From Escherichia phage PGN6866, in sequence record MT127620: a DNA stretch of 64,000 bases; one strand, given 5' to 3'. Shown here piece after piece: positions 1 to 64,000 of this stretch. Position numbers and translations under genes: made by a program. The notes beneath the pieces are model-generated. The model was given only the letters and a program-made list of their open reading frames with translations, was not told the origin of the DNA and did no database searches. How positions within the stretch are numbered: the first letter of the stretch is position 1; the number at the start of each line of letters is the position of its first letter.

Positions 1-469
1 AATCACCTTTTTCACCTTGAGCGCCATCTTTACCATCAATGCCATCTTTACCATCAATGCCATCTTTACCATCAATGCCATCTTTACCATCAATGCCATC
101 TTTACCATCAATGCCATCTTTACCATCAATGCCATCTTTACCATCAATGCCATCTTTACCATCAATGCCATCTTTACCATTGATGCCAGCCGATCCAGTA
201 TCACCTTTTAAGCCCTGCTCTCCGCGATCACCCTTGTCACCTTTCGGACCTTGTTCGCCTTGAATACCCTGCAATCCTTGCTCCCCTCGGTCGCCTTTCT
301 CTCCCTGATCACCTTTTTCACCTTTAAACCAATCTCCGATACCGCAACCATTGGTAGATTGACCTACACCACAGCCTCCATTGCCATTGCCATTGTTTCC
401 ACTTTTAGCAAAAATAGGCGATGCCATTACGGACAGAGCTAAGATTGAGGATAATACAATTGCTTTCAT
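1..469 (-). CDS. collagen-like Gly-X-Y repeat protein with N-terminal signal peptide; 3' end runs off window start
   Basis: Minus-strand ATG at 469..467; N-terminus MKAIVLSSILALSVMASPIFA then GEKGDQGEKGDRGEQG... and (GIDGKD)n; not in ORF track because no stop in window. Confidence 0.55.
   Translation of the reverse strand, partial: MKAIVLSSILALSVMASPIFAKSGNNGNGNGGCGVGQSTNGCGIGDWFKGEKGDQGEKGDRGEQGLQGIQGEQGPKGDKGDRGEQGLKGDTGSAGINGKDGIDGKDGIDGKDGIDGKDGIDGKDGIDGKDGIDGKDGIDGKDGIDGKDGAQGEKGD
23..184. repeat. 18-bp tandem repeat GCCATCTTTACCATCAAT, 8 perfect copies plus 1 variant
   Basis: Counted directly; encodes GIDGKD repeats on minus strand and creates artefactual plus-strand ORFs. Confidence 0.9.
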
Positions 470-841
470 TTCATAGATTCCTATACAGTAGACATAAAAA
501 AGCCCCAGCCGTAGCCGGGGCAAACCTGAAAGCAACACATGACCGTTGCTATAAATACACTCGCAAATGTACTTACAGCAACGCAAAAAGCCGCTCAAAG
601 GCGGCTATGCGGAAGCTTCAAATGGGGAGAGGGCACGACGCGACAGAAAGAGCGTCATAGTACTAAAAGAGAGGGGTGCTATTCCGTAATGATTCCCTAT
701 CCCTTTCTCTACTTCTAGATTCTATCTCCTTCTTTAGCAAATCGTTTTCTTCTTGCAAGGATGCTACCAGATGAACCAAAACATCAACTACTGCATCACC
801 TTTCCGCATCTCTCTGACTTTATTTAGAATCTCTGAATAAA

Positions 842-1285
842 TCATTTTACCCTCGCCTCTTTTATGGGGTCAATGTATTTTTCAACTCCCCATTTGTGTT
901 TACTATCTGCGTAGAAAACATCAGGCGCACACTGACTTGTCTTAGGAAATGCTTGAGGGTCTTTAGTGCTACCTTTAAACTTCTGTTTACCACGGGTGCG
1001 ACCATTACAGAAGATTTCTAACTTCTTCTCCTCTTCTGTTTTAGCTCCCCCGCTCTGTAACAAAGAACGTTTATGATCGGCTAACAATAACGCATCAGCA
1101 CGATGAACACGATGGCCTACACGTTTTGCCACACTGGAAGGAACATGGGATTCAGCCTCAGCCTTTGCAGCACGACGTTTTAAACTACGCTTACTAACGT
1201 GATTAGTTGCCTTCGGTTTCTCTTTCTCCAGTTCAGAGATAGCAAAACAACGCCCGCCCTTCATGCTGATTTTAGATTTAGCCAC
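842..1285 (-). CDS. hypothetical basic protein
   Basis: 147-aa ORF, K/R-rich, in a co-oriented gene string. Confidence 0.4.
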   Translation of the reverse strand: MAKSKISMKGGRCFAISELEKEKPKATNHVSKRSLKRRAAKAEAESHVPSSVAKRVGHRVHRADALLLADHKRSLLQSGGAKTEEEKKLEIFCNGRTRGKQKFKGSTKDPQAFPKTSQCAPDVFYADSKHKWGVEKYIDPIKEARVK

Positions 1286-1354
1286 AATCTTATTCCTTTC
1301 AGTGATAAGTTATATCGGGCAAGCCCATCAAGTCGATAGGCTTGAACAAATAAC

Positions 1355-1564
1355 TTAATCAAGTAAACTAAACGATTTCCAACTGCGTAGCAGGATTGTA
1401 CCGTCATCCATAGCTACGCATAACTTTAACAGTTTCTTGTTAGCACTACTCACCGTTGTAATTCGTCCAGTTGTACATTTACCTTTATTGCTGTAAAGAT
1501 ATACAACACGACGGCCTAACAAGCGGGAAGGTGCTTTCTTAAATTCTGAAATGTTAGTGATCAT
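1355..1564 (-). CDS. hypothetical protein
   Basis: 69-aa ORF in co-oriented string. Confidence 0.3.
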   Translation of the reverse strand: MITNISEFKKAPSRLLGRRVVYLYSNKGKCTTGRITTVSSANKKLLKLCVAMDDGTILLRSWKSFSLLD

Positions 1565-1785
1565 AATGCTTGATACCTTTGAATGTGTTCAATACGGGTG
1601 GATTGAGCAAATGACGCTTTAACAGCCATTTTCCTAACTTCTTCTTTACGCTGGTTAGTGTGTACAGTATCCCAATGATTGTTATCACGTTGGCGCTGTA
1701 ATATCTTACTACATTTGCGATGGTTTCCCGTGCTGCGATGTTTCTCACAAATAGGACACTTACCAAAATTATTACTGAATATCAT
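1561..1785 (-). CDS. hypothetical Cys/His-containing protein
   Basis: 74-aa ORF with CPICEKH...NH...H; preferred over the overlapping 1554..1766 frame. Confidence 0.3.
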   Translation of the reverse strand: MIFSNNFGKCPICEKHRSTGNHRKCSKILQRQRDNNHWDTVHTNQRKEEVRKMAVKASFAQSTRIEHIQRYQAL

Positions 1786-2009
1786 TTTCTCAATCCCAAC
1801 TTTCTTAAGATACGGCCTAACGTTGTTTCTTGCGTGATAATATAGCTGATTGCTTCACGTTCCAATGTTTCAATCTTCATTGGTGACGGATACCATTCAC
1901 CGGTAATAACACATTTACATTCAACGCCATACTTTTTAGATAGGCGGTAATGTTGACCGTTGACAAGATTCCTATAAATCGTGGTATGCGTAATTAACAT
2001 GATCATCAC
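1782..2009 (-). CDS. hypothetical protein
   Basis: 75-aa ORF, stop/start coupled to neighbour. Confidence 0.3.
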   Translation of the reverse strand: MMIMLITHTTIYRNLVNGQHYRLSKKYGVECKCVITGEWYPSPMKIETLEREAISYIITQETTLGRILRKLGLRK

Positions 2010-2053
2010 CTTTGATTAAATTCTTTGATTAATGCACTGAATCAATGCACTGA

Positions 2054-2089
2054 TAAAAGAAAAGGCGCTACCCGTTAAGATAGCGCCTT
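2054..2089 (-). terminator. putative rho-independent terminator (minus strand)
   Basis: Inverted repeat AAGGCGCT/AGCGCCTT 2062..2089 followed by T-run on minus strand, just downstream of gene 2112..3011. Confidence 0.4.
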
Positions 2090-2111
2090 ATGTTTATTCA
2101 AATTGTCTTAC

Positions 2112-3011
2112 TTATGCCGCCTGACGTGCCGCCATAATTTCAGCCGCTTTACGCAACACTTCTTCCTCTTCTGCTTTCGCCGCTTGTTCGGTACGGGTAG
2201 CAACCGTTGAAGAGATACGACCGCGCAGACTTTCTAACTTCTCCTGCATAGCTGCAACAGTCTTTTCCATTTCATCAGCGTATGAATCGAGTGATTCTAA
2301 TTCCTTGCTTGATGCGTTCATCAGATAATCATCCGAGATCGCTACCGTTGAGGCCGTGACTTTCTTGATGAGTGAATCAAAGGACTTTTTAACCTTCCCA
2401 ACTTCTTCACTCAGGGCGATAGTGTTATCGCTAGTTGCGCCGTTGCGCTCATCAGCCAGTAATTTGGCTTCAATACGGATTGCATTCAAGCGTTCAACTA
2501 AAGCGTAAATATCCTGATTAAAATCTTCCTTGTTTTTCGCCGGAATTTGCAGGTGTGCCGCCACGTTGTCATTACAACCCTTGTAAAAGTTAGGGTTATC
2601 AACTTCAATTTCACGGCCTAAAGCAAAGTTTTCGAAAGCGTTTGACCAGCGAGCGCGGTTTTGTTCCATTTTGGCCTTAATTTGTGCTTCTTTCGCGTCT
2701 TCTTTAGCTTTCGCCTCACCTTCCAGATTAATCCACTTTTTACGACCATTTGCCGCATCGGTGTTAAACTTGATAGGAGTTAAGAAAGTAATTGCAGTGG
2801 CAATCACATCCATATCACGAAAACGTTCAGTTAACAAGAAGTCAACCGCCGTCTGCAATACGTCCAGCTTTTTACCATTACTGCGGAAGTGCTGCAAGTG
2901 CCCTAACAGGAAGTTAGAAACATCTTGTTTGATCGCCGCGTTATTGCTACGAATGTTGTTAGCCAGTGCGTTAAAACCGGATTCGTTAACCAGAGTAAAG
3001 ATTTTTGCCAT
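2112..3011 (-). CDS. hypothetical protein with coiled-coil-like C-terminus
   Basis: ATG at 3011 (MAKIF...) preceded by AGGTGA; the track start at 3020 is a GTG extension. Confidence 0.5.
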   Translation of the reverse strand: MAKIFTLVNESGFNALANNIRSNNAAIKQDVSNFLLGHLQHFRSNGKKLDVLQTAVDFLLTERFRDMDVIATAITFLTPIKFNTDAANGRKKWINLEGEAKAKEDAKEAQIKAKMEQNRARWSNAFENFALGREIEVDNPNFYKGCNDNVAAHLQIPAKNKEDFNQDIYALVERLNAIRIEAKLLADERNGATSDNTIALSEEVGKVKKSFDSLIKKVTASTVAISDDYLMNASSKELESLDSYADEMEKTVAAMQEKLESLRGRISSTVATRTEQAAKAEEEEVLRKAAEIMAARQAA

Positions 3012-4343
3012 GATATTCACCTTTCAATTGTAAGGGCGCTATTGCCCCGCTCTCTATGAGCTTATTTAAGTCACTATTAACTTAACTATAACCACTCGTT
3101 GTTAAGTAGTTATAGGTAAGCGGGGCGGTCTTATCAGGAGTTAACCTTGCCGCCCCCTTATCCGTGATGTTTCATCTGGTATCTTTAATTAGTCGCTATA
3201 AACGAAGCCGACCTGATAGCGATGATCAATCATCACAATAAGGCTATGCGTCCGACTCTATTTAATTACATTGCTGTAACCGTCGGCAATATCGTCTACT
3301 TTGTTTTCGCTCCCGCTTATCCTTTTGTATCAGCTCTCTATCGCTAGTCATCGCCCACTACGGGATACTATTGCGAAAGAGTCACTAACCGCCTAGTATT
3401 CCGGCGTTTTATATCTTTCGGCGGGTTTACTACATAACCCGACTATGTACTTTCATCTTGTGATGAATCTCAAGCCGTTCACATCGTAAACGTTCGCATT
3501 AAACCTTATTGTTAAATAGCAATTTGCCACTTTTTAACCACTCCCCGCCGCTCTCAATTGAGCGTTAATTCGTCGGGCTTGCCTACCCTGATTAACTTCT
3601 TTCACTGTAGCGCCTTGTTAGCGATGACCGCCGCTACCCTTAACCGTGGGCGATTAGCTTAAGTCTTTGCGTACACTCAATGAATCCGTTTATCAGTGGT
3701 GACGTTTCCAGTAAGGGAATGTAAAACTGTTTACCCTGATAATTTAGGGAGTTTTACGCCGTTTTATCTGGTATGTTATCCGATGGTTATTATCATCTAA
3801 CATATTCAACCGATATAGGAGAATGTTTAAATTATTAAAGAGCGGTAAATCTATCAGTGTGCTTTCTCACACTATGCAACTGTTAGCCGTTGTTACGCTT
3901 TTCACTGAAGCGATGATTTGCTTAGTGAGTGCTCATTATGAATCATGTTGTTTTCGCTGTCAACCGCTTTTTAATCTTTTTTCGTCGTTCCCGCTATTGG
4001 GAGGATATATCAATCAGCTTTATTTGATTGAAGATTAAGCGGTGAGGCTTAACTTATGATTCATATTGTTAAAGAGCGTTTTTTAGCCTTTTATAGTGTC
4101 TGCTAATCACTGCATCATTGAAGGCTTACTGATTCATTAACAGGACGCCTAACCCTGAACTACTCGCTGCACTATGTGCCACCTTTCCCGCGATACGTTG
4201 ATTTGGGAACTTGTTAGCGGTGTATCTGCTAACTTGTGGTTAGTATGGACTACTTTAACCACGTTTGCAACTCTTTTTATCATCTTCTTTTAATTCCTTT
4301 CCCTTATCTCGCGTGAATCTATGCGAAAGGGCAAGATGATAAG

Positions 4344-4359
4344 TTTTTAAAGAGCGGGA
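4344..4359. repeat. copy 1 of 15-mer TTTTTAAAGAGCGGG
   Basis: Identical 15-mer also at 4451..4465; shorter TTAAAGAGCG versions at 3835..3845 and 4069..4078. Confidence 0.8.
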
Positions 4360-4450
4360 TTTTTAAGTCATCGCTGACTATGCTCACTATATATCAGGCT
4401 GTTTTCGGTGTCAATACTCTTTTTGAGAATATTTTCACTTTCTAGCCTGA

Positions 4451-4465
4451 TTTTTAAAGAGCGGG
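4451..4465. repeat. copy 2 of 15-mer TTTTTAAAGAGCGGG
   Basis: Direct reading. Confidence 0.8.
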
Positions 4466-4692
4466 GGCAAGTTTCCTTGCCTTGTATGTTTTACATCGTA
4501 CCCGATGAATTGAAGTATACATTAACCAATGATGGTTGCAATAGGGTAAAGCAAATTATTTTAAACTTTTTTATAGTGGGATAGATAAAAGAACGGGCGC
4601 GCGTGATACATCATAGGAAACGGCTTGTAAAGCAACAATAAGCGTCCTAAAACGCATCACAACGAGCTAAAAGGGAGTAAGGCATACAATCA

Positions 4693-4726
4693 CCTCATAA
4701 AAGAGAAAAGCCTCACTAGGAGGCTT
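4693..4726 (-). terminator. putative rho-independent terminator (minus strand)
   Basis: 7-bp stem AAGCCTC/GAGGCTT 4708..4726 followed by T-rich run on minus strand, downstream of gene 4802..5176. Confidence 0.4.
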
Positions 4727-4801
4727 ACAGGAAGGATTAGAGAATCAGATAAATTATGACCATAGGCATGACTACGGCACAATACAGGAGAAAGATTAAG
4801 C

Positions 4802-5176
4802 CTATGGATTTACACATTGACCGTTACCGGATGCCATTTCATTCATGGACTCATCAAAGAGCGTCAACGATGAGCGCATCAAGTGATCGACCGTAATTTG
4901 CTTACCAGTGGTTTCATTTACCAGTTGAATAGTTTTATCATATGATTGTACATGTTCAAAATCATTTACATGTAAAATAATAACCTTAGGTGACTTTTTA
5001 CCAGTTTCATAGTTTTCTACAATATAGGTGCACTGTAAACCGTCAACCGTAGCAGGGGAGAACGTTGCAGCCTTAACGCTACCCATAGCCGACAGCAGGA
5101 CACCTAACAGGAGAACGACAAGGAAGAAGCCTACAAATACTTTCACTACGAATTTAATAATACCCATGATAATCAA
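4802..5176 (-). CDS. membrane-anchored hypothetical protein
   Basis: 124 aa; N-terminal hydrophobic segment FVVKVFVGFFLVVLLLGVLL. Confidence 0.45.
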   Translation of the reverse strand: MIIMGIIKFVVKVFVGFFLVVLLLGVLLSAMGSVKAATFSPATVDGLQCTYIVENYETGKKSPKVIILHVNDFEHVQSYDKTIQLVNETTGKQITVDHLMRSSLTLFDESMNEMASGNGQCVNP

Positions 5177-5266
5177 CCTTTAGTTAGAGAATGTAAGAAT
5201 ACAGCATATCAGCGACGAATAACGCCACCGTAGCAACGAACAAGCAACGCCAAAAATAATCATGAA

Positions 5267-5542
5267 TCATTGGTTGCTATCCTCGCCAAAAAATGATACG
5301 CTGATTTGTTCCACTTCTTCCAGCGACAGAAGAATCCCGCGTTGGGCTAAATACTTCCCAATAGTTAGATAATCTTGCACTAAGCAGACAATAGGAAAGC
5401 GTATATTTTGTATCTCACCTTTGGAAAGAAAAGACAAATAACCAACGTCGGTTGATTCATCAAAGGATAGTGTAACGCCACCGTAATTATGCGTGTCAAT
5501 CAGCGCAATAGTTTCATTCCCCATAACGTTTCCAATCCTCAT
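5267..5542 (-). CDS. hypothetical protein
   Basis: 91-aa ORF; true start may be the internal Met at 5524. Confidence 0.35.
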   Translation of the reverse strand: MRIGNVMGNETIALIDTHNYGGVTLSFDESTDVGYLSFLSKGEIQNIRFPIVCLVQDYLTIGKYLAQRGILLSLEEVEQISVSFFGEDSNQ

Positions 5543-5744
5543 AATGATTAACTAGTGCCTGATAATCGTCAGATGATAACTCACCGCCTAAATAGGCAAC
5601 GGTTATGCGTGCTTTGTATTCTGACAAATTGCATAGCGCGGGAGCGGATAACCTGCTTTCGCCATAACATCCTAGCACTTCAACGATACAACCGTTTAAA
5701 GATACTGATTTATTAATCACGATACGGTTAGCCATTAATATCAT
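5514..5744 (-). CDS. hypothetical protein
   Basis: 76-aa ORF, short overlaps with neighbours. Confidence 0.35.
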   Translation of the reverse strand: MILMANRIVINKSVSLNGCIVEVLGCYGESRLSAPALCNLSEYKARITVAYLGGELSSDDYQALVNHYEDWKRYGE

Positions 5745-5991
5745 CCTTAATTAGCCCATGATTGAGCAGGTTAGCCAGCGACAAATCACCGTCAATATAG
5801 ATTGATTTGAAATCTTCACGGGTAATTTCGAAATCAGCAAAGGCTAGCCAATCTTTAAGAGGCTGATATTCCATCCTGCAAAAAGTGATAACAGGCAAGA
5901 TTATCTGACCATCAAGTGTATTAAACAGGATAGATTGCCCACCAACAAAACAAGAAAAGCCGTTTGATAATTTAACTTCTTTGATAGCCAT
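5728..5991 (-). CDS. hypothetical protein
   Basis: 87-aa ORF. Confidence 0.35.
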   Translation of the reverse strand: MAIKEVKLSNGFSCFVGGQSILFNTLDGQIILPVITFCRMEYQPLKDWLAFADFEITREDFKSIYIDGDLSLANLLNHGLIKDDING

Positions 5992-6016
5992 TTTTACACT
6001 CCTGAAAATAGGTTAT

Positions 6017-6508
6017 TTATTTACTAGCCTTAATACAGTTGGCTAAATTAACGTGAACGGTATAAACAGCGTTATCAGCGTTATTGTAAACAGTTGTGGC
6101 GATCATTGACTCATTAACTGGGCCATAGCTCACAAGATTGGTAACAGCTTTAACGTCTTTGTAACGTTGTACAGTGCCAAATGTCACCATGTCCGCATCG
6201 TTATCAGTACGCTTGAGAACTAGATCATTGTTAGGCTGATTATCTAACGTTTTAGATTGAAAGAGAACGCCATTATTAGTAACGTTGCTAAATTTCATCT
6301 TTAGCACAATGGTAGTGCCGTCACTATCCGCACCGTTGCAAATCATCCAACCTTTGTTGATGGAACTAACGAAAACACTAGCCGCATCAGTTGCAGGAGC
6401 AGGACTAGCAACAGCCTTGTCAGAAAGAGATGTGACCAGTGCACTAACACCAATCGCTGCAACCAGTGCATAACTTGCCAGATTAACTACCTGCATTGAT
6501 TTAGCCAT
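6017..6508 (-). CDS. secreted hypothetical protein (signal peptide)
   Basis: 163 aa; N-terminal hydrophobic signal-like segment then Ser/Thr/Asn-rich body. Confidence 0.5.
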   Translation of the reverse strand: MAKSMQVVNLASYALVAAIGVSALVTSLSDKAVASPAPATDAASVFVSSINKGWMICNGADSDGTTIVLKMKFSNVTNNGVLFQSKTLDNQPNNDLVLKRTDNDADMVTFGTVQRYKDVKAVTNLVSYGPVNESMIATTVYNNADNAVYTVHVNLANCIKASK

Positions 6509-6561
6509 TTGTGAAGCCTCTTTGATATGTATTAGATAGGGATATAATAGGACACGATTTC

Positions 6562-6753
6562 CTACATTGCAACCATCTTTCTAACTTTCTTGTTACTGAA
6601 TTTAGCGCCGGTAAACTTACTCGTCTTATCTTTCGGGTTTAGCTTGCTATCGGTGAACAACTCGACCACTTCACAAGCAATCAGGGCAAGCAAAGGAAGC
6701 ACTACAGCCATGACCATCATAATCAGGACAACCATTTCTATTACTCCAACCAC
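6562..6753 (-). CDS. small membrane protein
   Basis: 63 aa; strongly hydrophobic N-terminus, basic C-terminus. Confidence 0.4.
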   Translation of the reverse strand: MVGVIEMVVLIMMVMAVVLPLLALIACEVVELFTDSKLNPKDKTSKFTGAKFSNKKVRKMVAM

Positions 6754-7418
6754 TCAATCGATAGCTTCAATTTACTACTACTTAATAAGGAAAGCAAGTG
6801 CCACGGGTAAACTATTTCTACTATCTATATAGGACGGGGAACACACAACCGCAGAACAGACCACGGGGAAACATAGCAAGATAGTGCGGTAGTAATATAC
6901 CACTTAAATAATTAGTTAACTATTAATAGCATTACTCAAACATCAAAGACCATTCGCTACGCTCATGTACGCTGAAAAAAGAAGTAATAAAAGAAACAAT
7001 AAACATCAAACATAATCTTTCCACTTAATTAATACATACATCATTATTGCACTCATAATCATTACTATTGAAACTATTATCAACGTAACTATGGGGGAAT
7101 GGGGTAGTAACTAGGGGGTATTATTAGCTTATTCATAGTGCCTTAATCTAATCATTATACAGTGCTAGCCTTTCTCTCACTCTTTAAAGGGGAACTAAAT
7201 AAACGGGTAGGTAATGTATTGGGTAGTATACACGGGGAAAGAATAACGGGGAGTAGGCACGGGGAAAGGTGGAACGTTGAAAGGGAAGGTAAAGGCATTG
7301 CCAATAACCCTTTTTTAAATGAGGACTCCCCCTTTTTAGGAAACACGCGGGAAGCGGCTAGCCCCATTCGGTCAAATCAGAATTTTAAACTCTTATATAT
7401 AAGGTTGAAAGAGAACTT

Positions 7419-7586
7419 ATGTGGAAAATTAAGTTAATCATTAAGCAATTCAAATGTGATCATGAGTACTATCGGATACGCAAAGCTTACGGGGATGAAA
7501 GAGTTCACACCCTTTATAAGTCCACTTGGAGATGTAGTAAATGTGGCAAGCTTAAACACAGCACATGGATGGACAGACCTTAACGT
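7419..7586 (+). CDS. small zinc-ribbon-like protein (55 aa)
   Basis: ATG at 7419; MWKIKLIIKQFKCDHEYY...WRCSKCGK; weak Shine-Dalgarno; below track cut-off. Confidence 0.3.
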
Positions 7587-7625
7587 GACATGGCCTTAAC
7601 ATGAGGGTGCCTTAACATGAAGTCC
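7578..7625. repeat. three direct repeats CCTTAAC(A/G)TGA at 16-bp spacing, followed by CCTTTA-type repeats to about 7730
   Basis: CCTTAACGTGACATGG / CCTTAACATGAGGGTG / CCTTAACATGAAGTCC read directly. Confidence 0.7.
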
Positions 7626-7736
7626 CCTTTATGACATGCCCTTTACTTCAGCGTACACGGGTTGTTGGTATGAAGTGGCCTTTACGGGTAGGTCTTATGA
7701 TGTGCCCTTTATACTCTTATTCAGAGGAGAAGAATT

Positions 7737-7991
7737 ATGGATTTAGTATTAGACTTTTTATCAGAGATGGTGCCTCGGTTCAGAACAGAGACATACGCTT
7801 TCGTAATCAACAGTGACTCTGAAGAAGGGATGGAAGCTACATGCTTAGGTCGTCTTGTTGATTTAGATGATGAAACAGATTTCGATATTACAATTGATGT
7901 AAGTAGTTTTGGTTGGCTCTTCTTCAGAGCATTCCGCACTTACAGAAAAGAAACATACAAAGATTACAGCAAGGGAGATACAAATGAATAA
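7737..7991 (+). CDS. hypothetical acidic protein
   Basis: Shine-Dalgarno GAGGAG upstream; first gene of rightward block. Confidence 0.45.
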   Translation: MDLVLDFLSEMVPRFRTETYAFVINSDSEEGMEATCLGRLVDLDDETDFDITIDVSSFGWLFFRAFRTYRKETYKDYSKGDTNE

Positions 7992-8616
7992 TCCAATAAC
8001 CGCAGTGAATATGGAAGGTGTTTATGGAGGTAGTTTCCCTTCTGGTTCTCCTTTCCACACTAAAGCGATGGACCTTAACGATTACAATTCACAGCTATGT
8101 CGCTCTGGTTGCAGCTTACAGCATTTAGAAACTATGGGAAATGTTTCAGGCTTAGCTGTACAAGATTTATATAGTGGAAGTATTCTTAAACCAAATATTA
8201 CGGAGAACAAAAATATGTTAGATTTGATTCATACTACTCGTCCTAATTCTAAAACTAAAACACAACCATCTACTCTGGAAGTAGTTGAATATGAATCTAC
8301 TAAACACGATCACCTCCCTGACTATGCTCGTGCAATGATTGAGATGATTGAAGAAGCTGAATATGAAATGCTCCATGATTACATTACCTCCAAAGATGAA
8401 TGGCATCGTGATGTTCGAATCGAAGAGGATGGTACAGAAACAATTACGTGGATTCACAAGAGTGAGCTAGTAGACGACGCACTGCGAGACTACGAAAAAT
8501 TTTTGGTCGACGGCTCTATTCTTTTAGAGGAAGAGAAGGGTGCAGAACTTCCGTGGGAAGGTGAGACGATTGCTCTTGGTAAGATGTTTAACCTGTCCGT
8601 TGGTGATTGTAAGTAA
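7984..8616 (+). CDS. hypothetical protein
   Basis: ATG at 7984 with AGGGAGA upstream, ATGAATAA overlap with upstream stop; track start 7909 is an extension. Confidence 0.5.
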   Translation: MNNPITAVNMEGVYGGSFPSGSPFHTKAMDLNDYNSQLCRSGCSLQHLETMGNVSGLAVQDLYSGSILKPNITENKNMLDLIHTTRPNSKTKTQPSTLEVVEYESTKHDHLPDYARAMIEMIEEAEYEMLHDYITSKDEWHRDVRIEEDGTETITWIHKSELVDDALRDYEKFLVDGSILLEEEKGAELPWEGETIALGKMFNLSVGDCK

Positions 8617-8621
8617 TATTT

Positions 8622-8650
8622 GCCTCCATTGGGAGGCTTTTTGTGTTGTT
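8622..8650 (+). terminator. putative rho-independent terminator
   Basis: GCCTCC-ATTG-GGAGGC hairpin followed by TTTTTGTGTTGTT. Confidence 0.5.
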
Positions 8651-8672
8651 GATAATGTAGAAGGAGTATAAA

Positions 8673-9146
8673 ATGTTTGGAGAAAACGGAGAACTCACGC
8701 CTGCACAGGTAGCTGAGATTACAGGAAGATTACCCGGAGTAACGGAAGAACTTGAAGGCCGTGGTATGAACCCAAGCAATGGGAAGTTTCAAAAGGGAAA
8801 TAAATTCGGACGACCCAGAGGTAGTAGAGGTAAACTGACACAATTAATGTTGGACCGTGTTGCTGCAAGTCATTTGTCTCCTGATGAAGTGTTAATTCAA
8901 ATTTACGAAGATCCTAATATTCCACCTGATCTTAGATTCAAGGCTGCATCAAAAGTTGCAGATCTGGTATATCCTAAGGCGGCCTCTGTTGAAGTTAAGA
9001 TTGAGGAAGAGAATGTAATCAACGAAGAATCATTGAATGCACAAATCAAGGACTTCTTGACTGGAGCACTTGGTATCGACGTTATGCCTCCAGAAGAAGA
9101 CAACTCTGAGGACGCTGAAAAGGGGGAGGAAGCGGACGAGAGTTAA
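8673..9146 (+). CDS. putative terminase small subunit
   Basis: 157-aa basic N-terminus and acidic C-terminus, immediately upstream of large terminase; positional inference. Confidence 0.4.
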   Translation: MFGENGELTPAQVAEITGRLPGVTEELEGRGMNPSNGKFQKGNKFGRPRGSRGKLTQLMLDRVAASHLSPDEVLIQIYEDPNIPPDLRFKAASKVADLVYPKAASVEVKIEEENVINEESLNAQIKDFLTGALGIDVMPPEEDNSEDAEKGEEADES

Positions 9147-9307
9147 GTAAAGGAAACAGGGAGCTGTCGAAGATCATCTGATTAGCAATCTGAGGATTGT
9201 TATAGTTTTATTGCCACGATGTTCTTTTGCAGTGTACCCTTGTAGTGGAGAGGGGAGGTTCTTTGACGAAGGGACTTTCCCTTTTCTATTTTTAAACTGG
9301 AGGAAGT

Positions 9308-10849
9308 ATGTCATTAGATAAACAAATTTATGAAGCTCTAACTGGTAACAACCTTAGTGTAGAGGAAAAGAAAGCACTATTGAATATGTTGAAAGAGCGT
9401 GACCAATGGAGGAAGTATAATAAGATTTTGTCTTTCAAGGCGTATGACTTCCAAAAGAAATTTTATGCAGCAGGATTGAAGCATCGCTTTAGATTCTTGT
9501 GTGCAGCGAACCGTGTTGGTAAATCTTATAGCGAGGCATACGAGTTTGCTTGTCATGTCACAGGTCGCTACCCAACTTGGTGGACAGGATATAAATTTAA
9601 AAGACCTATCTTAGCATGGGCAGTTGGTATTACAGGGGATTCCACAAGGAAAGTATTGCAAAAGGAATTGTTTGGTACACCTATCGGAAAGGATACAAAT
9701 TTATTAGGGACAGGTGTCATTCCTCGTGATGCTATCGTCATTGACACGATAGAACGAGATGGTAACAAACTTCAAATCGTACAAATCAAACATCAAAACG
9801 AAAGAGGAGAGTTTGACGGTTTAAGTACATTAGAATTCCGTTCAACCCAACAGGGTGAACACACATTGATGGGTGCAACAGTTGACTACATTTGGTTAGA
9901 CGAAGAAGATCCATACGAGTCTATGGCTATATTCGCACAGTGCGTCACACGTACACTCACAACTAAAGGTCTAGTTACAATTACAGCTACACCAGAGAAC
10001 GGTTTAACTGAACTGGTAGATAAATTTATGAAAGGTGAAGGGGATGAGAACACAGGTTCTCTGTATTTCCAGAATGCTTCTTGGTGGGATGCTCATGCAG
10101 ACCTAGGTGGACACATCACTGACCAAGATATAAAAGATATGACTGAAGGTATTCCAGCGTGGCAGTTAGAGATGCGTTCGAAAGGTATGCCATTGTTAGG
10201 AAGTGGTTTGATTTATGATGTATCGGATGACACAATTAAATGTGAACCATTCGAAATTCCTGATACGTGGAAACGTGTCTGTGCAATTGATATTGGTATT
10301 GATCACCCAACTGCTGCTGTTTGGACAGCTTACGATGCAAACACGGATACTATCTATGTTTACGACTCATATAAAGAAGGTGGCTTTACTCCAGTGTATC
10401 ATGCTCCAGCTATTAATGGTCGTGGTCAGTGGATTCCTGTCATCCTGCCGCACGATGCGGACAATATTGAGAAAGGTAGTGGCTCATCTGTTGCTCAATT
10501 CTATAAGAATGCAGGAGTTAACGTACAGAGTGAGACCTTCTACAACAAAATTGGAATGGATGGTAAAAAGAACTTCTTTGTAGAACCCGGAATCACAGAT
10601 ATCCGAGAAAGAATGATGAGTGGACGCTTTAAAATCTTTAACACAGCCGCTAATGCTAAGCTATTCGAAGAGAAAGCTAGATATCACCGTAAGGTTGGTA
10701 AGATTATTAAAGAACATGATGACTTAATGGATGCGATGCGCTATTCAGCGTGCTCTGTTACACATCGTGGTCGCTCTAAACATGACGTTAGCTACGGAAG
10801 TGCTTCTCTGTATGAGGCAAACGTAAGCAGATGGAATCAGAGTTACTAA
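9308..10849 (+). CDS. terminase large subunit
   Basis: 513 aa; Walker-A-like NRVGKS, Walker-B-like DYIWLDEED, nuclease-type acidic residues; precedes portal. Confidence 0.8.
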   Translation: MSLDKQIYEALTGNNLSVEEKKALLNMLKERDQWRKYNKILSFKAYDFQKKFYAAGLKHRFRFLCAANRVGKSYSEAYEFACHVTGRYPTWWTGYKFKRPILAWAVGITGDSTRKVLQKELFGTPIGKDTNLLGTGVIPRDAIVIDTIERDGNKLQIVQIKHQNERGEFDGLSTLEFRSTQQGEHTLMGATVDYIWLDEEDPYESMAIFAQCVTRTLTTKGLVTITATPENGLTELVDKFMKGEGDENTGSLYFQNASWWDAHADLGGHITDQDIKDMTEGIPAWQLEMRSKGMPLLGSGLIYDVSDDTIKCEPFEIPDTWKRVCAIDIGIDHPTAAVWTAYDANTDTIYVYDSYKEGGFTPVYHAPAINGRGQWIPVILPHDADNIEKGSGSSVAQFYKNAGVNVQSETFYNKIGMDGKKNFFVEPGITDIRERMMSGRFKIFNTAANAKLFEEKARYHRKVGKIIKEHDDLMDAMRYSACSVTHRGRSKHDVSYGSASLYEANVSRWNQSY

Positions 10850-10854
10850 AGTAA

Positions 10855-10880
10855 GGGGGAGGTTTGTCCTCCCTTCTTTT
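10855..10880 (+). terminator. putative hairpin/terminator
   Basis: GGGGGAGG...CCTCCCTT stem with G-U pairs followed by CTTTTATTT. Confidence 0.4.
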
Positions 10881-10910
10881 ATTTAAGCTATCAACCGAGG
10901 GAGAGAATCG

Positions 10911-13154
10911 ATGGCTAAGCAAAAATATAGTGAAGAGGTGTTGGACGAGTTACGTGTTGACCTTCAACGTCGTTTTAATTACGCTCAAGGTTACGTGGAC
11001 ATGGCTGTTAAGGGCTATGCTCGTGAAGCTTGGGAATATTTCTATGGTAACTTACCTGCACCAGTAACTGCTGGCAGCTCTAGTTGGGTAGATCGTACTG
11101 TTTGGGAATCTGTTAACGGTACATTGCAAGATATTATTAACGTATTCTGTTCTGGTGATGAAGCAGTTACTTTCGTAGCTGACAACCAACAGGATTCTGA
11201 TGCTGCTGATGTAGCAACTAAATTAGTTAACCAAATTCTTCTGCGTGATAATCCGGGATACAATATTATCTCTTCTGCTGCACAAGAATGTCTAGTTACT
11301 CGTAACTCTTTTATCAAGTATTATTGGGATGAACAAACTTCTACTCAAACTGAAGAAGCTGAAGGTGTACCACCGGAAGCATTGGCTGCATATGTTCAGG
11401 GATTAGAAGCTGGTGGACTCAAGAATCTGGAAGTCTTCACTGAAGAAAATGAAGACGGTACAGTCGATGTTAAAGTTACTTACGAACAAACTGTTAAACG
11501 TGTGAAAGTTGAATATGTTCCTTCAGAGCAAATCTTTGTTGATGAACATGCTACCTCTTTTGCAGATGCACAATACTTCTGTCATCGTGTACGTCGTTCT
11601 AAAGAAGATCTGGTTGCTATGGGCTTCCCTAAAGATGAGATTGAAGCATTCAACGACTGGACAGACACGATGGATACCACTCAATCTACAGTTGCTTGGT
11701 CTCGTACTGACTGGCGTCAGGACATTGATGCTGATATTGGTACAGATACCGAAGATATCGCTTCTATGGTTTGGGTTTATGAGCACTACATCCGTACTGG
11801 TGTTCTAGATAAGAATAAAGAGTCTAAACTCTATCAGGTTATTCAAGCTGGTGAGCATATCCTTCACACTGAAGAAGTAACTCACATTCCGTTTGTAACC
11901 TTCTGCCCGTATCCGATTCCGGGTTCCTTCTATGGTCAATCGGTCTATGACATTACGAAAGATATTCAAGATTTACGTACCGCGTTAGTTCGTGGTTATA
12001 TTGATAACGTCAACAATGCTAACTATGGTCGATACAAGGCTCTTGTTGGTGCATACGATCGTCGCTCTCTGCTTGATAACCGTCCCGGTGGAGTGGTTGA
12101 AATGGAACGTCAGGACGCTATTGACCTGTTCCCATACCATAACCTACCTCAAGGTATTGACGGCCTCCTAGGCATGTCTGAGGAGCTTAAAGAGACACGT
12201 ACAGGTGTAACCAAACTAGGCATGGGTATCAACCCTGATGTGTTTAAGAATGATAACGCTTATGCAACCGTAGGCTTGATGATGAATGCTGCACAGAACC
12301 GCCTCCGTATGGTATGTCGTAACATTGCTCACAATGGTATGGTTGAATTGATGCGTGGTATTTACAACCTTATCAGAGAAAATGGTGAAGTTCCTATCGA
12401 GGTACAAACCCCTCGTGGTATGATTCAGGTAAACCCAAAACAATTACCAGCTCGTCACAACCTCCAAGTTGTTGTAGCTATCTCTCCTAATGAGAAAGCA
12501 GAACGTGCACAGAAACTGATTAGCTTGAAACAGCTGATTGCAGCAGATGCACAGTTAGCGCCTCTCTTTGGTTTGGAGCAAGACCGTTACATGACTGCAC
12601 AGATCTTTGAGTTGATGGGCATTAAGGACACACATAAATACCTTCTGCCTCTGGAACAGTATCAGCCTCCAGAACCTTCTCCGATGGAAATCCTCCAGCT
12701 CGAGATGACTAAAGCACAGGTTGAGAACGTACAGGCTTCTTCTCAGAAGATGATTGCTGATGCATTCGACCAACGTGAACGTACTACATTCGAACAGCAG
12801 AAAGCTGCGGATGAATTAAGTCTACGTCAGGAAGAGTTGCAATTCAAGCAAGAAAATGCAGCAGATGCAATGACTCTGGAAAACCGTAAAGAAGATAACA
12901 ATGCTACTCTGGAACAAGCTAAGCACAAGTTAGCTCTTATGCAACAGCAGGTCCGTCAGTATGAATCTATACTGAAAGAATTGCAGATGGTTATGTCTCA
13001 TCAGGTAGACCAAGAGAAGATTGTTCAGCAAGCTCGTGTTCAGGATAAAACTTTGGAACTCCAAAAGAAAGAAGCTAATGTAACTAAGAAAGAGCAACAA
13101 GCTTCTCTCAAAGATTCACGGATTCCAGGCAAACGTCTTGGAAGTAAAAACTAA
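10911..13154 (+). CDS. portal protein
   Basis: 747 aa directly after large terminase, C-terminal Q/E-rich coiled coil; size and position. Confidence 0.7.
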   Translation: MAKQKYSEEVLDELRVDLQRRFNYAQGYVDMAVKGYAREAWEYFYGNLPAPVTAGSSSWVDRTVWESVNGTLQDIINVFCSGDEAVTFVADNQQDSDAADVATKLVNQILLRDNPGYNIISSAAQECLVTRNSFIKYYWDEQTSTQTEEAEGVPPEALAAYVQGLEAGGLKNLEVFTEENEDGTVDVKVTYEQTVKRVKVEYVPSEQIFVDEHATSFADAQYFCHRVRRSKEDLVAMGFPKDEIEAFNDWTDTMDTTQSTVAWSRTDWRQDIDADIGTDTEDIASMVWVYEHYIRTGVLDKNKESKLYQVIQAGEHILHTEEVTHIPFVTFCPYPIPGSFYGQSVYDITKDIQDLRTALVRGYIDNVNNANYGRYKALVGAYDRRSLLDNRPGGVVEMERQDAIDLFPYHNLPQGIDGLLGMSEELKETRTGVTKLGMGINPDVFKNDNAYATVGLMMNAAQNRLRMVCRNIAHNGMVELMRGIYNLIRENGEVPIEVQTPRGMIQVNPKQLPARHNLQVVVAISPNEKAERAQKLISLKQLIAADAQLAPLFGLEQDRYMTAQIFELMGIKDTHKYLLPLEQYQPPEPSPMEILQLEMTKAQVENVQASSQKMIADAFDQRERTTFEQQKAADELSLRQEELQFKQENAADAMTLENRKEDNNATLEQAKHKLALMQQQVRQYESILKELQMVMSHQVDQEKIVQQARVQDKTLELQKKEANVTKKEQQASLKDSRIPGKRLGSKN

Positions 13155-13163
13155 GGACGTCGA

Positions 13164-13400
13164 ATGAACATTAGACATCAATTTAATAAAGAGCACGCCG
13201 CCGCTTTGGCGGCTCTCAATCTTAACGGCAGTCTTGACGCAGCATTAGAGGCATTGAAAGAAAGACTCATGACAGAGATAGTTCAAACTGAACCTCATGA
13301 GAATAAGAAACGCGAAGATTGTTATCAAAAGTATAAAATGGTGGGTAGCTTAAAAGAGGTCATAAAAGCTGCTATCAATAGTGCAGGAGATGTTTCATAA
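13164..13400 (+). CDS. hypothetical small head-module protein
   Basis: 78 aa between portal and scaffold. Confidence 0.4.
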   Translation: MNIRHQFNKEHAAALAALNLNGSLDAALEALKERLMTEIVQTEPHENKKREDCYQKYKMVGSLKEVIKAAINSAGDVS

Positions 13401-14476
13401 TGCCACAAGATAATTATATTGACCCGAACGATTTTAAATCTTTCCTCCAACTGGATGACCTGAAAGGTTCTTTCAAAGAAGAACTCGGTCGATTAGAATC
13501 TGAACAAGAACCAGAAGTGGACATTGACGATGAGTTCCCGGAAAAAGACGGTGACGATTTCGACTTTGATACCGACCTTCTCGGTGAAAGCGATGAGCTT
13601 AAGTTCGAAGATGAAGATGGTTGGGAAGATCGTGAAGAGGAAGGCGAAGTCGAAGAAGATGAAGATGAATCCTCTGAAGCAGAAGAACAAGAGGAAGAAG
13701 ATTCAAGCGATGCAGAGTATGAAGATGATTCTGCTGACGGTGAAGGTGAAGTCTTTGATGTAGACTACGAAACCGTTATCACCCTTCCTGATGGACGTGA
13801 GATGACTATTGAAGAACTTTCTAATGGCTATCTTACTGGTGCTGATATGACAGAACGAGAATCAACTCTTCAGCGTCATATGGAAGCATTCGAGGAACGT
13901 GTAGTAGGTTTGAAGGATGTATTAGAACTAGCGTCTTTAGAAGCAGACCGAGTAATTGAAGATTATAACGGTTTTGATTGGGACAAGCTTGCAGTAGAAG
14001 ATCCTCAAGCATATGTTGAAAACAAACGTTTCCTAGAGAAGTACACAGCTCGCCGTCAACAGCTTGAACAGGCTCAGGTCCGTATTAAGCAGGAAGCAGC
14101 AGCTAAAGAGCAGGAAGCTTTCCAAGCCAAGAGTATTGAATGTGTTAATATTCTGAAACGTGAGATTCCAAATTGGGATGAAAACTTATATCAAAACTTA
14201 ATGCAATACGCAATTGACTTAGGTGCTACTGAAGAAGACGTACTGAAGGAAAACCGTCCGTCTATTTTCCTAGCTCTCCATAAAGCATACCAATTTGATA
14301 AAGGTAAGCAACAGGTGATGGCTAAGATTAAACGTCCCGGTGCTCCACGCAAGGTTGTGAAGTCTGATGCTGCAAAGTCTCGCACTTCCAATAAGCCCGA
14401 CAACGCTAAGGTTGCCAAGGCATTCGCAGAGGGTCGCGTTAGTCACGAAGACGCATTCAAATTCCTCGTAGACTAA
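13400..14476 (+). CDS. scaffolding protein
   Basis: 358 aa, extremely acidic N-terminal half, helical C-terminus, immediately upstream of capsid gene. Confidence 0.55.
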   Translation: MPQDNYIDPNDFKSFLQLDDLKGSFKEELGRLESEQEPEVDIDDEFPEKDGDDFDFDTDLLGESDELKFEDEDGWEDREEEGEVEEDEDESSEAEEQEEEDSSDAEYEDDSADGEGEVFDVDYETVITLPDGREMTIEELSNGYLTGADMTERESTLQRHMEAFEERVVGLKDVLELASLEADRVIEDYNGFDWDKLAVEDPQAYVENKRFLEKYTARRQQLEQAQVRIKQEAAAKEQEAFQAKSIECVNILKREIPNWDENLYQNLMQYAIDLGATEEDVLKENRPSIFLALHKAYQFDKGKQQVMAKIKRPGAPRKVVKSDAAKSRTSNKPDNAKVAKAFAEGRVSHEDAFKFLVD

Positions 14477-14516
14477 TCGACAAATTAATTATTAATAGTA
14501 TAGGAGCTAACATAAC

Positions 14517-15575
14517 ATGGCTAATCCAACTTTATTTGTATCGTATGACCAGAATGGTAAAAAACTTTCTTTTGCTAACTGGATTTCTGTTCTGTCCCCT
14601 CAGGATACCCCGTTCGTATCTATGACCGGTAAAGAGTCTATCAACCAGACTATCTTTAGCTGGCAGACCGATGCACTGGCAAGCGTTGACGGTAATAACG
14701 CACACGTCGAAGGCTCTCGTGCTGAAGACGGCGAAATGAAACCGACTGTTATCAAATCTAACGTTACTCAGATTCTGCGTAAGGTTGTTCGTGTTTCTGA
14801 TACTGCTAACACCACCGCTAACTACGGTCGTGGTCGTGAACTGATGTATCAGCTGGAGAAGAAAGGTAAAGAGATCAAGCGTGACCTCGAGAAAATCCTT
14901 CTGTCCGGTCAGGCTCGTACCGACGTTCTGGCTGACCAGTACCTGACTAACTCTGCAACTGATCCTGCAACTGTTGGTCTGAACGACACTCATGCAGCTC
15001 GTAAGACTGGTGCATTCCAGTTCCTGTGTGCTCACGGTGGTCTGGCTGGTGGTGTTGTTGACAAGACCAAGAATGGTCCTGCTGACCCGGATACTGGTGC
15101 AGTAACTGTTAAAGTTGCACAGAATGCTTCTAACCCGACCACTAACATTGGTTTCGACGAAGCTGATATCTTTGATATGACTCTGCAACTGTATACCGCT
15201 GGTTCTGAAGCAGATATCATCATGATTAACCCGGCTCATGCTAAGATCTTTGCTGGTCTGCAAGAAAATACTCAGGGTTCACGTAAGCGTATCTTTGAGA
15301 ACACCAAGCAGTTCATCTACGAAGTTAACAGCATCACTGACCCGCTGGGCCAGAGCTACAAAATCATCGTTAACCGTTGGATGCCTACCGATGCAGTTTA
15401 CTTCTTCCGTAGCGCTGACTGGACCCAGATGGTTCTGCGTGCTCCGAAACGTACTGAACTGGCGAAAGATGGTTCTTACGAGAAGTGGATGATTGAAATG
15501 GAAGTTGGTCTGCGTCACCGCAACCCGTATGCTTCCGGCGTTCTGTTCACTGCTGCGGGAAAGGTGGCGGCGTAA
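14517..15575 (+). CDS. major capsid protein
   Basis: 352 aa; strongly optimised codon usage, strong Shine-Dalgarno, position after scaffold. Confidence 0.8.
   Translation: MANPTLFVSYDQNGKKLSFANWISVLSPQDTPFVSMTGKESINQTIFSWQTDALASVDGNNAHVEGSRAEDGEMKPTVIKSNVTQILRKVVRVSDTANTTANYGRGRELMYQLEKKGKEIKRDLEKILLSGQARTDVLADQYLTNSATDPATVGLNDTHAARKTGAFQFLCAHGGLAGGVVDKTKNGPADPDTGAVTVKVAQNASNPTTNIGFDEADIFDMTLQLYTAGSEADIIMINPAHAKIFAGLQENTQGSRKRIFENTKQFIYEVNSITDPLGQSYKIIVNRWMPTDAVYFFRSADWTQMVLRAPKRTELAKDGSYEKWMIEMEVGLRHRNPYASGVLFTAAGKVAA
15557..15563 (+). other. -1 programmed ribosomal frameshift slippery heptamer G_GGA_AAG
   Basis: X_XXY_YYZ heptamer in capsid zero frame, 10 nt before the stop; the -1 frame is open from here to 16099. 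Confidence 0.6.
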
Positions 15576-16099
15576 CAGTAGACAGTGTGACTGTTAGCCC
15601 TGCGTCTTTAGCTAGTCTAGAGACAGGGGCTACTCGGCAGTTCACTGCAAGCGCGGAGAAAAGTGATGGTTCTACCGAAACAACTGGCTTTACTTGGTCA
15701 GTGACAGGAGGTGGTTCTATCACTCAGTCGGGTTTGTATACTGCTCCGAGTGCGTCTCAATCCACTGATGTATCCATTACTGCAACTTTAGAAGGTGTTT
15801 CTGGAACAGCAACCATTTCTGAAATTGTTGCTCCTACTCCTACTATTGTAGCTAAGGGTCCAATTACGGGTAAAACTGGTGGTTCCTCCACTAATTTCAC
15901 TACCATGTTTACTGTAACTAATTCTGCTGCTGCGGATTACACGTTTGTTGTAACTCCTACAGAAGCTGGTACAGTAAGCGCAGCTGGTGCGTTAACCTTA
16001 GATTCTGCTGCAAGTGGCGAAGTTACTGTTCAAGCAAGTTTGACAGCTGATCCGTCCATCAATGCAACATGCACTTTTACTGGTGTAACACCTGCTTAA
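15564..16099 (+). CDS. Ig-like (Big_2-type) C-terminal extension of the capsid protein, made by -1 frameshift
   Basis: -1 frame reads GKGGGVTVDSVTVSPASL...; Big_2-like pattern (SVTVSP..G.T.QFTA...TWSVTGGGSIT.SGLYTA...ITATL); no independent ATG or Shine-Dalgarno. Confidence 0.6.
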
Positions 16100-16105
16100 A
16101 ACTAG

Positions 16106-16135
16106 ACCCTGCCTTCGGGCGGGGTTTTTTCGTTT
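16106..16135 (+). terminator. rho-independent terminator after the capsid gene
   Basis: 8-bp stem ACCCTGCC / GGCGGGGT with UUCG loop followed by TTTTTTCGTTTT. Confidence 0.6.
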
Positions 16136-16200
16136 TAAGACCTATACAAGCAAGTGTGTAATGTATATTCTTTGTCTACATATAACAAGGAGGACAACCT

Positions 16201-16953
16201 ATGGCAATGCCAGATGTTCAATACCCCATCAATACCTATGGGTGGCTAAAGAAGGCCGTGGCCCTCTGGGCAGATAGGGACGACGATGAATTTGTTAATC
16301 AAATTCCAAACTTTATTAACTTTGCAGAGAAAGAGATTTATCGTAACTTACGTATTCCTCCTCTGGAAAAAGAAGTATATTTAGATATTAAAGATGGAGT
16401 AGCTTACATTCCTCCTGATTACTTAGAAGCTCAATGGATGATGAGAGCCAAAGATGGCACAATCTTCCAAGTAACCTCTCCTGAAGAGATTAGCTATCGT
16501 AGACAGCATGGAACAATTAACCCATCTCACTGGAATAACCAACCTGTCAACTTTGCTCGTTTCGGTAGTCGTTTCATTTTCTACCCTAGCATCGAAGCAG
16601 ATACTCCGTACTACCCTGATGATGGAAGCCCTTTGATTCCAGCAGAAAACTCAGTGATTCTTAGCTATTATGCAGACCCACCGGAATTCCATGAAGATAC
16701 AGATACTAGTACTATTCTTACTATAGCACCAGAACTTCTTCTGTACTTCACCCTACGTCATGCTTGTCTCTTTGTTCAAGATGATAATGGTGTTCAGAAA
16801 TGGTCAGCATTAGGAAAAGCTATCCTTGATGAAATGGTAGAACAGAATAAGAAACAAGAGTACTCAGGTTCACCTATCGCAATTCCGAATAACATGACTC
16901 GACTTCAGAGCAGCCTGCCTGATATTTATGGTATTCGTACTTCTCGTGTATAA
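16201..16953 (+). CDS. virion structural protein (adaptor or tail tubular candidate)
   Basis: 250 aa, strong Shine-Dalgarno AAGGAGG, first gene after the capsid terminator. Confidence 0.45.
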   Translation: MAMPDVQYPINTYGWLKKAVALWADRDDDEFVNQIPNFINFAEKEIYRNLRIPPLEKEVYLDIKDGVAYIPPDYLEAQWMMRAKDGTIFQVTSPEEISYRRQHGTINPSHWNNQPVNFARFGSRFIFYPSIEADTPYYPDDGSPLIPAENSVILSYYADPPEFHEDTDTSTILTIAPELLLYFTLRHACLFVQDDNGVQKWSALGKAILDEMVEQNKKQEYSGSPIAIPNNMTRLQSSLPDIYGIRTSRV

Positions 16954-16962
16954 GGAGACAAT

Positions 16963-19605
16963 ATGATCGTTTATAATAACCAAGCACCTGATGCAGTGAA
17001 TAACGTTGGGCAGTTTGGTGCTACTGAAGGCTCTATCGGAGCTTACAAGCAAGCAGCAGAGTATGCAGCTGACTCCAAATATTGGGCACTGCTAGCGGAG
17101 TCTAAGTTTGGTACAATCGATGACTTGATCGCTGAAGTGGAACGTCTGTATCAACAAGGTGTTCTGATGAAGCAAGATATCGAGGATCTTAAGCAGGATT
17201 TTAAAGATCAAGATGCTCGTCTAATGACGTTAATTGCTCAAACTAACGCAGCAGTCTCTGATGCAAATAACGCAGTCGCCCTGATTAACCAGAAACTCAT
17301 TGAAGTCCAGAATCAGCTTGATGTTCTGTTAGGAATGTCTGTTGATGTAACAACCCTCCCTCCGGGAACTCCGGCTACTGGTTCTTTTAATCCTAACACT
17401 GGTGTAATTTCTTTAGGTATCCCAGAAGGTGAACCCGGAAAAGATGGTTCTGTTAAAGACTTGGATACAGCACCTACAGGTGTTCCAGAGCTAGGTGACT
17501 TGGGTTTCTATGTTGACAAAGATGACAATACCGTCCATAAAACTACTCTAGAGAATATTGCTAACTTAATCCCATCTGTTCGTTCTGTTTCTGTTAATGG
17601 GGGACCAGCTCTTGATGGAGAGGTTGCTCTAACAATCAACAAAGAGACAGTAGGTTTAGGAAATGTTCTGAACGTTGCTCAATACAGTCGTCAAGAGATT
17701 AATGACAAATTTGACAAGACTACCAAGACATACCAATCAAAAGCAGAAGCTGATGCTGATGCTCAGTATCGTCAAGTAGGTGAGAAAGTTTTAGTTTGGG
17801 AAGCTACTAAGTATGAATTCTATACTGTTGCTGCTAACAAAACACTAACTCCTGTTAAAACTGAAGGTAGGATCCTTACTGTTAACTCCCGTTCTCCAGA
17901 TTCCAGTGGTAACATTGACATTACTATTCCAACAGGAAACCCTTCTCTGTATCTTGGTGAGATGGTGATGTTCCCTTATGACCCAACGAAGAATATCTCC
18001 TATCCGGGTGTTCTTCCAGCTGACGGTCGTCTAGTATCTAAAGAATCTGCTTCAGACTTAGGTCCATCTCTTGTCAGTGGACAACTTCCTGTTGTTTCTG
18101 AAACTGAATGGCAAGCAGGGGCTAAACAATATTTCTCATGGGGTAAGCTAGCAGATGGGATTACTGATGCGGATTCTACTAATTTCATCAATATTCGACT
18201 TCCTGATTGGACTGGAGGGGAGGCAATAAGAGCACCAGATTCTGATAAAGATTCTCAGTATAATGGGTCTGTACAGGCTCAGAAACCTTATGTTGTCACT
18301 GTAAATAACCAAGCTCCTGATGAGATTACTGGTAATGTGAACATCTCCAGATCTATCTTGGGAGCAGCTTCTTCTGGTGCAAACTCTGATATAACATCCC
18401 TGACAGGACTCACTACAGCTCTCTCTATCGCTCAAGGCGGTACAGGAGGGAAAACTCCATCTGAAGCTAGGGCAAACCTGAATCTTGAAAGATTTCAACA
18501 AGACAATTCGCAGACTTTGATATATTCTCCTGATTATGCCCGTCGTGTTTATGTTGACAACACTGGTGGTTCTTGGGGGTGCCAGAACGTAACAGATGGC
18601 GGTTTTATTGCTCTTGGTATTCCTCAAGGGGGTACGGGAGCTAAGGATGCTGCTGGTGCACGAAGCAATCTCGGTTTGGGTTCAGTGTCCACGCTAAACA
18701 ATATACCCGTAGCTAATGGAGGTACTGGAGCAACTACTGCTGCTGGTGCTCGTTCCAACTTAGGTCTCGGGAGTGTTTCTACTCTAGATAACGTCCCTAT
18801 CGCTAGCGGTGGGACAGGTGCTGGGGATGCTGCTGGTGCAAGGTTTAACCTAGGGTTGGGGAGTTCAGCTACTCTAAACACTGGAACTACCAGCGGTAAT
18901 GTTCTTAAGGTTGGTGATTTTGGAATTGGAAGACCTGACGGTGCTCTTGTTTTTGATACTACTTCACAAGACCAACTTCTTGCTGGACTTGACACTTATG
19001 GGCTGTGTGTGTTTAGGAATAACCAACAAATAGCAGCACCTTGGGATATATGGAATTACTCCTCAAACCTCTTCTTTAGGGCAGGAGACACATACAGTAT
19101 GATAAGTATTCCGTTTGAGTCTGCCGGTAAGATAAAAGTTTTTGGTGGTGCAGCAGGCAGTGGGTGGAAAACCTCAAGGACGGTATATGATACTGTAAAT
19201 ACAACTGTTGACGTCAATGGCTTTATCAAAGCAGCGTCACCAATAGTTAAGGTATTCCATGACGGAAGTTTTGAAACAAATGAACAATCTGATGGAGTTA
19301 GTGTTAAGAAAATCTCCACTGGGGTTTATTTAATTTCAGGGTGTCTTGGTCTTAATTCTGATGCAGGATGGGGTGGGGTAGATGGAGGCTTTGAAATCCC
19401 AATAGACCGAAACAAACAACCTAGAGTTTGGCTTGACTATGAGGTTAAAGAGGATGGTTCTCTTTTAATTAAAACTTATCATAGAACCCATTCAACATCC
19501 CCAGCTTTTGCTAGAAACGAGTTGGAAGGTTTTTCTGACGGAGACCCTGTTGACATTCCTAAGGATGCGTTCATTTCGGTTCGTGTTGAAATGCCTTCTA
19601 AGTAA
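16963..19605 (+). CDS. tail fibre protein with repeated GGTG...AAGAR.NLGLGS motifs
   Basis: 880 aa; three tandem copies of GGTGAxxAAGARxNLGLGSxSTL around residues 540-640. Confidence 0.6.
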   Translation: MIVYNNQAPDAVNNVGQFGATEGSIGAYKQAAEYAADSKYWALLAESKFGTIDDLIAEVERLYQQGVLMKQDIEDLKQDFKDQDARLMTLIAQTNAAVSDANNAVALINQKLIEVQNQLDVLLGMSVDVTTLPPGTPATGSFNPNTGVISLGIPEGEPGKDGSVKDLDTAPTGVPELGDLGFYVDKDDNTVHKTTLENIANLIPSVRSVSVNGGPALDGEVALTINKETVGLGNVLNVAQYSRQEINDKFDKTTKTYQSKAEADADAQYRQVGEKVLVWEATKYEFYTVAANKTLTPVKTEGRILTVNSRSPDSSGNIDITIPTGNPSLYLGEMVMFPYDPTKNISYPGVLPADGRLVSKESASDLGPSLVSGQLPVVSETEWQAGAKQYFSWGKLADGITDADSTNFINIRLPDWTGGEAIRAPDSDKDSQYNGSVQAQKPYVVTVNNQAPDEITGNVNISRSILGAASSGANSDITSLTGLTTALSIAQGGTGGKTPSEARANLNLERFQQDNSQTLIYSPDYARRVYVDNTGGSWGCQNVTDGGFIALGIPQGGTGAKDAAGARSNLGLGSVSTLNNIPVANGGTGATTAAGARSNLGLGSVSTLDNVPIASGGTGAGDAAGARFNLGLGSSATLNTGTTSGNVLKVGDFGIGRPDGALVFDTTSQDQLLAGLDTYGLCVFRNNQQIAAPWDIWNYSSNLFFRAGDTYSMISIPFESAGKIKVFGGAAGSGWKTSRTVYDTVNTTVDVNGFIKAASPIVKVFHDGSFETNEQSDGVSVKKISTGVYLISGCLGLNSDAGWGGVDGGFEIPIDRNKQPRVWLDYEVKEDGSLLIKTYHRTHSTSPAFARNELEGFSDGDPVDIPKDAFISVRVEMPSK

Positions 19606-19614
19606 ATTAACAAT

Positions 19615-19633
19615 GCTCCCTTCGGGGAGCTTT
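19615..19633 (+). other. GC hairpin with UUCG loop (processing site or weak terminator)
   Basis: GCTCCC-TTCG-GGGAGC followed by only TTT. Confidence 0.35.
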
Positions 19634-19645
19634 AAGGAGATTTAA

Positions 19646-21826
19646 ATGTCTAGAGAATTAATGCCCAAATCTGGTATAATGATGCCTCATGTGGTTGTAA
19701 CCAGAGATGCGGCTGTTGTTGGTGTTTCTACCGTAGATGGACAGGCAGGGGCTATTGACCTCACTGGAAAATATCTACAGAAAACCGACGCAGCTGCTAC
19801 ATACCAAACTAAAACAGAAGGTGCATCTAAAGATTTTGTGCTGGATTCAATTCAACCTATTATGTCTGGTGCTTTGTTCCGAGAAGACCCTTGGGTTGTT
19901 AACGATACCCCCTTCCGCTCTACTGGTGCTAATGGTGTAGAGTCTGTGGATATGATGAAAGTTACTACTGATAACTCAATTAAGATTGGTAGTTATGCCT
20001 CTTCAGTTCAAGGTGTAGAGATTCATTCTGCTGGTCGTCTTCAGGTTGTTGACCAGAATGACTCTGGAGTAGAAACTAAGTATCCTGTTTATTCTAAACG
20101 TTATCGTCCTGAGGTTGAGGATTTGCCTTTTGCTGCAATTGGTTCTTATGTTAAAGATTCCAAAGGTCGTACTGTTGGCGTAAGTCGTACTGGTATTAAC
20201 TCTGATATCAAACAGCTCACACAGAAAGTTACTTTCACTCAACCAGTAACTATTCCTGATGCAGTTGGTGATTATGATGCAGTCACTTTGAGACAACTTC
20301 GTAATAGTGGTGGCGGTTCTGGCGGTCCTACAATGAGTGGTATTTCTAACTTTGGTATTGGTGATTTCCACTTACGTGATAGTCGAGCTTTCATTCCAGC
20401 TTTCGAAGTGGTATCTGATGGTCAACTTTTAAACCGTGCCGATTACCCAGACCTTTGGGCTTACGCACAACTGTTGTCACCTATCGAAGATTCAGAATGG
20501 GTAAGTAACATCTACCAACGTGGTAAATACTCTAAAGGTAATGGCACAACTACTTTCCGTGTCCCTGACAGAAACGGTGTACAATCTGGTTCTATTCAAG
20601 GTCTTTTCGGGAGGGGTGATGCTGGTTCTTCTGGTAGCAATGGGGTTGTATCAGATTCTGGTGCACCAAATATCACATACGCATCTCCTCATACAATGGT
20701 AACTCTCGCCTCTGCTCCTGGGCAAGTGGCAACTAATGGGGCAATCCAATCTATCACTTCTACAGATGACGTTGCTCCTGTTGGCGCAGGAGGTAAATAT
20801 ATATCCACAAACTTTGATGCATCGCGTTCTAGCTCTATCTATGGTCGCTCTCCTTCTGAGATAGTTCCTCGTAACTTTATTGGTGTTTGGACTATCCGTG
20901 CACACGGTGGATTTACTGCTGCTAATACTTCTTGGTCTGTTATTAATAGTGACTCGACAGAACCTGCATCCGGAACGGTTGTCAGGGGTGGTAGTGTCAA
21001 ATCTGAATATAAGATTGGTACAAGCCTAAGGTATCAAGCATATCTTCAGGCATATGGGAGAATTGGTGGGTTGGCGTCTGAACAAGGCGCTGTGGTATCC
21101 AATGGGGTGCAAGAATGGTCATTCAACCAAGCTGGTACTTTGTACTTCCCAAGCGCAGAGATTCAGATTGGCACACTACGGCCTGATGGCGCATTACATA
21201 TTAACGCATACGTCAGACCGAATGATGTCGTTGTACAACCATTAAACTCTGTTGGGGTCGCAGCTTCAGAAAGAAACGCCATCAGGATGATAAACTACGC
21301 GAATGTGCCGGAAGGAGGTTATATAAACTCCGTTGGCGGCGACTGGTATGACGGGAATTGGTTACTTGGCGGAGTCAGAAGTGGCACAACAGCATTAGAC
21401 CGCGTGCAGATTAACGTCTCTGATGGGCTTGGTAGTGGTGCCTCATACTTATTTGGATCTGATGGTATAGCAAGATGCCAAGAATGGAGAAGTACATCTG
21501 ATGAACGAGTTAAAAGCAATATTGAGCGCATCAGTGACCCACTCTCTAAGATGAAGAATATCAAGGGGGTTTCATGGGTTCTGGAAACCAATGGCTCAAC
21601 AGGGTATGGATTCATCGCACAGGACGTAGAGAAGGATTTTCCTGAAGCTGTATCAGAAACAAAGGCTTCACCAGTCACTCTGCGAGATGGGTCTGTGTTG
21701 GATAACGTAAAGTCGGTTAACACCACGGGCGTTGCTGCTGCGTTGCACCATGAAGCTATTCTTGAACTCATGAAGCAGATTGAAGAGCTTAAGAAAGAGG
21801 TGTCAGAGCTTAAGTCTAGTAAGTAA
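19646..21826 (+). CDS. tail fibre/spike with C-terminal intramolecular chaperone (peptidase S74-like) domain
   Basis: 726 aa; C-terminus SDERVKSNIERISDPL...GFIAQDVEKDFPEAV...LELMKQIEELKKEVSELK. Confidence 0.7.
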   Translation: MSRELMPKSGIMMPHVVVTRDAAVVGVSTVDGQAGAIDLTGKYLQKTDAAATYQTKTEGASKDFVLDSIQPIMSGALFREDPWVVNDTPFRSTGANGVESVDMMKVTTDNSIKIGSYASSVQGVEIHSAGRLQVVDQNDSGVETKYPVYSKRYRPEVEDLPFAAIGSYVKDSKGRTVGVSRTGINSDIKQLTQKVTFTQPVTIPDAVGDYDAVTLRQLRNSGGGSGGPTMSGISNFGIGDFHLRDSRAFIPAFEVVSDGQLLNRADYPDLWAYAQLLSPIEDSEWVSNIYQRGKYSKGNGTTTFRVPDRNGVQSGSIQGLFGRGDAGSSGSNGVVSDSGAPNITYASPHTMVTLASAPGQVATNGAIQSITSTDDVAPVGAGGKYISTNFDASRSSSIYGRSPSEIVPRNFIGVWTIRAHGGFTAANTSWSVINSDSTEPASGTVVRGGSVKSEYKIGTSLRYQAYLQAYGRIGGLASEQGAVVSNGVQEWSFNQAGTLYFPSAEIQIGTLRPDGALHINAYVRPNDVVVQPLNSVGVAASERNAIRMINYANVPEGGYINSVGGDWYDGNWLLGGVRSGTTALDRVQINVSDGLGSGASYLFGSDGIARCQEWRSTSDERVKSNIERISDPLSKMKNIKGVSWVLETNGSTGYGFIAQDVEKDFPEAVSETKASPVTLRDGSVLDNVKSVNTTGVAAALHHEAILELMKQIEELKKEVSELKSSK

Positions 21827-21832
21827 TCTAGT

Positions 21833-21850
21833 AGCCCCTTCGGGGGCTTT
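21833..21850 (+). other. GC hairpin with UUCG loop
   Basis: AGCCCC-TTCG-GGGGCT, not followed by a T-run. Confidence 0.35.
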
Positions 21851-21920
21851 AGTAGTGAGTACCCTTAGTAAGTAATGAAACTAATATATCCCAAGAGGTT
21901 AATATATAGGAGACACTCAA

Positions 21921-22139
21921 ATGAAAATGATGAAACAAGCTGCATACGGTTTAATATGTTTAGGCGCAGGTGTTGTGGTGTCGACCGCAGTTCCTGTAGG
22001 CGCAGTTCATCCATTAGTAACTGTCCCTGCTCCAGTAGAGAAGCTTAGTTCTCAATGTAAGCAGAGAACAATTCAAAATAACTTAGTTGTTATTTGCCCT
22101 GATGCTGAATCTAACGCTCTGAGAAAGATACTACCTTAA
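21921..22139 (+). CDS. small membrane/secreted protein (holin or signal-anchored candidate)
   Basis: 72 aa, one N-terminal hydrophobic segment, directly upstream of lysozyme. Confidence 0.35.
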   Translation: MKMMKQAAYGLICLGAGVVVSTAVPVGAVHPLVTVPAPVEKLSSQCKQRTIQNNLVVICPDAESNALRKILP

Positions 22140-22168
22140 TTTAAAGGGACTACAAAAGGAGGTTAGAA

Positions 22169-22660
22169 ATGGATAACGTCGCATTGCCACCTGTACAACT
22201 AAACTTAAGCCCAGCGGGAATGGAATTCATCATGAAGCATGAGGGTATGAGAACCAAGGCTTATAAAGATTCCGCAGGTATCTGGACTATATGTGTAGGG
22301 GCTACGCGCGATATGAATGGTTATCCGGTTAGACAAGGATTAACGTATTCTATAGAGGATTGTCTAGCTCTGCTAGATAGAGACACACAAGACTCTGTTC
22401 GTGCTACTCAGAAGAACATAAAGGTTCCTTTACTAGTTCATGAGTTTGATGCACTCACTTCTTTCAACTTCAACGTTGGCAGTGGGGCTTTGAGCACATC
22501 TAAGTTAAGGAAGGTAATCAATGGAGATGTTAAGGGGGATGTTTATTCCGAATTTCTTCGTTGGGATAAAATAACGGTCAAGGGAGAGAAGCAGAGAAGT
22601 CAGGGTCTTCATAATAGAAGAGTTGCAGAAGCTAATCTTTACACCGAAGGTAAATATTAA
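22169..22660 (+). CDS. lysozyme (glycoside hydrolase family 24-like)
   Basis: 163 aa; MKHEGMRTKAYKDSAGIWTICVGAT and FNVGSGAL motifs. Confidence 0.8.
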   Translation: MDNVALPPVQLNLSPAGMEFIMKHEGMRTKAYKDSAGIWTICVGATRDMNGYPVRQGLTYSIEDCLALLDRDTQDSVRATQKNIKVPLLVHEFDALTSFNFNVGSGALSTSKLRKVINGDVKGDVYSEFLRWDKITVKGEKQRSQGLHNRRVAEANLYTEGKY

Positions 22661-22672
22661 TGGAGGTGCCTT

Positions 22673-23476
22673 TTGGCTATCGAAACTAATGCGGTAGTTA
22701 TTACCGACTTAAACCCGCTCTATCCTAGAGACAGGGATTACATCTACGAAGGGGCGGCTCAAATCCGCCTCATTAAACAAACGTTACAGAACACGTTCCC
22801 CAATGTTACAGAGCCAGTTGATATAGATTCTGACACATTTAAGATTATGTCAGAGAAGCTCAAGTTTACTGGTGATGCAATGGATGTTGGTGGTCTAATG
22901 ATTAAGAACGTTACTCCGGGAACTGGTGACAAGGATGTTGTTACTAAAGGCCAGATGGAAGCGTTCATGAAGAACTGGATGGAAAACAAGGTATTCCGTA
23001 TTGGTGCTTACTACATCACTGAAGAAGATATTAATCCCGGTGATTCCATCTCCTTAGGGTTTGGCTCTTGGGCTAAAGTGACTGGTGTCATTATGGGTAC
23101 TGGTGTAGTAAACCCTGATGGAACTGTTCCTAATGCTCAGAGGGTTGAGTTCCAAGCAGGTGGTACTGGTGGTCGTGTTTTCAATACCATTCGAACAGAG
23201 AACGTACCTTTGATGACAGTTAATGGCTCCAGCTTCTCTCTATCCAGTAACACTCACAGCCACAATATGGTATTTGGTCGTGGAGATGCTAGTGGTCATA
23301 ACAGCTCACCAAACTGGTATAGCCCGGGTGGTGGTTACAGCCAGAGAACTGATAATGACACACACACTCATACAATCTCTGGTAGTGTAAGTCTTGGTCG
23401 TGATGATATCTCTCGTCAACCTATTAACACTTTGCCACCATTCAGAGCAGCTCACATTTGGAGACGTATTAGCTAA
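22673..23476 (+). CDS. tail fibre-like protein
   Basis: 267 aa, TTG start after GGAGGTG; Gly/Ser/Thr-rich C-terminus. Confidence 0.4.
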   Translation: MAIETNAVVITDLNPLYPRDRDYIYEGAAQIRLIKQTLQNTFPNVTEPVDIDSDTFKIMSEKLKFTGDAMDVGGLMIKNVTPGTGDKDVVTKGQMEAFMKNWMENKVFRIGAYYITEEDINPGDSISLGFGSWAKVTGVIMGTGVVNPDGTVPNAQRVEFQAGGTGGRVFNTIRTENVPLMTVNGSSFSLSSNTHSHNMVFGRGDASGHNSSPNWYSPGGGYSQRTDNDTHTHTISGSVSLGRDDISRQPINTLPPFRAAHIWRRIS

Positions 23477-23485
23477 GGAGGAATT

Positions 23486-26400
23486 ATGGCGCTGTATCCA
23501 ATAAAGTCACTAGGTGCTGTAGGCGTTATCGCTGACCAGGCTCCGACAGACTTAGCTCCTAATGCTTTCACTAATGCTATAAATGCTCGATTTGTTGAGC
23601 AGAGAGTATTTAAGACGGGGGGCAATGCCCCTCTTTCTTATGTAGATGAAGATAAGGATTTAACCCCTCTGTCTTTCGTTTCTATGCCTTTCGATTATTA
23701 TAGCGCAGGTAATAGCTTTCTTGTTGTAGGTACTAATAAGAAGTTATATAAACTGACAGATGAAAGCTTGACTGATATTAGCCGTAAGGTTGCTACAGTC
23801 ACTAAGAAGGCTTCTGCCTCAATTAAGATTTATCCAGTTGTTTCTCAGATCGTTCCTAAAGAATCAACTATCTCAATGAACTTCAATCAGACCAAGAATC
23901 TAGAGGTTTCTCTTCTCCCTGCTGATGCTAACAATACTGATCTTATTTGGGAGGTTAGTAACTCATCCTATGGAAGTATTACGGTAGACCCTAGTGACTC
24001 TAAACTTGCTACTCTAACATCTTTTGAGAAAGAGGGTAATCTTGTAGTAACTATCTCTACTGCCAATGAGTCCGTAGTGGCTCAGATTGCTGTTAATATC
24101 ATCGATGGTGATTCAGGCATCTTCTTGAGTCAAGACACTGTTACAATTCGTAAAGGAGGGACTACTACCCTCACGGCTGTTACTGGCAAGACTCCTGTAA
24201 CTTGGTCCAGCAATAACGCTTCTATTGTATCTGTAACCCCTAACGCCAACTCTTTAACTGCTGTCATTACAGCGAATGGAGAAGGTAATGTAACAATCAC
24301 TGCTGACAACGGAACTAAGACTGCTTCTTGTGAGATTGTTTCTATCCCTCAGATTGATAGTATCTCTTTAAGCCAGTCAGATGTTACTGTGAGTAGAGGT
24401 TCTCAGTACATCTTAACTGCTACCCTTTCTCCTGCTAACGCCCCTAATCAAAATATTACTTGGACCTCTTCTAATCCAAATATTGCAACAGTATCAGGGA
24501 CTAGTACACAAGGGACGATCAACGCTCTACTTGCTGGTTTTACTGAGATTACAGCTACCACTGAAGAAGGTAACAGAGTTGCTGTCTGTACTGTACGTGT
24601 GGATTTAGCTGGAAGGACAATGAGAACAAGTGCTATGGCATTTGCCGCTCCTGTGTCAGAGTCGGTAGAAACTCAAGAGGAAGAAGTAGTAACTCCTCCT
24701 GAAAGTGAAGAGACGGTTTATTTTGCTGAGCCTACATCCGGTATAGATACGTCAGGGATGTATGAAGGTAACAACTTCTACGACTACTCTAACGTAAACG
24801 ATATTGAAGGTTTTGCAAGAGCTTCTTTACTAGCAACTCCTTTGTCATCCGTAACTTTAGATGTTGTCAGCGCCTCTCTCGATGTTGGTGAGGAAATAGT
24901 TATCACAGCTACAGCTTCTCCAGAAGGTGATTATTCTTATCAGTGGTCTGTTGATAAGACTGGTTATGTTTCTACAACTTCAGTTACTGGTAAATCTATT
25001 AAACTGGTTGCTCTTCGTAAAGGAGAGATTAATGTAACATGTACTGTCAGCCAAATGACTCAGAAGGATTACGATGCTTTTGATGACTACCCTTGGTATC
25101 ACGCTGTTATCTCTAACTGTGCAGTTGCTACAACTCACTATGAAACTCCTCAGGTAAAAGAATTCGAATCAGAATACTTTGTAGACCTTCCGGGATGGGG
25201 TGAGCAAACAGTTGTTGATAATGATGGAAACCCTTCAGTCAAGAAGTTTAACTGGAAATGTGAGAGAGTAAGATCTTTTAACAACCGTCTTTTTGCTCTG
25301 AATATGAGAGAGGCTAATGCTTCTGGTGTTACCACTAACTACCCGCTTCGTCTTCGTTGGTCTAACTTTGCCAATGAGAACAAGGCTCCTACACTGTGGG
25401 ACGACTTTGCCTATGATCGAGTTGTGTCTTCGGACTTAGCTTCTAACATCGTAGGGCAGACTCAGGCTCTAGAGAATGGATATGCTGGTTACATTGACCT
25501 AGCCGATTCTAATGGTAGCTTGATTGATATCCTACCTCTTAAAGACTACTTGTTCGTTTATACAGAGTTTGAAACGTATATTGGTTCTCCGACTAATAAC
25601 ACGTACCAACCTCTAATGTTCAAGAAGCTCTTTAACGACTCTGGTATCCTTGCTCCTGAGTGTGTGGTTGAAGTAGAAGGTAGCCACTTCGTAGTTACTC
25701 AGAATGATGTAATCTTACACAACGGTGCAACCAAGAAGTCAATTGCATCTAACCGTGTCAAGAACATGCTGATTAACGAGGTGTGTCTGGTTAATCCTCT
25801 AGCAACTCGAGTACACTTGCATCAGGATAAGAAAGAAGTTTGGGTTCTGTACGTAGGTCCGGGAGAACCAAAAGAAAGCTTCGCTTGTACTAAAGCTGCT
25901 GTATGGAATTATGAGTTTGATACTTGGTCTTTCCGTACTATCCCATATGCTCAGTGTATTGGTCTGGTTGATCCTCCTGTTTTAGAAAGAGGTCCAATCT
26001 GGTCTGACTTCCAAGAAATCACTTGGGATGACCCATCTATTAAAGAACTCGTTTGGAGAAAGGATGCAACAAACTTTAGACAGAGGGTTACGATAGTAGG
26101 TTCATTCTTGAAGGGATTCTATCAAGTGGATGTAGGTGCTCTTGATTATTTCTATGACAGGCTAAACGATGTTGTTATAGAGAAGCCTCTGGAAATGAGG
26201 TTGGAGAGGACTGGTATAGATTTTGATAATGTGACGAATGAGTGGAATCAGAAGCATATTAACAGGTTCCGACCTCAGACAACTGGCTCAGGTACTTACA
26301 TATTTGAAGCTGGTGGTAGTCAATTCTCAAATGAATATGGACACCCACACACATCTAAGACATATACGATCGGTGTTGACAGGCATGTCTCGGTGAGACT

Positions 26401-26503
26401 GAACCATCCATACCTTTTCTATAATGTTATAGATAATGATGTTAACAGTAATGCTGCTATCAATGGTTTAACGATAGAGTTTGCTGTTGGCGGGCGGAGA
26501 TAA
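23486..26503 (+). CDS. large virion protein with tandem Big_2-type Ig-like domains
   Basis: 1005 aa; at least three Big_2-like repeats between residues about 110 and 370. Confidence 0.5.
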   Translation: MALYPIKSLGAVGVIADQAPTDLAPNAFTNAINARFVEQRVFKTGGNAPLSYVDEDKDLTPLSFVSMPFDYYSAGNSFLVVGTNKKLYKLTDESLTDISRKVATVTKKASASIKIYPVVSQIVPKESTISMNFNQTKNLEVSLLPADANNTDLIWEVSNSSYGSITVDPSDSKLATLTSFEKEGNLVVTISTANESVVAQIAVNIIDGDSGIFLSQDTVTIRKGGTTTLTAVTGKTPVTWSSNNASIVSVTPNANSLTAVITANGEGNVTITADNGTKTASCEIVSIPQIDSISLSQSDVTVSRGSQYILTATLSPANAPNQNITWTSSNPNIATVSGTSTQGTINALLAGFTEITATTEEGNRVAVCTVRVDLAGRTMRTSAMAFAAPVSESVETQEEEVVTPPESEETVYFAEPTSGIDTSGMYEGNNFYDYSNVNDIEGFARASLLATPLSSVTLDVVSASLDVGEEIVITATASPEGDYSYQWSVDKTGYVSTTSVTGKSIKLVALRKGEINVTCTVSQMTQKDYDAFDDYPWYHAVISNCAVATTHYETPQVKEFESEYFVDLPGWGEQTVVDNDGNPSVKKFNWKCERVRSFNNRLFALNMREANASGVTTNYPLRLRWSNFANENKAPTLWDDFAYDRVVSSDLASNIVGQTQALENGYAGYIDLADSNGSLIDILPLKDYLFVYTEFETYIGSPTNNTYQPLMFKKLFNDSGILAPECVVEVEGSHFVVTQNDVILHNGATKKSIASNRVKNMLINEVCLVNPLATRVHLHQDKKEVWVLYVGPGEPKESFACTKAAVWNYEFDTWSFRTIPYAQCIGLVDPPVLERGPIWSDFQEITWDDPSIKELVWRKDATNFRQRVTIVGSFLKGFYQVDVGALDYFYDRLNDVVIEKPLEMRLERTGIDFDNVTNEWNQKHINRFRPQTTGSGTYIFEAGGSQFSNEYGHPHTSKTYTIGVDRHVSVRLNHPYLFYNVIDNDVNSNAAINGLTIEFAVGGRR

Positions 26504-26507
26504 CAAC

Positions 26508-26535
26508 AAGGGGCTTCGTGCCCCTTTTATTGTTT
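26508..26535 (+). terminator. rho-independent terminator
   Basis: AAGGGGC-TTCGT-GCCCCTT followed by TTATTGTTTT. Confidence 0.5.
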
Positions 26536-26546
26536 TGGAGGAACTT

Positions 26547-27515
26547 ATGGGTGCAGGTGGTTTTCGTAAGAACACTGGTCGCAATAACACCACACTCCCG
26601 TACAACGTTGGGTTTCTCAATAATGTACAGGACACAGAAACATATAACGTAGCCGTATATGATGAGCTACAAAAAGTCAGTACAGCTACTAACCAAATGT
26701 TCCAAGCTATAGATGAAATTCACGAAGAGATTGATGTTCGTATTAAAGCTCTTAATGCAATGAATCTACAATTTGATGAGCTTGAGAATAGAATTACTAC
26801 AGAGATAGAAACAGCTATTGCAGATATCCAAACCCAGATGGGGAACCTGTCCACTGAGGACATTTGGGATAATTCTGTTCAACCTCCTGTGAAGCTGGAA
26901 AGCACTGTATCTGGTTTTAAGACCAGCATCGAAGGTAACACAACTAAAATTCAGACAGTAGAAGGTATTGTTAATGATCAAGGTCAAGAGATTGCTCTTG
27001 TTCAGACAGAACTACAAAATATCAACGGAAGCCTTTCTCAGTATATGAAACTCTCTGAGTATGAAGCTACGTGGGGTATTAACTCTACAGTCAACGGAAG
27101 ATATGCTGGGGTCAAGTTAACTAATAATGGTACAAACAGTCAATTCCAAGTAACAGCTAACAAATTTATTGTTGGTGATGGTAGCTCTGGGAATACTCCC
27201 TTCGTGTTTGAGGGTGGGCGAGCTAGGATGGAATTTGCTGATATAAAGAATGTCAATATCACAACAGCTCAGATTGCTAACGCTAGAATCCAATGGGCAC
27301 AGATCGATAACGTATCCATCTCCAATGCTCAGATTCAGAACTTGTCAGCGGATAAGATTACTGCTGGCTCTATGTGGGGTTCTAACTGGAGACTTACTGT
27401 TGGTGGGGACTTTGTTATGGGTGGCACAGGTGGGGCACAATTGTGGATGAATGGTAACAGAATAGACTTCTACGATGGAAGCGGTGCTCTGAGAATCAGG
27501 ATAGGGAGTTGGTAA
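26547..27515 (+). CDS. virion-associated protein with coiled-coil N-terminus
   Basis: ATG at 26547 after GGAGG; track start 26481 would run through the terminator hairpin. Confidence 0.45.
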   Translation: MGAGGFRKNTGRNNTTLPYNVGFLNNVQDTETYNVAVYDELQKVSTATNQMFQAIDEIHEEIDVRIKALNAMNLQFDELENRITTEIETAIADIQTQMGNLSTEDIWDNSVQPPVKLESTVSGFKTSIEGNTTKIQTVEGIVNDQGQEIALVQTELQNINGSLSQYMKLSEYEATWGINSTVNGRYAGVKLTNNGTNSQFQVTANKFIVGDGSSGNTPFVFEGGRARMEFADIKNVNITTAQIANARIQWAQIDNVSISNAQIQNLSADKITAGSMWGSNWRLTVGGDFVMGGTGGAQLWMNGNRIDFYDGSGALRIRIGSW

Positions 27516-27516
27516 T

Positions 27517-28548
27517 ATGGCATACGGAATATGGACACAACCAGTAGGGCCGGGGCCAGCAACCCCCGCTCCCTTATTTATTGATAGCGGAAGCACTTTC
27601 CCTCAGTTCAAGAATAGTATAAGAGGGAGTTTTAACTTTAATGGGGCTGGGAGATCTTTCCCTATTAGTGGATGGGATGGCAGTGGTCAGATAGTTATTG
27701 TTCCTACCGGTTCTTTATGCTGGCAATGGGAAGTCCCTCCTAACCTAGTTCCTGATGTTTATTGTGTGAATAATATCTACGTAGAAAACAGTTCCTCTTT
27801 TAGAGTTACTCTGAATCAGAACCCCGGCAGTAACCCCTTGTTTGACTGTGGGTTCAACGTATATCAAATATGGCCTAGAGCGGATAGGAATTACGGAATT
27901 ACCTTTTCTAATACAGCAGACTACTTCTCGATATCTGATAGTGGGGTCGTCGGTCAATGTATTTGGGCTTGGCAGGGGACCATAAACAATGCCCTTCAGA
28001 TACCAAATATCGGTGGGTTCAATATGACCAATGCTGTTGTGTTTGCTAATTGGTCTGATGGAGGGATAGGACTATCTTATACTTCTGATGACAGGGTTAT
28101 TCGTGTTTATCAGAACAGACCTTACATAAACGGCAACACTAATGAGGGTGGTTCTGTGTTTGCTAGAGTTGCAGTATTCTGCAATGGAGCAGGAGTTCCG
28201 GAACATAATGGAGGTTTGAATATTTACTCTCCGGGTACCACGCAATGTGTCTTCTCTACTAACAGAACACCTTTCACTGTTGATACTTTTATAGGCTCAG
28301 GAGGTGGTAACACAGGAATGGCATACCCTATGATACCTCTTACCTCTGGAATAGGTGCGATAAAAGGCCAAGGCAGTGGATGGAGATATCAGCAAATGAG
28401 ATCTCACACAATGAGTGGTTCTACGATAGGAACGGGCTATGGAAGGTATTTATTTCAGTGGGATCAGAATTACGACCTAGGAGCTGATACTGTAGTTAAT
28501 TTATCAGTTCCTGTAATAAATGCAGCTAAGGTTTTTGCTGGACTATAA
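27517..28548 (+). CDS. virion-associated protein
   Basis: 343 aa, Gly/Asn-rich, coupled to upstream gene. Confidence 0.4.
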   Translation: MAYGIWTQPVGPGPATPAPLFIDSGSTFPQFKNSIRGSFNFNGAGRSFPISGWDGSGQIVIVPTGSLCWQWEVPPNLVPDVYCVNNIYVENSSSFRVTLNQNPGSNPLFDCGFNVYQIWPRADRNYGITFSNTADYFSISDSGVVGQCIWAWQGTINNALQIPNIGGFNMTNAVVFANWSDGGIGLSYTSDDRVIRVYQNRPYINGNTNEGGSVFARVAVFCNGAGVPEHNGGLNIYSPGTTQCVFSTNRTPFTVDTFIGSGGGNTGMAYPMIPLTSGIGAIKGQGSGWRYQQMRSHTMSGSTIGTGYGRYLFQWDQNYDLGADTVVNLSVPVINAAKVFAGL

Positions 28549-28560
28549 CAAGGAGATATT

Positions 28561-29343
28561 ATGGCAATTAGAATGGGTATCGAAGAACTAGACCCAATGG
28601 TACAGCAAGCTTCAAAGAAGTATGGGATTCCTGCTGCTTTGATTCATGCTGTAATCCAAAGGGAGTCTAGTGGTCGTCCTACAGTGGCTTCTGGAACTGG
28701 TCCTGTAGGTTTAATGCAGATCAGTAAAGGGTTGGCTAAAGATTACGGTTACAAACTAGAAGACAGACTTGACCCAGCAAAGAATATTGATATGGGTGCT
28801 CGTTATATTAGAGATAACTTAAAAGCTTTTAATGGTGATGTTAAGAAAGCAATGGTTGGTTATTCAGAAGGTATCGGCGGAGCTAAGCAAATGTTCGCTG
28901 GTAAAAAGGGATTTACACCTCAAGCTCTTGACTCCATGAACAATAAACACTTTCTTCCTTTCTATGGTGATGCAGCTTCTCAGATTGCTAACCCTGTTGG
29001 AGCTTTGCAAGCTGTTCAACCAGTCAATCAGTTTAGTTCTGACTTACTAGACAGAGAGAAAGCCGCACAAGCTCCAACTCAGGCAGAGATTGCTGCTTCT
29101 AAGACAGGTGCTTTAGGCGGAAATCCAGTAGAGTTTTACTCTGATGAAGTGCAGGAAGGTGAAAACCAGAAGCCTCAACAGAACTTTGGTAATGCAGTAT
29201 TAGGGGTAGCTGCTATGCTTGCTGGCAAACCTCCCACCTCTCAAACAGTTCAGAGGGCAAGTGCACCACATGCAGCAGGTTCTCAGTACAGTCCACAAAC
29301 ACAAGCAGTGCTCAGACGTTTAGCTAGCATTGGTGTAAAGTAA
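28561..29343 (+). CDS. lytic transglycosylase (SLT) domain virion protein
   Basis: 260 aa; IHAVIQRESSGRP...GLMQI SLT catalytic motif. Confidence 0.6.
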   Translation: MAIRMGIEELDPMVQQASKKYGIPAALIHAVIQRESSGRPTVASGTGPVGLMQISKGLAKDYGYKLEDRLDPAKNIDMGARYIRDNLKAFNGDVKKAMVGYSEGIGGAKQMFAGKKGFTPQALDSMNNKHFLPFYGDAASQIANPVGALQAVQPVNQFSSDLLDREKAAQAPTQAEIAASKTGALGGNPVEFYSDEVQEGENQKPQQNFGNAVLGVAAMLAGKPPTSQTVQRASAPHAAGSQYSPQTQAVLRRLASIGVK

Positions 29344-29362
29344 TAATCTTTAAGGAGGACTT

Positions 29363-30415
29363 ATGTCTTTATTTGGAAAATCAGCTTCTAGCAAAACCAC
29401 AGTGGCCCCTTCCTCTCAGGTTGATGCCCTGCTGAAGCAGATTGTTGCTAATGCTCAAAATATGCAGAACAACGATCCGGGATTCATCTCCCAACAGCTG
29501 GCTGGGTTTAATGGCAACCAACAAGGTGCTCTGAACAACTTAGCAGCTTCTATTACTCAGAAGAAACTAGCTGATATGTATACACCACGTACACAGCAAG
29601 GGTTGGACCAATTAAACTCTCTTGCCCAGCAGTATCAGAATATTGTTAATGGTGGTGGAGTAACGGCTGAAGGGGTTAATAACTTTAGTAAAGGTTTGAA
29701 TAACTCAGCCCTTGCACAAGCTACTAGCAAAGCAGCTTCTAATGTCTCTCTTGGCAATGGTTCTGATTCAGGTTCTCTCCGTAGAGCTGCTGCTCAAGGT
29801 GCTGCTCTGAACAGTGCTAATACAAACTTAGCTCGTACTATCAGTGGCAAGAATATGGGAATCAGCGCTCTTCAACAAGATCAAAACTTCCAGAGAGGCT
29901 TACTTGGCGCTCAGTCAGGATTGGCTGGACAGAATCTCAATCTTGGTGCTCAAGGTGTTCAGGCAACTCAACAAGCTATCCAGAATCAACTCATGGCTGG
30001 TAATCTACAACAACAACAAGCCCAAGCTCAAGCTGATATTAATTGGCAGAACGCTATTGGCTCTCAGCAGTATGGGTGGAATCAGCTTAACAACCAACTT
30101 AATGTATTAAATAGTGTAAGCCCAATGGCTGGGTATACGATTAAGAATGCCACTCCGGGCGTTAATACAGGACAGCAGATTCTCGGCGCTGGTATCACTG
30201 GATTAGGTATTGCAGGTCGTATGGGTGCTTTCTCTCCTAATCAACAGACTCAGAATGCTTGGAGTTCCTATAACAACTCAGGTGGGCAATCTGGAATGGC
30301 TGGCCCTATGATTGGAGGTTCTAATCTTTCTCAACAGAGAGGTCAGTCTAACTGGTTATCCACAGCAGGTAGTAATATCTTAGGTGGTGTCTTAGGGGCG
30401 TTTGGAGCAAACTAA
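29363..30415 (+). CDS. Q/N/G-rich low-complexity virion protein
   Basis: 350 aa; NLQQQQAQAQADINWQNA and related tracts. Confidence 0.45.
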   Translation: MSLFGKSASSKTTVAPSSQVDALLKQIVANAQNMQNNDPGFISQQLAGFNGNQQGALNNLAASITQKKLADMYTPRTQQGLDQLNSLAQQYQNIVNGGGVTAEGVNNFSKGLNNSALAQATSKAASNVSLGNGSDSGSLRRAAAQGAALNSANTNLARTISGKNMGISALQQDQNFQRGLLGAQSGLAGQNLNLGAQGVQATQQAIQNQLMAGNLQQQQAQAQADINWQNAIGSQQYGWNQLNNQLNVLNSVSPMAGYTIKNATPGVNTGQQILGAGITGLGIAGRMGAFSPNQQTQNAWSSYNNSGGQSGMAGPMIGGSNLSQQRGQSNWLSTAGSNILGGVLGAFGAN

Positions 30416-30427
30416 AGGAGATTTGAT

Positions 30428-31396
30428 ATGGGACTTTTCGGAGGCGGGGGTAGTAAAACTACTTCCCAAATGATTCGCCCTGAATACATTCAACAGTATA
30501 TTGACCAGCTTAACCAACAGATTGGTAATACTAGTTCAGGGGATTATGTTTATCACGACAATGTAGGGTTTAATAATAATCAGACAGAGGCACTTAATAA
30601 CCTAGCACAATCTGGAGCTTTAGGCACTCTCTCACAGCAATACATGGATGCAGCAGGTCAAGGGTTAGGATATCTGGATAATGCCTATAAAGGCTATCAG
30701 AGCCTCTCTGGACAAGGTGGGATTACTGGAGAACAGATTGGTGCTCTCGCTGGTCAACTGTATGATGATGACGCTGTGCAAGCAGCCATTACAGCTAATA
30801 ATGAACAGGTTCAACAGAACTTGGCACGTAATGCTCTTCCTCAGTTAGCTCAACAGTTTGCTGGTCAACAAGGTTCAGGTGCTCGTATGGCTAAGTCTTT
30901 TGCCCAAGGTGATGCTCTGAATCAGATGCAAGGCCAAGCAACAGACATTACCAATAGTGCCTATAACTCGGCTATTAGCCAAGCTGAAAGCATCCTCTCT
31001 GGTAATAGACAGAATCAGGCAGCTGCTCTCTCTGGTCTTTCTAATATTGGTTCTAACCTTTCTAATCTAGGTCAGCAGGGTGCTAATTTGTCTCAACAGC
31101 AAATAATGAATCAATGGAATGCAGGGTTGCAGCAACAACAGCAACAACAGAATGAATATGATAATGCCTACCAGAATGCTCAGAACGCAGCTAATTGGGG
31201 ATGGCAAGATATCAATAACCAACTCGGTGCAGCAGGTGTACTTAACGGTGCTCTCGGACAAACCACAACTACTAAAACATCTGGTGGCAAAGGTGGTTTC
31301 CTTGGTGGAGCTATGAGTGGTGCAGCAGCTGGCTCTTCCTTTGGACCTTGGGGTGCATTAGCTGGGGGTGTAATCGGTGGGTTGGCTAGTACTTAA
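30428..31396 (+). CDS. Q/N/G-rich low-complexity virion protein
   Basis: 322 aa; GLQQQQQQQNEYDNAYQNAQNAANWGWQ; compositional paralogue of upstream gene. Confidence 0.45.
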   Translation: MGLFGGGGSKTTSQMIRPEYIQQYIDQLNQQIGNTSSGDYVYHDNVGFNNNQTEALNNLAQSGALGTLSQQYMDAAGQGLGYLDNAYKGYQSLSGQGGITGEQIGALAGQLYDDDAVQAAITANNEQVQQNLARNALPQLAQQFAGQQGSGARMAKSFAQGDALNQMQGQATDITNSAYNSAISQAESILSGNRQNQAAALSGLSNIGSNLSNLGQQGANLSQQQIMNQWNAGLQQQQQQQNEYDNAYQNAQNAANWGWQDINNQLGAAGVLNGALGQTTTTKTSGGKGGFLGGAMSGAAAGSSFGPWGALAGGVIGGLAST

Positions 31397-31409
31397 TTAG
31401 GAGATAAAT

Positions 31410-33065
31410 ATGCAACAGACAACTTACGCTCAGGTCAGAAGTCGTGACCCGAGAAATACTTTCTATGGTGTTAATCCGGGAGCGGCTTCGGCCTCTCCTT
31501 ATATGGCTAGACCAACTCAGACAGCAGATATTTCTATGTATCAACGTCCTGCTGTACCTTCATCTCTTGCGGGTCTTGTCTCTCAGGCAGAAGAAGATCA
31601 GAATGCTATGGTTAATCCGGGATTCCAGCAACGTCTTATGGAACAGCAGAATCAAGGAACTCCTACCAGTCTTCAGGGTATTGATATTGGAGCACCGGCC
31701 CCTGTAGCAGCTAATCCTAACCTATCCACTGATCAGGGTTTACAGGATGCTGGGCTTATGCCTAGTGACCCTCTTCCGGTAACACCTCCTCCTAAACCAC
31801 TAGAAGCTGGTCCTATAGAGTTTACTCCTTCTCAGGTGGAGCAGGCACAAGGTGTGATTAATACTCTTGCTCAAGGACAAGACGCTGGTGATGGGATGAC
31901 TGCTGCTACTCGTGCTAAAGATCAAGAACGTGTTAACAATGATATCTTGCAAGTTGCGAAAGCTAAAGACCCTTCAGAAGCTTGGAACAAACTACAGAAA
32001 GAACCATTCTATCAGAACTCTAGTTTCTACACAGGGTTGATGGGTGTAGGTCTTTCCATTATGTCAGGTAAGTCTCCTATCGAAGCTTTCCAGATTGGTC
32101 AGGGAATGGCTAATCAAGATGAGACTAAGAAGCAACTGGAAGCTAACCGTGATGCTCTGATTGAACAAGGTTTCTCTCAAGACTCAATCGCAGCTGCTAT
32201 TGCTAACGGAGACCCATCTCTTCTGAAGATGAAAGCTGTAGACCCTGCTCAGAAAGAAGCTCTGTATGCTGCTCGTGAAGAACGTCAGAATGCTGAATGG
32301 GACAGACGTCAACAGATTCAAGAGCAGGCTATGCGTGAACGTGCCGAGGAAACTCGTCGTGCTGCTGAAAAGAGAACTGATATGAACTTTGAACGTCAGA
32401 AAGAGTTGATTGGCTATCGTGATAAAGTTAAGGCTGAACGTGCTGAACAAGTTGCTCAAAGTTTCAACTTCCCCACGAAAGAAATTCGTAACGCTCAGAA
32501 TACAGCTGAAGGTACTATCGCTAAGCAATGGGCAGAGAAAGGTGGCTTGTTTAACCAGTCTAATAAAGACTTGGATTTGGCTGATAAAGCTGTTAAGGAC
32601 AAAGACTATCAGACGGCCCGTTCTGCTTACATGCAGGCTATCATGAACTCCGCAAGGGCTGAAATTGGTTCTACTCGTTCTCTCACTGAAGAAGATTTGG
32701 GACATTTTGCAGAAGACCCATCAATCTTTATCCGTGTAGGTAACAAGTTTGCTCTGAAGTCTGGATGGCGTCCTACTGATGCTGCTCTTGCTTATGCTCG
32801 TAAACAGGCTAACGTCGGTCACACCTCTGCTATGAAAGGTGTTGCTGATGCTAAGAGAGATACCATCAACGCTTATATTGGTTCTGGTATGGATAAGAAG
32901 AGAGCTACTGCATTGGTTAACCGTGCAATTCCTTCTGGCGGTTTCTATGACCCTCTTGGTGCTTTCTCTGAAGAAGCAGAGGAGGCAGTTGGTGGTGCAG
33001 CAACCAATCCTAAGCTTAACGGTGCTTTATCAGCTGTCGAAGACACTAGCTGGTTCACACAATAA
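31410..33065 (+). CDS. internal virion protein candidate
   Basis: 551 aa in the same co-oriented string. Confidence 0.4.
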   Translation: MQQTTYAQVRSRDPRNTFYGVNPGAASASPYMARPTQTADISMYQRPAVPSSLAGLVSQAEEDQNAMVNPGFQQRLMEQQNQGTPTSLQGIDIGAPAPVAANPNLSTDQGLQDAGLMPSDPLPVTPPPKPLEAGPIEFTPSQVEQAQGVINTLAQGQDAGDGMTAATRAKDQERVNNDILQVAKAKDPSEAWNKLQKEPFYQNSSFYTGLMGVGLSIMSGKSPIEAFQIGQGMANQDETKKQLEANRDALIEQGFSQDSIAAAIANGDPSLLKMKAVDPAQKEALYAAREERQNAEWDRRQQIQEQAMRERAEETRRAAEKRTDMNFERQKELIGYRDKVKAERAEQVAQSFNFPTKEIRNAQNTAEGTIAKQWAEKGGLFNQSNKDLDLADKAVKDKDYQTARSAYMQAIMNSARAEIGSTRSLTEEDLGHFAEDPSIFIRVGNKFALKSGWRPTDAALAYARKQANVGHTSAMKGVADAKRDTINAYIGSGMDKKRATALVNRAIPSGGFYDPLGAFSEEAEEAVGGAATNPKLNGALSAVEDTSWFTQ

Positions 33066-33132
33066 GACCTAAGTCCTGCCTTCTATAATGTATATAGGGG
33101 GTAGGACATTTTTATTTATAAAAGGAGACGTT

Positions 33133-36100
33133 ATGGCTAACATTAAACCGTGGGAAGAAGCTTCCAAAGCTCCTGCGTATCTGAATGCCTCTCCGGAGCA
33201 ACAAGCTCAAATGAGAGAACAATATAAGGCAGCAGGTGGCTCTATTCCTGAGGAACAACCAGTAGCACAACCACAACAAGAAGAACGTGGTGCTATAGGT
33301 GAGTTTGCTCAAGGTGTGTCAAATGCTCTTCAATCTGGTGGTGCAAATATTGCAGCTAGTGCTGCTAAAGGTATTGGTGGTTTAGTTGAGATTGGTGAGA
33401 ATCTAGCTGGAGCACAGACTAGTTATGGTAAGCGTATCCAAGAGAACTCTCAGAACCTTCTGAAAGAACGTATGGATAAGATTGAGGATGGGATTGGCAA
33501 AACTGTCGGTCAGTATGCTGGCGTTGCTGGCGATATTGGTATGACTGTTGCTAACCCATTGGCTGCTGCTGCTATCATCGCAGGTCGTGAGACAGGTCGT
33601 GCATATGCAGACCAAACCCCTGAAGAGGGAGAAGATAAGTCTATTCTAGATGCAGCCTTAGTTGGTGGTGCTAACTATGCGGCTCAGAGAATCCTTCCGG
33701 GTGCTGTTGGTACAGCTGAGTCCACACTTGGACGTATTGGTCAGAACGTTGCTAGTAACGCAGTGGCTGGTGCTAAAGGTGGTGCTCTTGTGGGTGCTGC
33801 TGAAGCTCAGAACAAGCACGGAGATGACACAACCTTTGCTAATGTATTAGAAAGTGCTATCGAAGAAGGTGCTATGGGTGCTGCATTCGGTGGTGCAGTT
33901 GGTGGGGTTCATGGTTTGATTAGCCGTCCGGATTCTGCTGTCTTCAAGAATACTCCAGAGTATGCGAAGACTGATATTGCTGCTGATGACGAACTGATTC
34001 GTAGTGCTAAGAATATTGATGAATTGAAAGAAGCTTACTCTAAAGCTGAAACTGCTAACGCTGCTTCTGCTCTGAACCTTCTGGATGAGAATGGATTCCG
34101 TATTACAGATGCTGTTGCTGTAGATTCTCCTGCTGCTCAGCGTATTCTTAATACTGACCAAGCTCGTGCTGAGAAAGCTGCTTCCGTTCAGAAAGAACAT
34201 TCCAACATTCCGGGCCTCAACCCTTTAGCTTCTCCTGCTAAGACTCGGGGTAAAGCATTCGCTGATAACGAGCACAACCAGAAGCAGGCTGTTGCTATGA
34301 AGGATGCAATGGCTGATTACACCAAAGACAACACGAAAGCCCTTACAGATGTTCTAGATAACCTAGACCGTGAATTAACTTCTCTCCGAGCTTCTGGTGA
34401 TTTTACTGGTAGTCCGATTGATATTAAGAACCGTACACAAGCCGACCGTGATTTCATTGATGCTTATAAGACTTTCTACAATGAAGCAAATCGATTCAAA
34501 GCTCGTGATGGTGAAGACTTTAATAACTTTGTAGAGAAAGCTGCTGAACTACAGAAGATGGCTGATAATGTTTCTCCAGAGATGAAGAAAGCTATCGGTG
34601 GGTTGAAGAAACTGAAAGGTATGCCTGAAGGTTTTAATCCTATTCAAGATGCTTACACTCTGAATAATACAGCTAAGTTTATGAGTAACCAAGATCGTGG
34701 TTGGACTTCCCTGACTGATGATGGATTCCGTGAGGCTTCTTCTCCTAGTCTGGTAATGAACACTCTCGGTGCTGCTAAATATGCTCTGAATCGCTTCTCT
34801 TCTCAGCGTGCCCGTTCTCAACGTGTTAAGCAACAAGAGTCTAACAGTGAAGCTATCCGCTCTCTGGCTCGTGGTGATTTGGAAGTTGCTCGTGCTAAAT
34901 CTACTGCTGATGAAGCTCGTGCTAAAATGGAAGAAGAACCAGTTGTTGATGACATTAAATTTAAGACGCAAAATGACGTAGAAACCGAACCGGTTCGGGA
35001 GCCTTCTTCTAGTACTGTGACGGAAGAAAATCTTCCTTCTTCTACTCCTCAAGAAACCCCTCTCACAGCTCGTGATTTAGTTGCGCAAAGACGCGCTATC
35101 CGTCAGGCTGAACAGCGTCGCGCTGAAGAAGAGGCAGCAGCAGCAGCTCAAGAAGCTCCGGTCGAACAAGCTCCACAGGCTGAACCTCTCCCTGCTCGTA
35201 ACCCTCTAGAGGAGCGTCGTGCAATGGAACAGCAACGTGCTCAAGAAGAGGCCGCACAGGCTCCAGAACCAACCGTAGAGGAACCAACAGTCAAAGCTGA
35301 GCCATTACCTGCTCGTGCTCCTAAAGCTCCTAAGGAAGCTGTACAGGACGTTAAACCGGCAAGTGGTGTAGAACGTTTAGCTGCTATGTCTAGTGCTGCT
35401 CGTCAGGCTACTAAAGATCGTGCAGAACGCTTTGCTCGTTCTCTGTACTCTAAGGCTGCTAAAGCTAAAGCTACTGCTGAAAACTTCTTGGCTTATAAAG
35501 GCGATCCTAAGGAACTGATGCGTCGTATTCGTCAGGAAGATAATGCTATCAACACTGAACGTCATGAAGAAATGGCTCGTAACCAGCTGGCTTCTCAGCA
35601 AGGTATTGCTACTGCTAAGAACAACACTGTACGAACTAATTTTGCTGAATGGGTTAAGGAACGTGGCCTGCCAGAAGATATTGCTACTAAGGCATTACGT
35701 GCTGAAGAGAAAGGCTTAGGTGGGAACGTAACTAACTTGGATAGTCTGAAACGTCGTGCTGAAAGGTTGTATCAGAAGCAGCGTGAGGATGAGTTTGATA
35801 GACTGTACCAACAAGCTCTAGAAGAGAACAAAGCTTTCGATAAGAAAGATGCTCCTAAACTGGTTGATCAGAAGAAAGAGCTTCAGTCTGAGATTGATGC
35901 TTTGATTGATTCAGAACCTTTACGTCCTGCTCAGAAAGATGCTATGCGTAAGCTGATGAATGACTTTGTAGATGGGAAGTTTAAATCTTCAGAGAAGGCT
36001 GGTAGGGAAGAGGCTTTGGAAGTTGGTCAGATGAAGGATATTTGGGATGGGTTTATTAACACCTATAACAGAGAAGTGAATGCCTTCAACAAAGCTAACA

Positions 36101-37557
36101 AGAACTCTCAGTATGAAGCTGCTGCTAAGCATTTACAGGCTCGTGAAGAACGTCTTGCTACCCTCAGGAAAAAAGCTCAGGCTCGTTCAGATGCTAAGGC
36201 TGCTGTTGAGAATGAACGTAAAACTCTAGAGGCTATTGCAGCTCAGAAGAGTGAGATTGAGAAGATGATGGAAGGTTTACCTAAACCTGTTCGTGAGGCT
36301 CAGGAATCTCGTACATTGAAACAGTTGGCTGCTCACCATGACAAGAACTCTCCAGTTCCTCCAGAGAAGTTCCGTAGTTACATTGAACGTATCCACAACG
36401 CCGAGTCAGATTACCTTGATCGTCAGCGTCGTTTAACTGATGCAGAGGAAGACGCTCGTCAGGCCAAGTGGAACAAGATGTATGAGCAAGCGGAAGAAAT
36501 GAACCGTAAGTTTGATGTGGACAAGAGAGTTAAGCGCAGTGAAGAGCTTAAAGCGGCCCAAGAGCGTGAGAATGACCTTATGGCAGTACAACGTCAACGT
36601 GATGACATTCATCTCCGCCTGATGCGTACTATGGAAGATAAGGGCATATCTAGAGAGGATGCTGAAGCATTTGCTGGTTCCTATATGGATAACCGTTATG
36701 CACTTCTTGAGAAGCCTATGACTCCCACTGAACATCAGAATGCTCGTTCTCGTATCGAAGCTGATGTTGAGAAGTTTGCTAAGAAGTACGAATCAATGAC
36801 TCCTATCGAGAAAGAGATTGTTAAGGTTACTGGAGATACTGAAGGTAAGCTTGATAACTTGGATGCGGATACTAGGAAGGCTATTGAGGAGGCTCAGAAG
36901 GTTGACTCTGATATTAAGAAACTGCAAGAGGAAGAGTTGGAGATGGAGAAGATTCGTTCTGCTCTGCCTGATGATGAAAGATCTCAAGCAAATTCTGATA
37001 TCTTGGAAAGCATTAAACAACAGGAAGAGGTCTTTGCTGATAAAGTAGAGAAAGCTTTCTTGAGTGGGAAGAGCTTGGATGAGTTGGCTAGTGTGGCTGA
37101 AGTTTTAGACAGGGTTCATGGTGCAGATAAGGCTGGTAACAACCGTCGCTTTGTACGTGCATTGCAGACTGCTGCTGAAAACAAGAAGAAGTATGGTGAT
37201 AATCCAGTAGCTTGGTTTAGTGCTGATGATTACTCTGCCATTGCTAAACTTGGTGCTTCTTCCGCAGGTGGTAACAAATCCAGAGCACTGGAGAAGATCT
37301 TTGGTTCTACAGCTGAACAGGCTAAGAGTAAGTTGCTTGGTAGGGATGATGTAGCGAAGATTAGACGTGTGATTGAAGAGAACCCTGATATCAAGATTCC
37401 TTCTTACAAGACAACGAATCGTACTGAGTACTTGCAGTTCTTGGAGAAGTTTAATGACGAAGGGAAGCCGAAGATTAAACGTGGCTCATTGTCAGAGAAG
37501 CTTGAACGCAGTAAGCGTCAATCGAGACTCCGTGTAAGAGTTCGACCTAAGGAGTGA
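33133..37557 (+). CDS. very large internal virion/ejection protein
   Basis: ATG at 33133 after AAGGAG; 1474 aa, highly charged, alanine-rich, helical; last gene of late block. Confidence 0.5.
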   Translation: MANIKPWEEASKAPAYLNASPEQQAQMREQYKAAGGSIPEEQPVAQPQQEERGAIGEFAQGVSNALQSGGANIAASAAKGIGGLVEIGENLAGAQTSYGKRIQENSQNLLKERMDKIEDGIGKTVGQYAGVAGDIGMTVANPLAAAAIIAGRETGRAYADQTPEEGEDKSILDAALVGGANYAAQRILPGAVGTAESTLGRIGQNVASNAVAGAKGGALVGAAEAQNKHGDDTTFANVLESAIEEGAMGAAFGGAVGGVHGLISRPDSAVFKNTPEYAKTDIAADDELIRSAKNIDELKEAYSKAETANAASALNLLDENGFRITDAVAVDSPAAQRILNTDQARAEKAASVQKEHSNIPGLNPLASPAKTRGKAFADNEHNQKQAVAMKDAMADYTKDNTKALTDVLDNLDRELTSLRASGDFTGSPIDIKNRTQADRDFIDAYKTFYNEANRFKARDGEDFNNFVEKAAELQKMADNVSPEMKKAIGGLKKLKGMPEGFNPIQDAYTLNNTAKFMSNQDRGWTSLTDDGFREASSPSLVMNTLGAAKYALNRFSSQRARSQRVKQQESNSEAIRSLARGDLEVARAKSTADEARAKMEEEPVVDDIKFKTQNDVETEPVREPSSSTVTEENLPSSTPQETPLTARDLVAQRRAIRQAEQRRAEEEAAAAAQEAPVEQAPQAEPLPARNPLEERRAMEQQRAQEEAAQAPEPTVEEPTVKAEPLPARAPKAPKEAVQDVKPASGVERLAAMSSAARQATKDRAERFARSLYSKAAKAKATAENFLAYKGDPKELMRRIRQEDNAINTERHEEMARNQLASQQGIATAKNNTVRTNFAEWVKERGLPEDIATKALRAEEKGLGGNVTNLDSLKRRAERLYQKQREDEFDRLYQQALEENKAFDKKDAPKLVDQKKELQSEIDALIDSEPLRPAQKDAMRKLMNDFVDGKFKSSEKAGREEALEVGQMKDIWDGFINTYNREVNAFNKANKNSQYEAAAKHLQAREERLATLRKKAQARSDAKAAVENERKTLEAIAAQKSEIEKMMEGLPKPVREAQESRTLKQLAAHHDKNSPVPPEKFRSYIERIHNAESDYLDRQRRLTDAEEDARQAKWNKMYEQAEEMNRKFDVDKRVKRSEELKAAQERENDLMAVQRQRDDIHLRLMRTMEDKGISREDAEAFAGSYMDNRYALLEKPMTPTEHQNARSRIEADVEKFAKKYESMTPIEKEIVKVTGDTEGKLDNLDADTRKAIEEAQKVDSDIKKLQEEELEMEKIRSALPDDERSQANSDILESIKQQEEVFADKVEKAFLSGKSLDELASVAEVLDRVHGADKAGNNRRFVRALQTAAENKKKYGDNPVAWFSADDYSAIAKLGASSAGGNKSRALEKIFGSTAEQAKSKLLGRDDVAKIRRVIEENPDIKIPSYKTTNRTEYLQFLEKFNDEGKPKIKRGSLSEKLERSKRQSRLRVRVRPKE

Positions 37558-37566
37558 TAAAAGAAA

Positions 37567-37605
37567 AGCCCCCAACCGAAAGGAAGGGGGCTTTATTATT
37601 TCTAA
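37567..37605. terminator. bidirectional rho-independent terminator between convergent modules
   Basis: AGCCCCC...GGGGGCT stem with 12-nt loop flanked by T-runs on both strands. Confidence 0.55.
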
Positions 37606-37917
37606 GTTTTAAAAACCATCAAATTCGTCATACATCCCAATTTTCTTCAGAGGTCTGGATGTTCATCTTCAAAGCACCCTGAGATACCACCAGTGAACCA
37701 ATCTGCTTTACTACCAAGAATTACAACTTCTTCACTCATACGTCCTCCTATATTGTGTTTATAAAATTAGTAAGTTTCTCTTCACTTTCATCAAAAGCTT
37801 TTCCAGCTGCTTCCATCTCCCAAGTATCGGCATTGTCAATAAAGCTCTGAGCTTCTAATAGGTCGTGGATTAAGTCGAAGAGTTTATTTTTATCTGCTTG
37901 TGTGATCATGTCAGTTC

Positions 37918-38145
37918 CTAGATTAAATCGTAATACTGAATAATGTCAGAGAGTTTGAACTCTCGAATCTCATCTTTCTCTACATCTATCGCTGTCATAA
38001 TCCAACAAGGTTTGCCACCGTTATGAAAACGGGAGCTAGCAACGGAGGTTCGGAGTGGAATAACGGACCGGTCAGCAACCTCGCCTCTCCAATTGCGATA
38101 GCGAAAGCGAAGCACTTGTTGCGTAGATTTTTGATCATCACTCAT
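37918..38145 (-). CDS. hypothetical protein
   Basis: ATG at 38145 (MSDDQKST...); track start 38286 would overlap the HNH gene by about 150 nt. Confidence 0.35.
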   Translation of the reverse strand: MSDDQKSTQQVLRFRYRNWRGEVADRSVIPLRTSVASSRFHNGGKPCWIMTAIDVEKDEIREFKLSDIIQYYDLI

Positions 38146-38539
38146 TTCCTTTTTTGAATTGTTTTCTTGCATCATTCTCTTCTTTTGTTTTAATCTTATG
38201 ACAAGGGTCTTTACACAGAACCTGAAAACCTTCTTTCTCACATAGAGCACGAGAGATGATTTCATCCCAAGTTGCTTCATGGTCAAGAGGAACTATAGGC
38301 TCTATGTGGTCAATAGCCATATCCTTTACAGGGCGGTCAGAACCACACATGGCGCACTTAAAGTGCATTGCCAGTCTGCCTGTCTTTGGATTAATCTTTT
38401 GCTCTGTCTTGGCGTCTGCTAGTGCATCGAACATTGGCTTCCACTTTCTAGTCAGAGAACGAATCCCTGACTTGATGAAAGAGTTGTAACGAGCTTCAGT
38501 CCACATTCCAGAGCATCTAGTCTTCTCAGCTTTCGCCAT
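38138..38539 (-). CDS. HNH endonuclease
   Basis: 133 aa; CAMCGS...IDHIEP...LCKDPCHKIK. Confidence 0.7.
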   Translation of the reverse strand: MAKAEKTRCSGMWTEARYNSFIKSGIRSLTRKWKPMFDALADAKTEQKINPKTGRLAMHFKCAMCGSDRPVKDMAIDHIEPIVPLDHEATWDEIISRALCEKEGFQVLCKDPCHKIKTKEENDARKQFKKGNE

Positions 38540-38717
38540 AACCTACACTCATATCATCTTCTTCCCATACACGTTTATCCACTCGGTGTGATACTTTTTC
38601 ACGTTTTTCTTTGATATAGCGGTTGCCTAATTCGTGGCTATATTTAATACGCTGCTCTTTACGAGATTCACGGTTGGAGGAGTTTTCATCATATGAACGA
38701 TAATCAAATTTACCCAT
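38526..38717 (-). CDS. hypothetical highly charged small protein
   Basis: 63-aa ORF between exonuclease and HNH genes. Confidence 0.3.
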   Translation of the reverse strand: MGKFDYRSYDENSSNRESRKEQRIKYSHELGNRYIKEKREKVSHRVDKRVWEEDDMSVGYGES

Positions 38718-38730
38718 TATAATATCCTTA

Positions 38731-39549
38731 TTACCAAGATTTATCTAACCATGTCCAGTCGAACAGGTCTTCCGGAGTCTGACCAACAAAGAGCAGCCGA
38801 GCATTCTCAAGCATCTTCTCTTCATCTTCAGTATCGAACTTCTTATAATATTCCATTCGTACTATATGATACATGGTCCACTTATCTGTAACACCAGCCA
38901 ACAGATTAGCTGCTGCTTTCTTTCCAACACCTTGGCGTCGTAGCTGGAGCTTACCACCCCACATAACTTCTTTACGTTCACCGCATCCGGGGATATTATC
39001 TGTACCATCCCCAATCAACATTTGATAGAAGAAGTTTTGCCATGATACCAAATCAGATACATAATGAGGAGGTACTTCTCTTTGTTTCTCTCCACAAGCC
39101 CAGCGATAATGCCATCCGGGGGTTATTAATAAATCTTTGTCTCTAGTACAGATGATGGTGTTCTTATCCCTACGCTGTCTCTCAGCTAGCGCATCATCAG
39201 CCTCTCTTCCAAACACATCAATGTATTCGTACTTGTCTTTGATGTAATCTCCAACATTCTGCCAATGGAATGGTCTTTCTCCAGGAGGTCTATTTGCTTT
39301 GTAACCTTGTTGCTTGGCAACATCGAAACGGAAGTTACCACCTTCGCTGAAGTAGAATACAACCTTACTACAACCCGAGCGAGCTATGATTGTATCGATC
39401 TTGTACTGAAGTCGTTCAATCATGAAATTGTAATCAACTGGAACACGTCCTGTGTCAAGAAAGGGATGCTCCTGAGTAAGAGCACCCACTTCATATCGAA
39501 GAACGTCAGCATCCACTATAGCTACCTCAGGGAGCTTAACGTCTTCCAT
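38731..39549 (-). CDS. 5'-3' exonuclease / flap endonuclease family
   Basis: 272 aa; N-terminal IVDADVLRYE acidic cluster and internal TRDKDLL motif. Confidence 0.6.
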   Translation of the reverse strand: MEDVKLPEVAIVDADVLRYEVGALTQEHPFLDTGRVPVDYNFMIERLQYKIDTIIARSGCSKVVFYFSEGGNFRFDVAKQQGYKANRPPGERPFHWQNVGDYIKDKYEYIDVFGREADDALAERQRRDKNTIICTRDKDLLITPGWHYRWACGEKQREVPPHYVSDLVSWQNFFYQMLIGDGTDNIPGCGERKEVMWGGKLQLRRQGVGKKAAANLLAGVTDKWTMYHIVRMEYYKKFDTEDEEKMLENARLLFVGQTPEDLFDWTWLDKSW

Positions 39550-39550
39550 A

Positions 39551-40077
39551 TTATTCTCCTAACAACTTACGGATTTCATTGCGGAAGTTATCATACTCTT
39601 CAGGGTATTCAAACCCACACTCAAGAAGGGCGTAGTGAACAACCTTCAACAAATCCTGAACCTTATTCTTATCTTTGTGTCGATAAGCGTATTTGATCAT
39701 ATTGGTTTGTTGGAAGTTCAACTGAGGGTTTGCATGGTAAAACTCAACAGGCTGAATGATTTTAGATTCAGGGTTATAGTGTGCACCCCCAACCATAGTA
39801 TCTAAAGCTGGATTTCTTTTGCTGGTTTGTTCAGTTGTAGGCTTAAAACTGACTACAGGAACAGAGGAATAAATTGGATACTCTTCACCTACTGGCGGCT
39901 TTACTATCAACCTTTTCATTGCATACCGAATTTCTGTATCAGCAGAACACGAAGAGATTTCTTCAACAGATTTACGATAGCTATCAATAACTGCACGTAA
40001 CATAGAAATCGTTCTGGTCTTATCTCTTAATTTGTGACACAGATCAGCAATCTCTTCTTCCATAAGGTTAAACTTAT

Positions 40078-40087
<10 letters not shown>
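39551..40087 (-). CDS. hypothetical protein, DUF3310-like C-terminus
   Basis: 178 aa; GGAHY...IKYAYRHKDKN...DLLKVVHYALLE pattern recalled from memory. Confidence 0.35.
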
Positions 40088-41573
<1,486 letters not shown>

Positions 41574-41574
<1 letters not shown>

Positions 41575-41834
41575 TATTCTATTCCACGCTCTTTCAGAGC
41601 TTCTAACAATCCGTTGTGATTGGCAGCACATTCTGTGTACTGGTCCTGATACCACTCCAACGTAGTGGCTAGTGCTTTTCCTTGAGCACTTTCTAAAAGA
41701 GGCAGGTCAACCCTACATTCAGCTTTTAGGTTTGTTGGTAAGGGCATTGATTGCCTGCTGTTGTCGCTCATTGAACAAGCTGACATACTCATCACTAGCG
41801 CAGACATTATAAAAAACTGGTTTAGTTTTCTCAT
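41574..41834 (-). CDS. putative outer-membrane lipoprotein (o-spanin candidate)
   Basis: Start MRKLNQFFIMSALVMSMSAC with lipobox-like Cys; overlaps the upstream gene in another frame. Confidence 0.4.
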
Positions 41835-42069
41835 AATGCATCTCTTTATAAACGGTTTCCGTGTTCTTCTTCCAGTTAGATAAACCGGTAAGAACCCTCT
41901 GAGCAACTTCATCAGCTGCTCTACTTCTTTCAATCTCTAACTCTTGCTGGTGCTTCTCTTTGTCCAGATTACTGCTGTCTGTTTGATATTCGTTAAACTT
42001 CATACCACCAAAGAATACAAGAGCTGAGAAAACGATAAACCCTAAGTTGTCACTTAATGTGTTTTGCAT
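41719..42069 (-). CDS. putative i-spanin (N-terminal TM plus coiled coil)
   Basis: ATG at 42069 after GGAGA; TM segment LGFIVFSALVFFGG then charged helical region; track start 42093 would include a terminator hairpin. Confidence 0.45.
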   Translation of the reverse strand: MQNTLSDNLGFIVFSALVFFGGMKFNEYQTDSSNLDKEKHQQELEIERSRAADEVAQRVLTGLSNWKKNTETVYKEMHYEKTKPVFYNVCASDEYVSLFNERQQQAINALTNKPKS

Positions 42070-42081
42070 GTTGTCTCCAAC

Positions 42082-42107
42082 GAAAAAAGCCACCCGGAGG
42101 TGGCTAA
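42082..42107 (-). terminator. rho-independent terminator (minus strand) after the SSB-like gene
   Basis: GCCACC-CGGA-GGTGGC hairpin with TTTTTT on minus strand. Confidence 0.5.
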
Positions 42108-42126
42108 GCTATAACAAGGAGAGTTA

Positions 42127-42873
42127 TTAGAATGGGCTATCGTTGTCGTCTTCGTAAGTAGAAGCAGGCTCTTTATCAATCGTAGGGATTGAAGGGGTAG
42201 CTTCTTTCTGCTCTGTTTCAGAAGCACGAGTAATTTCACGACCAGCCAGAGGCATGTTCTTAGCGTCATTAGCTTGAGTAAGCAGGTTGCGCTGGAACGG
42301 GAACATCAGTTGATAGGATGCTACGTTCTCATCGGTTTCAGCATACGGTTCGAAGAATACCAGAGGACTACGAGCTTCACCAACTGCTGCACGATATTTG
42401 GTTGGGATTGGAGAAATAGTCTTGATGGAGTTTTTAACTTCACCAGCTTTGTTAGTGTAAGAGTTAACCAGAATGTTAACAGGCTGACCTAACAGAACAT
42501 CCTTGAACCAAGACAGATCACCTTTCAGTGCTTGAATACTTGGGTCAATCATCTTGCAAAGATCAAGAATACCAGAGTTCTTAGCTCGTGGGTTTACATC
42601 ATAGCTCTTGAACTGGCAAGCCGGACGTGGTTCTAATGCCTTACCATCGGAATCTTTACCAGTAGCATCAACACCAATCAGCTCGAAAGCTAAATCCATA
42701 CGGAAAGCCGGATTCTTAGGAGTCACTGCTTTGGTCTTCGGGTCAACCCAAGGGTCACGATTGTGAACACCCAAACCTACTACACGAACGATACGTGCTT
42801 CGTACTCACCATCAGGGATGATGTCGTAGTTGGATTTACGAGAAGAAGTTGCGATAGTTGGAATCATAGACAT
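42127..42873 (-). CDS. single-stranded DNA-binding protein candidate (T7 gp2.5-like architecture)
   Basis: 248 aa ending in acidic tail YEDDNDSPF with terminal Phe; lies in the replication module. Confidence 0.5.
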   Translation of the reverse strand: MSMIPTIATSSRKSNYDIIPDGEYEARIVRVVGLGVHNRDPWVDPKTKAVTPKNPAFRMDLAFELIGVDATGKDSDGKALEPRPACQFKSYDVNPRAKNSGILDLCKMIDPSIQALKGDLSWFKDVLLGQPVNILVNSYTNKAGEVKNSIKTISPIPTKYRAAVGEARSPLVFFEPYAETDENVASYQLMFPFQRNLLTQANDAKNMPLAGREITRASETEQKEATPSIPTIDKEPASTYEDDNDSPF

Positions 42874-43289
42874 ATTTTAATTTCCTTATTTAATTTGAAA
42901 GATTGTTGCTCTCTTTGAGCGGTTATGTATAGTATACATTACGCTTATACCGATAAGAGTACTATATAATATAAGTATCTTTGGTAGTAGATATAACACA
43001 CTAGTAATGTATATATTGTATAGCTGATAAAGTTATTGCAGGCTTGTATATTGGGCAATTCACAGAATCCCTTGCAAGTACCGAAGGGCAGGAGCCACCT
43101 GCGAGATAAAAATAGAGAATTAAGGAATCCTTGATTTAGGTTGTAGGGACTCCTAGGGACTTTGATTCTCTATTTAAAAGAATATTAATTACTTATTACC
43201 TAAATAATTAACTAACTTACTTAAACCAAATTCAATAAGAATAGATAAAAAGATTATTCCTAAGAAAGCTAAAAAGTAAAGGATATAAG

Positions 43290-43466
43290 TTACCATTCAA
43301 GTAAACCTTTAAAGTTAGACTGTTCTACTATCCTCTGATAACGAAGATTAGAATCAGCTTGTTTCTTTAACATCTCATTATATTTATCTCTGATAGAGTC
43401 TTTATAAACTACAGGTTCTTTAAATAATGAGATCTTCTTTTTCTCAGAGTTAGATAGTACATCCAT
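43290..43466 (-). CDS. hypothetical protein
   Basis: Trimmed to internal Met (MDVLSNSEKKK); overlaps 43450..43677. Confidence 0.3.
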   Translation of the reverse strand: MDVLSNSEKKKISLFKEPVVYKDSIRDKYNEMLKKQADSNLRYQRIVEQSNFKGLLEW

Positions 43467-43677
43467 CACAAGTAAGATCTCCGAGAAGGGACAGCGATAA
43501 CAAACGAGACTGCTCATCGCTATACAGTTGATCAATCTCTTCTTTAAGTTTTGCCAACTCGATGAAATTTATAAGTTGACCATGTTCAAGACAGTCTGTT
43601 TTTAGTATAAATAAAACTTCAGCGTCTGTTGAATCTTCAGTTGAATATTTATCAATGTATTCCATTTTCACTCCCAT
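43450..43677 (-). CDS. hypothetical acidic protein
   Basis: 75-aa ORF. Confidence 0.35.
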   Translation of the reverse strand: MGVKMEYIDKYSTEDSTDAEVLFILKTDCLEHGQLINFIELAKLKEEIDQLYSDEQSRLLSLSLLGDLTCDGCTI

Positions 43678-43820
43678 AAATTATGACCAAGACTTAGCTT
43701 TTACTTCAACATATGTTTTAACTTCACCTTTCAAGACTTCCTGAGAAGCATTTGCACTTTCCTCAGAGTGATGTACAACGGTGATCTCTTTCTTTCCAAT
43801 CTTATAAGTGTGAATCCAAA

Positions 43821-43988
43821 TCATACTTCTTCCTTGTATTCCCAATTTCTTTCATAATACCCAGAGTTATAGTTTAGGGCGCACTTCTCGGCCTCTTCTA
43901 TGTCGTCAGTGTTTAGGATATTTACCCATCCTCCAACTTCATCAAAACCTTCTTCTACTTCGTTAAACCATACACTATACTTTTTCAT
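43821..43988 (-). CDS. hypothetical protein
   Basis: Start MKKYSVWF in ATGA overlap with upstream stop. Confidence 0.35.
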   Translation of the reverse strand: MKKYSVWFNEVEEGFDEVGGWVNILNTDDIEEAEKCALNYNSGYYERNWEYKEEV

Positions 43989-44161
43989 CGAGAAGTTCTT
44001 CCCCAATCTTTTACATAGCATCGACCGTTAACCCACTTTGTCTCTGACTTAAATTCCTGAGACAATCTCACTTCACAGTCTTCTCTACTGGCATCTCCTC
44101 CGATATCAATCAGATACAGGAAAAGAGCTATACCTAAAGCCCAAAGAATTATCTTTTTCAT
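43985..44161 (-). CDS. small secreted/membrane protein (58 aa)
   Basis: Hand-translated MKKIILWALGIALFLYLIDIGGDASREDCEV...; ATGA overlap with upstream stop; below track cut-off. Confidence 0.35.
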   Translation of the reverse strand: MKKIILWALGIALFLYLIDIGGDASREDCEVRLSQEFKSETKWVNGRCYVKDWGRTSR

Positions 44162-44568
44162 CGAATCACCAAAGGCTCTTCAGAGTACACAGGAGCGGCT
44201 ATTTCTACAGGAGGTGCTGCCCTAAGGTCATTAAGTCTTACGCCCTTCAGCATACCATCTAGGTGGTCCTTTTTGGGGATTCCAACAGGGAAGTCATCAA
44301 TCCAGATATCGACGAAGAAACCTAACTGTCGACACACCTCATCCTTCTGCACACCATTACAAAAGATGACAGGGATTTGCAGGGTCTCTGCATCATAGAG
44401 GATATCCACGTTATCATAACCATTAGGCTCTGAGAAACGGAAAGTAACGAATCTTACATCATGTCCATACCCTTTCATCAATCCTATCACATCTCTCCAC
44501 AGTCGTCTGTCTGCTGTGTAAGTGTCATCATAATCTAAACCAATATTCATGTCAAACCCTTTAGACAA
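44158..44568 (-). CDS. HAD-like phosphatase/nucleotidase candidate
   Basis: 136 aa; N-terminal GLDYDDT fits HAD motif I DxDxT. Confidence 0.4.
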   Translation of the reverse strand: MSKGFDMNIGLDYDDTYTADRRLWRDVIGLMKGYGHDVRFVTFRFSEPNGYDNVDILYDAETLQIPVIFCNGVQKDEVCRQLGFFVDIWIDDFPVGIPKKDHLDGMLKGVRLNDLRAAPPVEIAAPVYSEEPLVIR

Positions 44569-44782
44569 GAAAAGCCGCCCGAAGGCAGCTTCTTATTTAA
44601 CTGTTCACTTTAGCTTCAAGTGTTTCGTTTTCAATACTCAAGTCAATCACTACACCAGTAAGCTCAACGACTGCTTGGCGAAGGGCATCTTTACCCATAG
44701 AGTGTACTTGAGATAAGAAGAAAGCTTTACCTTCTTCAGTGGATAGGGTTTCTTTTAATTCAGAAGCAGTCATTGATATTCC

Positions 44783-44977
44783 TTATGTTATGTTATAAAT
44801 TCGCATGATTGTACCACCATTGGCTTCAATAGCAGCAACCATTTGGTTTCGTTCTTCATCCGTGTAAACTAACACACTTCTAAACTCGCCTGTTGCATCA
44901 GTATAAAGGATGTTATATTTTGGAGGCGGTTTACGGTAAATACCTTCCATCACTCTTTCTCCTCTCGTTCTTTCCAC
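44783..44977 (-). CDS. hypothetical protein
   Basis: 64-aa ORF. Confidence 0.3.
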   Translation of the reverse strand: MERTRGERVMEGIYRKPPPKYNILYTDATGEFRSVLVYTDEERNQMVAAIEANGGTIMRIYNIT

Positions 44978-45133
44978 AGTTCGGCTAGCTCTAGATAGAA
45001 CTCAGCCTCATCAGGACGACCTTGTTCATTACAGATGGCGCTCTGACGATAACACCAATCCGATGGCATCTCTTCCACTTCAATCTCCTTGTTACGAACC
45101 AATCAATAAGAATAGTTCATTCGTCTTATTTAT

Positions 45134-45328
45134 TCACTCTACCAATGCAGGTACTTCTATCCTTTTAACTGTGAATGTCTTGTTTGGAAACTTTCGAACT
45201 AGCTCTGCTGCTTTGGTTATTGCTAAGTTCTCTGTCTCAAAGATACACAGTTGACCATTTAATGCTACGAGAGTGGAGCCACCGCTGAAGACGGCCCAAG
45301 ATTCATAATAACCACGAACACTCATCAC
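45134..45328 (-). CDS. hypothetical protein
   Basis: 64-aa ORF coupled to upstream gene. Confidence 0.35.
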   Translation of the reverse strand: MMSVRGYYESWAVFSGGSTLVALNGQLCIFETENLAITKAAELVRKFPNKTFTVKRIEVPALVE

Positions 45329-45693
45329 TCAACCTCAATATTATATAGAGTTTTCAGTGTATCTTTAATCCAAGTAATTCTTTTTTGGTTCTTGTGGTGT
45401 GATCTGTTATCCCTATCTCTGAAATATTGGTCACAGCCAAAAGGGTATGTATGGTCCGAGAATTTATCTTGGTTAAACATATTCTTCATGTCATCCACGT
45501 CTAGATGTTTTGTGAAATAATAATACTTCTTATAACAGCGGAAGTTGAAGCATAGTCCGTGATCTTCGTTAAACCAAGGAGGACACTCTTCTGTTTGAGT
45601 TATATGATAATACTGGAGGAGGAAATCTTCCATCCCTCTCTCCTTGAATAAACACCTAAGTGTTCTATAGATTATATTAGTTTCTTTCATCAC
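45325..45693 (-). CDS. hypothetical Cys-containing protein
   Basis: 122 aa directly downstream of the polymerase gene. Confidence 0.4.
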   Translation of the reverse strand: MMKETNIIYRTLRCLFKERGMEDFLLQYYHITQTEECPPWFNEDHGLCFNFRCYKKYYYFTKHLDVDDMKNMFNQDKFSDHTYPFGCDQYFRDRDNRSHHKNQKRITWIKDTLKTLYNIEVE

Positions 45694-45698
45694 TCACC

Positions 45699-47543
45699 TT
45701 AGTGTGTGTGCATCCAGTTAAGTCCAATCTGACAATCAGATGCCAGAGGACATTCCATGTTCAGATACTCGCCAGCTTTCTTAACACAAAGCTCAGTGTG
45801 CTCTTTGAGTTTCTGTACATCATTACGGTTTACTGAGAATTGACCTTCATCGTGCATATCAATTACCTTAGCACAACGAACCTTATCTTTCTCAATCCAC
45901 TTGTTAAGGAACATCATAGCATATTTCATAACAACAGCACCAGCACATTGCAGGAGTGTGTTAAGGGCTTTATGAACCATAACCTTACCAGTGGCATCCC
46001 GTCTCATTGTAATCTTACGACCATCAACTCCAATCAAGTATCCTTGAGCAGCTTTCTCTGTCATACGATCAATGAGGATTGCAATACATGGGTTCTCTGC
46101 TAAGAAACGTGCTCGCATCACTGAACCTTCGTCAGCCCCACCACCTACAATTGAACCAAGCTTAGCGTCACCAGCACCATAGTTGAATGCGTAGATAAAC
46201 GTCTTAGCGTTGTCACGAGTAGGAAGACCAGCAAGTTTCTGGTTGTGGGAGTGGATATCACCTTCAAGGAGAATATCACGATACATAATAGCAGAAGCTA
46301 AACCACGTTCTGCCAGAGCTTTCTTAGCTGGGTTGTTCTCTTCGATTGCCTCAGCAAGCATATCCCTACACTCTTTAATGAGGTAGTGAGCGAGCATACG
46401 AAGTTCAAGTCCAGAACCATCATACCCTAAGAATACTTCTTTACCAGCGGGTATGTAATATTTGTAAGCACCTACAGGTTTGTCTTTCTTCCCCGGCTTA
46501 CCTTTCTCGTAAATTACGTTAGTACCTTTTCGTATATAACAACCATCAGGAACAACGTTAGTAATAACGAAAGGACGAGAGTGATCACTGTCTGAGTTAT
46601 AGTCAGACTCAAACAAACTGCGACACTCGTGACCAAACAAACCACGGGAGGGAATATTAACCACGATACGATGTTTGAATCGAAAAGTTGGCGTAGCGCA
46701 GCTGTTAGCTTCTGCCGAAAGTTTACCATCTTCGCGTTCCTTTGCTATAAGTCCACTGATAAGACCCAGCCTGTGAGCCGCTACAACGCGTCTCTTAAGC
46801 AAACTTCCGACACTCCCTAGCTCACCCCCTAACCCTTCTTCAAGAGTCTCCTCGAGGTTTGTAGGAGCTGTAGGCCACTTGTTTGATGTGGCTAGTGCTT
46901 TCTTAATCTCATCAAACGTTACAGGATTACGTCGATTAGGGTTTAATCCCAAACCAAATACGTAAGCCTTCATATAGTTCTTAGTTTTAAACCTAAAATG
47001 CTTTTCTAAGAACTTCTTAATATCAGCGTCAACCATCTCGGCTGTCTGTTTTTGCTTAGCATTACCTCGCATCCAAGCAGTATACCATGCTTGGTATGTT
47101 CCATACTTTCTCATATCTTTCTTAATTTCGAAAGTATTCCAAGGCTTCTTAGATACGTTAAACTCTGGAGGAAGAAAGCCCTCATCCATAAGAGCTTCTT
47201 TAACTCGTGCATCTTTCGATGGGTCAAAGTCTACGTATTCGACACAGGTGAAAGCTCCACCAATATCTTCTCTCTTCAGCCCAACCCTATCACAATAGGC
47301 TTGAGGCCACTTCTGTAAAGCTCCAGACTTCTTAAACGGCTTCATATAAGTAGAGCCATCTAATCTCATCTTAGGTAAGAGAGGAATCAGTTCTTTGTCA
47401 ATATTAACAATAATCTCTTTAAGGAGGTGAACATACCACCGAGCATTTCTTCGGTTGAAACTCACTCCGTGCTTTGCTTGCTTAGAGATTATATCAGCGA
47501 CAGTCATCTCTGTCAAAAATGGAAGAGCGTCCGGGTTGCTCAC
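45699..47543 (-). CDS. DNA polymerase family A, polymerase domain only
   Basis: 614 aa; motif A LGYDGSGLELRMLAHY, motif B RDNAKTFIYAFNYGAGDAKLG, motif C IDMHDEG; GTG start after AAGGAG; no exonuclease motifs. Confidence 0.85.
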   Translation of the reverse strand: MSNPDALPFLTEMTVADIISKQAKHGVSFNRRNARWYVHLLKEIIVNIDKELIPLLPKMRLDGSTYMKPFKKSGALQKWPQAYCDRVGLKREDIGGAFTCVEYVDFDPSKDARVKEALMDEGFLPPEFNVSKKPWNTFEIKKDMRKYGTYQAWYTAWMRGNAKQKQTAEMVDADIKKFLEKHFRFKTKNYMKAYVFGLGLNPNRRNPVTFDEIKKALATSNKWPTAPTNLEETLEEGLGGELGSVGSLLKRRVVAAHRLGLISGLIAKEREDGKLSAEANSCATPTFRFKHRIVVNIPSRGLFGHECRSLFESDYNSDSDHSRPFVITNVVPDGCYIRKGTNVIYEKGKPGKKDKPVGAYKYYIPAGKEVFLGYDGSGLELRMLAHYLIKECRDMLAEAIEENNPAKKALAERGLASAIMYRDILLEGDIHSHNQKLAGLPTRDNAKTFIYAFNYGAGDAKLGSIVGGGADEGSVMRARFLAENPCIAILIDRMTEKAAQGYLIGVDGRKITMRRDATGKVMVHKALNTLLQCAGAVVMKYAMMFLNKWIEKDKVRCAKVIDMHDEGQFSVNRNDVQKLKEHTELCVKKAGEYLNMECPLASDCQIGLNWMHTH

Positions 47544-47559
47544 TTTATACTCCTTTAAA

Positions 47560-47982
47560 TTATTGGTAAAGTAAATCTGTAAATGCTTGGTTATCTTCTA
47601 CTACATTCAGCATGGTTGCTTCATCACTATAAGCCCTAACTGTCCCGTTGACAACTGTCCAAGGAGGGGGCGGAGGTGGTGTATGTGTAGCTCTGGCTTC
47701 ACGAGGTTGTTCTCGTACCAGATGAGCCACAACCCTCTGATTAGCAACTTCTTCTCTTTCTCTAATAGCTCTCTGAATGTAGGCCAGCTTCATACCCCAA
47801 GCTTCTTCAAACTCTTGAGGGTGTTTATCACTGATAACCACATACTGACGTTCAGGAATACCAGAGCGAATCTCTGATAATAATTCATGGAACAAATCTA
47901 GTTCATGTTCAGTGAGATTCATTTCGATATCATCCCACTTTAGAACTAAGAAACGGTTTTGGTGTCTAGCTGGTAATGGCAT
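47560..47982 (-). CDS. hypothetical protein with poly-Pro tract
   Basis: 140-aa ORF. Confidence 0.4.
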   Translation of the reverse strand: MPLPARHQNRFLVLKWDDIEMNLTEHELDLFHELLSEIRSGIPERQYVVISDKHPQEFEEAWGMKLAYIQRAIREREEVANQRVVAHLVREQPREARATHTPPPPPPWTVVNGTVRAYSDEATMLNVVEDNQAFTDLLYQ

Positions 47983-48145
47983 CCTACTCCACCTCTACTT
48001 CAATGTAAGTTCTCTCGCCAACGTCGTCTTTTAAGACCCATGACTTGGCATCTTCTTCAGACTTAAAAGCTTTCACAACGCTGTATCCCCCTTCCCATTC
48101 ATCACCGAACCAGCGCTGTCCTACGTAAATGTATTCTTTCATTAT

Positions 48146-48430
48146 TTAACCTTTTGGGAACGGCATTAAAAATTCCATAGCAGATTTAATTTCATTATTG
48201 ATTCGTGCATCTCGATAAGAGATAAACTTACCTTTGCTATCACGTAACATTACATGAGTTCTAGCCGTTTTATGAGGAAGTAAAGTGATACTGGTTGGGA
48301 TAGTATCAATCCCCACAGAGAACGAATTAACAGTCTTACTCTTGGTTAACAGGTAAGACCAAGTACGTGGTTTCTGCTCTGGGCGGTTAGGGTATGTGTC
48401 TCGAATCTGTACCATAGCTAACTTATTCAT
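48146..48430 (-). CDS. hypothetical protein, tandem paralogue A
   Basis: 94 aa; shares DSKGKFISYRDA...FLMPFPKG with neighbour. Confidence 0.45.
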   Translation of the reverse strand: MNKLAMVQIRDTYPNRPEQKPRTWSYLLTKSKTVNSFSVGIDTIPTSITLLPHKTARTHVMLRDSKGKFISYRDARINNEIKSAMEFLMPFPKG

Positions 48431-48431
48431 A

Positions 48432-48686
48432 TTAAACTCCTTTGGGGAACGGGATGAGGTTTTCTACTGCAACACGGAAAGATTTTTCTACGTTCTTATT
48501 CTTATAAGAGATAAATTTTCCATCAGCTCCTCGAAGGAGTACGTTAGTGCGAGCTGTATTTGGGTTTTGTTGAATCATAGAACGAATGATGTTCTCTGAA
48601 CCTCTATGCTTATTGGTGAATTTCCAACTGATAGTTTTACCGGTACGAGTTACATCAATGATATTTACGATTTTTACAATAGACAT
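48432..48686 (-). CDS. hypothetical protein, tandem paralogue B
   Basis: 84 aa; GADGKFISYKNK...NLIPFPKGV. Confidence 0.45.
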   Translation of the reverse strand: MSIVKIVNIIDVTRTGKTISWKFTNKHRGSENIIRSMIQQNPNTARTNVLLRGADGKFISYKNKNVEKSFRVAVENLIPFPKGV

Positions 48687-48755
48687 ATTTATTACCTAAG
48701 AAGTTTAATTTGGTTTATATAAAAGAAAAGGCCACCTGATTAGGCAGCCTTTGTT

Positions 48756-49049
48756 CTAGAGACGAAGCCAAGTTTGATAGTCAGCTTCAGTGTAATGGTT
48801 GTTTCGAGAGTTGTTTTTCATTTCCTTGAGAGTAGCTCTCAGGTCAATGTTATGCTCTCTCCTTGTTCTATTCGGGTCTGTATCTTCTAATAGATGGGAG
48901 TGATCACTACAAGAGTAGTGCTTATAGTGGTCCCTGTATCCTCTACTTGGAGAATACTTGGTCATTAAAGTTGCAACTCTTTTTACACCCTCTGCTTTAC
49001 AGAATTTACAATAAGTGTGAATTGTACATCTTTTTGTTTCTGCTGACAC
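48756..49049 (-). CDS. hypothetical Cys/His-rich protein
   Basis: 97 aa; CKFCKAEG...HYSCSDHSH. Confidence 0.35.
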   Translation of the reverse strand: MSAETKRCTIHTYCKFCKAEGVKRVATLMTKYSPSRGYRDHYKHYSCSDHSHLLEDTDPNRTRREHNIDLRATLKEMKNNSRNNHYTEADYQTWLRL

Positions 49050-49067
49050 TATAACCTCTTTATGAGC

Positions 49068-49346
49068 TTAAAGCTCCTTTGCGTGCTCCAGCTGCTTTTC
49101 CAGCTCGATCACCACTTTTGCCGCCGTTTGAACGGTTTGAGCTGACTGATTCAACACGTAAGTTGCTTGACGCATTAGAGCCTCCAGACTTGACAGCTCG
49201 TTTGTGTCCAACGTCTTTACCTCTGACAGCAGCTTTTCCATCGCGCTTTTCAACGATGCGACGTGCACGGTGGCGCTGAGCATCTCCGCTCTTGCTCCCA
49301 ATTCCCGTTTCACCGCGCTTGATCGCAGTCCTTCTTTCTTGTGCAT
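49068..49346 (-). CDS. hypothetical helical protein
   Basis: 92 aa; host-like codon usage with frequent CTG; preferred over the overlapping 49060..49374 frame. Confidence 0.4.
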   Translation of the reverse strand: MHKKEGLRSSAVKRELGARAEMLSATVHVASLKSAMEKLLSEVKTLDTNELSSLEALMRQATYVLNQSAQTVQTAAKVVIELEKQLEHAKEL

Positions 49347-49373
49347 AGTCTCTTTTTCCTACATGATCTGCCA

Positions 49374-49703
49374 TTAGATTTCTCCTGATTCTCTTTGATT
49401 AAAGGTGTGGATGGCGTGGCAATTAGCACACAATATCCTGCACTTCCTCATCTCTTCTTTTACTTGAGATAAAGATCTGGTGTGCCCTTTGGAGAGTTCG
49501 AATGACTTAGTTAATGGATTTAAATGATCAAACTGAAGAGCAGATGCGTGGCCCTTAAAGCCACACTCAGAGCATCCATAGAATGTTTTAACTCTACGGA
49601 TAAAAGCTAGTTGCCTAACTCTTCTTTTCTCGTTATCTGCCTTTCTCTTATCTCTATTTCCTGGGTCGGCCCATCTACACGAGTCATTGCAAAACCTCTG
49701 CAT
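49374..49703 (-). CDS. HNH endonuclease
   Basis: 109 aa; CSECGF...LQFDHLNP...CRILCANCH. Confidence 0.65.
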   Translation of the reverse strand: MQRFCNDSCRWADPGNRDKRKADNEKRRVRQLAFIRRVKTFYGCSECGFKGHASALQFDHLNPLTKSFELSKGHTRSLSQVKEEMRKCRILCANCHAIHTFNQRESGEI

Positions 49704-49791
49704 TATATACTTCGTTACAAATGGTACCTTACAGGTTTCACATTCCTTGTGGTATGTTGCTATTTGGACCCCCTTGTGTGAACTATAAGAA

Positions 49792-50241
49792 TCAACTCTC
49801 TTCTAGTATAATCCTGTACATTGCTTCCTGAGCATCTTTCATATCTACATATGGACCAAGCACCTCACTATCTTTTCTGATGAACCAATCACCTTCTTTG
49901 AATATCAGAGATACGTGAACATCTTTATTATTTGCTTTGACTGCTCGCCCCCATGCTGGGTTATGTCGGGATAAATTATCAATATGACAATTATCAGTGC
50001 GCCCATCCAGATGGTGTAAATAAGATTGAGGCCACTGGCCTGTCTCTTTATACCATACGGCTTTCTTCAATTCAACAATGCCACATGGTAGTCCTATGTA
50101 TAGGATATTAGGCTGTAAGCTAAAATTATACCACTTAGATGTGAAAGGGATTAGAGGTTCCCTTTTGGTGAAAAACATCGGCCCCTCTCGAATGTATTCT
50201 AGACTATCTATACACTTCAAAATCTTTTCACTATAAAGCAT
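49792..50241 (-). CDS. HNH endonuclease (HNH_3-like)
   Basis: 149 aa; YLHHLDGRTDNCHIDNLSRHN. Confidence 0.55.
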   Translation of the reverse strand: MLYSEKILKCIDSLEYIREGPMFFTKREPLIPFTSKWYNFSLQPNILYIGLPCGIVELKKAVWYKETGQWPQSYLHHLDGRTDNCHIDNLSRHNPAWGRAVKANNKDVHVSLIFKEGDWFIRKDSEVLGPYVDMKDAQEAMYRIILEES

Positions 50242-50981
50242 TAACTGTTTACCTTTTCCATAGCTTTAACAATAGCTTTACAGAAACCAGAACGAACAAT
50301 GTCATCTGATTCGCCGTCTACAATCTCAGCAAACTCATACAGATCGTGTTCATCAATAAAGTTAGTAGCCCAAGTAAGACCGCTCTCACGACCACGCATA
50401 TCATGCTGGTTAGTATCACCCATGCAGAACAGCTGAGAGGTTTCTCCCAATCGAGTCATGATTGAGAAGGCTTCATCTTTAGTGGTGTTCTGGAACTCAT
50501 CAACAATAACAATAGCATCATTGAAAGAACGACCACGGAGATATTCCAGAGGTACGAACTCAATGTTACTGTTACCGAGCTGGCATTCATAGAACCCCTT
50601 ACCGTATCGCTGAGTAATAACATCAATGATAGGCATCAGGTACGGTTCAAACTTCTCACGCATTCCTCCCGGAAGTAACCCAAGAGAGTTGCCCATGCCG
50701 ACAGAAGGGCGACTCAGAATGATCTTCTGAATCTTACCGCTCTTCAGTGCATCAATAACTGTGGAAGTGATTACAAAGGTCTTACCACAGCCCGCAGGAG
50801 CGTCTGTGAACACAACTTGTTTAGTCTTAATAGCATTGAGTAGCTCAGACTGAAACTGGTTCTGAGGGACTACAGGCTTTGCTAAAACCACCTCTTCATA
50901 CTCTCGCTTACCTTTACGAGTAACAAGTGCTTCCCGACGAAGGTCTTTCCGTGATTCTTTCCGTGATTGACGACGACTCAT
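50241..50981 (-). CDS. phoH: PhoH-like ATPase
   Basis: 246 aa; Walker A FTDAPAGCGKTF and Walker B IVIVDEFQN. Confidence 0.8.
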   Translation of the reverse strand: MSRRQSRKESRKDLRREALVTRKGKREYEEVVLAKPVVPQNQFQSELLNAIKTKQVVFTDAPAGCGKTFVITSTVIDALKSGKIQKIILSRPSVGMGNSLGLLPGGMREKFEPYLMPIIDVITQRYGKGFYECQLGNSNIEFVPLEYLRGRSFNDAIVIVDEFQNTTKDEAFSIMTRLGETSQLFCMGDTNQHDMRGRESGLTWATNFIDEHDLYEFAEIVDGESDDIVRSGFCKAIVKAMEKVNS

Positions 50982-51163
50982 TTACGCTCTCCAATTTCTT
51001 CGTAATGACACTCAGTAGTTAAGCAGTCTTTACAGATTGCTGTATAAACCCTGACGTTAGTAAATCGTTTGTTCTTCCCTTTGGTTGGAGAGCCTTTGGC
51101 AAGCTCTCTGATAACCTTGTTACTTAAGTGAAGGTTTGTTCCTTCACATTTAGAGCACTTCAT
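50978..51163 (-). CDS. small zinc-ribbon protein
   Basis: 61 aa; CSKCEG...CKDCLTTEC. Confidence 0.35.
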   Translation of the reverse strand: MKCSKCEGTNLHLSNKVIRELAKGSPTKGKNKRFTNVRVYTAICKDCLTTECHYEEIGERK

Positions 51164-51479
51164 GGTTCATATCTTTATGAATCCTGTAAACAGCTGTCGC
51201 CATACAAGCAACAGCCTCGTTGTGTGGGAGGTGCATCCCTGTAGAACCATCCCAATCTTTGAACTCATTGTCAAAGACTCCGGTAGGCTCTGGATATAGA
51301 GCTTGCAGCTCCACTAGATCATTAGCAACTTGTTGCCATTTATCATCAGACCAGATAGGGTCATCCAACCAGTAATACAAATAGGAATGGATGATCAATT
51401 GCCTTCTATGCCGATTTATTACTTCAGCGGGACTTATCTCACTTCCATTTGAAGTCCTAAATGTATTACTGTCAATCAT
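51150..51479 (-). CDS. hypothetical protein
   Basis: 109-aa ORF. Confidence 0.4.
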   Translation of the reverse strand: MIDSNTFRTSNGSEISPAEVINRHRRQLIIHSYLYYWLDDPIWSDDKWQQVANDLVELQALYPEPTGVFDNEFKDWDGSTGMHLPHNEAVACMATAVYRIHKDMNHEVL

Positions 51480-51661
51480 TTTACAACCTTAAATTTGAAT
51501 GTTGTTGGGTGGTAATAGTGCAATCTATTGATAGTGTGCTTTGTTTCAAGGTATATCCTGCAAGAGTGGCACATGACATGGGTCAGACCAGTCACAGGGT
51601 TGGGTTTGAAGTTAGCGATAGGTTTCTCTTTCTTACAGAAGCTACAGACTTTCTTTTCCAT
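51476..51661 (-). CDS. small zinc-ribbon protein
   Basis: CSFCKK...CHSCRIY; trimmed to internal Met MEKKVCSF. Confidence 0.3.
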   Translation of the reverse strand: MEKKVCSFCKKEKPIANFKPNPVTGLTHVMCHSCRIYLETKHTINRLHYYHPTTFKFKVVK

Positions 51662-51875
51662 CTTTTCTCCAGTGGTCAACGAATTGCTGAAACACTTTAC
51701 GGTCAAATGTGAAATTACGAGCAATTCCGCATTCTCTAAAAGTGGCAGGCATATAATCTACATCACCTTCAGATGTATGACCATAGACTTGAATAAGCTT
51801 CTTAATCTTATCCTTCTCTCTTCGAGGAAGCATTCTAAATGCCTCCTGAATATCTGTAATATGTTTGATTTTCAT
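51642..51875 (-). CDS. hypothetical protein
   Basis: 77 aa; ATG at 51875 after AGGAA. Confidence 0.4.
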   Translation of the reverse strand: MKIKHITDIQEAFRMLPRREKDKIKKLIQVYGHTSEGDVDYMPATFRECGIARNFTFDRKVFQQFVDHWRKDGKESL

Positions 51876-51887
51876 CAGAAATTCCTG

Positions 51888-52022
51888 CTAATCCTCTGGA
51901 TTATGAGAACAGCAATACTCACATACTCCACAACAAGGGCAAATTTCTACACTTGGGTCATATGCATCATCAACTGTCATCCCACACTTGGTGCAGAACA
52001 CATCGTCATCTTCTTCCAACAT
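51888..52022 (-). CDS. small Cys-rich zinc-binding protein (43 aa)
   Basis: Hand-translated MLEEDDDVFCTKCGMTVDDAYDPSVEICPCCGVCEYCCSHNPED; GGAGA upstream; TAATG overlap; below track cut-off. Confidence 0.35.
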   Translation of the reverse strand: MLEEDDDVFCTKCGMTVDDAYDPSVEICPCCGVCEYCCSHNPED

Positions 52023-52270
52023 TAATTCTCCAAACAAGAATCATTCATCAGTAGCTCCAAACTATCAAGTGTGTAGTAATAACCAAAGAATGGGGCTGTT
52101 GACTTGGAAACCTTTTTATCAAAAAGAGATTGAGAAAGATTTATTTCTACTCCAGCATCTTCAAGCTGTTGTTTTGTGGGGTATGTAATGAAAGAGCAAA
52201 GCACTTCTGTGTACTCCCCTCTGTCTGTCTCTTCAACACGACTCAGAATCCAAATACTTTTACTAGCCAT
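52022..52270 (-). CDS. hypothetical protein
   Basis: 82-aa ORF. Confidence 0.4.
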   Translation of the reverse strand: MASKSIWILSRVEETDRGEYTEVLCSFITYPTKQQLEDAGVEINLSQSLFDKKVSKSTAPFFGYYYTLDSLELLMNDSCLEN

Positions 52271-52271
52271 T

Positions 52272-52928
52272 TTAACTCTCCAAAGTTTTCTTCAGAGCTG
52301 CCCATGAGATTGGGTAGAGTTTAGCCATCTCTTCATCTAGAGATTTAGCAAACACTCGAACTTCATATTGAGCGTGAGAGGAGAGTCGCTGACGGCACAA
52401 CTCAAACCAGCCATACAAAGAACCAGTCCACACCCACTCAGTGATCATCCCCTGAGGAAGAACAAATCGAGCTTGCTCTGGTGCAATAAATTCAATCAAC
52501 TTGTCATATGCTGCTAGAGAAGCTTCATATGCATCGTTAATCAGCATTAATGCTTCAGCTCGCTCTCCGTCGATGAGTTGAATCCCTGAACCTGCATGGA
52601 GGTCCGAAGGTCTCGCAAAAATCTCTTTAGGGATGAAGACTTCAACTGCTCCATCTTTATACCGCCGGGACATTTCGTTCCACGAGAATCCAACCTGATG
52701 CTTCTGTAGTTGACGAGCGATTGCAATTGGAGCCTTACAACGAAAGGACACTTGTGGATGACGGAACGGGGTGCAATGTTTCTCTCTAGCTAAGAAGTTA
52801 ATCAGCCGAGTATCACGATCATTCAAATCACCCTCTCGAACAACACCAAAAGAAACCCTTGCAGCATTAACAACAGTTTTATCACTGCCCATAGCTTCAA
52901 TCAATGTTGCTTGCAATTGTTCATTCAT
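52272..52928 (-). CDS. thyX: flavin-dependent thymidylate synthase (ThyX)-like protein
   Basis: 218 aa; RHPQVSFR and SWNEMSRRY resemble the ThyX RHR...S and SxxESxRY motifs, with Pro in place of the second Arg. Confidence 0.55.
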   Translation of the reverse strand: MNEQLQATLIEAMGSDKTVVNAARVSFGVVREGDLNDRDTRLINFLAREKHCTPFRHPQVSFRCKAPIAIARQLQKHQVGFSWNEMSRRYKDGAVEVFIPKEIFARPSDLHAGSGIQLIDGERAEALMLINDAYEASLAAYDKLIEFIAPEQARFVLPQGMITEWVWTGSLYGWFELCRQRLSSHAQYEVRVFAKSLDEEMAKLYPISWAALKKTLES

Positions 52929-53400
52929 ACTTCAACTTCTCCTTGTTATAAGCAATCTCTGCTTCCTCTGGAGTGTGGAAAGTTCCTAAATGCTTAGTCT
53001 TTCCATTAACTCCGATGATAGCTCTGAATTTTGTACCACTAGCCGTTTCTCTGATGTAAACACCCATTGGAAGTTTTCCAGCTTTTCCGGCTCTGTTGTA
53101 TTGTTTTCTGTTATGACAGTTTGTAGATGGGTCAACATCTCTTAGATTTTTAAGAGAGTCATCCAGTTTAATCTGGTTGATATGATCAATCTCAAACTCA
53201 GGCATCTTTCCATAAGAGAAAAACCAAGCTAATCGACACGCTCTGTAAGATTTCCCTTCATAATAAATGTACCTGTAACCGGATGTTGAGACACACCCAG
53301 CAATGCTCCCTGATACTCTCCTACCTTTAGTATTCTTCCACCTAAAGATTCCAGTATCAGGGTCATATGCTAGGTCTTCTTTTATCTTATCAGTTAACAC
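52921..53400 (-). CDS. HNH homing endonuclease with AP2-like DNA-binding domain
   Basis: 159 aa; EFEIDHINQIKLDDSLKNLRDV...NCHNRK then YRGV-type AP2-like C-terminus. Confidence 0.65.
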   Translation of the reverse strand: MLTDKIKEDLAYDPDTGIFRWKNTKGRRVSGSIAGCVSTSGYRYIYYEGKSYRACRLAWFFSYGKMPEFEIDHINQIKLDDSLKNLRDVDPSTNCHNRKQYNRAGKAGKLPMGVYIRETASGTKFRAIIGVNGKTKHLGTFHTPEEAEIAYNKEKLKYE

Positions 53401-53665
53401 CTAAAGCTGTATCCAAAAATGCTTTCAGGTTTGCTTCAGTCTGCATACCAGAGAGGCTGTAGTGTGCACCACTGTTACGGTCAGGAACAACGAAAGCAGG
53501 GATACTTCGTACACCATACTTAACAGCTTGCTCACGACCATCACCTTCAAGGATGTTAATCTCTTCCACTTCTACATCAAACTCCTTAACAACCTTCTCA
53601 AAGGTAGGAGCCATTGCTTTACATGGAGCACACTGATCACTATAAAACTTAATTACTTTAGACAT
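53390..53665 (-). CDS. thioredoxin/glutaredoxin-like protein
   Basis: 91 aa; active site CAPC, cis-Pro region SIPAF. Confidence 0.7.
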   Translation of the reverse strand: MSKVIKFYSDQCAPCKAMAPTFEKVVKEFDVEVEEINILEGDGREQAVKYGVRSIPAFVVPDRNSGAHYSLSGMQTEANLKAFLDTALGVN

Positions 53666-53673
53666 GTAAATCC

Positions 53674-53853
53674 TTATGCAGTCAGGAGGTGAAGCAGGAA
53701 TGGGATAACAACAGCTACGATAACCATGATGGTTGATGCTGTTTGAATCTCACCTTTCTTATCAGGAGTTTCTTCAATAAGCTTACCAGAAGCCCAATAA
53801 ATACCACCACCAATAAAGATAGCCCAAATACCCCATACGATTGCTGATAACAT
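53674..53853 (-). CDS. small two-TM membrane protein (59 aa)
   Basis: Hand-translated MLSAIVWGIWAIFIGGGIYW...IMVIVAVVIPFLLHLLTA; AAGGA upstream; replaces track ORF 53715..53987. Confidence 0.4.
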   Translation of the reverse strand: MLSAIVWGIWAIFIGGGIYWASGKLIEETPDKKGEIQTASTIMVIVAVVIPFLLHLLTA

Positions 53854-53913
53854 ATATCTATATCCTTATAAATAAGTTCGCCCCACCTCGGGTTAGGAGA
53901 CAGGGCGGAGGTT

Positions 53914-54477
53914 TTAGTAAGACACGTCACCACTTGAATGGGACATGTTGCTCTTGACGAAGTAGCAATATTTGCCAAGACCTTCATTAATTTCTTGAAG
54001 CATACTCTGATCGACAGGGTAGGTGGCTAAATCACCATCAAACTCATCCATCTTCTCAATAATACACATCAAGGTCATGCACATATCAGAGAGCATACCG
54101 TCCATATCTAGGTCAGCATTACCCTCTGAGAACCAAGCATGAGAAAGATAGTTAGCTGCTGTAGCGTCCACTTTAACGCAGTGGTAACGCATACGTTCAG
54201 CAATACGATCTCCTACCTGTCGTGCGTAATCTTCCAGCTCATCAAACATACCATGAACACCCTGAAATCCTGCACCAGAGACGTTCCAGTGGTAGTTTTT
54301 AGCTTTGATATGCAAGAGTTCCATGTTAGCTTGTAAGCAGCTCAGGATGTGTTCTAGGCTGTTTCCACTAATCATACCTTGCATCGTTTCAAGGCGAGAG
54401 ATTGATAGGTCGGACCGGTCTAACATGCTATAACTGTCACGACCAATCTCAGGTAAATCAAAGACATTCTTATGCAT
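53914..54477 (-). CDS. Dps-like ferritin-superfamily protein
   Basis: KNYHWNVSGAGFQGVHGMFDELEDYARQVGDRIAER matches the Dps signature; start set to ATG 54477 after GGAG. Confidence 0.6.
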   Translation of the reverse strand: MHKNVFDLPEIGRDSYSMLDRSDLSISRLETMQGMISGNSLEHILSCLQANMELLHIKAKNYHWNVSGAGFQGVHGMFDELEDYARQVGDRIAERMRYHCVKVDATAANYLSHAWFSEGNADLDMDGMLSDMCMTLMCIIEKMDEFDGDLATYPVDQSMLQEINEGLGKYCYFVKSNMSHSSGDVSY

Positions 54478-54799
54478 TTGGGTTTTCTCCATCAAGTTCA
54501 ACTGAGTTAGCAACGTTACGTGCAATATTATCCATTACCTGCTGGGTAATTACGATGCAGTTCTGTGGGTCTACTGACTTAGAACGCCCCATTTCAGGGT
54601 CATACACCTTAACTCGCTTAGCAGTTGAACCTGTAACCTGAAGAACCTTCAACAGATACCCCTGATTACCAATAGACCAAGCAACAACATCACGATTCTT
54701 GATAAAGCGACCAAGCATATCACGATGATAAAACTGTTGCATCACCTTGGATTTTGTAATCTCTTCAGTGGGCGGGGCCACTTTACTCAAATCTAACAT
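54470..54799 (-). CDS. hypothetical protein
   Basis: 109-aa ORF. Confidence 0.4.
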   Translation of the reverse strand: MLDLSKVAPPTEEITKSKVMQQFYHRDMLGRFIKNRDVVAWSIGNQGYLLKVLQVTGSTAKRVKVYDPEMGRSKSVDPQNCIVITQQVMDNIARNVANSVELDGENPNA

Positions 54800-54871
54800 A
54801 ACTCTCTCCTGTAAAATACAAATTCTTATTGTACTCTATATACATTTGAGAGTTATCATATCTACTACCAA

Positions 54872-55081
54872 TCAGTAGTAAAGTACTTTAGACATAAAAG
54901 AACCAGTGTTAGGGTCTTCATACCAGCGATGTATGTCAGCGCTTTTTACTATTGTGCCCAGAGTCTTCAACTGTTTCTTAGCAATACGAGCCTCTTTGCG
55001 AGTGTCAAACAATTTGATGCTATCTTTTCTCATGTGTTGCTCAAGATCCCAAACAACATGAATAGCCCACATCTTTTTCAT
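54872..55081 (-). CDS. hypothetical small protein, tandem paralogue
   Basis: 69 aa; similar length and pattern to neighbour. Confidence 0.4.
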   Translation of the reverse strand: MKKMWAIHVVWDLEQHMRKDSIKLFDTRKEARIAKKQLKTLGTIVKSADIHRWYEDPNTGSFMSKVLYY

Positions 55082-55290
55082 TAGTAATGCACCTTTCCAC
55101 TGATATAAATACGACCAGAAGAATACTCCTTGGCCTTATGGATACTGATACTATTGACCACATCACCAGTAAGCATAGTCTTTTTAAAATCTCGAGCTTG
55201 TTGGCGAGTGGGTAGTGCAGTCATAGTCATGCCACCTGATGCCCACTTAATCTTTGCTAACCAAAATTGTCTCATAGTGATCGGTCTCAT
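55081..55290 (-). CDS. hypothetical small protein, tandem paralogue
   Basis: 69-aa ORF. Confidence 0.4.
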   Translation of the reverse strand: MRPITMRQFWLAKIKWASGGMTMTALPTRQQARDFKKTMLTGDVVNSISIHKAKEYSSGRIYISGKVHY

Positions 55291-55493
55291 TTTACTAAAC
55301 CCTTCATGTAGTCATAAAGATCATTAGAAGCTTTACCCCATTCAAGGTGCTTCTTATCCATATAACGCTTACAGACTTCTTTATCACTTTCATCACAAGT
55401 GTCAAATCGATGACACGCCCGACCAAATACCATTGCTTTTAACTGAGCATCGGTAGTTAAATATTTAAGTTCTTGAAACTCTTCTTTATTCAT
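55287..55493 (-). CDS. hypothetical protein
   Basis: 68-aa ORF. Confidence 0.35.
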   Translation of the reverse strand: MNKEEFQELKYLTTDAQLKAMVFGRACHRFDTCDESDKEVCKRYMDKKHLEWGKASNDLYDYMKGLVK

Positions 55494-56027
55494 TTACACA
55501 CCCTTAGATGCAACTACACCTTCAGAGTTATTATAACGCCCCTTCACTGCATAGGAGTGTTCCCCTGCATGAGAGTGCTCAAACATGACCATCTGACCAA
55601 CACGCATACCAGCACGAACTCGTAAGCTGTGGTGCTTGGTTACGTTATGGAACTCAAATGTCAGCTTACTGCTATTGAATCCAGCGTCTGCCCATCCAGC
55701 GTGGAGGTGATTCAAACCACAACGAGCCATAGACGAACGCAGAACAAACAGGCTTGAGATGTTATCTGGAAGGTTAAACTCCTCCATAGAGTGAGCCAAG
55801 AAGAACTGACCCGGAGTGATAACCAAACCCTCTTCAGGAATCTTTACTTCCTTCCACTGAAGATTCTCTTTCGCATCAATATCAACGATGCCATCAGCCT
55901 GTTCTTCAACAAGGATAGTATCACCAATACGGATATCCACACTAGCAGCGTTAACATACTTATGCTCCGCATCCAGATAGCCATTGTCAATTACATCATG
56001 CAGTTCAATACTTCCTAGTAAACTCAT
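55494..56027 (-). CDS. dCTP deaminase/dUTPase-family protein
   Basis: 177 aa; N-terminal ...VNAASVDIRIGD... resembles dCTP deaminase. Confidence 0.65.
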   Translation of the reverse strand: MSLLGSIELHDVIDNGYLDAEHKYVNAASVDIRIGDTILVEEQADGIVDIDAKENLQWKEVKIPEEGLVITPGQFFLAHSMEEFNLPDNISSLFVLRSSMARCGLNHLHAGWADAGFNSSKLTFEFHNVTKHHSLRVRAGMRVGQMVMFEHSHAGEHSYAVKGRYNNSEGVVASKGV

Positions 56028-56036
56028 TCTTATTCC

Positions 56037-57407
56037 TTAGTTATTTGTTTCCATGTCAAAAGAGATTCCACGACCCGCTTCATCGGCAAACCGAACTGTA
56101 CGGGTTTGAGGTTCTAATACTTCAGGGTTGTTAGCAATAAAGCGATCAGCGAGACTGCGGCTGTCAGCCGCAGCGAGTTCCTCATGAGAAGGAGTATCAA
56201 GATCGGAGAGACTGCCTACCACATCTTGGGCCACACCTTCATCAGTCCACACAGCCCTAACAGGTGCGTTGATATCACCGACAGCAAAACCCTGACCAGA
56301 GAACTGACGTGCGCTAACAGTTAAACCATTTGGTCGACCACGAGAGGGTCTAGCCATCCATCGCTCCATAGAATCACTTGTAATACCGAGAGCTTCTTCA
56401 AAAGATGCTCTACGAGTAGGGCTTACTCTTCGTGACTCTTGTGCTCTACGCATTGCAGGGGCTACAAACACCCCTTCAATTGCATTATGTCGGTTAGGTT
56501 CTTCTTCCCTTCCAAGCAAATCTCCACCCGTGTTGGTTGTTAAGTTTGTCAACCCTTCAGACCAATATGCATAAATCTGACCAGAGCCATGAACACTTGA
56601 CATTAACTGAATTTCTTCGTAAGGGATTCCAAAGAATCGACTCATGTCTCGGTTAACACAATATTGAGCACTTGTTGTATCCTCAACAAGAGCAACCTGA
56701 CCTCGTTCGTTGACCAGATGATTAATCGGTTGAGGTGTAGGAAGGTATCGAGTTTGTGCCATATATTGATATGCAACAGATGGAGCGGAGAATCTTAATA
56801 CCTGTGAATTAGGCCACTTCTTGTGAACATACTTGATTTCACGACTAGAGACAACCACTGGACAAGGAGAGGTCATAGCCAAATATCCATGGGGGGTCAT
56901 GAACAGCTTGTCAAGAGTCATCGCACCACGGCACATCATAGGAAAATTATCCAATACCTCTTCAATAGAAGTAGGATAATTAAACATGAATTGGATACGA
57001 ACCCCATTCCACTGAAACTCAATAATATCAGTGAATGTTAATTGAGAACCCCCAGCATAGGATTCGTTTGTAGCTTCAGCAAGAAGTGATGAATACTCAA
57101 TATCTTGCGACTCTAGCCATTCCTTCACATTACTTTCAATCTCTCTTCCAAGAGCTTGCCAACGGTCAGTTGATGTGAAAGTGTTTCTACCAGCAGGAAG
57201 CTGCCCTCTGACAATAAAGATATCAATGTCATGTGGTGCTATATTGTTAAGAACAGCATCACGAATAGCCCCACCAGTAATGATGGGATAGATACCGTCT
57301 GGAATCAAGTTGTTGTTAATCAACTGTTCAATGAAGTGACGACCAACAGTGATATCAGGTTGTTGAGCAACCTTATCTTCAATTTGGTTAATCGGGATAA
57401 CAATCAT
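56037..57407 (-). CDS. nucleotidyltransferase of the CCA-adding/poly(A) polymerase head-domain family with divergent C-terminal region
   Basis: PIITGGAIRDAVLNNIAPHDIDIFIV; ATG at 57407 in TAAAATG coupling with exonuclease stop. Confidence 0.55.
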   Translation of the reverse strand: MIVIPINQIEDKVAQQPDITVGRHFIEQLINNNLIPDGIYPIITGGAIRDAVLNNIAPHDIDIFIVRGQLPAGRNTFTSTDRWQALGREIESNVKEWLESQDIEYSSLLAEATNESYAGGSQLTFTDIIEFQWNGVRIQFMFNYPTSIEEVLDNFPMMCRGAMTLDKLFMTPHGYLAMTSPCPVVVSSREIKYVHKKWPNSQVLRFSAPSVAYQYMAQTRYLPTPQPINHLVNERGQVALVEDTTSAQYCVNRDMSRFFGIPYEEIQLMSSVHGSGQIYAYWSEGLTNLTTNTGGDLLGREEEPNRHNAIEGVFVAPAMRRAQESRRVSPTRRASFEEALGITSDSMERWMARPSRGRPNGLTVSARQFSGQGFAVGDINAPVRAVWTDEGVAQDVVGSLSDLDTPSHEELAAADSRSLADRFIANNPEVLEPQTRTVRFADEAGRGISFDMETNN

Positions 57408-57408
57408 T

Positions 57409-57966
57409 TTACATTTTCCAATATAATGAAGGTGGGTCGTAAGGGTCAAATCCCGTGAGTTCACACAAGAAAAGATAAACCTTAACAGTTAAGTTAACGT
57501 CCTGTTCACAATAAGTAAACATATCTTCAGTGAAAGCATCCCATGCTTCCTCTTGCTCACCATAATCGCCCTTAAGCTCTCCTAAGAACTCACCCCACTG
57601 CTTCAAACCATGACCTCTTGGGCCACGTCTAGGGTCGCCTTTCGGATACTCAGGACTGTCACCAATACGGTCAGGTTTAAGATATCGACTAAGACATAAA
57701 GTGTCAAAGACGTTAAAATGATAGTTGATTAAAGAGGGATACATCTTCTTCAGAGCAGGTAAGTCGAAGTCAATAATATTATGACCCACTAGTACATCTG
57801 CTTCTGTAAGTTTACGAATCCCGTCTTCAATTTGGTGAGGCCGATAGCCCCACCTTTCACCAGTTTCAACATCAAAGATATAAATACACCATACTTTAGT
57901 TATGTCATCGTATAGTGCATTACTCTCGATATCGAATGCAAACACTTTCTTCTTTTTCTTTACCAC
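57409..57966 (-). CDS. 3'-5' exonuclease (DnaQ-like), stand-alone
   Basis: 185 aa; Exo I FAFDIES and [15 protein letters not shown]. Confidence 0.7.
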
Positions 57967-59750
57967 GGTGAAGCTCCATCTGCTTGGTTGACGAGAGAAG
58001 CTGCATCCTCTCCGTTAGTTAAAACGAATGGATTATCTTCATCAACTTCAAAGTCTTCCCTTTCTACAAGTCTACCGGTTTCACTGATATACTTAGTATA
58101 GCAGACACCTGTCTGACCGTAGTTACGTTCTTTCAGTAATCGAATGACTGAGAGGTTCTTAGCTAAGCCATCAGCTTGCTTGTCACGCTCAAAGCCAATG
58201 ATACACTGACACCAACGCATAAGAGAACGAGAGCCAGTGAACTGTACTTCACGTACCTGTCCACCTTCTTCATGAGGAGCACCACCTGCCGGAGCATTAA
58301 GGTGAGATAGCACGAAAGCGGTAAAGTCTAGCTCTTTACACATACCAGCAAGCTCGGAAGCAATCTTACTGATTTCAGTGTTAATCTCTGAAGGTGTTAA
58401 ATGAGATACCAGAGCGGTAATGTTATCAAGGATGATAAATTTACACTGGTTTTCAACTACCCAGAAACGGATGCACTGTTTAATGTCTTCCCATTCGTTC
58501 TGTCCGAAGTTGTCATACAAGAAGAATTTGTCTGCATAACGAAGTGCTTCATTACGCAAATCCTCCTCATCATATTCAACATCAGGTCGGTGGAAAGGAA
58601 TTGATGCCGACTTACCAGCAATGTTCTTAACAGACATGCCTACCTTCTCTTCCAAGAAGAAGCCACCTCCATTAAAACCATGCTCTAAGCACAGATGAGC
58701 AACCAGCTCATGAGCAATGAGTGTTTTACCACTACCTACTCCACCACCAATTGCTACCACCTCTCCCCATCGAATACCGAAGGTCATCTCATTCAGAGTC
58801 TTCCACGGATATGGGATACCCCACTCCGCTTTCTTCAGAGCGTCATCAAGACAATCAAAGATTGTTACAGCACCAGCAGGAGATTCCCGCTTTGCTGAAT
58901 ACTTGAGAATGTTGAATAACTCTTGACCACGACCAGACAGAAGCATGTCATTCGCATCCTTAATCTCTTTCTCCACACCGTTGTATGGGAAAGTTCCTTT
59001 AGGAATACGAGCAAACTTAACATGAGGGAATAAAGAACGACCTTTTGTTAAAGCTATCTCACCTGCATCATCGTTGTCCATGCAGAGCACAACCTCCTCA
59101 AAACCATTTACGAAGTCTCGATTACGAGACAACACAGAAGAGATTGAACCTGCACCGAACGGTAAAGAAACACATGCTGGTTTAATGTTTGTTGCATTTG
59201 TAAAAGCTGTAAGGACATGGAAACCTGACATACAGGATAGCGGGTCTTCAAAAATGAAGAGCTTCTTGTTGTACACATCTCCACGTTGAGCTTGTGCCAT
59301 ACCAAACAAATCCGCTTCTTTCACACTGCCGACGTAATAGAACTTCTTACTATCTAGCAGCTTAACCTCATATCCGACAATGTTTCCATCACGTTCACGA
59401 GGAAAGAAGTAACTGTCTGGTGTCTGACCATCAGTTTGACTGAGGCCAATACGACACTCAAAACGCTCTGATACAGCTTTAGGGATTAAACGTCGAGTAA
59501 GTTCGCCCTGAGGAAGCTCTAAGCAATCATCTAAGACTTCTCTCAACTCTTCAGGGGATAACTCTTTCTTCTCGTTTGGAGTAGGTGTAGTGCCCTTTTC
59601 GAACACTTCGTAATTCCCACAACGGTTACAACTTCCCCACTCCTCACCAGTCTCTTCGTTACGGAAGAGAATCATGTGGTTGTGGGTTTTATCACGACCA
59701 TGAGAGATACATTCCTTACAACCTGTGTCTCCCAAAATGATCTTTGACAT
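57960..59750 (-). CDS. DNA primase-helicase (T7 gp4-like)
   Basis: 596 aa; N-terminal Cys zinc-binding segment, TOPRIM-like acidic motifs, Walker [12 protein letters not shown]. Confidence 0.85.
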
Positions 59751-59776
59751 GCTCTTCCTCCTTGGAATCCTTGAGC

Positions 59777-59989
59777 TTAGTAGAACGAACGAATTTCATC
59801 CCACACTTGTTCCTGTTCTTTCCTATAAAAAGAAAGTTGGGTCTTGAACATCTCCACTGATGATTCAAAGTTTTTGGTTTGTGCAGCTTCAACGAAACGT
59901 TCATGTCGGTTGATTTTGCACCGTAGCATTAAATACTTGGCTTCAAGTCTCCGAAGAGCCTGCCTTTTCTCAAGATTCATTTTAGTCAC
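59777..59989 (-). CDS. hypothetical protein
   Basis: 70-aa ORF. Confidence 0.35.
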   Translation of the reverse strand: MTKMNLEKRQALRRLEAKYLMLRCKINRHERFVEAAQTKNFESSVEMFKTQLSFYRKEQEQVWDEIRSFY

Positions 59990-60215
59990 ACTCTACTTCT
60001 ATATCATAGTCAATATAGGGTAGAAGCTCTAGGAGCTCAGGCGGGAAATCATCTTGAGTGATACGGTCAGTTCTTGTATTATAGGCTACATCACCTCCCT
60101 CAGAGATGGCCCAATCTCCATTCTCTATCTGGGGGATTGTGGAGAAGTTATAAAAAACAATATTGGTATCCTCATCATAGAATGCGGATACACATTTTAT
60201 CTTTTTGAACTCCAT
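59982..60215 (-). CDS. hypothetical acidic protein
   Basis: 77-aa ORF. Confidence 0.35.
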   Translation of the reverse strand: MEFKKIKCVSAFYDEDTNIVFYNFSTIPQIENGDWAISEGGDVAYNTRTDRITQDDFPPELLELLPYIDYDIEVECD

Positions 60216-60216
60216 A

Positions 60217-60636
60217 TTAACCCTCGTTTTTCAGATACTCTGACCAGTCTCCTGACTCAACCAGAACATCTTGTTCTTCGTCGATATGATAAATCCAAGC
60301 GATAACAGTTTCACCTGAGTCCATCTTAACAGCAATCTGAGTACGCTGATAGAAGCTGTCTTCAGGGCTACGTTTGTTGTAACCTTCCAGACGGTCATAC
60401 GGACCTTCCAGACCTGCTTTGTCAGTAGCAAACACTTCTACACGAACAGGCTTGTTGTTATTGCTGTGTGCGAGAGAGATGCTCGGGAAGTAGGAACCAC
60501 CGTAACGGAACAGATCAAAGTTGTCTTCAGTCCAACCTTCACCAATTGACTTAGCACCAGCTCGGTCATTAACTAAATAGTTAGCTTGACCACGACGAAG
60601 AGAACCATAAGTTGCTACGTAAATTACTTCTGACAT
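60217..60636 (-). CDS. gamma-glutamyl cyclotransferase (AIG2/GGCT)-like protein
   Basis: 139 aa; N-terminal VIYVATYGSLRRGQANY fits the YGSL/YGTL-type motif. Confidence 0.5.
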   Translation of the reverse strand: MSEVIYVATYGSLRRGQANYLVNDRAGAKSIGEGWTEDNFDLFRYGGSYFPSISLAHSNNNKPVRVEVFATDKAGLEGPYDRLEGYNKRSPEDSFYQRTQIAVKMDSGETVIAWIYHIDEEQDVLVESGDWSEYLKNEG

Positions 60637-60705
60637 TATCTATACCTTTGTTGGTTTGTTTAGTTTATCCGAACTAGCCTCCTCTTTCGAAGAGGCTAAA
60701 GCAGA

Positions 60706-60891
60706 TTACTCTGTAATAAAGATTTTGATTACACCACAGATTGCTGCACTCTCAAACACTGCAACATTTTCACTTCCCTGAAAGAAGGCCACTTTGCCGT
60801 CAGAGAAGTTAAACATGTCAGCATCTAGGTCCATAGCTCGCATTTCACCAGCGGCATTGGTATCTTTAAACAGAACTTTATACTTATTCAC
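60706..60891 (-). CDS. hypothetical protein
   Basis: 61-aa ORF. Confidence 0.3.
   Translation of the reverse strand: MNKYKVLFKDTNAAGEMRAMDLDADMFNFSDGKVAFFQGSENVAVFESAAICGVIKIFITE

Positions 60892-64000: not shown

What the first reader, a model, noticed from the sequence alone, without database searches (positions are those of the whole stretch)
1..469. Signal-peptide collagen-like protein built on eight perfect 18-bp tandem repeats
A minus-strand gene starting at 469 encodes a signal peptide followed by Gly-X-Y collagen-like repeats. The (GIDGKD)n part comes from eight base-perfect copies of an 18-bp unit plus one variant at 23..184. Perfect copies imply very recent expansion or an ongoing copy-number variable locus. 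Collagen-like proteins in phages are usually fibre or host-interaction proteins, but here it sits in an early-type region and carries a secretion signal.
Basis: seen in the sequence. Interest (0 to 1): 0.5.

Follow-up and report, generated by a model that had tools for sequence, protein, structure and literature searches.

The report
Phage outer-membrane adhesin with collagen stalk
The window opens inside a phage gene for a small bacterial-type surface adhesin whose rod is a collagen-like triple helix; a perfect 18-base repeat sets the rod's length, and that length differs between closely related phages, but the gene family was already annotated, so this is a nice example rather than a discovery.

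Summary
On the minus strand an ATG at 469 opens a reading frame that runs off the window start. It encodes a 21-residue signal peptide, a 28-residue tip with two cysteines, then 35 unbroken Gly-X-Y triplets. Eight base-perfect 18-bp units (23..166) plus one variant (167..184) encode (GIDGKD)n.

The window is a phiEco32-like Kuravirus, and the gene is the ortholog of phiEco32 phi32_119. Full-length orthologs continue into a coiled coil and a YadA-type membrane anchor. The protein is therefore a short trimeric autotransporter with a collagen stalk, not a tail fibre.

The same 18-bp unit occurs 0, 1, 4, 5, 6 and 8 times in related phages, so the array is a true length-variable locus. However, three public assemblies break or gap exactly at this array, so the count of eight needs checking.

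The gene is an accessory cassette in the early region:
- Only 14 of about 98 kuravirus records carry it.
- It is absent from SU10, Paul, ES17 and Bas91.
- It is replaced by a helix-turn-helix gene in SGF2 and pEC-N1203-2Af.1.

Its biological role is untested. I favour an adhesin or agglutinin on infected cells, with a shield against incoming phage as the main rival. It is a new member of a known kind, of moderate interest.

The parts
1..469 (-). 5' part (156 codons) of the gene for a collagen-stalk trimeric autotransporter, ortholog of phiEco32 phi32_119. The gene runs off the window start. About 142 further codons are expected from orthologs, giving a protein of about 298 aa.
   Evidence: Translation. 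PHROG 26246 at E = 2.5e-33. Synteny and 95-98% DNA identity to phiEc_1, SkaterBoy_Bas90, Ec3-ASingh and phiEco32. Full-length orthologs.
407..469 (-). Sec-type signal peptide, residues 1-21 (MKAIVLSSILALSVMASPIFA), with cleavage predicted after IFA.
   Evidence: Lys2, hydrophobic core and small residue at -1. The same layout is present in all 39 aligned homologs. Judged by rule, not by a trained predictor.
323..406 (-). Short Gly/Asn-rich distal tip with a Cys-x8-Cys pair (residues 22-49); it replaces a globular head.
   Evidence: A second, unrelated tip type (HSDKCSHSKQCEVQQ, Cys-x5-Cys) sits on the same C-terminal half in EcP-vB, EcK-vB, P0005-P0007 and P0009.
1..322 (-). Collagen-like stalk: 35 unbroken Gly-X-Y triplets inside the window. 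Orthologs have 11 more before the coiled coil.
   Evidence: Pfam PF01391 at E = 2.9e-18. Triplet count and composition. Ortholog sequences.
23..184 (-). In-frame 18-bp tandem array. Eight identical units occupy 23..166 and one variant unit 167..184. Each unit encodes two triplets (IDGKDG).
   Evidence: TRF score 318. Unit-by-unit listing. Copy number in relatives is 0-8.
479..482 (-). Shine-Dalgarno-like AGGA, 9 nt upstream of the ATG.
   Evidence: Read from the sequence. The same leader precedes the alternative HTH gene in SGF2 and pEC-N1203-2Af.1.
496..521 (-). Intrinsic-terminator-like hairpin (8 pairs, 7 of them G-C) plus T6, 27 nt upstream of the ATG. It marks the upstream edge of the variable slot.
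   Evidence: Annotated as a terminator in phage Paul. Relatives that lack the gene keep homology down to position 493.
584..606 (-). Second intrinsic-terminator-like hairpin upstream of the first.
   Evidence: Two terminator features are annotated here in WFI101126.

Best explanation
What it is. The window starts inside the gene for a short trimeric autotransporter (type Vc secretion), the ortholog of phiEco32 gp119. Its passenger is not the usual head plus coiled-coil stalk. It is a collagen-like triple helix capped by a small two-cysteine tip.

How it is made (inferred from the family):
1. The Sec pathway exports the chain and cleaves the 21-residue signal peptide.
2. Three C-terminal anchors, each contributing four beta-strands, insert into the host outer membrane as one barrel.
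3. The coiled coil just N-terminal of the anchor brings the three chains into register.
4. The Gly-X-Y region zips into a triple helix outside the cell.

What the repeat does. The 18-bp array is an in-frame variable-number repeat. Each unit adds six residues, about 1.7 nm of rod. Slippage or unequal recombination therefore changes stalk length without touching the frame or the triplet register. Predicted stalks run from about 10 nm (KM01, 12 triplets) to about 40 nm (this window, 46 triplets if the missing end matches relatives).

Where it sits. The gene is a dispensable cassette in the early gene cluster, behind two terminators.

Biological role. This is the least certain step, at roughly 0.35. 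I favour an adhesin or agglutinin displayed on the infected cell, whose reach past the O-antigen layer is tuned by repeat number.

Shown versus inferred. Shown: the sequence anatomy, the orthology, the anchor fold in orthologs, the copy-number and presence/absence variation, and the genome position. Inferred: export, trimerisation, triple-helix formation, timing of expression and function.
For: Identity:
- The window matches phiEco32-like kuraviruses at about 95% identity.
- The gene is syntenic with phi32_119, Bas90_0117 and the EcP-vB 'YadA-like protein'.
- The fragment hits PHROG 26246 at E = 2.5e-33.

Anchor in nine full-length orthologs:
- Pfam YadA_anchor PF03895 scores 69 bits against a cut-off of 22.7, alongside Collagen.
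- The sequence aligns end to end with the solved YadA anchor 2LME (E = 7e-9) and with Hia.
- The AlphaFold model of ortholog P0001 has a helix at 170-215 and four strands, with pLDDT 76-86.
- Its five best PDB matches are all autotransporter anchors (Hia, AtaA, YadA), with TM-scores normalised to the target of 0.67-0.87. Every other match has E > 0.1.
- The orthologs end in ...GVSYEW.

Window part: signal peptide and 35 triplets.

Length variation: the identical unit occurs 0 (KM01), 1 (phiEco32, EK5), 4 (phiEc_1, EcP-vB, EcK-vB), 5 (Ec3-ASingh), 6 (SkaterBoy) and 8 (window) times. Proteins of 226, 244, 250 and 262 aa differ by multiples of six residues.

Accessory status:
- The anchor is present at 95% identity or more in 14 of about 98 kuravirus records.
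- It is cleanly absent in SU10, Paul, ES17 and Bas91.
- It is replaced by an HTH_37 gene in SGF2 and pEC-N1203-2Af.1.

Early cluster.

Precedents:
- Collagen repeats next to a YadA anchor exist in Haemophilus parasuis VtaA proteins (PMC6211672).
- The number of collagen repeats scales with binding, cell-cell sedimentation and biofilm in Legionella Lcl (PMC6460258).
- It scales with filament length in BclA (reference cited in PMC10470788).
- Trimeric autotransporters mediate autoaggregation (PMC7568254 abstract).
Against: - The anchor of this particular copy lies outside the window. It is inferred from orthologs that match window 1..171 at 97% identity.
- No promoter was found for the gene, and two terminators lie directly upstream. 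Expression level and timing are therefore unproven. The primary phiEco32 expression papers could not be read.
- No YadA head, neck or stalk domains are present, and the tip is only 28 residues. A specific ligand-binding function is not evident.
- No experiment on any phage member of this family was found in the searchable literature.
- AlphaFold cannot model the collagen part as a monomer (pLDDT below 50 for residues 1-165).
- Most kuraviruses do without the gene.
Confidence: 0.8

Rival explanations
1. Same protein and biogenesis, different role. The early-made layer of stalks on the outer membrane acts as a shield that keeps further phage particles (competitors, or the phage's own progeny after lysis) from reaching LPS or O-antigen receptors. 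This would be a superinfection-exclusion or anti-adsorption device, with stalk length matched to the host's surface glycan layer.
For: - The gene sits in the early cluster and targets the outer membrane.
- Kuraviruses depend on O-antigen and LPS as receptors (PMC11990801).
- The gene is dispensable and patchy, as exclusion genes typically are.
- Collagen-stalk versions occur in the early or middle region of unrelated N4-like Salmonella phages.
- From my own knowledge: phage T5 Llp and the Cor proteins are early-made outer-membrane proteins that block receptors.
Against: - No known exclusion protein is a trimeric autotransporter.
- There is no match in PADLOC and no literature link.
- Two terminators upstream argue against the high expression a dense shield would need.
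- The demonstrated activities of this protein family are adhesion and aggregation.
Confidence: 0.3
2. It is a virion component, a collagen-like tail fibre or 'tail protein', as RefSeq, PHROGs and several GenBank records label it.
For: - PHROG 26246 is labelled 'tail protein', and many collagen-containing tail-fibre PHROGs match the Gly-X-Y part.
- Records carry the annotations 'tail protein', 'tail fibers protein' and 'recognition of host receptor'.
Against: - The tail-fibre matches cover only the low-complexity collagen part.
- The protein has a Sec signal peptide and an outer-membrane beta-barrel anchor. Neither fits assembly of tails in the cytoplasm.
- It lies in the early leftward cluster, far from the structural genes.
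- It is absent from SU10, whose virion structure has been solved according to PMC11990801, and from most other kuraviruses.
Confidence: 0.03
3. The array is real, but the count of eight perfect copies is an assembly product: collapsed, expanded or stitched at a contig end. The apparent record length would then not be biological.
For: - The MN03 'complete genome' starts and ends inside this array, with 7 and 6 units and aberrant 9-bp half units.
- FS2B is deposited as two records that both stop in the array.
- ShigP1 has a run of N there.
- The window itself begins only 22 nt from the array.
Against: - The array in the window has unique sequence on both sides and stays in frame.
- At 162 bp it can be spanned by ordinary reads.
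- Several independent complete genomes give different clean counts in multiples of 18 bp.
Confidence: 0.12
4. In this phage the gene is truncated just beyond the window, so the product is a secreted, unanchored collagen-like peptide or a pseudogene.
For: The 3' part is not visible. The locus is prone to deletion and replacement.
Against: - All nine orthologs with this 5' part carry the complete anchor.
- Window 1..22 (AQGEKGD) continues the frame exactly as they do, and window 1..171 matches SkaterBoy at 97% identity.
Confidence: 0.03

Closest known systems
phiEco32 gp119 (phi32_119), labelled 'agglutinating adhesin', 'tail protein' or 'YadA-like protein', and its kuravirus orthologs (PHROG 26246)
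   Same: Same genome slot, same signal peptide and tip (phiEco32 type), same repeat unit, and the same C-terminal sequence as far as the window reaches. Moreno Switt et al. 2013 already noted a yadA homologue in phiEco32 (PMC3728262).
   Different: - This allele is a mosaic. It joins the phiEco32-type tip to the longer EcP-vB-type collagen segment, then adds 8 identical units against 1-6 in relatives. That gives the longest stalk among those compared.
- No identical full-length protein was found in the 5.8-billion-protein collection; the best match is 86% identical.
- The annotated starts of phi32_119 and Bas90_0117 lie upstream of a terminator and look wrong.
Trimeric autotransporter adhesins: YadA, Hia, AtaA and the prophage-encoded Eib proteins (type Vc secretion)
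   Same: Sec signal peptide. C-terminal helix plus a four-strand anchor that matches the YadA, Hia and AtaA anchors in sequence and predicted fold. A terminal aromatic residue.
   Different: - No YadA head, neck or stalk domains.
- The passenger is a collagen triple helix with a 28-residue tip, and the whole protein is only about 200-300 aa.
- It is encoded by a virulent phage in its early region, not by a bacterial chromosome, virulence plasmid or prophage.
VtaA trimeric autotransporters of Haemophilus (Glaesserella) parasuis
   Same: Collagen triple-helix repeats (PF01391) placed directly before the C-terminal YadA anchor, with repeat indels between strains (PMC6211672).
   Different: VtaA proteins are large, with extended signal peptides and several YadA head and stalk domains ahead of the collagen part. 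The phage protein has the collagen part only.
Collagen-stalk autotransporters of N4-like Salmonella phages (Ithacavirus FSL SP-058 and SP-076, TR2, SP154, UTK0002)
   Same: Same architecture, with anchors 66-67% identical. The GKDADM junction between collagen and coiled coil is invariant. The genes sit among early or middle genes, next to an RNA polymerase gene and a dUTPase gene.
   Different: A different phage family (Schitoviridae), a larger tip of about 60 residues, and longer, more degenerate collagen regions without a homogeneous array.
Length-polymorphic bacterial collagen-like surface proteins: Legionella Lcl, Bacillus anthracis BclA, streptococcal Scl1 and Scl2
   Same: Gly-X-Y arrays that vary in number between strains. 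Repeat number sets filament length (BclA) or binding and aggregation strength (Lcl). There are sub-threshold NCBIfam matches to Scl and Lcl.
   Different: Different anchoring (LPXTG, exosporium basal layer, peripheral membrane) and different trimerisation domains. None is phage-encoded in a lytic early region. All NCBIfam scores are far below the family cut-offs.
Collagen-like phage tail fibres
   Same: Gly-X-Y repeats in a phage-encoded trimeric fibre.
   Different: Tail fibres lack a signal peptide and a membrane anchor, lie in the structural module and are needed for the virion. This gene fails all three tests.

Membership tests
Trimeric autotransporter adhesins (type Vc) | N-terminal Sec signal peptide | tested here: met
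   Lys2, hydrophobic core at residues 3-16, I-F-A before a polar region. Conserved in 39 homologs. Judged by rule; no trained predictor was available.
Trimeric autotransporter adhesins (type Vc) | C-terminal YadA-like membrane anchor (PF03895), tested in orthologs | tested here: met
   69 bits against a cut-off of 22.7 in phiEco32 and EcP-vB orthologs. Aligns end to end with the YadA anchor 2LME at E = 7e-9. Present in all nine full-length kuravirus orthologs.
Trimeric autotransporter adhesins (type Vc) | C-terminal anchor in the copy encoded by this window | not testable with these tools
   The gene runs off the window start 22 nt after the array. The source genome was not found in the collections.
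Trimeric autotransporter adhesins (type Vc) | Coiled-coil helix followed by four beta-strands per chain; fold of solved anchors | tested here: met
   Model of ortholog P0001: helix 170-215, strands 226-235, 238-248, 253-262 and 267-275, pLDDT 76-86. The top five PDB matches are the Hia, AtaA and YadA anchors at E from 3e-8 to 5e-4.
Trimeric autotransporter adhesins (type Vc) | Terminal aromatic residue (outer-membrane insertion signal) | tested here: met
   Orthologs end in GVSYEW; W277 is invariant in 39 homologs.
Trimeric autotransporter adhesins (type Vc) | YadA-type head, neck or stalk domains in the passenger | tested here: not met
   Pfam finds only Collagen and YadA_anchor. The passenger is atypical. 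This feature is usual for the family but does not define it.
Trimeric autotransporter adhesins (type Vc) | Trimer with a 12-strand barrel in the outer membrane; passenger exposed on the surface | not testable with these tools
   Needs biochemistry: heat-stable trimer, protease shaving, microscopy.
Bacterial or phage collagen-like proteins (PF01391) | Long uninterrupted Gly-X-Y run above the Pfam threshold | tested here: met
   35 triplets without a break in the window. 65.8 bits against a cut-off of 27.2.
Bacterial or phage collagen-like proteins (PF01391) | Adjacent trimerisation domain to nucleate the triple helix | tested here: met
   Orthologs have a coiled coil plus trimeric anchor directly after the last triplet, joined by an invariant GKDADM motif.
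Bacterial or phage collagen-like proteins (PF01391) | Actual triple-helix formation | not testable with these tools
   Monomer AlphaFold gives pLDDT below 50 for this part. Needs circular dichroism or protease resistance.
Phage tail fibre or tail protein | Encoded in the late structural module | tested here: not met
   The gene lies in the leftward early cluster between phi32_120 and phi32_117 homologs.
Phage tail fibre or tail protein | Conserved in relatives that make the same virion | tested here: not met
   Absent from SU10, Paul, ES17 and Bas91; replaced in SGF2 and pEC-N1203-2Af.1; present in 14 of about 98 records.
Phage tail fibre or tail protein | Detected in purified virions | not tested
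   The phiEco32 proteomics paper is not held. The SU10 proteomics is uninformative because SU10 lacks the gene.
Moron-type accessory cassette | Presence/absence polymorphism at a fixed slot with alternative cargo | tested here: met
   Two different deletion or replacement junctions; an HTH_37 gene in the same slot with the same leader and a relic of the adhesin 3' end.
Moron-type accessory cassette | Own promoter | tested here: inconclusive
   No sigma-70-like site lies upstream. TACTGTATA at 482..490 is a one-mismatch match to the phage sigma (gp36) motif, but such matches occur at the chance rate: 19 found against 19.4 expected.

The most novel reading that the evidence does not exclude
Virulent phages of at least two unrelated families (Kuravirus and N4-like Ithacavirus) use an early-made, headless collagen-stalk autotransporter as a length-adjustable coat on the infected cell. 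Slippage of the 18-bp unit lets the stalk overtop whatever O-antigen layer the current host carries. The coat, possibly cross-linked through the tip cysteines, either excludes incoming phage or glues infected cells to fresh hosts. This would be a new class of phage-directed remodelling of the host surface.
Probability: 0.2. Interest if true: 0.7.

Novelty: new member of a known kind. Interest (0 to 1): 0.35.

Why it matters
Practical points:
- Databases label this gene family 'tail protein' or 'tail fibre'. The evidence here says that is wrong, which matters for host-range prediction and for engineering of kuraviruses used in therapy.
- The array is a contig-breaking repeat, so 'complete' genomes of these phages can be misjoined or miscounted at this point.

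Biological point. A strictly lytic phage that installs a bacterial-type adhesin on its host's surface within minutes, and varies the adhesin's reach by repeat slippage, is an untested piece of phage-host surface biology. The natural allelic series of 0 to 8 units, together with natural knock-outs (SU10, ES17) and replacements (SGF2), gives a ready-made experimental set.

Tried and rejected
- **Promoter for the gene.** The sigma-70 scan finds none on the minus strand between 470 and 700. The gp36-type motif TACTGTATA (482..490) looked attractive because the alternative cargo in SGF2 has TATTGTATA at the same place. However, one-mismatch matches occur at exactly the chance rate in the window, and the implied transcript would lack the ribosome-binding site. 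I do not claim it.
- **Small RNA between the two terminators.** The only Rfam match is MicX at 24 bits against a gathering score of 75. Rejected.
- **Defence or exclusion families.** No PADLOC match for the adhesin or the HTH protein.
- **Host origin.** No blastn match in 5,426 complete E. coli genomes. The nearest bacterial anchors, at 52-63% identity, are in Enterobacter, Scandinavium, Dryocola, Ewingella, Citrobacter, Klebsiella and others. Most of these have non-collagen passengers.
- **Finding the window's own genome to read the missing 3' end.** None of three searches produced it: megablast (best 95.7% identity), the protein search (best 86% identity), and an exact look-up of the neighbouring gene's product.
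- **Primary phiEco32 papers (PMC2587145, PMC3275717).** Not held. The expression class rests on secondary descriptions.
- **Structure.** A monomer AlphaFold model is uninformative for the collagen part and the tip.
- **Named equivalogs.** NCBIfam models for Scl1, Scl2, Lcl, BimA and YadA all match only in part and far below their cut-offs, so the protein is not an equivalog of any named adhesin.

Full report
**1. The observation.**
The minus strand from 469 to 1 translates without a stop into 156 residues. The order is as follows:
- MKAIVLSSILALSVMASPIFA, a signal-peptide-like segment. It has Lys2, a hydrophobic core with Kyte-Doolittle 9-residue means of 1.5-2.8, and I-F-A before a polar stretch.
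- A 28-residue Gly/Asn-rich tip with a Cys-x8-Cys pair.
- From Gly50, 35 Gly-X-Y triplets with no interruption. In these, 64% of X/Y residues are charged and there is one proline.

Pfam Collagen scores 65.8 bits against a cut-off of 27.2.

Tandem Repeats Finder gives 23..188, period 18, 9.2 copies, 98% matches, score 318. Nothing else in the 64 kb scores above 55. In register on the coding strand the array is one ATCAATGGTAAAGATGGC (167..184) followed by eight identical ATTGATGGTAAAGATGGC (23..166).

**2. What genome and what gene.**
The first 6 kb match 98 phage records, nearly all Escherichia or Shigella kuraviruses. The best are phiEc_1, Ec3-ASingh, FS2B and MN03 at about 95-96% identity.

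In phiEco32 the corresponding gene is phi32_119. GenBank calls it 'agglutinating adhesin' and RefSeq calls it 'tail protein'. The EcP-vB ortholog is labelled 'YadA-like protein'.

Full-length orthologs read from the ATG that gives MKAIVL... are 196-262 aa. After the collagen part they continue with ...GKDADMSAVNANAKSIKALEQSTNKRFASLQKQVDRNRDHASAGISGVAAMANIPQ... and end in GAGVSYEW.

**3. The missing half is a trimeric-autotransporter anchor.**
- Pfam YadA_anchor matches the orthologs at 69 bits against a cut-off of 22.7.
- The last 90 residues align end to end with the solved YadA anchor 2LME (E = 7e-9) and with Hia.
- An AlphaFold model of ortholog P0001 has a long helix (170-215) and four strands, with pLDDT 76-86.
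- Its five best PDB matches are the Hia, AtaA and YadA transmembrane domains. All other matches have E > 0.1.

Together with the signal peptide this defines a type Vc autotransporter. The passenger lacks YadA head, neck and stalk domains. It consists of the collagen region and the small tip.

The anchor of the window's own copy cannot be seen. The inference rests on window 1..171 matching SkaterBoy at 97% identity, and on all nine orthologs being complete.

**4. The array is a real length-variable locus, with a warning.**
The identical 18-bp unit is shared across the lineage:

| Phage | Exact copies of the unit |
|---|---|
| KM01 | 0 |
| phiEco32, EK5 | 1 |
| phiEc_1, EcP-vB, EcK-vB | 4 |
| Ec3-ASingh | 5 |
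| SkaterBoy_Bas90 | 6 |
| this window | 8 |

Proteins of 226, 244, 250 and 262 aa differ by whole units. KM01 has lost the whole block between two GEKGD motifs. Metagenomic alleles such as P0001 have arrays with interspersed variant units. The homogeneous run here therefore looks like a recent expansion of an inherited unit.

One unit is two triplets. At 0.286 nm per residue, which is the standard collagen rise, each unit adds about 1.7 nm. Predicted stalks range from about 10 nm (12 triplets, KM01) to about 40 nm (46 triplets here, counting 11 triplets expected beyond the window).

The warning concerns assembly:
- The MN03 'complete' record begins and ends inside the array, with malformed half units.
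- FS2B is split into two records that both stop in the array.
- ShigP1 has a run of N there.
- The window itself starts 22 nt from the array.

**5. The gene is an accessory cassette in the early region.**
Only 14 of about 98 kuravirus records carry the anchor at 95% identity or more.
- SU10, Paul, ES17 and Bas91 have a clean gap. It runs from just after the terminator at window 496..521 to inside the small ORF that follows the adhesin gene.
- SGF2 and pEC-N1203-2Af.1 keep the same leader up to the ATG but carry a 98-aa HTH_37 protein instead. This is followed by a decayed relic of the adhesin's last codons, GVSYK-stop.
- The tip also comes in two unrelated types on the same C-terminal half.
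- This allele joins the phiEco32-type tip to the EcP-vB-type collagen segment.

The slot lies in the leftward cluster that the literature assigns to the early class in phiEco32 and SU10. It sits downstream of the long promoter-bearing spacer, and directly behind two terminator-like hairpins. I found no promoter of its own.

**6. Wider family.**
Anchor relatives occur in 78 of 50,697 phage records, from many virulent groups:
- N4-like Ithacavirus;
- jumbo phages such as GAP32;
- T4-like phages such as SKML-39;
- Aeromonas, Erwinia, Yersinia and Pantoea phages.

The collagen-stalk version is shared with the Ithacavirus group. There it also sits among non-structural genes. The GKDADM junction is invariant across 39 homologs.

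The nearest bacterial anchors are in non-E. coli Enterobacterales and mostly carry coiled-coil passengers. Nothing similar is in 5,426 E. coli genomes.

Collagen repeats next to a YadA anchor are known in Haemophilus parasuis VtaA proteins.

**7. Mechanism and role.**
Biogenesis follows from family membership and is inferred, not shown: Sec export, outer-membrane insertion of a trimeric barrel, and C-to-N emergence of the passenger. The coiled coil would act as the registration domain that bacterial collagens need.

For the role there is no direct evidence. The tested activities of relatives by design point to an adhesin or agglutinin whose reach and avidity are set by unit number:
- autoaggregation by trimeric autotransporters;
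- binding and sedimentation that scale with collagen repeat number in Lcl;
- filament length set by repeat number in BclA.

I put this at about 0.35. An early-made shield against adsorbing phage is a close rival at about 0.3. It fits the early outer-membrane location and the O-antigen and LPS dependence of kuraviruses.

The 'tail protein' label is contradicted by the signal peptide, the anchor, the genome position and the gene's absence from most relatives, including SU10.

**8. Novelty and verdict.**
The gene family, its YadA likeness and the collagen-plus-anchor architecture are all on record. As far as I could find, several things are not described:
- the repeat-driven allelic series of stalk lengths;
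- the cassette behaviour with alternative cargo;
- the tip swapping;
- the fact that the array breaks assemblies.

This is a new member, and the longest allele seen, of a known kind. The finding is sound and modestly interesting. It would become much more interesting if the role on infected cells were shown.

Noticed in passing
window 1..184; L186 and L187 (MN03 record ends); FS2B records MW929182 and MW929183; L088 (ShigP1): Public assemblies of related phages break at this 18-bp array. The MN03 record starts and ends inside it, with malformed 9-bp half units. FS2B is split into two records that both stop in it. ShigP1 has a run of N there. The window itself begins 22 nt from the array.
   Followed up: yes
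L089:880-1260 (SGF2) and L091:1180-1560 (pEC-N1203-2Af.1), equivalent to the window slot left of 469: The same slot, with the same leader sequence, carries a 98-aa helix-turn-helix protein (Pfam HTH_37, E = 2e-17) in place of the adhesin. It is followed by a relic of the adhesin's last codons. In pEC-N1203-2Af.1 this HTH gene is annotated 'recognition of host receptor'.
   Followed up: partly
L001:2573-3370 (phi32_119) and L084:773-1690 (Bas90_0117): The annotated start codons lie upstream of the terminator hairpin, so the deposited proteins begin with about 40 residues of translated terminator and leader (…GLPRLRLGLF…). The ATG that gives MKAIVL is the plausible start.
   Followed up: yes
window 482..490 (minus strand): TACTGTATA, 12 nt upstream of the ATG, is a one-mismatch match to the phiEco32 gp36 promoter element tAATGTAtA. 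SGF2 has TATTGTATA at the same place. The number of such matches in the window equals the chance expectation, so its meaning is open.
   Followed up: partly
window 496..521 and 584..606 (minus strand): Two intrinsic-terminator-like hairpins in tandem, 62 nt apart, lie between the upstream early genes and the adhesin gene. This 190-nt stretch is 96-99% conserved even in phages that lack the adhesin.
   Followed up: partly
window about 3060..4800: A stretch of about 1.75 kb with no ORF longer than 71 codons. It corresponds to the unannotated 1.9 kb between phi32_124 and phi32_125. The SU10 paper places three early promoters in the equivalent spacer of SU10 (between its genes 120 and 121), as in phiEco32.
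   Followed up: no
window 663..845 (minus strand): A 60-codon ORF overlapping the end of the phi32_120 homolog. It is present in this phage, Paul and KM01 but absent in phiEco32 and SkaterBoy, so it is another small variable element of the early region.
   Followed up: no
alignment A1 (39 homologs), positions 164-169 of P0001: The motif GKDADM at the junction between the last collagen triplet and the coiled coil is invariant from kuraviruses to N4-like phages and bacterial proteins. It may be a dedicated connector between the triple helix and the coiled coil.
   Followed up: no
L001:2073-2462 and homologs just left of the window: The gene two positions downstream of the adhesin encodes a Hydrolase_2 (SleB-like cell-wall hydrolase) protein. 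In phages that lack the adhesin it directly follows the terminator.
   Followed up: no

What the first reader, a model, noticed from the sequence alone, without database searches (positions are those of the whole stretch)
3030..4800. 1.8-kb non-coding region with a repeated 15-mer, flanked by minus-strand terminators
For a compact phage genome this is a long ORF-poor stretch. It holds two identical copies of TTTTTAAAGAGCGGG (4344..4359 and 4451..4465) and two shorter TTAAAGAGCG variants. A candidate promoter motif sits in minus orientation at 4516..4524, and a terminator at about 4693..4726 closes the upstream operon. It could be an early promoter cluster, a non-coding RNA locus, a replication origin, or the junction of the physical genome ends.
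Basis: partly seen in the sequence, partly recalled or inferred. Interest (0 to 1): 0.5.

Follow-up and report, generated by a model that had tools for sequence, protein, structure and literature searches.

The report
Phage boxA leader with large RNA
The 1.8-kb gap is the early control region of a phiEco32-like coliphage: strong promoters, each followed by a copy of the host's boxA anti-termination signal, lead into a conserved, heavily folded non-coding RNA of about 830 bases, a layout like a ribosomal RNA operon that I found described nowhere.

Summary
The window is a Kuravirus (phiEco32-like) genome, and the gap matches the phiEco32 gene 124/125 spacer.

On the transcribed (minus) strand the repeat is CCCGCTCTTTAAAAA, which is boxA, the NusB/NusE loading signal of E. 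coli rRNA operons and lambda nut sites. All four copies match the published consensus GYTCTTTAANA exactly. Each lies downstream of a promoter or promoter-like motif, except that no promoter scored at least 10/12 for copy M2. Sixteen relatives carry 3-5 perfect copies each in the same orientation.

Downstream of the last boxA lies about 830 nt of untranslated RNA (3033..3892). It is conserved across the subfamily and its secondary structure is strongly supported by compensatory changes: 208 of 227 double substitutions keep pairing, against 12 of 58 in the neighbouring gene. It matches no Rfam family.

The genome ends lie elsewhere (7167..7359). No origin signatures were found.

Best reading: an rRNA-operon mimic that uses host Nus factors to transcribe a large structured phage RNA and the early genes behind it. 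The RNA's function is unknown.

The parts
4698..4726 (-). Intrinsic terminator that closes the right-end early operon (homologs of phiEco32 genes 128-125)
   Evidence: Stem AAGCCTCCTAGTGAGGCTT followed by TTCTCTTTTA. It matches the terminator listed for SU10.
4516..4524 (-). TAATGTATA, an exact match to the consensus of promoters used by the phage sigma factor gp36 (module M0 promoter)
   Evidence: consensus as quoted in PMC4281155. The motif is exact in Bas90 and KBNP1711, one mismatch off in 4E8, SU7 and PAS59, and absent from phiEco32 itself. Whether it is used is untested.
4466..4481 (-). Hairpin GGCAAG-GAAA-CTTGCC directly upstream of boxA M0
   Evidence: Read from the sequence. The scan reports it as a stem on the opposite strand.
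   Evidence: Perfect match to GYTCTTTAANA, the consensus published in PMC5725501.
4386..4414 (-). Sigma-70 early promoter P1, TTGACA-17-TATAGT (11/12), with an A-tract just upstream
   Evidence: Identical to the SU10 promoter listed at 73996.
4366..4379 (-). Hairpin AGTCA-GCGA-TGACT at the predicted 5' end of the P1 transcript
   Evidence: Read from the sequence and present in the MFE fold.
4131..4139 (-). TAATGAATC, a degenerate gp36-type motif 62 nt upstream of boxA M2, the same spacing as in M0
   Evidence: 4E8 and KBNP1711 have TAATGAATA at the same place.
4067..4077 (-). boxA copy M2, (C)GCTCTTTAACA(A), followed 14 nt later by a covarying hairpin TTAAGC-loop-GCTTAA
3935..3963 (-). Sigma-70 early promoter P3, TTGACA-17-CATAAT (11/12), with an A-tract upstream
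   Evidence: Identical to the SU10 promoter listed at 73511. Present in all 12 aligned isolates except EK5, in which no homologous copy of P1 scored.
3855..3874 (-). boxB-like hairpin with invariant loop AGAAAG and a covarying stem, 11 nt upstream of boxA M3
   Evidence: Helix 3 has three pairs with compensatory changes. The E. coli rrn boxB loop is GAGAAAA.
3833..3843 (-). boxA copy M3, GCTCTTTAATA. In 4E8, TH34, PAS59, KBNP1711 and EK010 the motif with its flank reads GCTCTTTAACAATTTA, identical over 16 nt to the host rrn leader
3033..3892 (-). Large conserved structured non-coding RNA: domain I 3533-3831, domain II 3235-3512, and eight 3' hairpins 3033-3234
   Evidence: RNAalifold predicts 254 pairs, 74 of them with compensatory changes. 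98.9% of cells are paired, against 33-47% when partners are slid, and 0 of 500 shuffles reach the observed values.
3015..3025 (-). Shine-Dalgarno region of the gene 124 homolog, predicted to pair with 3840-3850 (the 5' flank of boxA M3) and so close the whole RNA
   Evidence: Predicted by both the MFE and the consensus fold and by duplex calculation in 13 relatives, -8 to -12 kcal/mol. The columns barely vary, so covariation cannot test this helix.
2112..3011 (-). First gene after the leader: homolog of phiEco32 gp124, 299 aa, function unknown

Best explanation
The gap is the main early transcription-control region of a Kuravirus (phiEco32-like podophage), and it is laid out like a ribosomal RNA operon. 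All parts are read on the minus strand.

1. An intrinsic terminator ends the small right-end operon.
2. A battery of promoter-boxA modules follows. These are two near-consensus sigma-70 promoters plus one or two motifs of the phage-sigma (gp36) type. Within 25-90 nt downstream of each lies a perfect boxA.
3. About 830 nt of untranslated but conserved and highly structured RNA then leads into gene 124 and the long leftward early gene cluster.

Inferred mechanism: nascent boxA RNA recruits host NusB-NusE(S10). Together with NusA, NusG and SuhB these convert RNA polymerase into the Rho-resistant, fast form that also chaperones RNA folding and normally transcribes rRNA. This would let the phage transcribe 0.9-1.5 kb of ribosome-free RNA without premature Rho termination. 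It would also help the large RNA fold as it is made.

Shown here: the motifs, their orientation and conservation, the absence of coding signal, and the conserved RNA structure.

Inferred: Nus-factor loading, Rho resistance, and what the RNA does. It could be a stable trans-acting RNA, a cis-acting leader that masks the gene 124 ribosome-binding site, or both.
For: Identity of the locus. The gap is 97% identical to ES17 and myPSH2311 and homologous to the phiEco32 gp124/gp125 spacer. The SU10 paper places three sigma-70 promoters in this spacer, two of them identical to those found here.

boxA.
- All four copies match the gamma-proteobacterial consensus GYTCTTTAANA of PMC5725501 exactly, and all are on the transcribed strand.
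- The only other two perfect hits in the 64-kb window lie antisense inside plus-strand ORFs.
- Twelve isolates and five metagenomic contigs each carry 3-5 perfect copies in the sense orientation, while the flanks differ. Most copies lie 45-120 nt (up to 183 nt) after the -35 hexamer of a TTGACA-16/17-TATAAT-like promoter, or about 60-70 nt after a TAATGTATA-like site. A few copies have no promoter scoring at least 10/12.
- The only block shared by the four modules and the E. coli rrnG leader is boxA. In several relatives the M3 copy is identical over 16 nt to the host rrn leader, whose sequence and position upstream of 16S were verified.
- No boxA follows the rightmost early promoter, whose operon is translated. 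boxA is thus tied to the untranslated stretch.
- T7 also has a perfect boxA 62 nt after its A3 promoter.

Non-coding status. No codon periodicity was found, whereas the neighbouring gene shows it clearly.

Structured RNA.
- The consensus fold has 254 pairs, 74 with compensatory changes. 98.9% of cells are paired, against 33-47% when partners are slid, and 0 of 500 shuffles reach the observed values.
- Independent test: a structure predicted from the window sequence alone was scored in 11 other phages. It keeps 208 of 227 double changes paired (67 pairs). An equally long stretch of the gp124 CDS keeps 12 of 58 (7 pairs).
- MFE z-scores are -5.9 for the leader and -1.0 for the CDS control.
- Pairing is strand-specific: 98.9% on the sense strand against 89.5% antisense, with 9.8% G-U cells.

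Distribution. 97 phage records hold the region, and 97 records have a large terminase at least 80% identical.
Against: - Nothing here was measured. No transcript ends, Nus-factor binding or Rho sensitivity are known for this locus.
- No boxC-like GU-rich element follows the boxA copies. The hairpins next to boxA differ between modules, so only M3 looks rrn-like.
- Copy M0 lies upstream of the sigma-70 promoters. It is served only by the unverified TAATGTATA site or by read-through of the terminator.
- Copy M2 has no recognisable promoter of its own in this phage.
- boxA M0 sits a constant 47-48 nt from the -35 hexamer of P1. This could instead reflect a DNA-level role.
- The consensus structure was predicted on the same alignment on which it was first scored. 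This circularity is only partly removed by the single-sequence test.
- I could not read the two primary phiEco32 papers. Some of this may already be described there.
Confidence: 0.72

Rival explanations
1. The structure is only a long cis-acting 5' leader of the gene 124 mRNA, serving translation control or mRNA stabilisation. It is not an RNA with a function of its own, and boxA merely protects the leader from Rho.
For: No terminator separates the RNA from gene 124. The RNA-gene 124 linkage holds in every locus examined. A predicted closing helix pairs the 5' flank of boxA M3 with the Shine-Dalgarno and start region of gene 124 in all relatives tested, at -8 to -12 kcal/mol.
Against: Some 830 nt with two multi-helix domains and about 39 helices is far more than known translational operators need. 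The closing helix has no covariation support. Conservation of loops and long-range helices points to a defined 3D fold.
Confidence: 0.22
2. The region is a replication origin. In the version compatible with the data, the structured transcript acts as a pre-primer, like ColE1 RNA II or the transcripts at the T7 primary origin.
For: The region is long, non-coding, conserved and sits next to strong promoters. A conserved RNA fold would also be expected of an RNA II-like pre-primer. A related phage of another family, ECO319P1, has DnaA boxes in its equivalent ORF-free region.
Against: The spacer has no AT-rich unwinding region (GC 0.37-0.44), no GC-skew turning point, no iterons or tandem repeats, and no DnaA boxes. 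The selection seen acts at the RNA level and is strand-specific.
Confidence: 0.08
3. The repeated motif is a DNA site, either an operator for a phage or host regulator or an UP/Fis-like promoter element. On this view it is not an RNA signal.
For: The motif is A/T-rich. Its distance to the next -35 hexamer is a constant 47-48 nt for M0 to P1 and 113-117 nt for M2 to P3.
Against: All copies match the RNA boxA consensus exactly, including the GCTC core that an UP element does not need. All point the same way as transcription. Their distance to the upstream promoter varies from +15 to +90, as expected for a signal read in the transcript. One copy shares 16 nt with the host rrn boxA.
Confidence: 0.06
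4. The gap hides small protein genes.
For: Some deposited records annotate 30-40-aa ORFs here, for example EK5. The window has ORFs of 58 and 71 aa on the plus strand.
Against: No 3-base periodicity of substitution was found in any 150-nt window of 3012-3983. The 58-aa ORF is frameshifted in relatives. Both ORFs are antisense to the promoters. Substitutions instead follow base-pairing.
Confidence: 0.03
5. The gap is the junction of the physical genome ends, or a packaging site.
For: None beyond its position near one end of the genome map.
Against: The homolog of the phiEco32 193-bp direct terminal repeat lies at window 7167..7359 (92% identity). This is 2.4 kb from the gap, and a translated operon lies between them.
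Confidence: 0.01

Closest known systems
E. coli rRNA operon leader (tandem P1/P2 promoters, boxB-boxA-boxC, then 16S rRNA; rrn antitermination complex of NusA/B/E/G, SuhB and S4)
   Same: Tandem very strong sigma-70 promoters with A-tracts upstream. A hairpin with a GAGAAA-type loop followed by boxA, up to 16 nt identical to the host sequence. A long, untranslated, highly structured RNA downstream, with its 5' and 3' flanks predicted to pair.
   Different: There are four boxA copies within 630 nt instead of one leader copy plus one spacer copy. No boxC is present. The RNA is unrelated to rRNA (no Rfam hit). Protein-coding genes follow on the same transcript. One module may use a phage sigma factor.
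Phage T7 early region (E. coli promoters A1, A2, A3 at the genome end, then the leader of gene 0.3)
   Same: A virulent coliphage podovirus with a cluster of strong host-type early promoters near a genome end. A perfect boxA (CGCTCTTTAACAA) lies 62 nt after the last promoter.
   Different: T7 has one boxA and a leader of about 110 nt before the first gene. It has no large structured RNA. I found no study of the T7 boxA in the searchable library.
Lambda nutL/nutR sites (boxA-spacer-boxB, N protein plus Nus factors)
   Same: boxA in the nascent transcript shortly after early promoters. Module M2 has the nut order, with boxA followed 14 nt later by a hairpin.
   Different: Lambda boxA (CGCTCTTA) departs from the consensus and needs N bound to a boxB with a conserved loop. 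Here boxA is the full rrn-type consensus, the M2 hairpin loop is not conserved, and no arginine-rich N-like protein is visible among the upstream ORFs.
boxA upstream of CRISPR arrays and in the suhB leader (Stringer 2020, PMC7665894; Baniulyte 2017, PMC5725501)
   Same: boxA is used outside rRNA to protect long untranslated transcripts from Rho, or to control a downstream gene from the 5' UTR.
   Different: Those are single chromosomal copies. Here the copies are multiple, phage-borne and coupled to a large folded RNA.
Large ornate non-coding RNAs often found in phages and prophages (GOLLD, ROOL)
   Same: Several hundred nucleotides long, with many covarying helices. Encoded in phage genomes, function unknown.
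   Different: There is no sequence or structure match to either family or to any other Rfam family, even at E up to 5. The host range is E. coli and Shigella virulent podophages only, and the RNA is not near tRNA genes.
ColE1 RNA II pre-primer
   Same: A structured RNA of several hundred nt made from a strong promoter, whose fold matters for its function.
   Different: No origin features were found at the DNA level. This comparison is from memory only and was not tested.

Membership tests
boxA / Nus-factor (rrn-type) processive antitermination signal | Sequence matches the gamma-proteobacterial boxA consensus GYTCTTTAANA | tested here: met
   Four of four copies are perfect. The consensus comes from PMC5725501. 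Sixteen relatives have 3-5 perfect copies each.
boxA / Nus-factor (rrn-type) processive antitermination signal | Lies on the transcribed strand, downstream of a promoter, so that it appears in the nascent RNA | tested here: met
   All copies are on the minus strand, downstream of predicted sigma-70 or gp36-type promoters. Transcription start sites are predicted, not mapped.
boxA / Nus-factor (rrn-type) processive antitermination signal | Precedes a long untranslated (Rho-exposed) transcript | tested here: met
   About 0.9-1.5 kb without coding signal follows. There is no boxA in the translated right-end operon.
boxA / Nus-factor (rrn-type) processive antitermination signal | Binds NusB-NusE and makes RNA polymerase resistant to Rho | not testable with these tools
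   Needs gel shift or ChIP, and nus, suhB or boxA mutants with and without bicyclomycin.
boxA / Nus-factor (rrn-type) processive antitermination signal | Accessory boxB hairpin and GU-rich boxC as in rrn leaders (not essential for rrn antitermination) | tested here: inconclusive
   M3 has a covarying hairpin with loop AGAAAG, compared with rrn GAGAAAA. The other modules have different hairpins. No TGTGTGGG-like boxC is present.
Lambda-type N/nut antitermination | boxB hairpin with a conserved loop after boxA, and a phage N-like arginine-rich protein made from the same early transcript | tested here: not met
   The hairpin after boxA M2 has a variable loop. No arginine-rich small protein is among the ORFs at 4802-7367. 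This was inspection only, which is a weak test.
phiEco32-group sigma-70 early promoters | Match to the promoters published for the same spacer in a relative | tested here: met
   P1 and P3 are identical to the SU10 entries at 73996 and 73511.
gp36 (phage sigma) middle/late promoters | Single consensus element tAATGTAtA 6-8 nt upstream of a mapped start | tested here: inconclusive
   The motif is exact at 4524..4516 and over-represented in the window. This site is not among the six promoters reported for phiEco32 (genes 6, 13, 26, 40, 58, 68), and phiEco32 lacks it here.
Any described RNA family (Rfam 15, including GOLLD, ROOL, rRNA, introns, tmRNA) | Covariance-model match | tested here: not met
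   No hit at gathering thresholds over the whole window. Only chance-level hits (E 1.5-4.9) appear in 2900-4900. No tRNA or tmRNA was found.
Conserved structured RNA (generic) | Compensatory base changes that preserve pairing beyond what phylogeny alone gives | tested here: met
   including a coding-region control with the same phylogeny.
Replication origin | AT-rich unwinding element, iterons or DnaA boxes, skew inflection | tested here: not met
Direct terminal repeat / genome end | Homology to the mapped 193-bp repeat of phiEco32 | tested here: not met
   The repeat maps to window 7167..7359, not to the gap.

The most novel reading that the evidence does not exclude
The ~830-nt RNA is a new class of large structured phage RNA that acts in trans. 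The phage makes it in quantity by copying the host rRNA operon's promoter-boxA design, thereby borrowing the Nus/SuhB antitermination complex both to escape Rho and to fold the RNA. The RNA, carrying up to three boxA copies on a P1-initiated transcript, could then take over host functions. For example, it could titrate NusB/S10/SuhB or ribosomal proteins away from rRNA synthesis, or act as a decoy for host RNA-binding or defence proteins. Gordonclarkvirinae are reported to be unusually resistant to the defence systems tested.
Probability: 0.3. Interest if true: 0.9.

Novelty: new variant of a known kind. Interest (0 to 1): 0.74.

Why it matters
Large structured RNAs above 500 nt are rare. Several of them (GOLLD, ROOL, OLE) have resisted functional explanation for years, partly because their hosts are hard to work with. 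This one sits in virulent E. coli phages. It is conserved in all ~100 sequenced members of a subfamily that is used in phage-therapy work. Members of that subfamily now infect E. coli K-12 derivatives: the BASEL phages Bas86-94 include Bas90, which is 94.6% identical across this locus.

The boxA battery gives a directly testable mechanism, because classical nus, suhB and rho tools exist. It would show a virulent phage taking over the rRNA antitermination machinery without an N-like protein. It also addresses a gap that the 7-11 paper left open for that related phage: how early transcription by the host polymerase travels through long leftward clusters.

In practical terms, the region should be annotated as regulatory elements plus a non-coding RNA, not as strings of hypothetical mini-ORFs.

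Tried and rejected
- tRNA/tmRNA scan and Rfam at gathering and permissive thresholds: nothing.
- Genome-end hypothesis: rejected by mapping the phiEco32 terminal repeat to 7167..7359.
- Origin signatures (composition, skew, DnaA boxes, tandem repeats): none.
- Hidden genes: rejected by the periodicity test and by frameshifts in relatives.
- Similarity of the region to E. coli genomes: none at E up to 1.
- Representative bacterial and archaeal genomes: no exact match to an invariant 22-mer.
- Metagenome scan with an invariant 21-mer: eight Kuravirus-like contigs within known diversity, plus three unrelated AT-rich contigs that share only 23 nt and were judged chance.
- Salmonella phage 7-11, right end: no comparable gap and no boxA.
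- ECO319P1 leader: weak folding signal, z = -1.8.
- Function of the downstream protein gp124: Pfam gave only sub-threshold hits, PHROGs gave 'unknown function', the PDB sequence search gave nothing, and a single-sequence AlphaFold model had pLDDT 48.6, too poor to search with.
- The two primary phiEco32 papers (Savalia 2008, Pavlova 2012) are not held, so I could not check what they say about this spacer.
- Literature searches for boxA or antitermination with phiEco32, Kuravirus or T7, and for large phage RNAs, found no description of this element.
- The constant boxA-to-next-promoter spacing was considered as evidence for a DNA-level role. It was judged to reflect conserved blocks.
Full report
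**What the window is.** The finding region is 97% identical to Escherichia phages ES17 and myPSH2311. It matches 97 phage records, all from Escherichia or Shigella phages of the Gordonclarkvirinae (Kuravirus and sister genera). In phiEco32 the homologous stretch is the 1.9-kb unannotated spacer between genes 124 and 125. Both genes are on the leftward strand, about 2.8 kb from the right genome end. The phiEco32 193-bp direct terminal repeat maps to window 7167..7359 at 92% identity. The physical ends are therefore 2.4 kb away from the gap, and a translated operon (4802..~7100, minus strand) lies between them.

**Checking the observation.** The gap runs from 3012 to 4801, between the CDS at 2112..3011(-) and the CDS at 4802..5167(-). 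The 15-mer TTTTTAAAGAGCGGG is at 4344-4358 and 4451-4465, with variants at 3832-3846 and 4066-4080. The core GCTCTTTAA occurs 5 times in the window against 0.87 expected, and four of these lie within 630 bp on one strand. TAATGTATA is exact at 4524..4516(-). A good intrinsic terminator lies at 4726..4708(-) and matches the one listed for SU10. There is no minus-strand terminator at the left edge of the gap.

The region is truly non-coding. In an alignment of 12 phages, variable sites show no 3-base periodicity anywhere in 3012-3983 (p 0.4-0.95). Every window of the neighbouring gene shows it (p 1e-4 to 1e-10). The largest plus-strand ORF (4408..4584) is frameshifted in relatives.

**Promoters.** A consensus scan finds two 11/12 sigma-70 promoters, both on the minus strand: TTGACA-17-TATAGT at 4414..4386 and TTGACA-17-CATAAT at 3963..3935. 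They are letter-for-letter the early promoters listed for the same spacer in SU10. That paper states that, as in phiEco32, one early promoter sits at the right end with a terminator after the fourth gene, and three more sit in this spacer. This part of the region is therefore already known, at least as a prediction.

**The repeat is boxA.**
- Read on the transcribed strand, the 15-mer is CCCGCTCTTTAAAAA. All four copies (G at 4462, 4355, 4077 and 3843) match GYTCTTTAANA exactly. That is the consensus derived for gamma-proteobacterial boxA by Baniulyte et al. (PMC5725501).
- The only other perfect matches in the window lie antisense inside plus-strand ORFs.
- I verified the host sequence. CACTGCTCTTTAACAATTTATCAG... 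occurs at a median of seven places per E. coli genome, and in the locus checked (rrnG) it lies about 140 nt upstream of 16S rRNA.
- In an alignment of the four phage modules with the rrnG leader, boxA is the only shared block.
- In 4E8, TH34, PAS59, KBNP1711 and EK010 the M3 copy reads GCTCTTTAACAATTTA, identical over 16 nt to the rrn leader.

**Conservation and layout of the modules.**
- Across 12 isolates and 5 metagenomic contigs, every sequence has 3-5 perfect boxA copies. All are in the sense orientation and all lie upstream of the same downstream RNA, although their flanks differ.
- Most copies follow a promoter. They lie 45-120 nt (up to 183 nt) after the -35 hexamer of a TTGACA-16/17-TATAAT-like site (10-12 of 12 matches), or about 60-70 nt after a TAATGTATA-like site. 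A few copies have no such site upstream.
- In this window the modules are: M0, TAATGTATA 4524 then boxA 4462; M1, P1 4414 then boxA 4355; M2, a degenerate TAATGAATC 4139 then boxA 4077; and M3, P3 3963 then boxA 3843.
- The translated right-end operon has no boxA.
- M3 is preceded by a hairpin whose stem covaries and whose loop AGAAAG is invariant. This resembles the rrn boxB loop GAGAAAA.
- M2 is followed, nut-style, by a covarying hairpin with a variable loop.
- No boxC-like element is present.

**The large RNA.** Downstream of boxA M3 the sequence is as conserved at the nucleotide level as the adjacent gene, yet it is non-coding.
- RNAalifold on the 12 leaders (alignment A1) predicts 254 pairs in about 39 helices. 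These form two multi-helix domains (window 3533-3831 and 3235-3512) and eight 3' hairpins (3033-3234). Seventy-four pairs show compensatory double changes.
- On that structure 98.9% of sequence-pair cells are standard pairs, against 33-47% when partners are slid by 1-3 columns. There are 74 doubly changed pairs, against 5-10 when slid and 33.5 +/- 3.6 in shuffles. No shuffle out of 500 reaches the observed values. Long-range helices covary as well, for example columns 526-531 with 636-641 (6 of 6 pairs).
- That structure was derived from the same alignment, so I repeated the test with a structure predicted from the window sequence alone. In the 11 other phages, 73.9% of changed cells stay paired and 208 of 227 double changes are compensatory (67 pairs). 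An equally long piece of the gp124 CDS, with the same phylogeny, gives 28.9% and 12 of 58 (7 pairs).
- The MFE z-score is -5.9 for the sense leader, -4.4 for its complement and -1.0 for the CDS control.
- Pairing is strand-specific: 98.9% on the sense strand against 89.5% antisense, because 9.8% of cells are G-U. This agrees with the direction of the promoters.
- The segment between P1 and P3 also folds better than shuffles (z = -4.1) and contains further covarying hairpins.
- No Rfam family matches, even at E up to 5, and no tRNA or tmRNA is present.

**Distribution.** Ninety-seven phage records contain the region, and 97 records have a large terminase at least 80% identical. The element therefore looks universal in the subfamily. 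It was not found in representative bacterial genomes or in E. coli genomes. Public viral and metagenome collections held it only in Kuravirus-like contigs. Salmonella phage 7-11, a more distant relative, has neither the gap nor boxA at its right end.

**How it most likely works.** The sequence shows an rRNA-operon-like layout: strong tandem promoters, boxA (with a boxB-like hairpin in M3), then a long structured untranslated RNA. Established knowledge, in the papers read here (PMC5725501 and PMC7665894) and in titles and abstracts returned by the search, says three things:
- boxA RNA nucleates the NusB-NusE complex, which with NusA, NusG and SuhB forms a Rho-resistant elongation complex;
- this complex is what protects long untranslated RNAs (rRNA, CRISPR arrays) from Rho;
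- it also assists co-transcriptional RNA folding.

I therefore infer that the phage loads this host complex at each promoter. This would carry the polymerase through 0.9-1.5 kb of ribosome-free RNA and on into gene 124 and the leftward early cluster, and it would help the RNA fold.

Both the MFE and the consensus fold pair the 5' flank of boxA M3 (3840-3850) with the Shine-Dalgarno and start region of gene 124 (3015-3025). This helix would close the whole RNA, much as the leader-trailer helix closes 16S rRNA. The pairing is possible in all 13 relatives tested but has no covariation support.

What the RNA does is unknown. A cis role (masking the gene 124 ribosome-binding site, or stabilising the mRNA) and a trans role (a stable RNA that binds host factors) are both open. 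An RNA II-like primer role cannot be excluded, although no origin features are present.

**Comparison with known systems.** The closest functional analogue is the host rrn leader. Among phages the closest is the T7 early region: T7 carries a perfect boxA (CGCTCTTTAACAA, 812-824) 62 nt after the A3 promoter, which is unannotated in the record. The lambda nut system differs: its boxA departs from the consensus, its boxB loop is conserved, and it needs the N protein. None of these features is seen here. GOLLD and ROOL are the nearest kind of object for the RNA itself but are unrelated in sequence and structure.

**Novelty and caveats.** The promoters and the terminator are published predictions. 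In the searchable library I found no mention of boxA or of a structured RNA in these phages. I could not read the two primary phiEco32 papers. All functional steps are inferred and nothing about expression was measured. The covariation tests use 12-17 fairly close sequences (74-97% identity) and are not a full phylogeny-aware null, although the coding-region control argues strongly against a phylogenetic artefact.

**Verdict.** The region is more interesting than it was scored: a boxA-equipped promoter battery driving a previously unrecognised ~830-nt structured RNA that is conserved throughout the Gordonclarkvirinae.

Noticed in passing
window 7167..7359: Homolog (92% identity) of the mapped 193-bp direct terminal repeat of phiEco32. 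The physical genome ends therefore lie inside this window, and the assembly is permuted relative to phiEco32. The flanking 6800-7166 is also ORF-poor and AT-rich.
   Followed up: partly
L039 (phage T7) 812-824: T7 carries a perfect boxA, CGCTCTTTAACAA, 62 nt downstream of the A3 early promoter start and about 100 nt before gene 0.3. It is not annotated in the record, and I found no paper on it in the library.
   Followed up: partly
L027 (Escherichia phage ECO319P1, Crifsvirus) 1-1775: Another C3-type podophage, from a different family, begins with 1.77 kb without ORFs. The stretch has at least five DnaA-box-like sequences (TGTGGATAA / TTATCCACA) at about 300-560. One perfect boxA (ACGCTCTTTAATAATCTGG, flank like T7's) lies at 800, right after a TTGACT-17-TAATAC promoter. 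Its downstream leader folds only weakly (z = -1.8).
   Followed up: partly
window 3045-3065 versus 4339-4358 and 4455-4466: The 3' end of the structured RNA (hairpin GCTCATAGAGAGC plus GGGG) is complementary to boxA copies M1 (20 nt, 80%) and M0 (12 nt, 92%). This 'anti-boxA' could pair with and mask boxA. It might be chance, because both contain GCTC/GAGC arms.
   Followed up: no
window 3510-3520 (minus strand): A boxA-like GCTATTTAACA (one mismatch, at a critical C) sits inside the structured RNA within an almost invariant 37-nt block. It is paralogous to the M2 boxA region (30 nt, 73%). It recalls the second boxA in the rrn spacer but probably does not bind Nus factors.
   Followed up: no
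L013 (Bas92) and L014 (Bas94): The 67-69-kb Kuravirus clade lacks some or all of the right-end operon (homologs of genes 125-128): Bas92 lacks it entirely and Bas94 keeps two small ORFs. The promoter/boxA/RNA region lies close to the genome end and is probably among the first things transcribed.
   Followed up: no
L005 (SU7), L008 (PAS59), L007 (TH34): In Suseptimavirus-like relatives the part matching window 4360-4800 is replaced by unrelated sequence with a 66-aa ORF. That replacement still carries boxA copies, some with the rrn-type TGCTCTTTAA start. boxA is thus kept while its surroundings turn over.
   Followed up: partly
window 4802..5167 (minus strand) and homologs in relatives: This 121-aa protein with a hydrophobic N-terminus is labelled 'terminase' in many records, and a neighbouring 87-aa protein is labelled 'polymerase'. 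These look like name artefacts carried over from PHROG labels. The real large terminase is at 9308..10849.
   Followed up: partly
L033, L034, L035 (JGI metagenome contigs): Three AT-rich, unrelated contigs share exactly 23 nt (AATTGCTATTTAACAATAAGGTA) with the phage RNA, in a short intergenic region. The three are related to each other and probably match the phage by chance.
   Followed up: no
window 4366..4379 and 4466..4481 (minus strand): Two small hairpins have GNRA loops (GCGA, GAAA). One is at the predicted 5' end of the P1 transcript and the other directly abuts boxA M0. They may stabilise the 5' end or act as boxB-like elements.
   Followed up: no

What the first reader, a model, noticed from the sequence alone, without database searches (positions are those of the whole stretch)
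4802..6753. Early-type cluster of small secreted and membrane proteins
Six co-oriented genes encode mostly short proteins with N-terminal hydrophobic segments or a signal peptide (4802..5176, 6017..6508, 6562..6753). In lytic phages such clusters often carry host-takeover, superinfection-exclusion or envelope-targeting functions.
Basis: inference. Interest (0 to 1): 0.4.

Follow-up and report, generated by a model that had tools for sequence, protein, structure and literature searches.

The report
Early phage operon of exported proteins
This is a real but fairly ordinary early gene cluster of a phiEco32-like E. coli phage: it sends two small barrel-shaped proteins into the space between the cell membranes and makes three tiny membrane peptides, probably to alter or guard the infected cell's envelope, though no function has been tested.

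Summary
The window is a Kuravirus (phiEco32-like) genome. The finding is the ortholog of phiEco32 genes 128-125 / SU10 CDS125-121. This is the first leftward transcription unit next to the 193-bp terminal repeat, it ends at a conserved intrinsic terminator, and the literature classes it as early.

The six ORFs are real, with dN/dS of 0.07-0.4. I add two conserved mini-genes of 28 and 26 aa, which makes eight genes. Five of the eight have hydrophobic N-termini.

o163 and o121 are export-signal proteins. Each mature domain has two invariant cysteines and is confidently predicted as a small 8-stranded beta-barrel. Relatives carry different export signals on the same domains, which argues strongly for a periplasmic location. 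Three genes (87, 73, 85 aa) encode small acidic cytoplasmic proteins.

No protein has a homolog outside Gordonclarkvirinae. The PHROG labels 'terminase' and 'polymerase' are spurious.

The operon is accessory and mosaic. The window's allele lacks both the canonical strong promoter of phiEco32 gene 128 and the 127-aa cytoplasmic domain fused to gp128 in phiEco32.

The function (superinfection exclusion or envelope targeting) is inference only. Interest is modest: an ordinary kind of feature built from orphan folds.

The parts
6562..6735 (-). o57: 57-aa single-pass membrane peptide with an N-terminal transmembrane segment and a Lys-rich C-terminal tail. It belongs to one allele only and is found in 13 phage records.
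   Evidence: GGAG RBS 8 nt upstream of the ATG. Annotated with the same 174-nt extent in O18-011 and MN05. phrog_7482, E = 7e-14. pN/pS is 0.26 in this frame against 1.41 and 0.83 in the other frames.
6017..6508 (-). o163: exported protein. Export signal 6508..6407 (A-V-A|S motif); mature 129-aa domain 6406..6020 with invariant Cys57 and Cys158. Ortholog of the C-terminal 163 aa of phiEco32 gp128.
5728..5991 (-). o87: 87-aa acidic soluble protein (pI 4.5). Ortholog of phiEco32 gp127. The PHROG label 'polymerase' is spurious.
   Evidence: AGGAG RBS. phrog_14176 matches but there is no Pfam, NCBIfam or PDB hit. dN/dS 0.17-0.40. Found in 76 phage records.
5514..5735 (-). o73: 73-aa soluble protein whose start overlaps the o87 stop by 8 nt. 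Present in only 20 phage records.
   Evidence: The coding signal among close relatives is inconclusive (13 nonsynonymous against 1 synonymous change), but full-length homologs at 43-49% identity exist.
5267..5524 (-). o85: 85-aa acidic soluble protein (pI 4.2). Ortholog of phiEco32 gp126. Overlaps o73 by 11 nt.
   Evidence: phrog_16976 aligns from residue 7 of the longer ORF. dN/dS 0.07-0.45. Found in 77 records.
5184..5270 (-). o28: 28-aa hydrophobic mini-protein (MIHDYFWRCLFVATVALFVADMLYSYIL). Its start overlaps the o85 stop (ATGA).
   Evidence: Conserved in 11 of 12 loci examined. pN/pS is 0.21 in this frame against 0.73 and 1.40 in the others. Annotated in Bas91. In P0096 the same N-terminus is fused to the o121 mature domain as its export signal.
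4802..5167 (-). o121: exported protein. Hydrophobic signal or anchor 5167..5069 (V-K-A|A motif); mature 88-aa domain 5068..4805 with two invariant Cys. Ortholog of phiEco32 gp125. The PHROG label 'terminase' is spurious.
4737..4817 (-). o26: 26-aa hydrophobic mini-protein (MCKSIGLIFLLYCAVVMPMVIIYLIL). It overlaps the last codons of o121 and ends just before the terminator.
   Evidence: Conserved in 9 loci. pN/pS is 0.11 in this frame against 7.9 and 0.55 in the others, measured over the part that does not overlap o121.
4698..4726 (-). Intrinsic terminator that closes the operon: AAGCCUC-loop-GAGGCUU followed by a U-run.
   Evidence: free energy -12.1 kcal/mol, z = -2.0. The stem is conserved and the loop varies across 11 related loci. 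Annotated as a terminator in SU10 (S2 Table).
6544..6902 (-). Candidate sigma70 promoters, weak evidence only: an extended -10 TGgTATATT at 6902..6894; TTGCTT-17-TAAATT at 6797..6771; TTGCAA-17-TATTAT at 6572..6544.
   Evidence: The extended -10 element is conserved in all 8 aligned relatives. The 9/12 match comes, and matches of that quality are no more frequent than in shuffles. The TTGCTT-17-TAAATT site (7 of 12 matches) was read by eye from the sequence and the alignments. The canonical TTGACA-16-TATAGT of phiEco32-type alleles is absent here.
7167..7359 (.). Context: the counterpart of the 193-bp direct terminal repeat of phiEco32. The operon is the first leftward unit inside the right genome end.
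   Evidence: Both phiEco32 genome ends align to these coordinates. The terminal repeat is described in PMC4281155 and PMC9965538.

Best explanation
This is the terminal early operon of a Kuravirus, orthologous to phiEco32 genes 128-125. It is a compact, translationally coupled, terminator-bounded unit of eight small genes lying just inside the right genome end.

Shown here:
- Two products (o163 and o121) carry N-terminal export signals followed by small 8-stranded beta-barrel domains, each with two invariant cysteines. This is the signature of Sec-exported, disulfide-bonded periplasmic proteins.
- Three products (57, 28 and 26 aa) are single-pass membrane peptides.
- Three products (87, 73 and 85 aa) are small acidic cytoplasmic proteins.
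- The operon is accessory and mosaic within Gordonclarkvirinae and has no relatives elsewhere.

Inferred:
- The operon is expressed by host RNA polymerase immediately after DNA entry.
- The exported barrels bind a periplasmic or outer-envelope target. Candidates are a component of LPS/O-antigen receptor display, or part of the DNA-ejection/peptidoglycan-breaching apparatus of an incoming phage.
- The membrane peptides act on the inner membrane.
- Together they alter or protect the infected cell's envelope, through superinfection exclusion or receptor masking, in the manner of T4 Imm/Sp or T5 Llp.

My confidence in the anatomy and localisation is about 0.85. My confidence in the envelope-protection/exclusion function is about 0.35. 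The single score given is for the whole statement, function included.
For: Identity and position: megablast and annotation place the window in Kuravirus. The cluster aligns to phiEco32 genes 125-128 and SU10 CDS121-125. The literature gives one sigma70 promoter upstream of this unit, a terminator after it, and early class (PMC4281155; PMC8948821; PMC9965538).

Operon structure: RBSs and 4-17-nt gene overlaps, and a conserved terminator. No gp36-type TAATGTATA motif lies upstream on this strand.

Genes are real: dN/dS of 0.07-0.4, and frame-specific purifying selection on the mini-ORFs.

Export:
- Conserved n-h-c signals with A-x-A or V-x-A motifs and two invariant Cys per mature domain.
- The same domains occur behind three different export signals in each family. 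For o163: the window type, the classical signal MNKANFVIGALVLTFGSMAIA|D in P0103, and an internal transmembrane segment after a 127-aa cytoplasmic domain preceded by a Lys-rich stretch in phiEco32 and P0104. For o121: the long anchor, the classical SU7-type signal, and the o28-derived signal in P0096.

Enrichment of hydrophobic N-termini: P = 0.003.

Accessory and fast-evolving: record counts are 93, 86, 77, 76, 20 and 13 out of about 98. The Bas93 clade keeps only two of the genes. Between phiEco32 gp128 and P0104 the periplasmic barrel is 41% identical, against 71% for the cytoplasmic domain. That pattern is expected for a domain facing a variable external partner.
Against: No experiment or homology links any of the eight proteins to exclusion or to any other function.

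The window's allele lacks the strong promoter of phiEco32 gene 128, and only weak promoter candidates remain. Timing and expression level in this phage are therefore unverified.

Signal-peptide calls are by inspection, as no SignalP or TMHMM was available. The long h-region of o121 and the Ala/Gly/Ser-rich h-region of o163 could be uncleaved anchors rather than cleaved signals.

Three of the eight genes are cytoplasmic and need not share a function with the exported ones.

SU10 proteomics did not detect CDS121-125, which says nothing either way about expression in infected cells.
Confidence: 0.4

Rival explanations
1. The exported barrels are periplasmic inhibitors of peptidoglycan hydrolases, comparable to PliC/MliC or functionally to T4 Spackle. 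They would protect the infected cell from lysis-from-without or from the cell-wall-degrading ejection proteins of later-arriving phages. This is a specific sub-case of the best explanation.
Against: There is no Pfam MliC hit at E <= 1. About 57 other folds rank above PliC. The conserved inhibitory loop motifs of PliC/MliC, recalled from my own knowledge, are not visible in alignments A1 and A2.
Confidence: 0.12
2. This is a general host-takeover or fitness module unrelated to exclusion. The mini membrane peptides and the cytoplasmic proteins would perturb host membrane energetics, transport, division or defence. The periplasmic barrels would bind a small ligand, lipocalin-like, or modulate an envelope stress or uptake system to favour phage production.
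Against: No family match of any kind. The rapid divergence of the periplasmic domain relative to the cytoplasmic domain fits a variable macromolecular partner better than a conserved small ligand.
Confidence: 0.25
3. The module regulates lysis timing. The exported domain would act like T4 RI, an antiholin that senses superinfection in the periplasm, or the mini peptides would act as holin or antiholin-like factors.
For: The products are an exported small domain and small single-pass peptides. The Ala/Gly/Ser-rich hydrophobic segment of o163 is reminiscent of signal-anchor-release sequences (the resemblance is from my own knowledge).
Against: The unit lies in the early region, far from the late lysis module (PMC9965538). 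The only other strongly hydrophobic small ORFs are elsewhere, for example 21921-22139. There is no PHROG lysis annotation. The folds are beta-barrels, which by my recollection differs from RI.
Confidence: 0.08
4. The ORFs are mis-called or are housekeeping or structural genes, as the database labels 'terminase' and 'polymerase' suggest.
For: phrog_13168 is named 'terminase' and phrog_14176 'polymerase', and these labels are copied into many GenBank records.
Against: The proteins are 121 and 87 aa, with no terminase or polymerase domain in Pfam, NCBIfam or PDB. o121 has an export signal and a beta-barrel fold. The true TerL (Terminase_6N/6C) is at 9308-10849 and the DNA polymerase A at 45699-47543.
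Confidence: 0.01

Closest known systems
phiEco32 genes 125-128 / SU10 CDS121-125 (terminal early operon of Kuravirus)
   Same: These are orthologs: 66-96% amino-acid identity to the phiEco32 products and up to 96% to other relatives, in the same order, with the same terminator and the same position next to the terminal repeat.
   Different: The window, like NJ01, O18-011 and MN05, carries a different 5' allele. It has no TTGACA-16-TATAGT promoter and no 127-aa cytoplasmic N-domain fused to gp128. A separate 57-aa membrane peptide sits there instead. The papers I could read do not mention export signals (0 occurrences of 'signal peptide' or 'transmembrane').
T4 Imm/Sp, T5 Llp, P1 Sim (early envelope-located superinfection-exclusion proteins of virulent or temperate coliphages)
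   Same: These are small, early-expressed phage proteins targeted to the inner membrane or periplasm. They are accessory and lineage-specific. This comparison rests on my own knowledge.
PliC/MliC periplasmic lysozyme inhibitors and other minimal 8-stranded barrels (calycins, avidins, the Cap15 barrel)
   Same: They share the overall fold: a small up-and-down 8-stranded barrel. PliC/MliC also share the periplasmic location.

Membership tests
phiEco32-type terminal early operon (genes 125-128) | Orthologous proteins in conserved order, next to the right terminal repeat | tested here: met
   tblastn gives 66-96% identity to the phiEco32 products (up to 96% in other relatives), with synteny and terminal-repeat alignment.
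phiEco32-type terminal early operon (genes 125-128) | Intrinsic terminator after the gp125 ortholog | tested here: met
   Hairpin 4726..4708 plus U-run, conserved in 11 loci.
phiEco32-type terminal early operon (genes 125-128) | Strong sigma70 promoter (TTGACA-16-TATAGT) upstream of the first gene | tested here: not met
   Present in phiEco32, SU10, Bas91, EP335, SU7 and L007. Absent from the window, MN03 and NJ01 alleles. Only weak candidates remain.
phiEco32-type terminal early operon (genes 125-128) | Early (pre-shut-off) transcription by the host sigma70 holoenzyme | not testable with these tools
   Known for phiEco32 only through secondary citations. The primary paper (Pavlova 2012) is not held.
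Sec-exported periplasmic proteins | N-terminal positive n-region, hydrophobic h-region, and small residues at -3/-1 | tested here: met
   o163 has ...SDKAVA|SP and o121 has ...GSVKA|A. The -1/-3 residues are invariant. Classical short signals are seen in P0103 and in SU7-type homologs. This was done by inspection, not with SignalP.
Sec-exported periplasmic proteins | Actual translocation, cleavage and disulfide formation | not testable with these tools
   This needs PhoA fusions, N-terminal sequencing and a test of DsbA dependence.
Lipoprotein-type exclusion proteins (T5 Llp, Cor) | Lipobox [LVI][ASTVI][GAS]C at the signal cleavage site | tested here: not met
   The window signals contain no Cys. 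The SU7-type 'LAVC' has Val at -1 and sits at residues 5-8.
MliC/PliC lysozyme inhibitors | Pfam MliC (PF09864) profile match | tested here: not met
   No hit at E <= 1 for the full-length or the mature sequences.
MliC/PliC lysozyme inhibitors | 8-stranded periplasmic beta-barrel | tested here: inconclusive
Lipocalin/calycin | Pfam lipocalin profiles and structurally conserved regions | tested here: not met
Terminase / DNA polymerase (PHROG labels) | Terminase or polymerase catalytic domains | tested here: not met
   No such domains. The genuine TerL and PolA are elsewhere in the window.

The most novel reading that the evidence does not exclude
o163 (gp128) and o121 (gp125) would found two orphan families of phage periplasmic beta-barrel effectors. 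They would block a step specific to O-antigen/LPS-dependent podophage entry, either by masking or remodelling the receptor or by neutralising the ejection nozzle or the wall-degrading proteins of a superinfecting phage. The long form of gp128 (cytoplasmic domain, transmembrane segment, periplasmic barrel) would couple a periplasmic event to a cytoplasmic response. The three conserved mini-peptides would be previously unannotated membrane co-factors.
Probability: 0.25. Interest if true: 0.55.

Novelty: new member of a known kind. Interest (0 to 1): 0.3.

Why it matters
Kuraviruses are common therapeutic candidates against pathogenic E. coli, yet their early genes are almost entirely uncharacterised. 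If these exported barrels and mini-peptides mediate exclusion or receptor masking, that would affect how such phages behave in cocktails, and it would add a new structural class to the short list of known envelope-acting phage proteins.

In practical terms, the work corrects the propagated 'terminase' and 'polymerase' mis-annotations, adds two unannotated conserved mini-genes, and shows that the first early gene exists in fused and unfused forms with different promoters.

Tried and rejected
- Sequence homology gave nothing outside Gordonclarkvirinae and no functional name. I tried Pfam, NCBIfam, PADLOC, PHROGs and PDB sequences for all eight proteins. I also ran a word-indexed search of 5.8 billion proteins for o163 and o121 and an exhaustive HMMER search of 1.84 billion representatives for o163.
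- I tested whether o163 and o121 are paralogs. hhalign gives probability 0.2% and blastp finds nothing. The shared fold and Cys topology therefore remain unexplained.
- I looked for the canonical phiEco32 gene-128 promoter in the window and it is absent. The remaining promoter-like matches are no better than chance.
- I looked for a gp36-type motif upstream of the operon and found none on its strand.
- Rfam and tRNA scans of the whole window found nothing.
- The primary phiEco32 papers (Savalia 2008, Pavlova 2012) are not held.
- An upstream hydrophobic ORF (MIMSAIMIYVLIKW...) that is intact in relatives is truncated by a frameshift in the window. Other hydrophobic ORFs in alternative frames occur by chance in this T-rich DNA, so I did not count them as genes.
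- I could not check the Cys-Cys distance in the models because coordinates are not exposed.
Full report
**What the window is.** Megablast of 4000-8000 finds 98 phage records, almost all from Escherichia or Shigella, at 88-94% identity. Those with taxonomy are Gordonclarkvirinae/Kuravirus. The window is circularly permuted relative to phiEco32. Both phiEco32 genome ends align to window 7167..7359, so this stretch is the counterpart of the 193-bp direct terminal repeat (the repeat is described in PMC4281155 and PMC9965538). Genes run rightward from about 7700 (packaging and structural genes: TerL at 9308-10849, SU10-type portal at 10911-13154) and leftward from about 6750.

**What the finding corresponds to.** The six minus-strand ORFs are the orthologs of phiEco32 genes 128, 127, (an unannotated 73-aa ORF), 126 and 125, and of SU10 CDS125-121.

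[quoted passage not shown] - The cluster is therefore a separate, terminator-bounded first early transcription unit. The main early cluster starts beyond a 1.8-kb ORF-free spacer. In the window that spacer holds TTGACA-17-TATAGT (4414..4386) and TTGACA-17-CATAAT (3963..3935).

**Checking the observation.** The ORFs are present.

- RBS positions and relatives' annotations move two starts: o121 starts at ATG 5167, and o57 at ATG 6735, which has a GGAG RBS and the same 174-nt CDS in O18-011 and MN05.
- The middle genes overlap their neighbours by 8 and 11 nt, which indicates translational coupling.
- Nei-Gojobori comparisons with up to 12 related loci give dN/dS of 0.07-0.40 for o57, o163, o87, o85 and o121.
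- o73 has only 14 substitutions among close relatives (13 nonsynonymous), so that test is uninformative. Full-length homologs at 43-49% identity exist.
- Kyte-Doolittle maxima for the three named ORFs are 3.08, 2.06 and 2.94. Only 6 of 92 putative genes in the window reach 1.8, and three of those lie in this cluster (P = 0.003).

**Two further genes.** Both are conserved hydrophobic mini-ORFs that belong to the operon.

- o28 (5270..5184) has a start that overlaps the o85 stop (ATGA).
- o26 (4817..4737) overlaps the end of o121 and stops just before the terminator.
- For each, the substitution pattern across 9-10 loci shows purifying selection only in the annotated frame. pN/pS is 0.21 against 0.73 and 1.40 for o28, and 0.11 against 7.9 and 0.55 for o26.
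- This control matters because the T-rich DNA also yields chance hydrophobic ORFs in other frames.

**The exported proteins.** o163 begins MAKSMQVVNLASYALVAAIGVSALVTSLSDKAVA|SPAP. In 28 homologs the residues at -3 and -1 and two cysteines (C57, C158) are invariant. o121 begins MGIIKFVVKVFVGFFLVVLLLGVLLSAMGSVKA|ATF, again with an invariant -1 residue, V or H at -3, and two invariant cysteines.

The strongest argument for periplasmic localisation is comparative, because each mature domain occurs behind three different export signals.

- For o121: the long hydrophobic segment of Kuravirus, a textbook signal peptide in the SU7 clade (MKIKLAVCAALFAVSSVSHA|A), and an o28-derived N-terminus in P0096.
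- For o163: the window type, a textbook signal in P0103 (MNKANFVIGALVLTFGSMAIA|D), and an internal transmembrane segment in phiEco32, SU10, Bas91, EP335 and P0104. That segment is preceded by a Lys-rich stretch and a 127-aa soluble N-domain, giving a 287-290-aa bitopic protein.

Neither protein has a lipobox. Whether the window's signals are cleaved or act as anchors cannot be decided here.

In each model the first strand carries one Cys and the C-terminus the other, which is compatible with a barrel-closing disulfide. I could not measure the distance. Profile-profile comparison finds no relation between the two families. BFVD returns only Gordonclarkvirinae homologs plus one weak hit to an uncharacterised coliphage protein.

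**No known family.** Pfam, NCBIfam, PADLOC and PDB sequence searches are empty for all eight proteins. PHROGs gives only family numbers without function, apart from the names 'terminase' (o121) and 'polymerase' (o87). Those names are unsupported. The proteins are 121 and 87 aa, have no such domains, and the true TerL and DNA polymerase A lie elsewhere in the window. An exhaustive HMMER search of 1.84 billion representatives finds only five clusters for o163, all from this phage group.

**Mosaic, accessory character.** tblastn against 50,697 phage records finds the following:

| Gene | Phage records |
|---|---|
| o163 | 93 |
| o121 | 86 |
| o85 | 77 |
| o87 | 76 |
| o73 | 20 |
| o57 | 13 |

- The small-genome clade (Bas93) keeps only o57-like and o87-like genes.
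- MN05 retains only the signal-peptide part of o121.
- The segment just upstream of the o163 signal is allelic. The phiEco32 type has 628 bp carrying the TTGACA-16-TATAGT promoter, an RBS and the 127-aa N-domain in frame. The window type has 347 bp carrying o57 instead. MN03 has neither.
- The N-domain also exists as a stand-alone PHROG (phrog_15368).
- Between phiEco32 gp128 and the Suseptimavirus-like P0104, the N-domain is 71% identical, the transmembrane segment 77% and the periplasmic barrel 41%. The outward-facing part evolves fastest.

**Promoter caveat.** Because the window's allele lacks the canonical phiEco32 gene-128 promoter, early expression here is inferred.

- Candidates are an extended -10 element (TGgTATATT, 6902..6894) conserved in all eight aligned relatives including the divergent EP335, TTGCTT-17-TAAATT (6797..6771), and TTGCAA-17-TATTAT just upstream of o163 (6572..6544).
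- Matches of this quality are not more frequent than in shuffled sequence.
- No gp36-type TAATGTATA motif lies upstream on this strand.

**Interpretation.** What is established:

- It is a compact, conserved-boundary but internally mosaic operon at the genome end.
- It encodes two periplasm-directed disulfide barrels, three mini membrane peptides and three small acidic cytoplasmic proteins.
- All eight are orphans.

What is inferred: immediate-early expression and an envelope-directed role. Gordonclarkvirinae depend on O-antigen and probably the LPS core, and they build an elongating nozzle to cross the envelope (PMC11990801; PMC9509320 abstract). An early periplasmic binder could mask or remodel receptor display, or neutralise incoming ejection or wall-degrading proteins, as T4 Imm/Sp and T5 Llp do by other means (my own knowledge).

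The faster divergence of the periplasmic domain fits a variable partner. Rivals are a PliC-like hydrolase inhibitor, a general host-takeover or ligand-binding role, and lysis-timing control. None can be excluded, and none has specific support.

**Verdict.** The feature is an ordinary kind of phage module made of orphan proteins. I rate it as a new member of a known kind, of modest interest.

Noticed in passing
window 3021-4801: A 1.8-kb ORF-free spacer lies between the operon's terminator and the next leftward gene (2112-3020, the gp124 homolog). It holds two near-consensus sigma70 promoters on the minus strand (4414..4386 and 3963..3935). It also holds four copies of TT(A/T)TTAAAGAGCGG (at 3832, 4066, 4344 and 4451) and an exact gp36-type TAATGTATA at 4524..4516 (-). 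There is no Rfam family or tRNA. What the rest of the spacer does is unknown.
   Followed up: partly
window 6834-7495 (- strand): Six of the seven YCCCCGT sites in the whole 64-kb window fall in this 660-bp stretch in and around the terminal repeat, all on one strand. They are conserved in relatives. This may be a packaging, ejection or replication signal.
   Followed up: partly
window 7578-7711: Short direct repeats lie between the terminal repeat and the first rightward genes: TCATGTTAAGG twice plus a variant, and TTATGAYRTGCCCTTTA twice. These are possible operator or binding sites.
   Followed up: no
L004 (phiEco32) 7945-8817; P0104; window 6487-6834: The first early gene is dimorphic across the subfamily. 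The long form is 287-290 aa (127-aa cytoplasmic domain, transmembrane segment, barrel) and has its own strong promoter. The short form is 158-166 aa. The cytoplasmic domain is 71% identical between genera, against 41% for the barrel. The N-domain also exists as a stand-alone PHROG (phrog_15368).
   Followed up: partly
P0096 versus window 5184-5270 and 4802-5167: In one lineage the o28 mini-protein sequence is fused in frame to the o121 mature domain and replaces its signal. This shows that hydrophobic N-termini are exchanged within this operon.
   Followed up: partly
window 4802-5167, 5728-5991, 7909-8616: Functional names propagated in public records are unsupported by any domain search here: 'terminase' for the gp125 homolog, 'polymerase' or 'DNA polymerase B region' for the gp127 homolog, and 'ABC transporter' for the phi32_5 homolog.
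   Followed up: yes
window ~6932-7053 (- strand): A hydrophobic ORF (MIMSAIMIYVLIKW...) is open for 33-48 aa in relatives but is broken by a frameshift in the window, so it is probably not a gene. It is a reminder that this T-rich region produces chance hydrophobic ORFs.
   Followed up: partly
window 21921-22139 (+), 43985-44161 (-), 53674-53853 (-): These are the only other putative genes in the window with a strongly hydrophobic segment (72, 58 and 59 aa). The first lies in the late region just before the ORF at 22169-22660 and may be a holin.
   Followed up: no

What the first reader, a model, noticed from the sequence alone, without database searches (positions are those of the whole stretch)
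7578..7730. Direct-repeat array CCTTAAC(A/G)TGA at 16-bp spacing in the divergent control region
Three 11-bp direct repeats are spaced exactly 16 bp apart, followed by four CCTTTA-type repeats, all within 160 bp upstream of the first rightward gene and about 1.6 kb upstream of the terminase genes. The wider region 6760..7736 also has CACGGGGAAAG twice. Regularly phased repeats like this fit iterons, a packaging recognition site or a multi-site regulator operator.
Basis: seen in the sequence. Interest (0 to 1): 0.5.

Follow-up and report, generated by a model that had tools for sequence, protein, structure and literature searches.

The report
Conserved repeat array beside phage genome end
A real and strongly non-random cluster of seven short same-strand DNA repeats lies about 220 bp inside the left terminal repeat of a phiEco32-like coliphage genome and is conserved across that phage subfamily, so it is most likely a docking array for a DNA-binding protein, but its binder and function remain unproven.

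Summary
Seven same-strand CCTTWA hexamers start at 7578, 7594, 7610, 7626, 7640, 7679 and 7706. That is 7 of the 40 plus-strand copies in 64 kb, and no other 160-bp window holds more than 2.

The window is a circularly permuted phiEco32-like (Kuravirus) genome. The "divergent control region" is really the genome-end junction. The 193-bp direct terminal repeat (DTR) is 7167-7359, and the array starts 219 bp inside the left end. It lies between a 54-aa zinc-ribbon-like ORF (gene 1) and the gp4 homologue.

The true unit is bipartite: RTGR-N4-S-CCTTWA, spaced 14 or 16 bp. All 15 sampled Gordonclarkvirinae and one metagenomic relative carry 4-7 copies, with variable spacers. The full unit is essentially confined to this locus.

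It is not a gp36 or sigma-70 promoter cluster, not a structured RNA and not conserved coding sequence.

gp6 is a small terminase by profile. However, relatives with near-identical TerS lack the array, and one relative has the array without gene 1 or gp4.

Best reading, at low-to-moderate confidence: an accessory protein-binding array acting at the left genome end, comparable to the T7 SRL. The main rival is a regulator of the gp4/gp5 leader.

The parts
7569..7583 (+). Unit 1 (ATGGACAGACCTTAA). It overlaps the last five codons and the TAA stop of gene 1. It departs from the S at -1.
   Evidence: the first-copy position is conserved in relatives
7585..7599 (+). Unit 2 (GTGACATGGCCTTAA). This is the most conserved unit across relatives (RTGACATGGCCTTWA).
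7601..7615 (+). Unit 3 (ATGAGGGTGCCTTAA)
7617..7631 (+). Unit 4 (ATGAAGTCCCCTTTA)
7631..7645 (+). Unit 5 (ATGACATGCCCTTTA). It shares one base with unit 4, which gives the 14-bp spacing.
7646..7663 (+). Conserved non-repeat element CTTCAGCGTACACGGGTT between units 5 and 6. It contains one ACGGGT motif.
   Evidence: present in Kuravirus and Suseptimavirus members; absent in LAMP; replaced or disrupted by inserted sequence in phiEco32 and Bas89
7670..7684 (+). Unit 6 (ATGAAGTGGCCTTTA)
7697..7711 (+). Unit 7 (ATGATGTGCCCTTTA). Its CCTTTA starts 31 nt upstream of the gp4 ATG, just before the GAGGAG ribosome-binding site.
7419..7583 (+). Gene 1: a 54-aa CxH...CxxC zinc-ribbon-like ORF (phrog_7696), immediately upstream of the array.
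7737..7991 (+). gp4 homologue (84 aa, phrog_12698), the gene immediately downstream of the array.
7167..7359 (.). 193-bp direct terminal repeat, present as a single collapsed copy. The left physical end of the genome is at 7167 and unique left-end DNA starts at 7360.
   Evidence: alignment to phiEco32 positions 1-193 and its right end; the 193-bp TR is reported in PMC4281155 and PMC9965538
8673..9146 (+). gp6, a probable small terminase (TerS), directly upstream of TerL (9308-10849) and preceded by the late promoter element TAATGTAGA at 8653-8661.

Best explanation
**What it is.** The array is a single-locus cis-acting cluster of seven head-to-tail 15-bp bipartite sites (RTGR-N4-S-CCTTWA, spaced 14 or 16 bp). 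It lies in unique DNA 219 bp inside the left direct terminal repeat of a phiEco32-like genome.

**How it most likely works.** It most likely loads several copies of one sequence-specific DNA-binding protein, phage- or host-encoded and not identified here. That protein would act on the left genome end during concatemer processing or packaging.
- The left end is inferred to be the end packaged first, and it carries the TerS and TerL genes.
- The array would be an accessory, lineage-specific element, comparable in position and architecture to the T7 SRL array or to lambda cosB accessory sites.
- It is not the core cutting signal. That is better assigned to the GCT|AGCC motif at both DTR boundaries and to the deeply conserved DTR-end and post-DTR elements.

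**Shown here.**
- Existence, clustering, strand uniformity, the bipartite unit, conservation, and restriction to one locus.
- Position relative to the DTR.
- Exclusion of promoter, structured-RNA and peptide-coding readings.

**Inferred only.**
- That a protein binds the array.
- That the role is in end maturation or packaging.
- That the left end is packaged first.
For: **Clustering.** 7 of 40 hexamers lie in 135 bp, all on one strand. The full unit occurs 6 times here and twice elsewhere in 64 kb.

**Independent flank signal.** In 76 distinct units from 15 phages, positions outside the hexamer used for ascertainment are informative:
- T at -8 in 69 of 76 units.
- G at -7 in 71 of 76 units.
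- S at -1 in 74 of 76 units.
- The four positions in between are nearly uninformative.
- RTG and CCTT are about one helical turn apart.

**Conservation.** Kuravirus and Suseptimavirus members and the metagenomic locus L027 all carry the array, although flanks are only 65-70% identical. Spacers vary and copy number changes by whole units, from 4 to 7.

**Nucleotide-level constraint.** The position that would read as a proline codon is CCT in 44 of 50 cases. It is followed only by TTA or TAA, with no synonymous variants.

**Location.**
- The DTR is 7167-7359 by alignment to phiEco32, whose ends were determined experimentally (PMC4281155, PMC9965538).
- TerS and TerL lie 1-1.6 kb downstream.
- The SU10 S2 table places its predicted early sigma-70 promoters at 73.5-76.7 kb of the 77.3-kb genome, that is, near the right end. 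This underlies the inference that the right end enters first and the left end is packaged first.

**Precedent.** T7 carries about 12 same-strand CCTAAAG-type heptamers, mostly 13 bp apart, at 175-332, just inside its 160-bp terminal repeat. This was verified in the T7 sequence.
Against: - The array is absent from relatives L028, L029, L030, L024 and L025. These keep the same TerS family (50-75% identity, with near-identical basic and helical segments), TerL, portal, the DTR-end motif and the post-DTR palindrome. TerS therefore does not covary with the array.
- Distance from the DTR varies. Insertions of roughly 60-170 bp separate gene 1 from the array or split the array in ECBP2, Bas89, HC-25922 and phiEco32.
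- A 14-16 bp spacing is not helically phased.
- Unlike the T7 heptamers, CCTTWA is not repeated inside the DTR beyond two inverted copies, and it is not arrayed at the right end. The ACGGGK family fills that role instead.
- The function of the T7 SRL is itself unproven (my knowledge of Dunn and Studier 1983; I could not retrieve the paper).
- The array always ends 22-55 nt before the next gene's ATG. That fits a leader-region regulatory role equally well.
Confidence: 0.35

Rival explanations
1. Leader-region regulator. The array is a set of binding sites for a dedicated factor that controls expression of the downstream left-end genes (gp4/gp5). The sites could act on DNA, as a transcription roadblock or operator, or on the mRNA. 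Cooperative binding would spread to the ribosome-binding site, or would block read-through from the putative left-end sigma-70 promoter.
For: - The array is always in the orientation of transcription.
- It always lies between the conserved promoter-like post-DTR element and the next gene, and it ends 22-55 nt upstream of that gene's ATG. This holds even in L027, where the next gene is gp5-like and both gene 1 and gp4 are absent.
- The motif is confined to one locus, as expected for a dedicated regulator.
- The SU10 authors predict a sigma-70 promoter upstream of CDS1.
Against: - No promoter was detected in or just after the array, so a classical operator is unlikely.
- There is no structured RNA: z-score -0.74 and no Rfam hit.
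- No candidate regulator covaries. Gene 1 and gp4 are absent from L027, and gp5 is present in lineages that lack the array.
- gp4 has a strong ribosome-binding site of its own.
Confidence: 0.25
2. No selected function. The array arose as slippage-derived tandem copies of the 3' end of gene 1 (…RTG-GAY-AGR-CCT-TAA). Alternatively, it is a set of module-junction sequences between which small accessory ORFs are inserted and lost.
For: - Unit 1 is the in-frame C-terminus of gene 1.
- Copy number changes by whole units.
- Small ORFs sit between units in phiEco32, Bas89, HC-25922 and ECBP2.
- The array is restricted to some lineages.
Against: - CCTTWA and RTG are invariant in 76 distinct units, while the spacers and flanking genes have diverged to 65-70% identity.
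- The array persists in L027 without gene 1.
- In Bas89 and LAMP gene 1 ends with CCG-TAA or CCG-GGA-TGA, so protein conservation and motif conservation are separable.
Confidence: 0.15
3. Iteron-type origin of replication at the left genome end.
For: It is a single-locus array of direct repeats, and it is near a genome end. From my own knowledge, T7 has secondary origins associated with phiOL and phiOR; those two promoters are annotated near the T7 ends.
Against: - Units are 15 bp at 14-16 bp spacing, not 17-22 bp in helical phase.
- GC content across the array is 0.43-0.46, with no adjacent AT-rich unwinding element. The AT-rich stretch (about 6900-7100) lies across the DTR.
- Neighbouring proteins show no Rep or initiator domain.
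- The array is absent from relatives that share the same genome architecture.
Confidence: 0.07
4. Ribosome-level device. The units would act on the mRNA as a relay of minigenes without Shine-Dalgarno sequences: RTG-X-X-CCU-UAA, or RTG-X-X-CCU-UUA-UGA with an AUGA start/stop overlap. Alternatively, they would act as repeats complementary to 16S rRNA, like the T7 gene 10 'epsilon' element UUAACUUUA.
For: - 68 of 76 units begin with a start codon exactly three codons before CCT.
- The two spacing classes match the two junction types: 16 nt for TAA-N-RTG and 14 nt for the TTATGA overlap.
- In 7 of 15 phages an unbroken chain of adjacent small ORFs runs from the gene 1 stop to the gp4 ATG.
- The resemblance to epsilon comes from memory only.
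Against: - There is no synonymous variation at the Pro/Leu/stop positions.
- In-frame stops in the N6 are not depleted: 4 observed against 5.4 expected.
- 37 of the 64 units that have a start codon and no in-frame stop in the N6 read through.
- The chain is broken in Paul, the SU7 lineage, LAMP and others.
- No ribosome-binding sites precede the units.
Confidence: 0.07
5. A cluster of promoters, either for the phage sigma factor gp36 or for host sigma-70.
For: In phiEco32 and SU7 some unit junctions read CCTTAATGTGA/G, which partly resembles the gp36 consensus tAATGTAtA.
Against: - In this window the junctions read TAACATGA or TAACGTGA.
- No match to TAATGTATA with up to 1 mismatch falls in the array.
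- The mapped phiEco32 gp36 promoters lie upstream of genes 6, 13, 26, 40, 58 and 68 (PMC8948821). The first corresponds to window 8653.
- No sigma-70-like site lies in 7400-7960.
Confidence: 0.03

Closest known systems
T7 SRL/SRR short-repeat arrays next to the terminal repetition
   Same: - Both are coliphage podovirus genomes with short direct terminal repeats (160 bp in T7, 193 bp here).
- Both have an array of 7-12 same-strand short repeats with a CCT-plus-A/T-rich core (CCTAAAG in T7, CCTTWA here).
- Spacing is regular in both (13 bp in T7, 14-16 bp here).
- Both arrays lie in unique DNA just inside the left repeat.
- Function is unproven in both.
   Different: - There is no sequence homology.
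- The T7 array begins 15 bp after the terminal repeat. This one begins 219 bp after it, behind a small gene.
- The T7 heptamer also occurs inside the terminal repeat and at the right end (SRR). CCTTWA does not; the ACGGGK motif behaves that way here.
- The unit here is bipartite, with a second conserved RTG half-site.
Terminase small-subunit recognition arrays: lambda cosB R-sites, P1 pac hexamers, SPP1 pacL/pacR boxes
   Same: Several short repeats within about 150 bp, near the genome end or cut site and near the terminase genes, and unique in the genome.
   Different: - Presence of the array does not covary with TerS among relatives.
- The array is separated from the cut site by about 220 bp and a gene.
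- It tolerates large insertions.
- TerS binding was not tested.
Iteron arrays of plasmid and phage replication origins, and centromere-like repeat arrays (for example omega heptads, parC)
   Same: Head-to-tail direct repeats with a conserved core and variable spacers, confined to one locus.
   Different: - Unit length and phasing differ.
- There is no adjacent initiator or partition gene and no AT-rich unwinding element.
- The phage is lytic and has a T7-like end structure.

Membership tests
T7-type terminal-repeat-adjacent short-repeat array (SRL/SRR) | Linear genome with short direct terminal repeats | tested here: met
   Window 7167-7359 aligns to phiEco32 positions 1-193 and to its right-end copy. 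The 193-bp TR was determined experimentally according to PMC4281155 and PMC9965538.
T7-type terminal-repeat-adjacent short-repeat array (SRL/SRR) | Many same-strand short repeats at regular spacing in unique DNA immediately adjacent to the repeat | tested here: inconclusive
   There are seven same-strand units at 14-16 bp spacing. However, the array starts 219 bp from the DTR end, behind gene 1. In T7 it starts 15 bp after the TR.
T7-type terminal-repeat-adjacent short-repeat array (SRL/SRR) | The same motif also occurs inside the terminal repeat and is arrayed at the other genome end | tested here: not met
   Only two inverted CCTTWA copies lie in the DTR (7185, 7290), and one lone copy lies at 7141. 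The ACGGGK family meets this feature instead.
TerS recognition array (cosB/pac type) | A small terminase gene is encoded nearby | tested here: met
   A profile of the gp6 family hits PDB small terminases 7joq (E=0.0026) and 6w7t (E=0.034). DUF5681 is matched by 36 of 42 members. The gene lies immediately upstream of TerL in the window and in 5 of the 7 metagenomic loci examined; in L025 two small ORFs intervene and in L026 a spike gene and a DUF1353 gene intervene. The structure search was inconclusive.
TerS recognition array (cosB/pac type) | The site and TerS covary or co-occur among relatives | tested here: not met
   L028, L029 and L030 (TerS 65-75% identical, with conserved DNA-proximal segments) and L024 and L025 lack the array. 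L027 has it.
TerS recognition array (cosB/pac type) | TerS binds the repeats specifically | not testable with these tools
   This needs EMSA or footprinting with purified gp6.
Iteron-type replication origin | Iterons of about 17-22 bp in helical phase, with an adjacent AT-rich unwinding element and an initiator gene | tested here: not met
   Units are 15 bp at 14/16-bp spacing. GC content is 0.43-0.46 across the array. Neighbouring ORFs have no Rep-like domains.
gp36 (phiEco32 sigma) promoters | The single element tAATGTAtA, 6-8 nt upstream of the transcription start | tested here: not met
   No match with up to 1 mismatch lies in 7560-7740. The nearest real site is at 8653, upstream of gp6. 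The consensus is taken from PMC8948821.
Structured regulatory RNA | Stable or conserved secondary structure, or a match to a known family | tested here: not met
   MFE z-score is -0.74. No Rfam match was found.
Protein-coding sequence or functional mini-ORFs | Conserved reading frame, synonymous variation, and depletion of in-frame stops | tested here: not met
   Distal-unit spacings of 37, 38 and 39 nt break the frame between phages. No synonymous variants are seen. In-frame stops are not depleted.

The most novel reading that the evidence does not exclude
The repeats act on the mRNA and the ribosome rather than on DNA. They would form a relay of tiny units without Shine-Dalgarno sequences, RTG-N6-CCU-UAA or CCU-UUA-UGA, in which each stop touches the next start and each unit ends in a slow-terminating Pro-stop context. 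Alternatively, they would form an array of 16S-rRNA-complementary, epsilon-like elements. Either would pass or trap ribosomes between gene 1 and gp4, giving a phage-encoded multi-minigene device. My evidence weakens this reading but does not exclude an RNA-level version. The constraint is at the nucleotide level and is strictly strand-specific, and the 14/16-nt spacing classes match the two stop/start junction types.
Probability: 0.07. Interest if true: 0.75.

Novelty: new member of a known kind. Interest (0 to 1): 0.4.

Why it matters
phiEco32-like phages are a model for phage-encoded sigma factors and are used as therapeutic coliphages, but their cis-acting DNA signals are unmapped: how the short terminal repeats are recognised, cut and duplicated, and which end is packaged first. 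This work supplies:
- a conserved, single-locus repeat array just inside the left end;
- a shared GCT|AGCC motif at both repeat boundaries;
- a conserved palindrome just after the repeat;
- an identified TerS gene.

Together these give concrete, testable candidates for those signals. If the array proves to be an accessory packaging or end-organising site, it would also give an experimental handle on the long-unexplained T7 SRL/SRR arrays. If it instead regulates the gp4/gp5 leader, it defines a new dedicated regulator and site pair. It also matters for practice. Assemblies of these phages are often permuted with a collapsed DTR, so this region is easily misread as a divergent promoter region.

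Tried and rejected
**Promoter readings.**
- gp36 promoters were rejected (against the consensus in PMC8948821).
- Sigma-70 promoters were rejected.

**RNA readings.** Structured RNA was rejected (z = -0.74) and no Rfam family matched.

**Gene 1 zinc-ribbon protein as the cognate binder.** This was weakened.
- Distant homologues in S-CRM01, SA002 and vB_EcoM_APEC have no adjacent arrays.
- L027 has the array without gene 1.
- The word-indexed protein search for gene 1 found only one cluster.

**gp4 or gp5 as binder.** Neither covaries with the array.

**TerS as binder.**
- gp6 was identified as TerS.
- It shows no covariation with the array.
- The single-sequence AlphaFold model was poor.
- The MSA-based model reached pLDDT 69, and its Foldseek search was non-significant, with PaP3 TerS only at E of about 1.5.

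**Mini-ORF or Pro-stop peptide selection.** Rejected at the peptide level.

**Searches for more examples.**
- The IMG/VR scan with gp4 found only phiEco32 and NJ01.
- The IMG/VR pattern scan for four phased CCTTWA returned phiEco32 plus 35 unrelated stretches of tandem repeats with a 15-16-nt period (8 nt in L054), most of them perfect or near-perfect.

**Literature.**
- The primary phiEco32 papers (PMC2587145, PMC3275717) are not held.
- The accessible papers on SU10, SU7, YF01, Privateer and 7-11 do not mention the array.
- Searches for T7 SRL/SRR literature found nothing usable.

**Resemblances recalled from memory and not pursued.** ArcA TGTTAA repeats, CpxR GTAAA, rrn/lambda boxA, rut sites (the region has G > C) and Type I R-M bipartite sites. 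Spacing or composition does not fit any of them.

Full report
**1. What the sequence shows**

Reading 6600-8100 confirms the finding.
- CCTTAACGTGA is at 7578 and CCTTAACATGA is at 7594 and 7610, exactly 16 bp apart.
- CCTTTA follows at 7626, 7640, 7679 and 7706.
- All seven CCTTWA hexamers are on the + strand.
- They are 7 of the 40 + strand copies in the 64-kb window. No other 160-bp window has more than 2 on the + strand or 3 on the - strand.
- My own Poisson estimate is about 2e-7 after correction for all positions and both strands.
- CACGGGGAAAG occurs at 7231 and 7258.

**2. What the region really is**

The window is a phiEco32-like podovirus (Kuravirus, Gordonclarkvirinae). It matches MN03, FS2B and others at 92-96% identity.

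Window 7380-7800 maps to positions 214-761 of phiEco32 and to about 214-630 of several other records that start at the physical left end. Comparing phiEco32 1-960 and its right end with the window gives the following layout.
- The 193-bp direct terminal repeat (DTR) is at window 7167-7359, as one collapsed copy.
- DNA to the left of 7167 is the right genome end. From the SU10 S2 table this is where the predicted early sigma-70 promoters lie, pointing leftward.
- DNA from 7360 onward is the left genome end.
- The T-tract repeats CCCTTTTTTA-N10-CCCCCTTTTTA described inside the SU10 terminal repeat (PMC4281155) are at 7312-7341.

The "divergent control region" is therefore the junction of the two genome ends. 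The array starts 219 bp inside the left end. It lies between a 54-aa CxH...CxxC ORF (gene 1, 7419-7583, whose TAA stop is inside repeat 1) and the gp4 homologue (7737-7991). It is not upstream of the first rightward gene.

**3. The true repeat unit**

I collected every CCTTWA in the gene 1 to gp4 interval of 15 phages, which gave 92 units and 76 distinct ones. The flanks carry information that was not imposed by the search.
- A or G at -9 in 72 of 76 units.
- T at -8 in 69 of 76 units.
- G at -7 in 71 of 76 units.
- G or C at -1 in 74 of 76 units.
- Positions -5 to -2 are almost random.

The unit is RTGR-N4-S-CCTTWA (15 bp), with the two conserved parts about one helical turn apart. Unit-to-unit spacing is 14 or 16 bp in 49 of 77 gaps. 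The 14-bp class arises because the last A of CCTTTA is shared with the next ATG. The full unit occurs 6 times in the array and only twice in the rest of the window, so it is a single-locus motif.

**4. Conservation**

All 15 sampled members have 4-7 same-strand copies at the same place. The sample covers Kuravirus (phiEco32, SU10, Paul, NJ01, LAMP, 101114BS3, PAS59, HC-25922), Suseptimavirus (ECBP2, SU7, EK010) and Bas87, Bas89 and Bas92.
- Flanking DNA falls to 65-70% identity, yet the cores are intact.
- Spacers differ, and copy number changes by whole units.
- Small ORFs are inserted between units or in front of the array in phiEco32 ("gene 2"), Bas89, HC-25922 and ECBP2.
- A non-repeat element, CTTCAGCGTACAYGGGTT, is conserved between units 5 and 6 in most members.

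**5. Readings that are excluded**

*gp36 (phage sigma) promoters.*
- Their consensus is tAATGTAtA and they lie upstream of phiEco32 genes 6, 13, 26, 40, 58 and 68 (PMC8948821).
- In the window the first is TAATGTAGA at 8653, just before gp6, and none lies in the array (SU10 S2 table).

*Sigma-70 promoters.* No sigma-70-like site was found in or near the array.

*Structured RNA.* The RNA fold is unremarkable (z = -0.74) and no Rfam family matches.

*Coding sequence.* Distal spacings of 37, 38 or 39 nt break any common frame.

*Minigenes.* I examined an attractive alternative: that each unit is a minigene reading fMet-X-X-Pro-stop, or Pro-Leu-stop with an ATGA overlap. This would explain the 16/14 spacing.
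- 68 of 76 units do start with a start codon.
- Only 27 of the 64 units with a start codon and no in-frame stop terminate as predicted.
- In-frame stops are not depleted: 4 observed against 5.4 expected.
- The stop-start chain is broken in about half the phages.
- The "proline" position is CCT in 44 of 50 cases and is followed only by TTA or TAA, with no synonymous variants.

The constraint is on nucleotides, not on a peptide.

**6. Candidate binders and covariation**

*gp6 is a small terminase.*
- A 42-sequence profile hits PDB small terminases 7joq (E = 0.0026) and 6w7t, the PaP3 TerS (E = 0.034).
- 36 of 42 members match DUF5681.
- The gene lies immediately upstream of TerL in the window and in 5 of the 7 distant relatives examined; in L025 and L026 other genes intervene.
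- The structure-based search was inconclusive.

*Metagenomic relatives found through TerS allow a co-occurrence test.*
- L027 (TerS 81% identical) has a 5-copy array directly upstream of a gp5-like gene. It has no gene 1 and no gp4.
- L028, L029 and L030 (TerS 75, 69 and 65%) and L024 and L025 (62 and 50%) lack the array. Of these, L024, L028, L029 and L030 keep the DTR-end motif AATGAGGACTCCCCCTTTT and the post-DTR element containing the palindrome CTTATATATAAG; in L025 only a looser C/T-rich tract and the ACGGGK repeats are recognisable.
- The TerS alignment shows no residue pattern or N-terminal extension that tracks the array.
- Distant gene 1 homologues in other phages have no neighbouring arrays.

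The array therefore does not depend on gene 1 or gp4, and it does not covary with TerS or gp5. It is an accessory, lineage-restricted element. The binder may be encoded elsewhere in the phage or by the host.

**7. Most likely mechanism**

The array has invariant bipartite cores, free spacers, uniform polarity, whole-unit turnover and occurrence at a single locus. These are the properties of a multi-site protein-binding array.

Its position points to a role in left-end DNA transactions.
- It is just inside the left DTR and upstream of TerS and TerL.
- That end is inferred to be packaged first, because the predicted early promoters sit at the right end, which should therefore enter the cell first.

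The closest precedent is the T7 SRL. I verified in the T7 sequence about 12 same-strand CCTAAAG-type heptamers, mostly 13 bp apart, at 175-332, just after the 160-bp terminal repeat. TerS-binding repeat clusters such as lambda cosB or P1 pac are functional analogues (my knowledge).

I commit to this reading at about 0.35. The failed TerS covariation, the tolerance of insertions and the non-helical spacing count against a core packaging role.

The main rival (about 0.25) is regulation of the gp4/gp5 leader. The array always ends 22-55 nt before the next start codon and always has the polarity of transcription. Lesser rivals are non-functional slippage or module junctions (0.15), an iteron origin (0.07) and an RNA- or ribosome-level device (0.07).

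**8. Comparison with known systems and novelty**

None of the accessible papers on this phage group mentions the array. The two primary phiEco32 papers could not be read.

It is best filed as a new member of the known kind [quoted passage not shown]. It has no sequence homology to T7, and several T7-defining features are not met (see the membership table). Interest is moderate: the array is real, conserved and undescribed, but it is of a familiar kind and its function is unresolved.

Noticed in passing
window 7164-7170 and 7357-7363: Both DTR boundaries read GCT|AGCC, with the cut position inferred from the phiEco32 ends. GCTAGCC occurs only 3 times on the + strand of the window. In Bas87 (L015) the two boundaries read ggct|agcc (260) and ggct|aggt (509). 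This is a candidate terminase nick motif.
   Followed up: partly
window 6803, 6834, 6863, 7203, 7232, 7246, 7259, 7489, 7657, 7684: A second motif family, ACGGGK. Ten of the 20 + strand copies in 64 kb lie across the right end, the DTR and the left end, and ACGGGGA is found there in 6 of 6 cases. It is conserved in distant relatives: L025 has 10 copies at 2457-2794, and L027-L030 have ATGGGT/ACGGGT copies. It is therefore more SRL/SRR-like than the CCTTWA array.
   Followed up: partly
window 7370-7404 (palindrome 7392-7403): A conserved element, GGTCAAATCAGAATTTTAAACTCTTATATATAAGG, lies just after the DTR. It contains a 12-bp perfect palindrome, CTTATATATAAG, that is unique in the window. The element is conserved even in relatives that lack the array (L024, L027-L030). 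It overlaps the "potential sigma-70 promoter" noted for SU10 (TTGAAA-N15-TATAAG there). It could be a promoter, an operator or an end-processing signal.
   Followed up: partly
window 7212-7220: TAATGTATT, one mismatch from the gp36 promoter consensus, lies inside the DTR and points rightward. The equivalent in phiEco32 and SU10 is TAATGAATA. It may be chance: 19 such matches occur in the window against 19 expected.
   Followed up: no
window 8673-9146: gp6, annotated "hypothetical protein" in all related records seen, is a small terminase by profile comparison (PDB 7joq and 6w7t; DUF5681).
   Followed up: yes
window 7984-8616: The gp5 homologue is labelled "ABC transporter" in several GenBank records and in PHROGs. 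It has no Pfam or PDB sequence match here, so the label looks unsupported. Homologues at 28-39% identity occur in L027-L029.
   Followed up: partly
L001 489-629; L016 about 930-1010; L018 527-640; L006 and L016 just after gene 1: Small accessory ORFs are inserted between array units or in front of the array in some relatives: an acidic MTEDEYGSFSEEDYE-type ORF and a hydrophobic MEIIFWLV-type ORF. The array region is a hotspot for small-gene insertion.
   Followed up: no
window 7419-7583: Gene 1 (54 aa, CxH...CxxC) is left unannotated in many related GenBank records; the feature column reads 'none' under the tblastn match. Weak homologues exist in Synechococcus phage S-CRM01 and a Salmonella jumbo phage.
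   Followed up: partly
L011 (Salmonella phage 7-11) 844-1101 and 910-1000: The long non-coding region upstream of the gp6 homologue in phage 7-11 has its own repeat families: GTGATGTTATA (two exact copies plus variants GTAATGTTATA and GGGATGTTATA; once predicted to be promoters, PMC4331800) and GTRTGGATA x3-4. Repeat arrays ahead of the packaging genes may be general in C3-morphotype phages, with different motifs in each group.
   Followed up: no
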